Made by a program: the position numbers and the translations under genes
The notes under the pieces: generated by a model
The model's input: only the letters and a program-made list of their open reading frames with translations
What the model was told of the DNA's origin: nothing
The model's database searches: none
DNA from: Candidatus Sulfotelmatobacter sp.
GTDB taxonomy: Bacteria > Pseudomonadota > Alphaproteobacteria > Elsterales > Elsteraceae
Direction: 5' to 3'
NCBI GenBank assembly: GCA_035507915.1
Contig: DATJNS010000500.1
Location: forward strand, 657-24,656
Length of the DNA: 24,000 nucleotides
Shown here: in pieces, positions 1 through 24,000 of the stretch
How positions within the stretch are numbered: the first letter of the stretch is position 1
Layout: each line of letters begins with the position of its first letter

Positions 1-1
1 T

Positions 2-1087
2 CCGCGCACCGGCGACGCCTGGTGCATCTACCCGACCTACGACTTCGCGCACGGCCAGTCGGATGCGATCGAGGGCGTCACCCACTCGATCTGCACGCTC
101 GAGTTCGAGGATCATCGGCCGCTCTACGATTGGCTGATCGAGAACCTGCCGACGCCGTCGCGGCCGCGCCAGTACGAGTTCGCCCGGCTCAACCTCGGCT
201 ACACCGTGCTGTCGAAACGCGTGCTCACCACCCTGGTGCGCGACGGTCACGTCGCGGGCTGGGACGATCCCCGCATGCCGACTCTGGCCGGCCTCAGGCG
301 GCGCGGCGTGCCGCCGGCGGCGCTGCGCGACTTCGTGCGCCGGGTCGGCGTGGCGCGCGCCTATTCGATCGTCGACTACGCGATGTTCGACGCCGCGGTG
401 CGCGAGCACCTGAACAAGACCGCGCCGCGGCGCATGGCCGTGCTGCGGCCGCTCAAGCTCGTGATCGAGAACTATCCCGAGGGCGCGGTCGAGGAGCTCG
501 ACGCGGTCAACAATCCCGAGGATCCCGCCGCCGGCAGCCGCCGCATTCCGTTCCGGCGCGAGCTCTACGTCGAGCGCGACGACTTCATGGAGAACCCGCC
601 GAAGAAGTTCTTCCGGCTCGCGCCCGGCCGCGAGGTGCGGCTGCGCTACGCCTATTTCGTGACCTGCCGCGAGGCCGTGAAGGACGCCGCCGGCGAGGTC
701 GTCGAGCTGCGCTGCACCTACGACCCGGCGACGCGCGGCGGCAACGCGCCCGACGGGCGCAAGGTCCAGGCGACCTTGCACTGGGTCACCGTCGCCGACT
801 CGCTGCCCGCCGAGGTGCGGCTCTACAACCAGCTGTTCACGCGCCCCGATCCGGGCGCGGGCGGCGGCGACGTGATGACCGATCTCAATCCCGACTCGCT
901 CGAGCGCCTCGCCGCGGTCCGCGTCGAGCCGGCGCTGGCCGGCGCGCCGGCGGGCGAGGCCGTGCAGTTCGAGCGTCAGGGCTACTTCTGTCCCGATCCC
1001 GACGGCGCGCCCGGCCGCCTGGTATTCAACCGCACGGTCGGCCTGCGCGACACCTGGGCCAAGGTCCAGGCTGCCGCCGCGCGCTGA
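2..1087 (+). CDS. glnS: glutamine--tRNA ligase (GlnRS), 3' portion; the N-terminus lies upstream of the window
   Basis: Frame 2 is open from base 2; the tracked ORF 206..1087 simply begins at an internal GTG. The translation reads ...[43 protein letters not shown]... and then ...[42 protein letters not shown]... I recognise both as class I GlnRS core and anticodon-binding sequence. Stop TGA at 1085-1087. Confidence 0.9.
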
Positions 1088-1123
1088 GGTTCCTTCGCCG
1101 CGCTCACAGCCGCCACGCCAACG

Positions 1124-1166
1124 CTGCTCGCGCGGCTGGGTTGGGGGGTGGCAGACGCGCGAGCAG
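1124..1166. terminator. inverted repeat between convergent glnS and the NUDIX gene (possible terminator)
   Basis: CTGCTCGCGCG (1124-1134) and CGCGCGAGCAG (1156-1166) are perfect 11-bp complements separated by 21 nt, followed by AAAAA. The large loop and the lack of a 3' T-run make the terminator call weak. Confidence 0.25.
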
Positions 1167-1239
1167 AAAAAGGCGTGGATCCTCGGCACGAGGCCGCGGA
1201 TGACGGGTTGGGTCGGTGGCGACGCTTCTCCGGTCGCCG

Positions 1240-1716
1240 CTACCGCGCCGCCGTGATGCGGTGGCGGTTGAGGTAGAGGTAGAGCCCGAACTGGTCGTAG
1301 CCGATCACGTTCGGCAGCGCGAGCACCGCGTCGCCGTCGATCAGGCGCATGTCGCAGCCTTCGCCGAGCGTCATGCCGGCGACCTCGGCGGCGTCGATCT
1401 TGACCTCGTAGAAGCTCCGCATGCACGACCCGGCGCCGGCGAAGCCGAAATCGAAGCTGAAGCGGGTGAAGAAGGTGGCCGTCCCGAGCGTGTAGTCGAT
1501 CTCCTCCTTGAGCTCGCGGCGCAGCGCGTCGAGCTCGCTCTCGCCGGGCTCGATGCCGCCGCCGAACAGCGCCCACGCGCCCGGATACCAGATGTGCGGG
1601 ATCGGATCGCGATGCTGCATCAGGAAGCGGTGGTCGGGCGTGACGATGATGGCGGCGACGGCGTCCGACGGGACGAGGGGGGCGGCAGACGCGGCGGGCG
1701 AAGGCGGGGTGCTCAT
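1240..1716 (-). CDS. NUDIX hydrolase
   Basis: 158-aa ORF containing a Nudix box, GGGIEPGESELDALRRELKEEIDY, which fits GX5EX7REUXEEXGU. The antisense ORFs over this region are Arg/Ala-rich junk. Confidence 0.85.
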   Translation of the reverse strand: MSTPPSPAASAAPLVPSDAVAAIIVTPDHRFLMQHRDPIPHIWYPGAWALFGGGIEPGESELDALRRELKEEIDYTLGTATFFTRFSFDFGFAGAGSCMRSFYEVKIDAAEVAGMTLGEGCDMRLIDGDAVLALPNVIGYDQFGLYLYLNRHRITAAR

Positions 1717-1846
1717 CGCGCCACGCTAGCACATCGCGCGCATCCCATGCGCCGCCCACCTGCGGGTCGCCGCGCGTGCTTGACGTCGCCTGGACCGGCC
1801 CGCCAAGCTGATCGGTGAGAAGAGTCGATAGCGGGGGAAACCAAGG

Positions 1847-3016
1847 ATGCGCAAGATCACACGGATACTCGGCGCGGCACTGCTGCTCGGCGCCCTCACC
1901 GGCGGCGCGGCATTCGCCCAGGACGAGATCAAGATCGGCGGCATCGGGCCGCTGTCGGGCGGCGGAACCGCGTGGGGATTGGCCGCCCAGCGCGGCATTC
2001 AGCTTGCGATGGACGATCTCAACGCGAAGGGCGGCATCACGGTCGCGGGAAAGAGCTACCAGTACACGCTGGTCATGTACGACGACCAGTACACCGGCCA
2101 GGGCGGCAAGTCGGCGGCCGAGCGTCTGGTCAACCAGGACAAAGTCAGCTTCATCATCGGGCCGGTCGGCTCGCCGCCGGCGCTCGGCACGATCAGCGTC
2201 ACCAATCCCGCGAAGGTGCTGGCGCTGACCGACGGCTACGCGCCGCAGATCCTCAAGAACGATACGCCCGATCCGTACAACTACCGCATCTACAACACCA
2301 ACCTCGAGTTCGGCCCGCCGATCATCTCGTACATCAAGGCGCACTATCCCGAGATCAAGAAGATCGGCATCCTGGCGCCCAACGACGCGGTCGGCCAAGC
2401 GGTCGCGCCGGCGCTCGCCAACGACTACCGCAAGCAGGGCTTCGAGGTGGTGCTCGACCTGTTCGAGCGCGGCACCCAGGAGTTCACGCCCGGGATCCTG
2501 CGCATGATGGCGCAGAAGGTCGACGCCTTCGAGTTCGACGGCAACAGCCCCGGCGATTGCGGCCTGATGACGAAGCAGATCCGGCAGGCCGGCTTCAAGG
2601 GCCACGTCATGCAGGTCGGCGGCCCCTCGATCGACGAGATCATGGAGATCGCCGGCCCGTACGCCGAGGGCTTCCTGTCCTACGACCTCTACAACTGGGA
2701 GACGCCGTTCGGCCAGCAGCTGAAGGCCAAGTACGTGGCGAAGTACGGCAAGGGCATCATCAACGCCTTCGTGCCGTACTTCTATCACGCGGTGCTGCTG
2801 CTCAACGAGTCGATCCACCGCGCCAACTCGCTCGACACCGCGAAGGTGCGCGCCGCGCTCGACACCACCGGCGGCTACGACGCCGGCGTCTTCGAGGCGC
2901 CGATCAAGTGGGGCGGCAAGGAGCTCTACGGCGTCAACCACCAGATGCTAAACCTGTACTATTTCTCCGAGGTCAAGGGCGGCAAGATCGTCAAGCTCGA
3001 GAAGTTCACGCCGTAG
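1847..3016 (+). CDS. ABC transporter periplasmic substrate-binding protein, Liv/HAAT type (type I PBP, branched-chain amino acid-like)
   Basis: N-terminal signal peptide MRKITRILGAALLLGALTGGAAFAQ, followed by DEIKIGGIGPLSGGGTAWGLAAQRGIQLAMDDLNAKGGI..., typical of LivK/LivJ-like binding proteins. It is the first gene of a five-gene transporter operon. Confidence 0.9.
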   Translation: MRKITRILGAALLLGALTGGAAFAQDEIKIGGIGPLSGGGTAWGLAAQRGIQLAMDDLNAKGGITVAGKSYQYTLVMYDDQYTGQGGKSAAERLVNQDKVSFIIGPVGSPPALGTISVTNPAKVLALTDGYAPQILKNDTPDPYNYRIYNTNLEFGPPIISYIKAHYPEIKKIGILAPNDAVGQAVAPALANDYRKQGFEVVLDLFERGTQEFTPGILRMMAQKVDAFEFDGNSPGDCGLMTKQIRQAGFKGHVMQVGGPSIDEIMEIAGPYAEGFLSYDLYNWETPFGQQLKAKYVAKYGKGIINAFVPYFYHAVLLLNESIHRANSLDTAKVRAALDTTGGYDAGVFEAPIKWGGKELYGVNHQMLNLYYFSEVKGGKIVKLEKFTP

Positions 3017-3026
3017 CCAGACGGAG

Positions 3027-3093
3027 GACGGACGACAGGGGACGGATGAGGGAGACGAAGCTGCGTTCCGTCCTCAGTCGCCCGTCGTCCGTC
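3027..3093 (+). promoter_or_regulatory. intercistronic extended stem-loop between the SBP gene and the permease genes
   Basis: GACGGACGACAGGGGAC (3027-3043) pairs with GTCGCCCGTCGTCCGTC (3077-3093) with two mismatches. An inner pair is GGACGGA (3040-3046) with TCCGTCC (3067-3073). It lies in the 82-nt gap between stop 3016 and start 3099. Confidence 0.4.
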
Positions 3094-3098
3094 GCCTG

Positions 3099-3968
3099 AT
3101 GTTCAGCCCCACCATCCTCGGGCAGGTCGTGGTCAACGGCGTGAGCCTGAGCGCGATCTACATCCTGGTCGCGCTCGGCTTCACGCTGCTGTTCGGCATC
3201 ATGCGCGTCGTCAATTTCGCGCACGGCGAGTTCGCCATGCTGGGGGCGTTCGCGCTCTACTACCTCATGACCACGCTGCACCTGCCGTGGCTGATTGCGC
3301 TGCCGATCGCCGTGGTCGGCGTCGCGGCGGCCTCGATGGTGCTCGAATGGGCGGTGTTTCGCTGGTTCTACCAGCGCATGTTCGAGAGCATGATCGGCCT
3401 GCTCGGCCTCAGCATGATGCTGATGTTCGGCGGCGTGCTGATCTGGGACGTCTACGACCGCAACATCCCGGCGGCGTTCACCTCGGTCCTGGTGTGGGGC
3501 GACATCATCCTGCCGGTCGACCGGCTGGTCGTGCTCGTGATCGCGGTCGCGGCGCTGGTCGGCTTCTACCTGTTCATCCGCTTCACGCGCGCCGGCCTTG
3601 CCATGCGCGCCGCCGCCCAGGACGTCGAGATCGCCGAGACCCAGGGCGTCGACACGCGGCGCACCTACAAGGTCGCATTCTTCGTCGCGATCCTGCTCGC
3701 GGCGCTCGCCGGCGCGCTGTGGGGCCAGATCTACTCGGTGTCGCCGTTCCTCGGCCAACGCCCCCTCATGATGGCGTTCATCGTCGTGATCCTGGGCGGC
3801 ATGGGCTCGATCCCGGGCGCGGCGCTCGGCGGCACGCTGCTCGGCTTCACGGAGAGCTTCGTCGGAACCTTCTACGGCACGGCGGCGTCGGCGTTCCTGT
3901 CGTTCGGCATCGTGGTCCTGCTCCTGATCGTGCGGCCGTGGGGCATCCTCGGCACGCCGGAGGCCTGA
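3099..3968 (+). CDS. branched-chain amino acid-type ABC transporter permease (LivH-type)
   Basis: 289-aa polytopic membrane protein. The N-terminus ...VVNGVSLSAIYILVALGFTLLFGIMRVVNFAHGEFAMLGAF... matches the LivH signature region (NFAHGE). Confidence 0.9.
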   Translation: MFSPTILGQVVVNGVSLSAIYILVALGFTLLFGIMRVVNFAHGEFAMLGAFALYYLMTTLHLPWLIALPIAVVGVAAASMVLEWAVFRWFYQRMFESMIGLLGLSMMLMFGGVLIWDVYDRNIPAAFTSVLVWGDIILPVDRLVVLVIAVAALVGFYLFIRFTRAGLAMRAAAQDVEIAETQGVDTRRTYKVAFFVAILLAALAGALWGQIYSVSPFLGQRPLMMAFIVVILGGMGSIPGAALGGTLLGFTESFVGTFYGTAASAFLSFGIVVLLLIVRPWGILGTPEA

Positions 3969-3969
3969 G

Positions 3970-4923
3970 GTGACGCGCCGCCCGATCGTCTGGCTGGTCG
4001 TCGCCGTGGCGCTGGTCGGCTGGCCGTGGCTCACGGACGACAAGTTCCTGCACCATGTCGGCGTGCTCTTGTGCATCACGGCGATCGCGGCGTCCTCGTT
4101 GCACCTGATCGTCCGTACCGGCCATGTCAGCCTGGCGCACGCGGCGTTCATGGGCGTCGGCGCCTACGGCTCGGTGTTGAGCGTGATGAATTTCGGCTTG
4201 CCCTGGATCGCCGGCCTCGTGATCGGCACGGGAGCCGCGACCGCGCTCGCGCTCGTCGTCGGACCGATCGTGCTGCGGCTGACCGGCAAGTACTTCGTGC
4301 TGATCACCTTCCTGTTCGGCGAGATGGTCCGCATGGCGATCGTCGACCAGGCCGGGTTCACCGGCGGCTCGAACGGCATCTTCAACGTGCCGCCGCCGGC
4401 CGATTTCCTGCTGTCGACCCGCGCCTACTACTACTTCGCGCTGGCGTTCGCGGTGTGCGGCGTCGGCCTGTGCGCCCGCATCCTGAGCTCGGAGTTCGGC
4501 CGCGCGATCAACGCCATCCGCGAGGGCGAGCGGCTCGCCGAATGCTCGGGCGTGCCGGTGATCCGCATCAAGGTCACGGTCTTCGTGATCGCCTGCGCGA
4601 TGGCCGGGGTCGCGGGCGTGCTGCAGGCGCATTACATCCGCTATGTCGGGCCCGAGGGCTTTTCGATCGTGCAGTCGCTCAACCTCGTCGTCATGAACGT
4701 GATCGGCGGCATGGCGAGCCTCGCGGGTGCCCTGATCGGCACCGCCTTCATGGTCACGCTGCCCGAGCTGCTGCGCGGCTACGTCAACGTCCAGCAGATC
4801 ATGTTCGGCGCGATCCTGTTCGCCACCATGGCGTTCCTGCCGGGCGGCCTGATCGAGCTCGGCCGGCGCCTGGGCGCGCTGGTGCGCGGGCGGCGCGCCG
4901 CCGCGTCGCGGGTCGCGACGTGA
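3970..4923 (+). CDS. branched-chain amino acid-type ABC transporter permease (LivM-type)
   Basis: 317-aa hydrophobic protein with ...LIVRTGHVSLAHAAFMGVGAYG..., the LivM-like SLGHAAF motif region. GTG start lies 1 nt after the livH-type stop. Its stop overlaps the next start (GTGA at 4920-4923). Confidence 0.88.
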   Translation: MTRRPIVWLVVAVALVGWPWLTDDKFLHHVGVLLCITAIAASSLHLIVRTGHVSLAHAAFMGVGAYGSVLSVMNFGLPWIAGLVIGTGAATALALVVGPIVLRLTGKYFVLITFLFGEMVRMAIVDQAGFTGGSNGIFNVPPPADFLLSTRAYYYFALAFAVCGVGLCARILSSEFGRAINAIREGERLAECSGVPVIRIKVTVFVIACAMAGVAGVLQAHYIRYVGPEGFSIVQSLNLVVMNVIGGMASLAGALIGTAFMVTLPELLRGYVNVQQIMFGAILFATMAFLPGGLIELGRRLGALVRGRRAAASRVAT

Positions 4924-5679
4924 GCCGGCTGCTCGCGGTCGAAAGCCTGTCCCGGCGCTTCGGCGGCCTGCAGGCGGTCGCCGACATCAGCTTCGAGGTC
5001 GCCGAGGGCGAGATCCTCGGCTTGATCGGACCGAACGGCGCCGGCAAGACGACCGCCGTCAACCTGATCTCGGGCGTCCTCAAGCCGAGCGGCGGCCGCG
5101 TGCGCCTCGCCGAGCGCGACGTCACCGGATTGCCGCCCCACGTGCTGGTCGCGCGCGGGCTGGTGCGCACCTTCCAGGCGACCACCGTCTATGCCGGGCA
5201 GACCGTGCGCGAGAACCTGCTGCGCGGCGCCTTCCGTCATCTCTATCCCGGGCTGGTCGCGAGCCTGCTCGGCACCGGGGCGGCGCGCGTGCGCCGGCTC
5301 GAGGCCGACGCGCATGTCGACGAGGTGCTGCGCTGGCTCGATCTCGAGCGCGTCCAGCACCAGGTGGCGAGCGCGCTGCCCTACGGCTTCCAGAAGGTGC
5401 TCGGCATGGCGATCGCGCTGGCCGCGGAGCCGCGCCTCATCATGCTCGACGAGCCCGCCGCCGGCCTGTCGGCCGCCGAGACCGACCACGTGCGCGACAC
5501 CATCCGTCTGGTGCGCGGGCGCGGCATCTCGGTCGTCGCGATCGACCACAACATGCGCTTCATCTCCGACCTGTGCGACCGCGTGTTCGTGATGGCGCAG
5601 GGTCGCGAGCTCGCGCAGGGCACGCCCCAGCAGGTGCTGCGCAACGCAACGGTCATCGAGGCTTATCTCGGCAAGTCCT

Positions 5680-5699
<20 letters not shown>
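4920..5699 (+). CDS. ABC transporter ATP-binding protein (LivG-type)
   Basis: In tracked ORF 4026..5699 only the part starting at GTG 4920 looks like a real protein: VSRLLAVESLSRRFGGLQAV.... It has Walker A GPNGAGKTT, a signature-like LPYGFQKVLGMAIAL, and Walker B LIMLDEPAAGL. The upstream 298 codons are an off-frame read through the LivM-type gene. Confidence 0.9.
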
Positions 5700-6390
<691 letters not shown>

Positions 6391-6420
6391 CCCGCAACGG
6401 TGGCGTCGAATGGTTGTCGT

Positions 6421-6456
6421 GATGCCATTTTCATGGCATCATAAATGCCATGAAAA
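6421..6456. promoter_or_regulatory. putative vapBC operator: three ATGCCAT half-sites
   Basis: GATGCCAT-TTTC-ATGGCATC (6421-6440) is a perfect palindrome with 8-bp arms. A third copy, ATGCCATGAAAA (6445-6456), is the reverse complement of TTTTCATGGCAT (6428-6439) and overlaps the vapB ATG at 6450. Local G+C is 52% (31/60 in 6421-6480). Confidence 0.55.
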
Positions 6457-6695
6457 CAGCCATTGACGCGGCGGGTCGCCTGGTCGTTCCCAAAGCGTTG
6501 CGGCAAGCGCTCGGTCTGAAGCCCGGTCAGCCCCTCGAGATCACAGCTGGCGACGGACGGCTGGAGATCGAGATTGCCGCGACGCCGATGCGCCTCAAGA
6601 AGCGCGGCAAGGGCGTGATCGCGGTTCCCGATCGCAAGCTGCCCCGCCTCACGGCCGATGACGTGCGCGACACCCTGGAACGCGTTCGCCGGTGA
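6450..6695 (+). CDS. vapB: AbrB/MazE/SpoVT-family antitoxin (VapB-type)
   Basis: 81-aa protein. MKTAIDAAGRLVVPKALRQALGLKPGQPLEI... is a typical SpoVT/AbrB swapped-hairpin DNA-binding N-terminus. Its stop overlaps the start of the downstream PIN gene (GTGA at 6692-6695). Confidence 0.8.
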   Translation: MKTAIDAAGRLVVPKALRQALGLKPGQPLEITAGDGRLEIEIAATPMRLKKRGKGVIAVPDRKLPRLTADDVRDTLERVRR

Positions 6696-7096
6696 CGACG
6701 GCGGTCGACACCAGTCTCGTCGTCGCCGCCTTCGCGTCCTGGCACGAGCGACATGAGGTCGCCCGTCGGGTGTTGGATGGCGGCGTACGTCTCGTCGAAC
6801 ATTGCGCGCTGGAGACGTATTCGGTGCTGACGCGCTTGCCGCCGCCGCATCGGGTTCCCGGTGGCCTGGTTCGGGCGTTCCTTGACGTTCGTTTCCCCCA
6901 ACCGTTTCTACGGTTGAGCGCACGGGCTTACCGGACTTTCGTGTCGACGCTGGCCGAGCGAGGGGTCAGCGGCGGCGCCGCGTACGATGCCTTGGTCGCT
7001 GCGACGGTGGCAAACCACAGAGCCGACCTCGTCAGCTGCGATCGACGTGCCGCCGGGATCTACGAACGGTACGGCGTCAAGGCTCGGCTTCTGTAG
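6692..7096 (+). CDS. vapC: PIN-domain ribonuclease toxin (VapC-type)
   Basis: 134 aa with the PIN acidic pattern: D6 (AVDTS), E in HCALETYSVLTR, D in AAYDALVAA, and D in VSCDRR. Translationally coupled to the antitoxin gene. Confidence 0.8.
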   Translation: MTTAVDTSLVVAAFASWHERHEVARRVLDGGVRLVEHCALETYSVLTRLPPPHRVPGGLVRAFLDVRFPQPFLRLSARAYRTFVSTLAERGVSGGAAYDALVAATVANHRADLVSCDRRAAGIYERYGVKARLL

Positions 7097-7132
7097 GATC
7101 GGCCCTCGCTACCCACGCCGGTCCAGCGACAC

Positions 7133-7173
7133 GAGCAGGCTCTGCTCATGTCACGCCCGGTATGCGATACCGG
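7133..7173. repeat. two short palindromes downstream of vapC
   Basis: GAGCAG-GCT-CTGCTC (7133-7147) and CCGGTAT-GCG-ATACCGG (7157-7173). The role is unknown; they could be a vapBC terminator or a binding site. Confidence 0.3.
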
Positions 7174-7282
7174 TCGGCATGACGGAGGATCTTCAGACCA
7201 TGGCCCGATCGGGCGGATGGACGGCGGACGCGTGGTGCGGACCACGGGAGAGGGCCTGCATTCCGCCTGCTGGAACAGGGCA

Positions 7283-7302
7283 TGTCGCGCTGGCGCGACG
7301 CC
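7283..7302. promoter_or_regulatory. conserved 20-bp box, copy 1, containing the perfect palindrome GTCGCGC-TG-GCGCGAC
   Basis: TGTCGCGCTGGCGCGACGCC lies 63 nt upstream of the first CoA-transferase ATG. It is 18/20 identical to the box at 8591-8610. The flanking sequence is not similar. Confidence 0.4.
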
Positions 7303-7365
7303 GCTTCTTGGTCGTGCCGGATCGGCGGTGCTAGGCTGGTCGGCGACCCATCGGGAGGAACGCGC

Positions 7366-8562
7366 ATGAGCCGGGCCCTAGACGGCATCCGCATCATCGA
7401 CATGACGCACAACCAGGCGGGCCCCGCCTGCGCCCAGATCCTGGGCTTTCTGGGCGCCGACGTGATCAAGCTCGAGGAGCCCAAGGGCGGCGACGTCGCA
7501 CGCACCAACCTGCGCGACAAGGCCAACAGCGACAGCCTGTTCTTTCTGTTCTTCAATGCCAACAAGCGCAGCCTGACCCTCAACCTCAAGACCGACGACG
7601 GCAAGGCGCTGTTCAAGAAGGTGATCGAACAGTCCGACGTGCTGCTGGAGAATTTCGGGCCGGGCGCGCTCGACCGGCTCGGCCTCGGCTACGACACGCT
7701 GTCGAAGCTCAACCCGCGACTGATCTACGCGACCATCAAGGGCTTCGGGACGTATGGGCCGTACAGTGGATTCAAGAGCTTCGAGCCGATCGCCCAGGCG
7801 ATGGGCGGCGCGATGGGCGTCACCGGCTTTCCCGACAATCCGCCGACTTACGTCTTCCCGGCGATCGGCGACAGCGGCACCGGCATGCACATGGCGATCG
7901 GCATCCTGGCCGCGCTCGAGCAGCGCCACCAGACCGGGCGCGGCCAGCATGTCGAGGTGTCGATGCAGGACGCCGTCGTCAACCTCGTGCGCGTCAGCCT
8001 GCGCGACCACCAGCGCTACGGCCATCCGCCGCCGCGCGTCGGCAACCAGCTCGGCCGCACCGTGCCGGGCACGACCTATCCGTGCGCGCCCGGCGGTCCC
8101 AACGATTACGTCTACATCTTCTCGCAGCCGCAGATGTGGCCCGCGGTCGTCAAGACCCTGGGCGAGCCCGCGCTCGCCGACGATCCGCGTTTCAAGACGC
8201 CGGAGCTGCGCTGGGAGAACCGCGCCGCGCTCGACGGCATCGTCGCGGCCTGGACGCGCCAGCGCAGCAAGCACGAGGTGCTGCGCCTGATGGGCGAAGC
8301 CGGCGTGCCGTGCGGCGCCTGTCTCGATACCGGCGAGGTGCTCAACGATCCGCATCTCAAGGCGCGCGACATGATCGTCGACGTCGACTACCCGACGCGT
8401 GGCACCTATCAGACCGTCGGTTGCCCGATCAAGCTGTCGGACTCGCCCGCCGAGGTGACGCGCCCGCCGATGCTCGGCGAGCACACCGACGCGCTGCTCG
8501 AGAATTTGTGCGGCGTCGGTCCGGACGAGCTCAAGCGCCTGCACGATACCGGCGTCGTCTAG
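7366..8562 (+). CDS. family III (CaiB/BaiF) CoA-transferase, formyl-CoA-transferase (Frc)-like paralog 1
   Basis: From ATG 7366 (SD GGGAGGA at 7353-7359): MSRALDGIRIIDMTHNQAGPACAQILGFLGADVIKLE...ENFGPGALDRLGLGY...AIGDSGTGMH...GEHTDALL...LHDTGVV. It is collinear by eye with Oxalobacter Frc as I remember it, including the catalytic Asp context (GDSxxGMH). The 28-codon upstream extension of tracked ORF 7282 has no family counterpart. Confidence 0.88.
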   Translation: MSRALDGIRIIDMTHNQAGPACAQILGFLGADVIKLEEPKGGDVARTNLRDKANSDSLFFLFFNANKRSLTLNLKTDDGKALFKKVIEQSDVLLENFGPGALDRLGLGYDTLSKLNPRLIYATIKGFGTYGPYSGFKSFEPIAQAMGGAMGVTGFPDNPPTYVFPAIGDSGTGMHMAIGILAALEQRHQTGRGQHVEVSMQDAVVNLVRVSLRDHQRYGHPPPRVGNQLGRTVPGTTYPCAPGGPNDYVYIFSQPQMWPAVVKTLGEPALADDPRFKTPELRWENRAALDGIVAAWTRQRSKHEVLRLMGEAGVPCGACLDTGEVLNDPHLKARDMIVDVDYPTRGTYQTVGCPIKLSDSPAEVTRPPMLGEHTDALLENLCGVGPDELKRLHDTGVV

Positions 8563-8590
8563 CTTTCCAGTTGGAGGCGGTCGCCCGGCG

Positions 8591-8610
8591 TGTCACGCTG
8601 GCGCGCCGCC
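8591..8610. promoter_or_regulatory. conserved 20-bp box, copy 2 (degenerate palindrome)
   Basis: TGTCACGCTGGCGCGCCGCC lies 24 nt upstream of the second CoA-transferase ATG, in the 72-nt gap between the paralogs. Confidence 0.35.
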
Positions 8611-8634
8611 AAAATATCAGGGGGAGACGCGAGA

Positions 8635-9867
8635 ATGGACGGGAACACCGCGGTTCAGGGCTGTTTGACCGGCGTCCGGGTGCTCGATTGCACCCAGTTC
8701 GAAGCCGGCCCGTCCTGCACGGAGGCGCTGGCCTGGCTCGGCGCCGAGGTCGTCAAGGTCGAGAACCCGAAGTCGGGCGATCCCGGCCGCGCCTCGTTCG
8801 GCGGCAAGACCAAGGACGCCGATTCCTGGTACTTCCTGCTGTTCAACGCCAACAAGAAGTCGATCGCCGTCAACCTGAAGTCGCCGAGCGGCCTCAAGCT
8901 GGTCAAGGACCTGGCGCGCAAGGCCGACGTCTTCATCGAGAACTTCGCGCCGGGCGCGATCGAGCGGCTCGGGCTCGGCTACGACGTGCTGAAGGCGCTC
9001 AACCCGGGCATCATCTACGCGCAGGTGAAGGGCTTCGGCGAGGGCAGCCCGTACGAGAAGAACCTGGCGTTCGACATGATCGCGCAGGCCTGCGGCGGCG
9101 TCATGAGCATCACGGGCGAGCGCGACGGCCGGCCGAACAAGCCCGGCCCGACCTTGGGCGACACCGGCACCGGCATGCTGATGGCGATCAGCATCCTGGG
9201 CGCGCTCTATCGGCGCCAGGCGACCGGGCAGGGCCAGCGCCTCGCGGTCGCGATGCAGGACGCCATGCTGCACTACATCCGCGTCGCCTTCGCCACCACG
9301 GCGCTCAACGGCAAGCCGGCGATCCGCAACGGCCCCAAGACGATCTCGCCGCCCAACCCGCCGGTCGGCATCTATCCCTGCAAGGGCGGCGGCCCCAACG
9401 ATTACGTCTACGTCTACACCAGCCGCGCCAACCCCGAGCACTGGAAGCGCCTCCTGCAGGTCGTGGGTCGCGAGGACCTGATCGGCGACCCGCGTTACGA
9501 TACGCCGCAGGCGCGCGTCGAGCGCGAGGCCGAGGTCGACGAGATCATCGCGTCGTGGACGAGGCAGCGCACGAAGCACGAAGCCATGAAGCTGATCGGC
9601 GCAGCGGGCGTCCCGTCCGGTGCGGTCAACGACACGCTCGAGCTGCAGAACGATCCCGACTTCGAGCGGCGCGGCATCATGCAGACGATCCAGCATCCGG
9701 TTGCCGGGCCGTTCAAGATGCCGACCTGGCCGGTGCGCCACGACGGCGCGCCCCTCAAGGTCCAACCGGCGCCGCTGCTCGGCCAGCACAACGCCGAGGT
9801 GCTCGCCGACTGGCTGGGTCTGAGCGCCGGCGACGTCGAAGGCCTGCGCAAGGAAGGCGCGCTCTAG
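8635..9867 (+). CDS. family III (CaiB/BaiF) CoA-transferase, paralog 2
   Basis: From ATG 8635 (SD GGGGGAG at 8620-8626): MDGNTAVQGCLTGVRVLDCTQFEAGPSCTEALAWLGAEVVKVE...ENFAPGAIERLGLGY...TLGDTGTGML...GQHNAEVL. It has the same architecture as paralog 1 and retains the Asp in GDTGTGM. Confidence 0.88.
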   Translation: MDGNTAVQGCLTGVRVLDCTQFEAGPSCTEALAWLGAEVVKVENPKSGDPGRASFGGKTKDADSWYFLLFNANKKSIAVNLKSPSGLKLVKDLARKADVFIENFAPGAIERLGLGYDVLKALNPGIIYAQVKGFGEGSPYEKNLAFDMIAQACGGVMSITGERDGRPNKPGPTLGDTGTGMLMAISILGALYRRQATGQGQRLAVAMQDAMLHYIRVAFATTALNGKPAIRNGPKTISPPNPPVGIYPCKGGGPNDYVYVYTSRANPEHWKRLLQVVGREDLIGDPRYDTPQARVEREAEVDEIIASWTRQRTKHEAMKLIGAAGVPSGAVNDTLELQNDPDFERRGIMQTIQHPVAGPFKMPTWPVRHDGAPLKVQPAPLLGQHNAEVLADWLGLSAGDVEGLRKEGAL

Positions 9868-9878
9868 CGACGACGTAG

Positions 9879-9913
9879 GGGCGCGCTCGCCACTGGTGCG
9901 AACGCGCCCTTTG
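9879..9913 (+). terminator. intrinsic terminator-like hairpin after the CoA-transferase pair
   Basis: GGGCGCG-C-TCGC (9879-9890), loop CACTGGT, then GCGA-A-CGCGCCC (9898-9909), followed by TTTG. Starts 12 nt after stop 9867. Confidence 0.6.
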
Positions 9914-9921
9914 AAAAATGA

Positions 9922-9958
9922 CTCCCTCCCTCCTTGTGGGGGAGGGTCGGGGAGGGGG
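9922..9958. repeat. left G/C-rich inverted repeat flanking the DUF559 gene
   Basis: CTCCCTCCCTCCTTGTGGGGGAGGGTCGGGGAGGGGG. Its reverse complement matches 10294-10320 at 26 of 27 positions. It contains an internal imperfect hairpin (CCCTCC-TTGT-GGGGGAGGG). Confidence 0.85.
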
Positions 9959-9959
9959 C

Positions 9960-10292
9960 ATGAGCTCGCCAAAGGCCCGCGAGCTGCGCATGAACATGAC
10001 CGACGCCGAACGGCGGCTGTGGGCGAGGCTCCGGCGGAAGCAGCTCAATGGGCATCGGTTTCGTCGGCAAGTTCCAATTGGCCCTTACTTCGCGGACTTC
10101 GCCTGCTTTTCCGCTCGACTGGTCATCGAGGTCGACGGCACGGAACACGATCTTGAAAGCGCATACGAGCAGGCGCGCACGGCGCGATTAGAGCGTGATG
10201 GCTTCCACGTACTGCGTTATTGGAATGAGGATGTGCTTAAGTCCACGGACGAAGTGGTCGAGGACATTTGGCGCCACTTGGCTGCACGATGA
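9960..10292 (+). CDS. DUF559 / Vsr-like (PD-(D/E)xK fold) endonuclease domain protein
   Basis: MSSPKARELRMNMTDAERRLWARLRRKQLNGHRFRRQVPIGPYFADFACFSARLVIEVDGTEHD...RDGFHVLRYWNEDV... is the typical DUF559 pattern (AE..LW..LR, FRRQ, Y.DF, IEVDG..H, R....G..VLR..N..V). The tracked ORF starts at 9918, but those 14 extra codons are just the left repeat read as protein (PSLLVGEGRGGG). G+C is 60% and 52% in lines 10141-10200 and 10201-10260, against 75% in a core-gene line. Confidence 0.85.
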   Translation: MSSPKARELRMNMTDAERRLWARLRRKQLNGHRFRRQVPIGPYFADFACFSARLVIEVDGTEHDLESAYEQARTARLERDGFHVLRYWNEDVLKSTDEVVEDIWRHLAAR

Positions 10293-10337
10293 CCCCCCAC
10301 CCCGACCCTCCCCCACAAGGGGGGAGGGGGAGGGAGG
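10293..10337. repeat. right G/C-rich inverted repeat flanking the DUF559 gene
   Basis: CCCCCCACCCCGACCCTCCCCCACAAGGGGGGAGGGGGAGGGAGG starts immediately after the DUF559 stop. It contains an internal hairpin, CCCTCCCCC-ACAA-(G)GGGGGAGGG. Confidence 0.85.
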
Positions 10338-10382
10338 TTGAGGTCGCGGCAGTACCGGATGCAGCACGGACGTGCCTGAGGG

Positions 10383-11318
10383 TCAGTCGGCGAAGGCGGC
10401 GAGCAGCTCCTCGATCGCCTTGAGCTGATTGCCGGCGGCCGAGCTCGGCACCAGGATGGGCGTGGCGACGCCGGCGGCGCGCCACGCCTCGACCGCGTCG
10501 CGCACCGCGGTCTTCGAGCCCGAGATCGTGACGTCGGCGAGCCAGCGGTCGCTCAGGCAGCGCGGCACGTCGTCGAGACGCTGCGCGGCGATCGCGCGTT
10601 CGACCGCCGCCATCTCGTCGCCGTAGCCGGCTTCCTTCCAGTAGTTGCGGTAGTTCGGCAGCATCGCGTAGTGGGTCAGCGACCGTCGGTGCACCGCTTT
10701 CGCCGCCTCGAGATCGCCGGTCACGCAGGTCGGGATCATGTTGCCGATGAAGAAGGCGGGATCGGCGCGCTTGGCGGGCGGCAGCGCCGCCAGCGAGTCG
10801 GCCATGTGGGAGCGGCAGCCGTTGGCGAACACCAGCCCGTCGGCGAGCTCGCCCGCCAGCGCGATCATCTTCTTGCGCAGGGTGGCGACGATGATCGGCG
10901 GCAGCGCGCCCAGGTTCTGGTGGCCGCGTAGTTTGGCGATGAAGTCGCGCGTGTCGGCGAGCGGATTGCCGGGCTTGGCGTCCCAGCGCACGTGCCCCGG
11001 CGCGTGGCTGACGCCGATGCCGAGGCGGAAGCGTCCGCCCGACACTTCGTGCAGGAAGGCGGCGCTATGCGCAAAGTCCCAGACGCTGCGCGAATAGATC
11101 GGCGCGATCGCAGTGCCGAACACGATGCGCTCGGTGGCGAGCGCCAGCGCATCGCAGGTCGCGAGGTTGCCGAACAGGCTGGGCACGTAGATGCCGGCGA
11201 AGCCGCGGCGGTCGTACTCGCGCGCGATCTCCAGGGTGGCGCGGCGGCGGCCGGGTACCGCGACCAGGCTCACGGCGGGCAGAGAGGGCTGGGGCATCGC
11301 GCTACCGATCGATGGCAC
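10383..11318 (-). CDS. LLM-class (luciferase-like) flavin-dependent oxidoreductase
   Basis: 311 aa. ...EIAREYDRRGFAGIYVPSLFGN...GGRFRLGIGVSHAPGHVRW... and the overall TIM-barrel LLM layout are recognisable by eye. An alternative start is the ATG at 11297 (MPQPS...). Confidence 0.75.
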   Translation of the reverse strand: MPSIGSAMPQPSLPAVSLVAVPGRRRATLEIAREYDRRGFAGIYVPSLFGNLATCDALALATERIVFGTAIAPIYSRSVWDFAHSAAFLHEVSGGRFRLGIGVSHAPGHVRWDAKPGNPLADTRDFIAKLRGHQNLGALPPIIVATLRKKMIALAGELADGLVFANGCRSHMADSLAALPPAKRADPAFFIGNMIPTCVTGDLEAAKAVHRRSLTHYAMLPNYRNYWKEAGYGDEMAAVERAIAAQRLDDVPRCLSDRWLADVTISGSKTAVRDAVEAWRAAGVATPILVPSSAAGNQLKAIEELLAAFAD

Positions 11319-11465
11319 GCCCGGTCGCGGGCGTCATGCGAGCATAAGCCGCCGCGGCGCATGAACGCGAGTTAATCCGCTGCGTCGTGCACGGCGGCGG
11401 CGCACCTGCGCGTAACACAACCATCGGCGATCTCGACGTCGAGCGCCGCTTGGCAGGAGGAAGAG

Positions 11466-11804
11466 ATGACCCGCTTCGGCAACCTGATGATGGCTGGCGC
11501 CGCCGCGTTCGTGCTGGCGACCGGTTTTTCGGCCTCGGCGTTCGCCGATACGCCGTGGCAGCAGAGCCATCCGCGCCGCGAGGAGGTCAACAACCGCCTC
11601 GGCTACCAATATCACCGGATCAATCAGGAATATCGCGAGGGCGAGATCAGCCGCGGCCGCGACGCGTACCTGCACCGCGAGGACCGTCAGGTGCGCGGCG
11701 AGGAGCGCTTGATGGCGCGCCAGGACGGCGGCCACATCACCCGCGTCGATCAGCGCGCGCTGAACCAGCAGGAGAACCGCATCAGCCGCCAGATCGGCCG
11801 TTGA
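11466..11804 (+). CDS. small secreted Arg/Glu/Gln-rich protein of unknown function
   Basis: Strong SD (AGGAGGAAGAG directly upstream). Signal peptide MTRFGNLMMAGAAAFVLATGFSASAFA. The mature part is highly charged (…EGEISRGRDAYLHREDRQVRGEERLMARQDGGHITRVDQRALNQQENRISRQIGR). Confidence 0.7.
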   Translation: MTRFGNLMMAGAAAFVLATGFSASAFADTPWQQSHPRREEVNNRLGYQYHRINQEYREGEISRGRDAYLHREDRQVRGEERLMARQDGGHITRVDQRALNQQENRISRQIGR

Positions 11805-11818
11805 CCGTCGGTTCCGCC

Positions 11819-11854
11819 ACCCCTCCCTCGCGGTCAGCCCGAGGGGGAGGGGTG
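11819..11854. repeat. G/C-rich imperfect hairpin (REP-like / terminator) after the small secreted protein gene
   Basis: CACCCCTCCC-TCG (11819-11830) pairs with CGAGGGGGAGGGGTG (11840-11854) with a 2-nt bulge. Lies 15 nt after stop 11804. Confidence 0.5.
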
Positions 11855-11914
11855 TCGCCTCCGGCCACCCCGGTGTAAGCTCGCCTCCGTTGCGAGCGAC
11901 CCGAGGAGGAAGCG

Positions 11915-12307
11915 GTGGCCAGCTTCACGTACGACCACGTCCACTTGCGCAGCCCGAACCCGGAAGCGACCGCGCTGTGGTACGAGAAAATGTTTGGCGC
12001 GGTGGTCAAGCGGTCGGTGCAGTCCGACGGCCGCAAGCGCGTCGATCTCGATCTCGGCGGCATGACGGTCTTCATCGCGCCGGTGATCGCCGACAAGGGC
12101 ACGGCGTCGCCGCCGGAGGCGCCCTATCTCGGGCTCGAGCATCTCGGCCTGCGCGTCGACGGCATCGACGCGGCGGTCGCCGAGCTCAAGCGCAAGGGCG
12201 CGGAGTTCACCATGGAGCCGACCACGATCCGGCCCGGCGTGCGCATCGCTTTCCTGCGCGGCCCGGAGAACGTCTCGATCGAGATCCTCGACCGCAACGC
12301 CAAGTGA
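11915..12307 (+). CDS. VOC family protein (glyoxalase/bleomycin-resistance/dioxygenase fold)
   Basis: 130 aa. FTYDHVHLRSPNPEATALWYEKMFGA... plus a second-half LEHLGLRVDGIDAAVAELKRKGAEF... gives the typical paired beta-alpha-beta-beta-beta VOC modules. GTG start. Confidence 0.8.
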   Translation: MASFTYDHVHLRSPNPEATALWYEKMFGAVVKRSVQSDGRKRVDLDLGGMTVFIAPVIADKGTASPPEAPYLGLEHLGLRVDGIDAAVAELKRKGAEFTMEPTTIRPGVRIAFLRGPENVSIEILDRNAK

Positions 12308-12329
12308 AGACGCCTGGCTGAAACGCCGA

Positions 12330-12356
12330 GGGCGCGCCGGATATCCCGGCGCGCCC
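12330..12356. terminator. perfect 11-bp stem hairpin between the convergent VOC and MFS genes
   Basis: GGGCGCGCCGG-ATATC-CCGGCGCGCCC. Probably a bidirectional terminator; there is no T-run. Confidence 0.55.
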
Positions 12357-12368
12357 CCGCGTCGCGGT

Positions 12369-12386
12369 CCTCTCCCGAGGGAGAGG
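12369..12386. repeat. second short palindrome in the convergent gap
   Basis: CCTCTCCC-GA-GGGAGAGG, lying 12 nt from the MFS stop (12398-12400). Confidence 0.4.
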
Positions 12387-12397
12387 TGGCAGCTACC

Positions 12398-13672
12398 TCA
12401 AGCGACGACCAGCTCGGCCGTGATCTCCTTGCCATGGGTCTCCGGTCCGAGCAGCAGGGCGAACACGAAGCTCGCGCAGCCGACAGTCGTGCCGATCAGC
12501 ATCGGGATGGCGAAGCCGAAGCCGTGGTCGACCGCGAAGTAGGTCAGGACCGGCGCCACCAAGCCGCCGAAGATGGCGCCCTGGTGGTAGCAGAAGCCGG
12601 TCGCCGTGCCGCGCACCTCGGTCGGGAACCGCTCGCACAGATAGCTCGGGTTCTGGCCGTAGATCGCGCCGGCGAACGCCGCCTGCAGGATGAAGCCGGC
12701 CGAGATCCACAGGAAGTCCGTGGTCAAGAGATAGAGCGGCGCGACCGCGATGCCCATCAGCGCGGGAATGATCATCGACCACCGCCGCCCGATGCGATCG
12801 GCCAAATAGCCCCAAAAGCCCATGGCCAGGAAGCCGAGAGCGTTCGCGAACATCAGCGGCGTTGCGACCAAGGCCGGACTCAAATTGAGGTCCTTCTGCA
12901 GGTGCGTCGCGAACATCGCCCAGATCGAATAGTAGACGACGAAGCCGCTCGCCATCCACCAGCACGCCGTCAGTGTGTTGCCGATCATGCCGCGCTTGAA
13001 GATTTTCAGCAGCGGCACGCGTACTTGGCGTTCTTGCTCGCGCTGCTGCTTCCGGTTCTCGAGCCACACCTCGGGCTCCTTGACGAAGAAGCGGATGTAG
13101 ACCACCGCGAACGCCGGCAGCACGCCGAGCATCAGGAGGCCGCGCCAGCCGATCGAGTTGAAGAGCAGGCCGTAGGCGGCGCTCGACAGCAGGAAGCCGA
13201 GGTTCCACGAGCCTTGCAGCACGCCGCTCATGAAGCCGCGCGAGCGCGTCGGCCATTGCTCCATGGCGAGCGAGGCGCCGGCCGGCCATTCCGCGCCCAT
13301 GAAGATGCCGAGGAGCGCGCGGAAGAAGAACAGGAACGTGAAGGTCGGCGAGAAGCCGGCGATGAAGTTGCAGGCCGAGTAACCCAGGATCGAGAGCATC
13401 AGCGGTCCCTTGCGGCCGATCCGGTCGGCCACCCAGCCCGACCCGGTCGCGCCCACCAGCCGCAGCCACAGCGTGACGGTGAACAGGATCGCCACGTCGG
13501 TCAGCGGGATGCCGAATTCTTTGGCGATCGGCACCATGAGGAGCAGGAAAATGGTGAAATCGAAGGCATCCAGGGTCCAACCAAGCCAAGCGGCCACATA
13601 AGCCAGCCACTGTTCTTTCGTTGGTTCTTTCCACCAAGGGACTTGGCGCGCGTTCGCAGCGGCAATCGTCAT
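12398..13672 (-). CDS. MFS transporter, NanT/sialate:H+ symporter-like family (organic anion)
   Basis: 424 aa, about 12 TM segments. The N-terminus ...EQWLAYVAAWLGWTLDAFDFTIFLLLMVPIAKEFG... and the loop ADRIGRKGPL parallel E. coli NanT (RAFSAAWLGYLLDGFDF..., GDRYGRR) as I recall it. SD GGGAGG is present upstream. Confidence 0.85.
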   Translation of the reverse strand: MTIAAANARQVPWWKEPTKEQWLAYVAAWLGWTLDAFDFTIFLLLMVPIAKEFGIPLTDVAILFTVTLWLRLVGATGSGWVADRIGRKGPLMLSILGYSACNFIAGFSPTFTFLFFFRALLGIFMGAEWPAGASLAMEQWPTRSRGFMSGVLQGSWNLGFLLSSAAYGLLFNSIGWRGLLMLGVLPAFAVVYIRFFVKEPEVWLENRKQQREQERQVRVPLLKIFKRGMIGNTLTACWWMASGFVVYYSIWAMFATHLQKDLNLSPALVATPLMFANALGFLAMGFWGYLADRIGRRWSMIIPALMGIAVAPLYLLTTDFLWISAGFILQAAFAGAIYGQNPSYLCERFPTEVRGTATGFCYHQGAIFGGLVAPVLTYFAVDHGFGFAIPMLIGTTVGCASFVFALLLGPETHGKEITAELVVA

Positions 13673-13687
13673 CGCAAATACCTCCCG

Positions 13688-13747
13688 TTTTCAGCACGGA
13701 TGCGGCCTTTTCAGCTCGCTTATGACATTCCGTGATCGCTCGCTTAT
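13688..13747. promoter_or_regulatory. direct repeats in the AT-richer region upstream of the MFS gene
   Basis: TTTTCAGC at 13688-13695 and 13708-13715 (20-bp spacing). CTCGCTTAT at 13715-13723 and 13739-13747 (24-bp spacing). Confidence 0.35.
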
Positions 13748-13850
13748 ACACGATTAGCGCGCAATCGGGCAGTACTTCCTATGTCGCATGGGTTGCCGCA
13801 GGGGGGGCGGGGCGACACGGTGCGGGCGTGAAGGCGCGCGGCCGGGAGGA

Positions 13851-14231
13851 TCAACCGAGCGCTTTTTGAACCGCCCCGAGCAGCGCGTCCTTGTCGAACG
13901 GTTTGCGCAGACAGGATACGGCGCCGAACTCGCGCAGCGCGCGCAGGAACATCGACGGATGGGAGCCGCGCTGGCCCGTCATGCCGATGACCGGCATGTC
14001 CGGCACCGACGTCTGAAGACGGCGCACCAGTTCGATGCCGTCCATGTCGGGCATGTAGAGGTCGGTCACCACGAGCGCGGCCGGGTGATCGATCAGGTGG
14101 TAGAGCGCGTCGCGCGACCGGGCGAAACCCGTGGTCGCGTAGCCGGCGCGCTCGAGATAAGTCGAGACGACGTCGAGGTAGGCGTCGTCGTCGTCGATCA
14201 CGACGATGCGGGTCTCGGTCTGCGTTGCCAT
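13851..14231 (-). CDS. single-domain response regulator (CheY-like receiver only)
   Basis: MATQTETRIVVIDDDDAYLD...LVVTDLYMPDMDGIELV...VIGMTG...CLRKPF carries the acidic pocket, phospho-acceptor Asp, Thr and Lys of receiver domains, with no output domain. The tracked ORF extends to a GTG at 14264; I prefer the ATG at 14231. Confidence 0.85.
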   Translation of the reverse strand: MATQTETRIVVIDDDDAYLDVVSTYLERAGYATTGFARSRDALYHLIDHPAALVVTDLYMPDMDGIELVRRLQTSVPDMPVIGMTGQRGSHPSMFLRALREFGAVSCLRKPFDKDALLGAVQKALG

Positions 14232-14349
14232 GGCCGATGGAACTCCAGGAGAGGACGCGGGCACGGTGGCGCCGGTCGCGTTCGGGTTGGCGCAAATCTA
14301 GAGTGGCTGGGGCGCCGACGCGCGCCCGCGGTGGCATAGCGCCGGGGTT

Positions 14350-14375
14350 CTATCGGATAGGGGGATAGCTATCCC
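14350..14375. promoter_or_regulatory. cluster of four GATAG/CTATC half-sites in the divergent intergenic region
   Basis: CTATC-G-GATAG (14350-14360), then GGG, then GATAG-CTATC (14364-14373), which sits within the 14-bp perfect palindrome GGGATAGCTATCCC (14362-14375). Confidence 0.45.
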
Positions 14376-14448
14376 GAGGCGGGGAGCCTGTCCCCCGATG
14401 GCCGGTTTCGCTAGACTCTGGGCCTCGCGGCAAGCTCGGGTCGGGCGC

Positions 14449-16626
14449 ATGTTTCTGCGGTTTCGGCGTGCATCGGCCGGCGCGCTGGCGGCGCTGGTGC
14501 TGGCGTTGCTCCTACCGGGGATCGGTCCCGGGGCGCTCGCGCAGGCGCCGGCGACGATTCGCGGCGACCACCAGGCCGAGGATCTCGGCCGACTGCTCGA
14601 CTCGGCGCACGGCCAGAACATCGTCGTGCAGATCGCGCCGGCGGCCGGCCCGCCCGCGTCGCGCGGCGAGCGCCTCGAGGCCTCGGTGGCGACCTGGTGG
14701 CAGGACGCCGCCGACGACTTCCAGGCCGGGCTCGACCGCGGCATCCAGGGCACGCGCGCGCTGCCGCGGCTGGTCGACGACTTCGAGCGGTCCTGGGACG
14801 CGCGCCGCAATGCCGGCTCGACCGGTGAGGCGGTGGAGCGCATCGCCGCCATCCTGATCGGCGGCATCGCGGTCGGCCTGTTCGTGCGCTGGCTGTTGCG
14901 CGCGGTCTTCCGGACGCGGGTGTCGAGCACCTTCTCCGCTCGGCTCGTCCTCGTCGCCGTGCGCGCGCTGGCCGACCTGATCGCGCTCGCCGCGTACGGG
15001 ATCACCGCGTTCAAGCTGCGCGATGCGCTGCTCGACCAGCCCGATCTGGCGCGCTTCGTCGCCACCGATCTCAGCCACGCGATCGTGTCGTTCTGTTTCT
15101 ACTGGACCGGTGCGCGCTTCCTGCTGGCGCCCGACCCGTTCGGCCGCCGCATGCTCCCGATCGATCGGCCCGCCTGGCACTACGCCATGGTGATGCGCTA
15201 CGCCGCAGGCTCGATCTTCATCTATGTGACCGTCACCCTGATCGCGGAGATCGGCAACGCCGACCAGGTGGCCGGCTGGTATCTGCTGACCGCGAGCGCG
15301 ATCCTGCTCTTCAAGTTGTGGTGGTTCTGGAACGCGCGCCTGGATTTTGCCGCGCTGGCACGCCTGTCGGGCGACGGCCTGCTGGCGCGCGGGGCGGGCG
15401 CCGTGGCAGCCTGGGTGCTGATCGGCGTCGCGCTGGCCGACTGGGTGGTCGGCCAGTTCGCCGCGGTGCTGACCGACGGTGTGTGGTGGGGCGTCGCGGC
15501 CGGCACCACCCAGATCGCGGTGGCGCTGCTGCCGATCATCGCCGCCGGTGCCGACTTGACGGTCGCGGCGGCGCTCGGCGCCGAGGACCCGGACGTGCCG
15601 CCGCTGCGCAAGGCGACGATCGCGGTCGGCCGCGCGCTCGCCTGCGGCGGCGTGTGGATCCTCGGCGTGGTCGCGCTCGCCGAGATGTGGGGCGTCTACC
15701 TGCTGACGCCGGGGTCCGCGATCGCGGCGGCGACGCTGCGCGTGGTGCTGACCTTGGGCATCGCGCTGGTCACCGGCTGGACCTTGTGGCGGTTCGCGTC
15801 GGCCTACCTGGCCGAGCACGCGCCGAAGCCGCGCGCGGTGCTGCCCGGCGTCGAGGACGAGACGGCCGAGCCGCCGGCGCAGACCCGGCTGGCGACGGCC
15901 TTGCCGCTGGTGCGCGTCGTCATCCTCGGCGCGGTGCTGGGCACGACCGGGCTGATCGTGCTGTCGACCTTGGGCGTCGACATCGGGCCGCTGCTCGCCG
16001 GGTTCGGCGTGATCGGCCTGGCGATCTCGTTCGGCTCGCAGGCGCTGGTGCGCGACATCGTCTCGGGCATCTTCTTCATGGCCGACGACGCCTTCCGCAT
16101 CGGCGAGTACATCGACACCGGCCGTCTCAAGGGCACGGTCGAGAAGATCACCCTGCGCTCGGTCCAGCTGCGCCACCAGAGCGGCCTCGTGCATACCATC
16201 CCGTTCGGCCAGCTGCAGGCGATCACCAACGCCAGCCGCGACTGGGCGACCGTCAAGTTCAACATCCGGCTCGAGCGCGGCAGCGATCTCGAGCGGGCGC
16301 GCAAGATCATCAAGCGCGTGGGCCAGGAGATGCTCGAGGACCCGGAGCTCGCCAACGAGATCATCCTGCCCCTCAAGCTGCAGGGCGTCGCCGAGATCAC
16401 CGACAGCGCGATCGTGTGCCGGCTCAAGGTCACGGCCAAGCCGGCGCGCTCGAGCTGGGTCCAGCGCGAGGCGCTGAAGCGCGTCTACGGCGCGCTCGAG
16501 GCCGAGGGCATCTCGTTCGCGCAGGGCGCCGTCACGGTGCGGTCGGCCGACGATCACCTGCCGGCGCCGGTCGCGGGCGGCGCCAGCGTCGCCGCGCTGC
16601 CCGCGCCCAGCGAAGCCGCGGGCTAG
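14449..16626 (+). CDS. mechanosensitive ion channel family protein (MscS superfamily, large multi-TM N-terminal extension)
   Basis: The C-terminal part, ...GPLLAGFGVIGLAISFGSQALVRDIVSGIFFMADDAFRIGEYIDTGRLKGTVEKITLRSVQLRHQSGLVHTIPFG..., is the MscS pore-helix/beta-domain signature. The start is set at the ATG at 14449 because MFLRFRRASAGALAALVLALLLPGIGPGALAQA looks like a signal/anchor sequence. The ATG at 14398 is an alternative. Confidence 0.85.
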   Translation: MFLRFRRASAGALAALVLALLLPGIGPGALAQAPATIRGDHQAEDLGRLLDSAHGQNIVVQIAPAAGPPASRGERLEASVATWWQDAADDFQAGLDRGIQGTRALPRLVDDFERSWDARRNAGSTGEAVERIAAILIGGIAVGLFVRWLLRAVFRTRVSSTFSARLVLVAVRALADLIALAAYGITAFKLRDALLDQPDLARFVATDLSHAIVSFCFYWTGARFLLAPDPFGRRMLPIDRPAWHYAMVMRYAAGSIFIYVTVTLIAEIGNADQVAGWYLLTASAILLFKLWWFWNARLDFAALARLSGDGLLARGAGAVAAWVLIGVALADWVVGQFAAVLTDGVWWGVAAGTTQIAVALLPIIAAGADLTVAAALGAEDPDVPPLRKATIAVGRALACGGVWILGVVALAEMWGVYLLTPGSAIAAATLRVVLTLGIALVTGWTLWRFASAYLAEHAPKPRAVLPGVEDETAEPPAQTRLATALPLVRVVILGAVLGTTGLIVLSTLGVDIGPLLAGFGVIGLAISFGSQALVRDIVSGIFFMADDAFRIGEYIDTGRLKGTVEKITLRSVQLRHQSGLVHTIPFGQLQAITNASRDWATVKFNIRLERGSDLERARKIIKRVGQEMLEDPELANEIILPLKLQGVAEITDSAIVCRLKVTAKPARSSWVQREALKRVYGALEAEGISFAQGAVTVRSADDHLPAPVAGGASVAALPAPSEAAG

Positions 16627-16730
16627 TCGCCGGCGGCGCGTCCGGGGGCCGTCCGGCGGCGCCCGTCTGGAGCGCGCCGGCCGGGTCTGCTAGCCTCGCT
16701 CGTCCGCTCCATTGGAAAGGGATTGACCCC

Positions 16731-17495
16731 ATGACCGCACCCGCGACCGCGACCCTGTCGGAGCGCGCCGACGCGCTCGAGCACCGCATGATGCAGGAGC
16801 TCGACGCGATCGTCGTGAAGTCGCATTTGTTCAATCTGGCGGACGGCAGCAGGGAGTTCGTCGGCGGCGCCGCGCTGCAGGCCAAGTACCCCGGCAAGAA
16901 GATGCTGATGGGCGACGATCCGCGGCTGCCCAAGATGCCGGACAAGCCGACCCTGCTCGACTATTTCAAGCATCGCTTCGCGCCCGCGCAGCACCTGCTG
17001 CAGAGCGCTCGGCACGCCGTGAAGGCGGGCATGAGCGAGAAGGTGGTGCTCGCCTGCCTGCTGCACGACATCGGCGTGATCGGCTTCATCCGCTCCGACC
17101 ACGGCTACTGGGGCGCCCAGATGGTGGCGCCCTACGTCGACGAGGAGGTCACCTGGGCGATCCGCGCGCATCAGGCGCTGCGTTTCTATCCGGACGAGTC
17201 GGTCGGCTACGCCTATCCCGAGCTCTACAAGAAGTATTTCGGCGCCGACTATCAGCCCGACGCCTACATCGAGCGCGACTATCAGGCGGCGCGGAAGCAC
17301 AAGTGGTACATGACCGCGCGTCTGATCACGGTGCACGACATCTACTCGTTCGACCCCGACGTGAAGGTCTCGCTCGAGGAGTTCACCGACATCGTCGGCC
17401 GCAACTTCCGCCAGCCGGAAGAGGGGCTCGGCCTCGACGACAGCCCGTCCGCGCACATGTGGCGCACCCTGATGCGGCCGACCCGCTACCTGTGA
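16731..17495 (+). CDS. HD-domain metalloprotein (possible diiron oxygenase type rather than phosphohydrolase)
   Basis: Only the last 254 codons of tracked ORF 15318..17495 look like a real protein; the rest is an off-frame read of the MscS gene. ATG at 16731, preceded by GGAAAGGGA. It contains LLHDIG (H112-D113) plus H88/H95, H124, H147 and H202-D203. Confidence 0.8.
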   Translation: MTAPATATLSERADALEHRMMQELDAIVVKSHLFNLADGSREFVGGAALQAKYPGKKMLMGDDPRLPKMPDKPTLLDYFKHRFAPAQHLLQSARHAVKAGMSEKVVLACLLHDIGVIGFIRSDHGYWGAQMVAPYVDEEVTWAIRAHQALRFYPDESVGYAYPELYKKYFGADYQPDAYIERDYQAARKHKWYMTARLITVHDIYSFDPDVKVSLEEFTDIVGRNFRQPEEGLGLDDSPSAHMWRTLMRPTRYL

Positions 17496-17505
17496 CGCGC
17501 CGTCT

Positions 17506-18276
17506 GTGAGGCGGCGGCTCGCCGCGGTCGCCGGCGCGCTCCTGGGGCTGGTCGCGACGACGGCGGCGCCGAGCGGCGCCGCCGAGATCAAGGTGCTGAC
17601 CGCCGGCGCTTTCAAGCAGGTGCTGGTCGCCGCGCTGCCGGCGTTCGAGCAGCGCACCGGGCACACGGTGACGCTCGACAACGCCACCGTCGGGGTGTTG
17701 ATCCAGCGCATCGAGGGCGGCGAGGCGTTCGACGTCGCGGTGCTGAGCCCCGCGGCGATCGACGCGCTGACCGCCAAGGGCAAGATCGCCGCCGGGACGC
17801 GCAAGGCGCTCGCCAAGGTCGGCGTCGGCGTGGTCGTCAAGGCCGGCGCGCCGAAGCCCGACATCGCCACGGTCGACGCCTTCAAGCGCGCGCTGCTCGA
17901 CGCCAAGTCGGTCGCCTACATCGATCCGGCGGCCGGTGGCTCGAGCGGCATCTATATCGCCAAGCTGCTGAAGCAGCTCGGCGTGGCCGACGCGGTCAAC
18001 GCCAAGGCCAAGCTGATCCAGGGTGGCGCGGTCGCCGATCACATCGCCGCCGGCGAGGCCGAGCTCGGGCTGCACCAGATCAGCGAGATCCTGCCGGTCG
18101 CCGGCGTGACGTTGGTCGGTCCGCTGCCCGCCGCGCTGCAGAACTACACGGTCTACGCCGCCGGCATCTCGAGCGCCGCGCGCGACCGCGCCGCCGCCGA
18201 GGCGCTGATCGACCAGCTCGCCGGTCCCGCCGGCGCGGCGGTGATCACGGCGAAGGGCATGGAGCCGGCGTCCTGA
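17506..18276 (+). CDS. periplasmic substrate-binding protein, ModA-like (type II PBP), with no cognate permease or ATPase adjacent
   Basis: Signal peptide MRRRLAAVAGALLGLVATTAAPSGAA, then EIKVLTAGAFKQVLVAALPAFEQRTGHTVTL...FDVAVLS..., resembling molybdate/oxyanion-binding protein family sequences. GTG start 10 nt after the HD gene stop, with no clear SD, so the start is uncertain. Confidence 0.75.
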   Translation: MRRRLAAVAGALLGLVATTAAPSGAAEIKVLTAGAFKQVLVAALPAFEQRTGHTVTLDNATVGVLIQRIEGGEAFDVAVLSPAAIDALTAKGKIAAGTRKALAKVGVGVVVKAGAPKPDIATVDAFKRALLDAKSVAYIDPAAGGSSGIYIAKLLKQLGVADAVNAKAKLIQGGAVADHIAAGEAELGLHQISEILPVAGVTLVGPLPAALQNYTVYAAGISSAARDRAAAEALIDQLAGPAGAAVITAKGMEPAS

Positions 18277-18304
18277 CGCCATCACCGACCGGGAGGACAC
18301 GCGG

Positions 18305-19453
18305 ATGAAATACGACCTGTTGCTGCGCGGCGGCGAAGTCGTCGATCCGGGCAGCAAGCTGCGCGGCAAGCTGGACGTCGCCATCACGGGCGGCACGATC
18401 GTCGAGGTCGCGCCGTCGCTGCCCGAGGGCGAGGCCCGGCGGACGATCACGGTCAAGGACCGCTACGTGCTGCCCGGCCTGGTCGACTGCCACGCGCACA
18501 TCGCCGTCAACGGCCACAACATGGGCGTCGACACCGACCGATTCTGCCGCGCCAGCGGCGTGACGACGATGTGCGACGCCGGCAGCTGCGGCTCGTCGAA
18601 TTTCGCCAACCTGCGCTACATCGTCGACACCGCGGTGCGCACGCGCACCAAGGCGTTCGTCAACCTGTCGACCATCGGCATCACGGGCACGCGCATCTGC
18701 GGCGAGCTGTCGTTCGAGCGCTACGCCGATCCCGAGGGCTGCGCGCGCACCATCGCGGAGAACCAGGATTTCGCCATCGGCGTGAAGCTGCGCTACGGGC
18801 CCAATCTGGTGTGGGACTATTCCGACGCGCCCTTCAAGGTCGCGCGCAAGGCCGCCGACATGGCGGGCACGCCCATGATGGCGCACATCACGCGCACGCC
18901 GCTGCCGCTGCCCAAGATCCTCGAGAGCTTCAAGAGGGGCGACATCATCACCCACTGCTATCACGGCGGCGACAACGGCATCATGGGGCCGGAGCGCCAG
19001 TTCCTCCTCAAGGAGGTCGTCGAGGCGCAGCGCAACGGCGTCATCTTCGACTGCGCGCACGGCCGCCAGGGCCATTTCTCGTTTCCCTTGATCGAGAAGG
19101 CGCTCGACCAGGGCTTCCTGCCCGACACCATCTCGTCGGACCTCACCTTCGAGGGCGCGACCCTCGGGCCGGTGTTCGACCTGCCGACGGTCATGTCGAA
19201 GCTGATGCATTTCGGCGTCTCGCTCGACGACGTTGTGCTGCGCGCGACCCAGTATCCGGCGCGCATCCTCGGGCTCGAGGACGAGATCGGCACCCTGCGG
19301 CCGGGCGCGCGTGCCGACGTCGCGGTCTTCGAGCTGCGCGACGAGCCGGTCGAGTTCCACGATTCCGACGGCCACTCGCTGATGGGCAAGCGCCGGCTGA
19401 TCAATCACCTGACGCTGAGGGGCGGCCGCGTCTGGTACGAGCGGCCGAACTGA
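18305..19453 (+). CDS. amidohydrolase/deacetylase-family metallo-dependent hydrolase
   Basis: MKYDLLLRGGEVVDPGS...ITGGTIVEVA...VLPGLVDCHAHI... is the classical amidohydrolase N-terminal beta-sandwich plus the HxH metal motif. SD GGGAGGA at 18289-18295. Confidence 0.85.
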   Translation: MKYDLLLRGGEVVDPGSKLRGKLDVAITGGTIVEVAPSLPEGEARRTITVKDRYVLPGLVDCHAHIAVNGHNMGVDTDRFCRASGVTTMCDAGSCGSSNFANLRYIVDTAVRTRTKAFVNLSTIGITGTRICGELSFERYADPEGCARTIAENQDFAIGVKLRYGPNLVWDYSDAPFKVARKAADMAGTPMMAHITRTPLPLPKILESFKRGDIITHCYHGGDNGIMGPERQFLLKEVVEAQRNGVIFDCAHGRQGHFSFPLIEKALDQGFLPDTISSDLTFEGATLGPVFDLPTVMSKLMHFGVSLDDVVLRATQYPARILGLEDEIGTLRPGARADVAVFELRDEPVEFHDSDGHSLMGKRRLINHLTLRGGRVWYERPN

Positions 19454-19485
19454 CGCGCACTTGTTCCGCGGTCCCCCACACTTAA

Positions 19486-19517
19486 CGTCATGGCCGGCAC
19501 GGAGGCCGGCCATGACG
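19486..19517. terminator. perfect 13-bp stem hairpin between the convergent amidohydrolase and cysE genes
   Basis: CGTCATGGCCGGC-ACGGAG-GCCGGCCATGACG. Likely a bidirectional terminator. Confidence 0.6.
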
Positions 19518-19571
19518 AATTGAGTGTCTTTCGGGCGACGAAACGTCGGTCCGCGCTCGCCCGGCGTACCG

Positions 19572-20396
19572 TCAGATCTGGAAGTCGGGCTCGAAGCCGT
19601 CGATTTCCTGGTTCATGGTCTGGGACGGCCGCTCGGACCCGGCGCAGCCGATCACGCGCGCCGGCACGCCGGCGACCGTGCAGCCGGGCGGCACTGCCTT
19701 GAGGACCACCGAGCCGGCGCCGATCCGCGAATACTCGCCGACCTCGATGTTGCCGAGGATCTTGGCGCCCGCCGAGATCAGTACGCCGCGCCGGATCTTG
19801 GGATGGCGGTCGCCGGTCTCCTTGCCGGAGCCGCCCAAGGTCACGCCGTGCAGCATCGAGACGTCGTCCTCGACCACCGCGGTCTCGCCGATCACGATGC
19901 CGGTCGCGTGATCCATCATGATGCCGCGGCCGATGCGCGCCGCCGGATGGATGTCGACGCCGAACAGCTCGGAAACGCGGCTCTGCAGGAACAGCGCGAG
20001 CGACGTGCGCCCCTGGACCCACAGGCGATGCGCGATGCGGTGCGACTGCAAGGCGAGGAAGCCTTTGTAGAACAGGAAGGCGTTGAGGTAGTTGTCGCAC
20101 GCCGGGTCGCGCTCGAACACCGCTGACAGGTCGGCGCGCACCGCCTCGCCGATCTCGGGCGTCTCGGTCATGGCGGCCTGGAAGATGTCGCGCGCCAGCA
20201 TCGAGCTGACGTCCGCGCCGCCGACCTTCTTGGCGAGGTGATAGGACAGCGCGTCCTCGAGCCGGCCGTGGGCCAGCACCGTGGCGTGCACCGAGCTCGC
20301 CAGCGCCGGCTCGGCGCGCACGACCGCTTCGGCCTGGTCGCGCAGCGCCGACCAGATCGGATCGCAGAGGGCGACTTTTTCGACGGCGACGGACAT
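19572..20396 (-). CDS. cysE: serine O-acetyltransferase
   Basis: MSVAVEK...DPACDNYLNAFLFYKGFLALQSHRIAHRLW...GVDIHPAARIGRGIMMDHATGIVIGETAVVEDDVSMLHGVTLGG...RHPKI... is the SAT N-terminal domain plus left-handed beta-helix hexapeptide repeats. The start is the ATG at 20396 with SD AGGAGA. The tracked ORF's 16 extra codons are unlikely to be real. Confidence 0.92.
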   Translation of the reverse strand: MSVAVEKVALCDPIWSALRDQAEAVVRAEPALASSVHATVLAHGRLEDALSYHLAKKVGGADVSSMLARDIFQAAMTETPEIGEAVRADLSAVFERDPACDNYLNAFLFYKGFLALQSHRIAHRLWVQGRTSLALFLQSRVSELFGVDIHPAARIGRGIMMDHATGIVIGETAVVEDDVSMLHGVTLGGSGKETGDRHPKIRRGVLISAGAKILGNIEVGEYSRIGAGSVVLKAVPPGCTVAGVPARVIGCAGSERPSQTMNQEIDGFEPDFQI

Positions 20397-20533
20397 CGGG
20401 GTCTCCTGTCCTCGAACTCTAGGTCGGCGGCAGCGCGGTGCCAAGCCGCCCTTCCAAGGTGGGCCAGGGCGCGGGCCGCGCCAAGTGAAACGGGCGACCG
20501 GGCCCGTGAGACCGGTTCATCCGGCCGCGAGAC

Positions 20534-20596
20534 CGTCATCGCCCGTGCAAATCCGGCCGGTTCGGCGATGACGGCATTGTTTTTGCGATGTTTTTT
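20534..20596 (+). promoter_or_regulatory. terminator-like hairpin plus T-tracts in the cysE-ppc divergent region (ppc leader/promoter element)
   Basis: CGTCATCGCC (20534-20543) and GGCGATGACG (20564-20573) are perfect 10-bp complements. The 20-nt loop contains CCGGCCGG. T5 follows at 20580-20584 and T6 at 20591-20596. Confidence 0.4.
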
Positions 20597-20637
20597 GCGG
20601 GCTTTCCAAGCGGCGCACCAGGCGGAATCATGATGCG

Positions 20638-23406
20638 ATGACCGATGTGGCCACCTCCGAGGTCCCCGACAAGGACCTGCCGCTGCGCGACGACATCCGC
20701 CGGCTCGGCCGCGTGCTGGGCGACATCGTGCGCGAGCAGAAGGGCGAGGCGGTGTTCGCGCTGGTCGAGCGCGTGCGCCAGACCTCGATCCGCTTCCGCC
20801 GCGACGGCGACGATGCGGCGCGCCGCGAGCTCGAGGCGACCCTCGACAGCCTGTCGCGCGATCACACGATCACGGTGATCCGCGCCTTCAGCTTCTTCTC
20901 GCACCTGGCCAACATCGCCGAGGACCAGCATCACATCCGCCGCACGCGCGCCCACGCCTTCGCCGCCTCGACGCCGCGCGAGGGCACGCTCGCCTATGCG
21001 CTCGCGGAGGCGCGCGCCGCCGGGGTCTCGCGCGCCGATCTGCAGGCGTTCTTCGCCGGCGCGCTGGTCGGCCCGGTGCTGACCGCGCACCCGACCGAGA
21101 TCCGGCGCAAGAGCACGATCGACCGCGAGATGGAGGTGGCGCGGCTGCTCGACGCGCGCGACCGGCTGCGGCTCACGCCCGAGGAGGAGGCCGCCAGCGA
21201 CGAGGCGCTGCGCCGCGCCATCCTGACTTTGTGGCAGACCAGCATCATCCGCCATACGCGGCTCCAGGTGGTCGACGAGATCGCCAACGGCCTGTCCTAT
21301 TACGACTACACCTTCCTGCGCGAGCTGCCGAAGCTGTATGCCGCGCTCGAGGACCAGCTCGCGGCGCTCGACGGCGGCTGGCAGGCCGTCGAGCTGCCGT
21401 CGTTCCTCCGGCTCGGCAGCTGGATCGGCGGCGATCGCGACGGCAATCCCAACGTCGACGCCGAGACGCTGCGCCAGGCGCTGCGGTTGCAGAGCCGGCG
21501 CGCGCTCGACTTCTATCTCGCCGAGCTCCACGAGCTGGGAGCCGAGCTGTCGCTCGAGGCGCGCCTGATCGAGGTGTCGGACGCGTTGAAGGCGCTCGCC
21601 GAGCAGTCGCCCGATCGCTCGCCCCAGCGCGCCGGCGAGCCCTACCGGCGGGCGATCTCGGGCGCCTATGCGCGGCTCGCCGCGACGGCGCGGGTGCTCG
21701 ACGACTTCGAGGTGCAGCGCCACGCGGTCGCCGACGCGCCGCCTTATCCCGACTCCGAGGCGCTGCGCGCCGACCTCGACGTGATCGACCGCTCGCTGAC
21801 CGCCAACGGCTCGATGACCCTGGCGCGCGGCCGGCTGCGCCACCTGCGCCGCGCCGTCGACGCGTTCGGCTTCCATCTGGCCGAGATCGACCTGCGCCAG
21901 AACTCCGACGTCCACGAGCGCGCGGTCGCCGAGCTGCTCGAGGCGGCGACGCCGGGCACCGACTACCGCAAGCGCGACGAGGCGGCGCGCATCGCGCTGT
22001 TGCGCGCCGAGCTCGCGACCGCACGGCCGCTCGCCTCGCCCTATCTGACCTACGGCGCCGAGACGGCGTCCGAGCTCGCGATCGCGCGCGCCGCCGCCGA
22101 CGCCCAGCGCCGCTACGGCAGGCGCGCGGTGCCGCACTACGTGATCTCGAAGGCCGACGGCGTGTCGGACGTGCTCGAGGTCGCGCTGCTCCTCAAGGAG
22201 GCGGGCCTGATGCAGCCGCGCGACGGCACGCTCGCCGTCGACATCGCGCCCTTGTTCGAGACCATCGACGACCTGCGCAACTGCCCGCGCGTCATGGACG
22301 CGCTGCTCGGCCTGCCCGAATACCGGCGCCTGCTGGCGAGCCGCGGCGGCGTGCAGGAGGTCATGCTCGGCTACTCGGACAGCAACAAGGACGGCGGCTT
22401 CCTGACCTCGGGCTGGGAGCTCTACAAGGCCGAGATCGCGCTGGTCGAGGTGTTCAAGCGCCACGGCGTGCGCCTGCGCCTGTTCCACGGCCGCGGCGGC
22501 TCGATCGGGCGCGGCGGCGGCCCGACCTACCAGGCGATCCTGGCGCAGCCGGGCGGCGCCGTGCAGGGCGCGCTGCGCGTCACCGAGCAGGGCGAGGTGA
22601 TCGCCGCCAAGTACTCGAACCCCGAGCTCGGCCGGCGCAATCTCGAGATCCTCGCCGCCGCGACCCTCGAGGCGAGCCTGCTACCGGCCGACGGCGCGGC
22701 GCCGAAGCAATCATATCTCGCGGCGCTCGACGCGCTGTCGGGCCACGCCTTTCGCGCCTATCGCGAGCTGGTCTACGAGACCGACGGCTTCGAGCGCTAT
22801 TTCTGGGAGTCGACGGTGATCGGCGAAATCGCCAACCTCAATCTCGGCAGCCGGCCGGCGTCGCGCACCAAGTCGACGCGCATCGAGGATCTGCGCGCGA
22901 TCCCCTGGGTATTCGGCTGGTCGCAGTGCCGGCTGATGCTGCCCGGCTGGTACGGCTTCGGCAGCGCGGTCGAGGCGTGGTGTGCGGCCCACCCGGCCGA
23001 CGGCATGGCGGTGCTCCAGGCGATGTACCACGAATGGCCGTTCTTCCAGATGCTGCTGTCCAACATGGACATGGTGCTGGCCAAGAGCGACATCGCGATC
23101 GCCTCGCGCTACGCCGAGCTGGTCGCCGACGCGGAGCTTCGCCGGACGATCTTCGAGCGCCTGCGCGCCGAATGGCGCCGCTCGATCGACGCGCTGCTCG
23201 AGATCATGGGCCAGCGTGTGCTGCTCGAGCGCAACCCGCTGCTTGCCCGCTCGATCCGCAACCGCTTTCCCTATCTCGACCCGCTCAACCACGTGCAGGT
23301 CGAGCTCCTGAAACGCCATCGCGCCGGCGACACTGACGAGCGCGTGGTCGCCGGCATCCACCTGACCATCAACGGGATCGCCGCCGGGCTCAGGAACAGC
23401 GGGTAG
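20638..23406 (+). CDS. ppc: phosphoenolpyruvate carboxylase
   Basis: 922 aa with the PEPC hallmarks [23 protein letters not shown] and [14 protein letters not shown], and the canonical C-terminal ...[12 protein letters not shown]. Confidence 0.95.
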
Positions 23407-23442
23407 CGTGGCAGGAGCGTAGCCCCGCGAGCGCCCGAAGCC

Positions 23443-24000
23443 TCAGAACTCGACCTCGAGCTCTTCGACGTCCTCGGGCTCGCCGCGCGCCGCGTCGACC
23501 CATTCGGCCATCGCGGGCCACGCCATGATGTGCCGGCAGTAGCCGGCGCACACCCCGTCGAGCTTGACGTCGTAGGTGAGGAAGCGGGTCACCACCGGGG
23601 CGTACATGGCGTCCGCCATGGTCGGCTTGCCGAACAGGAAGGGGCCTTTGTAGGCCGCCAGGCAGTCGCGCCAGATCGTGACGATGCGGTCGATGTCGGC
23701 CTGCGCGCCGGCCCACACCTTGAAGCCGGGATGGTGCGCCTTGAGGTTCATCGGCAGCGCCGAGCGCATGCTGGCGAAGCCCGAGTGCATCTCGCCCGAC
23801 ACCGAGCGGCAGCGCGCCCGGGCGGTGCGGTCGGCGGGCAAGAGGCCGGCCTGCGGCCGGATCTCGTGCAGGTACTCTCCGATCGCCAGCGTGTCCCAGA
23901 TCTGGACGCCCTCGTGGGTCAGGCAGGGCACCAGGAAGGACGGCGAGAGCAGCAGCAACTCGGCCCGGGTCGACGGGTCGTCGACCGGCAGCAGGATCTC
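23443..24000 (-). CDS. glutathione S-transferase family protein, 3' portion (N-terminus beyond the window end)
   Basis: The frame stays open to base 24000. ...SPSFLVPCLTHEGVQIWDTLAIGEYLHE... (thioredoxin-like domain with the VP.L and E/S-x-I motifs) is followed by a helical C-terminal domain (…FLFGKPTMADAMYAPVVTRF…), as in YfcF-like GSTs. Confidence 0.8.
   Translation of the reverse strand, partial: EILLPVDDPSTRAELLLLSPSFLVPCLTHEGVQIWDTLAIGEYLHEIRPQAGLLPADRTARARCRSVSGEMHSGFASMRSALPMNLKAHHPGFKVWAGAQADIDRIVTIWRDCLAAYKGPFLFGKPTMADAMYAPVVTRFLTYDVKLDGVCAGYCRHIMAWPAMAEWVDAARGEPEDVEELEVEF

Follow-up and report, generated by a model that had tools for sequence, protein, structure and literature searches.

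A DUF559 nuclease-like gene framed by inverted BoxC/PIT-type repeats as a possible REP/RAYT-like unit

Introduction

DUF559 proteins have been assigned no role, and the family is very large, comprising 22,956 clusters at 50% identity. BoxC or PIT (potential intrastrand triplex) repeats were reportedly described by Hoyne and Maher in 2000 and 2002. Such BoxC/PIT/TM repeats, known since the 1990s, occur in E. coli and many other bacteria and are conserved over hundreds of genomes; PMC4666352 gives neither a function nor a partner protein for them.

In the 24-kb stretch of DNA analysed here, which we call the window, a short DUF559 gene lies between two inverted G/C-rich repeats, and the locus raises the question of whether the gene and its repeats form one functional unit. 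The original prediction was a RAYT/REP-style unit built around a different enzyme. We therefore characterized the cassette, its protein, its presence in relatives and the association of gene and repeat across genomes.

Results

A repeat search of the window returned the two arms of the cassette, 9924-9958 and 10294-10328, as the best inverted repeat (35 nt, 94% complementary, 335 nt apart), every other pair being at most 85% complementary. The reverse complement of the left arm has 2 mismatches to the 35-nt right arm, and the predicted agreement at 26 of 27 core positions was correct. Both the 23-nt and the 15-nt core have exactly two copies in the window, and these are the two at the cassette, compared with 0.00 and 0.17 copies, respectively, expected from shuffles. 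The ATG (9960) follows the end of the left repeat at 9958/9959, while the stop codon (10290-10292) is directly followed by a C-run from 10293; the repeats thus abut the ORF as predicted. The G+C content is 0.56-0.58 over 10060-10299 compared with 0.65-0.75 in the surrounding sequence, which bears out the lower value claimed for the ORF.

Upstream of the cassette lies a CoA-transferase III gene (stop at 9867) and downstream a convergent luciferase-like monooxygenase gene. The stop codon of the latter, at 10383, borders the cassette as proposed, but the terminator proposed for the other side (9879-9913) turned out to be a 12-bp hairpin that lacks a T-run and was not called by the terminator scan. 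This G+C-rich inverted repeat (GGGCGCGCTCGC / GCGAACGCGCCC, 9879..9909, + strand) sits in a poorly conserved left flank with 67-74% identity to the orthologous loci L001 and L002. Promoter and terminator scans of the unit yielded zero matches, and Rfam returned nothing at the gathering score, the top hit being a 27.8-bit chance match to a flavivirus stem-loop.

Both repeats fold separately as stem-loops, as predicted, but the description as simple hairpins missed a third segment and with it the family to which the repeats belong. Each is tripartite: beyond a pyrimidine arm, a loop and a purine arm, it has a tail on the gene side that repeats the purine arm in mirror image. The left element (9922..9959, + strand) consists of a pyrimidine arm (9924-9933), the loop TTGT (9934-9937), a purine arm (9938-9946), a spacer and the mirror purine tail (9949-9958), and reads GGGGGAGGG-TCG-GGGAGGGGG. 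The right element is inverted (10293..10337, - strand); it starts with a C-tail (10293-10303), followed by the spacer GA, a pyrimidine arm (10306-10314), the loop ACAA (10315-10318), a purine arm (10319-10328) and an extra GGAGGGAGG up to 10337, and on the - strand it reads GGGGGAGGG-TCG-GGGTGGGGG(G). In both, short G+C-rich pyrimidine and purine arms form the hairpin and the third segment mirrors the purine arm such that G faces G and either A or T faces A. Judged by sequence, the window repeats are members of the known BoxC/PIT/TM family of intrastrand-triplex repeats.

The same three-part motif, termed BoxC/PIT/TMECO, is present 23 times in E. coli K-12, and triplex formation by this E. coli motif has been shown in vitro (PMC4666352); it has also been described as a hairpin/G-quadruplex switch (bioRxiv 032615). 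By analogy, the window element can probably adopt an intrastrand purine-motif triplex or, as an alternative, a G-quadruplex. Holder et al. observed no stable triplex in vivo, report that purine-motif triplexes do not form in RNA and that BoxC loci are unstable in E. coli, and cite earlier work in which PIT elements had neither promoter nor terminator activity (PMC4666352). The window repeats share with BoxC/PIT/TM(ECO)/HPGQ elements the order of a C-rich arm, a short loop, a G-rich arm, 2-3 nt and a mirror G-rich tail that has A or T facing A, as well as frequent inverted pairs, loci that vary among strains and, probably, a multicopy, intergenic nature. They differ in the stem sequence (CCCTCCCCC in the window, CCCTCKCCC in E. 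coli BoxC) and in that two inverted copies frame a DUF559 gene, in the window as in the 80 loci surveyed below; the BoxC/PIT publications report neither a common flanking gene nor a link to mobile elements (PMC4666352, bioRxiv 032615). In the open-access literature, we found no paper linking DUF559 or ycjD to BoxC/PIT repeats.

The gene between the repeats (9960..10292, + strand) encodes a protein of 110 aa that matches Pfam DUF559 (PF04480) with E = 6.5e-40 (residues 5-107 aligned to positions 6-108 of the 109 in the profile), which confirms the predicted DUF559 ORF. A profile search against the PDB returned 3HRL (E = 1e-37) and 3R3P (E = 5.6e-4). The AlphaFold2 model (pLDDT 85) has a restriction-endonuclease-like alpha/beta fold, and a Foldseek search with this model matched 3HRL (TM 0.75/0.87), 3R3P (TM 0.68/0.75) and, at E = 0.04, Vsr (1VSR). 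An alignment of 26 homologues, the window protein among them, shows no variation at D46, E57, D59, G60 and H63 (D...E-x-D-G-x-x-H). In both the PDB sequence and fold searches, the closest characterised relative is the catalytic domain of I-Bth0305I, with which the window protein shares homology (E = 5.6e-4; TM 0.68-0.75) and the E, D and H catalytic residues of the EDxHD family (PMC3239194; PMC3384342). On these matches and the model, we predict a Vsr/EDxHD-like PD-(D/E)xK nuclease. Pfam identified only DUF559 and MTES_1575 and neither a transposase domain nor an HUH Y1 domain (TnpA IS200-like). Unlike I-Bth0305I, the protein is missing the N-terminal DNA-binding region, and its gene is free-standing, outside any intron or intein and framed by repeats. 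Stand-alone DUF559 proteins of the same family are E. coli YcjD and N. gonorrhoeae NGO0050 (PDB 3HRL); the window protein scores 106 bits against NCBIfam PRK09767, under the equivalog cut-off of 218 bits.

The locus is polymorphic among relatives. In L086, which is 96-98% identical, window positions 9872 and 10383 are only 4 nt apart, and L087 is likewise empty; the cassette is present in the window, L085, L001 and L002. The gene and both repeats were thus gained or lost together, and the empty site that was to be sought in relatives does exist. The variable unit is not the ~420-bp cassette originally proposed, however, since the segment gained or lost (9873..10382) comprises ~510 bp and exceeds the repeat-bounded unit of ~415 bp. 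It takes in the left-spacer hairpin as well as a right spacer (10338..10382) that is unconserved (75-76% identity to L001/L002) and missing from L086. The L086 junctions show neither a target-site duplication nor microhomology. Because no duplication is present and the segment extends ~45 nt past each repeat, the repeats cannot be taken as the demonstrated termini of a mobile element. The empty site (TAGCGACGCCGCTCAGTCGG) holds no BoxC/PIT motif, and homing into a pre-existing repeat pair at this locus was therefore rejected. Recent movement is undocumented because the closest homologues of the window copy are all at the same chromosomal site and the next nearest is 69% identical.

Both the DUF559 gene and the repeats are under selection. 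At the window locus the dN/dS of the gene is 0.07-0.10, and the repeats are conserved to the same degree as coding sequence, with 92-95% identity to L001/L002 (left 92-95%, right 93-95%) compared with 67-76% for the adjoining spacers.

To assess generality, we surveyed 80 genome loci from many phyla that were the best matches to the window protein's subfamily, and upstream and downstream motifs were visible in nearly all of them. Among 74 units with both flanks, an upstream hairpin was found in 53, a downstream hairpin in 60, both in 47 and neither in 8. Close to DUF559 genes (up to 150 nt away) there are 6.28 hairpins per kb, compared with 0.116 per kb farther off, and the predicted enrichment beside these genes amounts to 54-60 times. 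In 333 kb of loci unselected for DUF559, three mirror-tail elements were present, two of which flank the sole DUF559 gene there.

The association is polar. The tail is on the gene side in 116 of 125 flanking elements and on the outer side in 24 of 122, and it repeats the purine arm in mirror order in 62 cases and in direct order in 8. In 36 of the 125 elements, unlike in published BoxC/PIT repeats, the purine arm and tail are separated by an insert, usually a near-perfect stem-loop of locus-specific sequence, which would fit a requirement for tail and hairpin to come together; the published BoxC/PIT search, limited to loops of 1-6 nt, would miss such elements. The right element starts at a nearly fixed distance of 10-16 nt past the end of the conserved domain and often within the ORF; many DUF559 ORFs run on into the repeat, and 45 of 120 homologues have PPP-type tails. 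The left element lies 13 to about 140 nt from the start codon. Within a unit the two ends vary in concert, their loops included: the left end scored 25.8 against the reverse complement of the right end within units and 13.6 between units (p = 3e-24). Protein identity was 0.508 within and 0.489 between stem classes (0 of 2000 permutations); we dropped co-evolution of protein and repeat variants as evidence because the effect is small and shared ancestry confounds it.

The repeat also occurs beyond the window locus, as had been expected. Within the window only the two flanking copies are present, but an exact 42-nt solo copy of the right element lies in the phage contig L003, gene-less single and paired elements occur in other genomes, with arrays in L082 and L046, and the family spans phyla. 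Gene-less pairs had no orientation preference (9 tails-inward, 8 tails-outward). Two copies in one genome (L059) share a ~97% block that starts at the left hairpin, with the first ~190 nt identical, and their homology ends just beyond the right hairpin.

In E. coli, 3,378 of 5,426 genomes have a single ycjD and the others lack it; the number of BoxC copies per genome ranges from 1 to 33, with a median of 19. At ycjD the left element of the unit has been lost; the ycjD stop codon is overlain by a degenerate pyrimidine/purine hairpin, and a full BoxC lies ~170 nt downstream. The presence or absence of ycjD is tied to exchange with the eefRABCD island (PMC12817139), and because strains lacking ycjD carry this island at the site, the locus is confounded as a clean empty-site test. 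E. coli O157:H7 has no ycjD and retains 15 BoxC copies, showing that the repeats persist without the gene. BoxC doublets appear and disappear as units; in the E. coli strains compared, no DUF559 gene was seen inside the hrpB-mrcB pair, and it is only the ~100-bp pair that is present or absent.

The predicted mRNA fold of the cassette pairs the arms as a panhandle that would bury the ribosome-binding site and AUG (z = -5.6); the GGAGG of this binding site, 5 nt before the ATG, is supplied by the left mirror tail. The idea that pairing of the flanking repeats gates expression is thus physically plausible at this locus, but the overlap of repeat and ribosome-binding site is not general, given the variable distance of the left element from the start codon.

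Discussion

Since the pairing of gene and repeat recurs in many phyla and the cassette is missing from a near-identical strain, the two elements may be enzyme and substrate. We consider it somewhat probable that the cassette belongs to a very large cross-phylum class, in which a DUF559 gene of ~110 aa is framed tails-inward by BoxC/PIT/TM elements, and that it acts as follows. The predicted nuclease would recognise the folded repeats in single-stranded or torsionally stressed DNA and nick there, and repair or copying of the break could lead to the whole cassette being gained, lost or homogenised. The same process may act on gene-less single and paired copies, in parallel to a RAYT with its REP/REPIN sequences or to a free-standing homing endonuclease gene. 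In read-through transcripts from the upstream CoA-transferase gene, the arms would pair and hide the ribosome-binding site and AUG, keeping the nuclease level low. More tentatively, and with a lower expectation of being right, we suggest that DUF559 proteins are the missing cognate enzymes of BoxC/PIT, that is, structure-specific nucleases for the triplex (or the hairpin or G-quadruplex) that drive the turnover and spread of the repeats and of their own genes.

On our best reading, which is by analogy, the unit would resemble REP/RAYT in its working but be built on a Vsr/EDxHD-type nuclease. As in REP/REPIN-RAYT systems, usually a single enzyme gene lies between inverted copies of a short structured repeat, which is also dispersed as singlets and inverted doublets that far outnumber the conserved gene. 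The enzyme differs, being of the Vsr/EDxHD-type PD-(D/E)xK family rather than TnpA-REP (HUH Y1), and so does the repeat, which has a third, mirror strand and lacks the GTAG/CGTC tag. Because no HUH Y1 transposase is present, the unit stands outside the REP/RAYT system and is similar in layout only. Of the original prediction, the layout, the enrichment and the empty site were thus borne out; the enzyme is not a RAYT, and no target-site duplication is present.

Insertion sequences and MITEs, including IS200/IS605 with PATEs, likewise have terminal inverted repeats around one gene and gene-less paired-end derivatives, and the ends of insertion sequences can also pair in read-through mRNA. Such pairing underlies fold-back inhibition in IS10 and IS50. 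We rejected this class for the cassette, where inverted repeats are present but the junctions carry no duplication, no transposase domain or fold was detected and the gained-or-lost segment exceeds the repeat-bounded span. With EDxHD homing endonuclease genes, the window gene shares its presence or absence at an otherwise conserved site, but the empty site has no recognisable target.

Several features of the cassette could also be read as regulation only, with the repeats as cis-acting structures of their own gene (fold-back translation inhibition, mRNA stabilisation or a DNA-level block), the gene-less copies as decayed cassettes and the protein doing an unrelated job, for example the Vsr-type mismatch nicking proposed for Caulobacter VsrA. 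The predicted panhandle that sequesters the start site, the GGAGG contributed by the G-tail, the empty promoter scan inside the unit and a report that a DUF559-domain protein damages DNA when a cytosine methylase is missing (PMC12907096) are consistent with this. We nevertheless consider it improbable. The gap of 13 to about 140 nt between left element and start codon means that the overlap with the ribosome-binding site is not general, and solo copies and arrays outnumber the genes (as in the arrays of L082 and L046 and in E. coli, with a median of 19 copies to at most one ycjD). Moreover, the conserved mirror tail argues for a structure at the DNA level, since purine-motif triplexes are reportedly absent in RNA, and the earlier work cited for PIT elements found no promoter or terminator activity (PMC4666352).

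Alternatively, self- or host-propagated BoxC/PIT elements might pile up at DUF559 borders as a preferred or tolerated insertion site with no functional link. That elements exist without the gene, that BoxC loci are unstable in E. coli (PMC4666352) and that doublets come and go as units there would all be expected, but independent neighbours would hardly show a right element nearly fixed relative to the conserved domain and often inside the ORF, gene-facing tails, co-varying ends, joint gain or loss with the gene or conservation equal to that of coding sequence, and we judge this explanation less probable still. Least probable, and in our view very unlikely, is a programmed inversion switch in which the repeats flip the gene relative to outside transcription. 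The inversion targets predicted in a genome-wide screen show an excess of genes annotated 'DUF559 domain-containing protein' (odds ratio 14.3) or 'Endonuclease domain-containing protein' (odds ratio 9.6; PMC9881135), but that screen flags inverted-repeat geometry and gives no observed inversions for the DUF559 family; at the window locus, there is no recombinase within about 5 kb, the arms are just 35 nt long and the orientation is the same in 4 of 4 filled orthologous loci, a small sample.

If the enzyme-substrate reading is true, the units would constitute a second system of the REP/RAYT kind, independent of the first and present in many bacterial phyla; they would also be the first natural element with ends defined by a triple-helix motif, and, if the link holds, intrastrand triplex DNA would have a biological use. 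The tight, polar, cross-phylum link merges the BoxC/PIT and DUF559 puzzles into one testable hypothesis, for which a model system is at hand in E. coli ycjD and its ~20 BoxC copies. For annotation, caution is warranted in two respects: screens for inverted repeats label DUF559 genes as 'inversion targets', and many DUF559 ORFs extend into the repeat.

The cassette and its repeat family

The ORF at 9960-10292 encodes a 110-aa product with a full-length Pfam DUF559 match (E = 6.5e-40), and a repeat search placed two flanking arms of 35 nt each, 94% complementary to one another, at 9924-9958 and 10294-10328. This pair is the top inverted repeat of the 24-kb window, in which every other pair is at most 85% complementary, and the core motifs were found in the window only in the two cassette arms (shuffle expectation 0.00 and 0.17 copies). 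The ATG lies one base past the end of the left arm, and the first base after the stop codon is the start of the right arm. With an ORF interior G+C of 0.56-0.58 against 0.65-0.75 in the surroundings, these results bear out the original prediction of a G+C-low DUF559 ORF framed by inverted repeats; the 'terminator' that it had placed at 9879-9913 is a plain hairpin with no T-run. Directly upstream of the cassette is a tandem CoA-transferase III pair (7282-8562 and 8590-9867; ~42% protein identity to each other), downstream is a convergent luciferase-like monooxygenase gene, and no recombinase or transposase was found within about 5 kb. A third pyrimidine/purine hairpin, CCTCTCCC-GA-GGGAGAGG, which lacks a mirror tail and may be either a decayed copy of the element or a conventional terminator, is located at 12369-12386 in the short gap between a convergent glyoxalase-family gene (ends 12307) and an MFS transporter gene (ends 12398).

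The arms are three-part and go beyond a mere hairpin. The left element consists, 5' to 3', of the pyrimidine arm CCCTCCCTCC, the loop TTGT, the purine arm GGGGGAGGG, the spacer TCG and the tail GGGAGGGGG, in which the purine-arm sequence runs backwards; the right element has the same design as the reverse complement. A sequence-string literature search matched this repeat to the family known as BoxC, as PIT for 'potential intrastrand triplex' (Hoyne and Maher 2000, 2002) and as TM/TMECO (Holder et al. 2015, PMC4666352), and independently named 'hairpin/G-quadruplex switch' (bioRxiv 032615). E. coli K-12 carries 23 copies, such as CCCTCGCCCCTCTGGGGAGAGGGTTAGGGTGAGGGG, with inverted pairs at five sites (PMC4666352 / bioRxiv 032615). 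A triplex was observed in vitro and none was detectable in vivo; the motif has neither promoter nor terminator activity and occupies loci that are unusually variable among strains, and its authors reported 'no consensus function of flanking genes' and no mobile-element link (PMC4666352). Holder et al. do not use the words 'endonuclease', 'DUF' or 'ycjD' in their main text, nor does the G-quadruplex preprint contain 'endonuclease', 'DUF559' or 'ycjD', and Rfam holds no family matching the window repeats. Gene family and repeat family are each already known, and we found no paper in the open-access literature that joins DUF559 to BoxC/PIT repeats.

DUF559 genes are paired with the repeats across genomes

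The first hint of this pairing came from protein tails: homologues only 55-70% identical to the window protein have ends like PHPNPPPQGGRE, PPPRPSPARGEGE or PPP, and 45 of 120 homologues among the matches listed carry PPP within their last 16 residues. These P-rich tails are read-through translation of the downstream repeat. Their origin in annotated homologues is shown by the orthologous locus L001, where a one-base insertion and a substitution (GATGA to GATGCG; 455-470, against window 10288-10295) abolish the stop codon and the ORF consequently enters the right repeat, giving 124 aa that end in ...CAPHPNPPPQGGRE.

Scanning the family alignment against one genome per species yielded 80 loci, representing one DUF559 subfamily, from Alpha-, Beta-, Gamma- and Deltaproteobacteria, Dehalococcoidia/Chloroflexi, Dormibacterota, Nitrospirae and others, and in nearly all of them the motif precedes the gene and its reverse complement follows it. 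A strict hairpin detector that accepted only perfect stems of 7 bp or longer, applied to the 74 units (gene with left and right element) for which both flanks were available, found an upstream hairpin in 53, a downstream one in 60, both in 47 and neither in 8. Up to 150 nt from the DUF559 gene, hairpins occur at 6.28 per kb and mirror-tail hairpins at 4.33 per kb, compared with 0.116 and 0.072 per kb elsewhere in the same 80 loci; the resulting enrichment of 54- and 60-fold, as expected from the original prediction, is relative to far flanks of loci selected for the DUF559 gene. In a second background, 333 kb of metagenomic loci picked by the neighbouring monooxygenase gene and not by DUF559, there are only three mirror-tail elements, two of which flank the sole DUF559 gene present.

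The two ends of one unit resemble each other, loops included (mean local score 25.8 vs 13.6 between units, Mann-Whitney p = 3e-24). In most units 10-16 nt separate the conserved domain from the right element, which often begins while the ORF as called is still open. The tail is a mirror copy of the purine arm in 62 cases and a direct copy in 8, with 26 ties, and lies on the gene-facing side in 116 of 125 flanking elements and on the outer side in 24 of 122. In 36 elements (L005, L030, L031, L040, L047, L069, L072 and other loci), an insert of 10-54 nt separates purine arm and tail; most inserts fold as a near-perfect stem-loop whose sequence varies from locus to locus and often from one end of a unit to the other. 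An unrelated helix that holds tail and hairpin adjacent is the variation expected if three segments must meet in space, which fits a triplex and is compatible with a G-quadruplex too; for variants such as GGGGGAAGG...GGATGGGGG, with G-tracts of two only, the triplex fits better. Because the published triplex search took loops of 1-6 nt, it probably missed the insert-bearing forms.

Gain and loss of the cassette

The metagenomic orthologues L001 and L002 have ~90% DNA identity to the window and the same neighbours. Against them the window ORF has a dN/dS of 0.07-0.10, and the repeats are 92-95% identical compared with 67-76% for the spacers just outside; judged from sequence, the window DUF559 copy is probably functional. 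Searching metagenomes for the neighbouring monooxygenase yielded three relevant loci. The cassette is present in L085 (99.8% DNA identity) and absent from L086 (98.5% / 95.7% DNA identity), which also has the CoA-transferase III pair, with CoA-transferase 100% identical in protein, and from L087 (84-88% DNA identity), so that empty sites in close relatives, which the original prediction had proposed to look for, do exist. L086 has 4 nt between the counterparts of window positions 9872 and 10383, and no target-site duplication is visible at the junctions. The predicted ~420-bp block is indeed missing there, but the differing segment (9873-10382) is ~510 bp long and extends ~45 nt beyond each repeat. 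Filled sites at 90% and 99.8% and empty ones at 96-98% and 86% identity imply at least two gain, loss or allelic-replacement events within a shallow clade.

In the Anaerolineaceae genome of L059, two copies share a block of ~97% identity that starts at the left hairpin, with the first ~190 nt identical, and ends a few bases beyond the right hairpin, compared with only ~80% identity in the upstream flank. Loci such as L041 (6506-7461), L022 and L059 carry two or three DUF559 copies, arranged in tandem or separated by a few kb. Some predicted proteins, namely P0121, P0122, P0123, P0157, P0182 and P0253, have two or three DUF559 stretches; such proteins may be tandem units fused via read-through across the repeats.

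Gene-less copies and the E. coli locus

The repeat also occurs elsewhere and without the gene. On the 8.1-kb phage contig L003 (IMGVR_UViG_3300047160_007320), which has no DUF559 match with E of 1e-5 or better, a solo copy at 6900-6960 is exact over 42 nt to the right arm of the window and lies between a 372-aa ORF (by eye, a portal gene) and the next ORF. Solo elements, inverted doublets and arrays are found among the 80 loci as well (e.g. L082, L046, L068 and L042). Long gene-free arrays of BoxC/PIT-type elements, alternating or direct at a regular spacing of ~50-175 nt, are located at 5323-6465 and 8817-9039 of L082 (Dehalococcoidia) and at 14261-14969 of L046 (Algiphilus).

E. coli genomes contain 1-33 copies of the motif (median 19), and some clinical isolates have only 1-7, none perfect. 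The hrpB-mrcB doublet, with tails inward and a 16-nt spacer, is missing as a ~100-bp block in some strains. The DUF559 proteins include E. coli YcjD, on whose model the window protein scores 106 bits, below the equivalog cut-off of 218. The ycjD stop codon is overlapped by a degenerate pyrimidine/purine hairpin, and a full BoxC follows ~170 nt downstream, adjoining fabI and beside a duplicated ORF 3'-end fragment. This fragment, a truncated second copy of the DUF559 ORF 3' end (METVLENIRQGLNR...), lies between ycjD and the BoxC (K-12, L084 5200-5420); this suggests a past tandem arrangement or a rearrangement at ycjD-fabI. BoxC was presumably first described beside fabI, at the time named envM. 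Among complete E. coli genomes, 3,378 of 5,426 have ycjD; in genomes without it the eefRABCD island occupies the site (PMC12817139).

The enzyme and its proposed relation to the repeats

With 22,956 clusters at 50% identity (E up to 1e-3), the DUF559 family is very large, and D46, E57, D59 and H63 do not vary across the family alignment. The best fold match of the confident predicted protein model (pLDDT 85) is NGO0050 (3HRL), followed by the homing endonuclease I-Bth0305I with its catalytic domain (TM 0.68-0.75, E = 6e-4) and, behind it, Vsr (E = 0.04); a profile search gave the same ranking. EDxHD homing enzymes have been termed Vsr-like (PMC3384342), and a Caulobacter DUF559-domain protein causes DNA damage when a cytosine methylase is missing (PMC12907096).

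Because pairing holds across genomes, the polar structure is conserved, the two ends are coupled, the cassette is gained and lost as a block and gene-less copies exist, the simplest account is that gene and repeats are one unit whose repeats also survive as gene-less derivatives. In layout, an enzyme gene with repeats and gene-less derivatives, this unit is like REP/REPIN elements with their RAYTs or IS elements with their MITEs, but its nuclease has another fold and its repeat is three-part. From the layout, the selection on both parts and the kinship with a homing endonuclease, we infer that the nuclease would act on the folded repeat. Less likely rivals are a purely regulatory role of the repeats, gene and repeats as independent neighbours, and an inversion switch. 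Arm pairing could limit expression, as paired arms conceal the ribosome-binding site and AUG in the predicted fold of a read-through mRNA, but since the spacing varies among other loci, this is not the general reason for the repeats. A genome-wide inverted-repeat screen offers an independent hint: it has both NCBI product names used for the family among its enriched 'predicted inversion targets', with no further comment there (PMC9881135).
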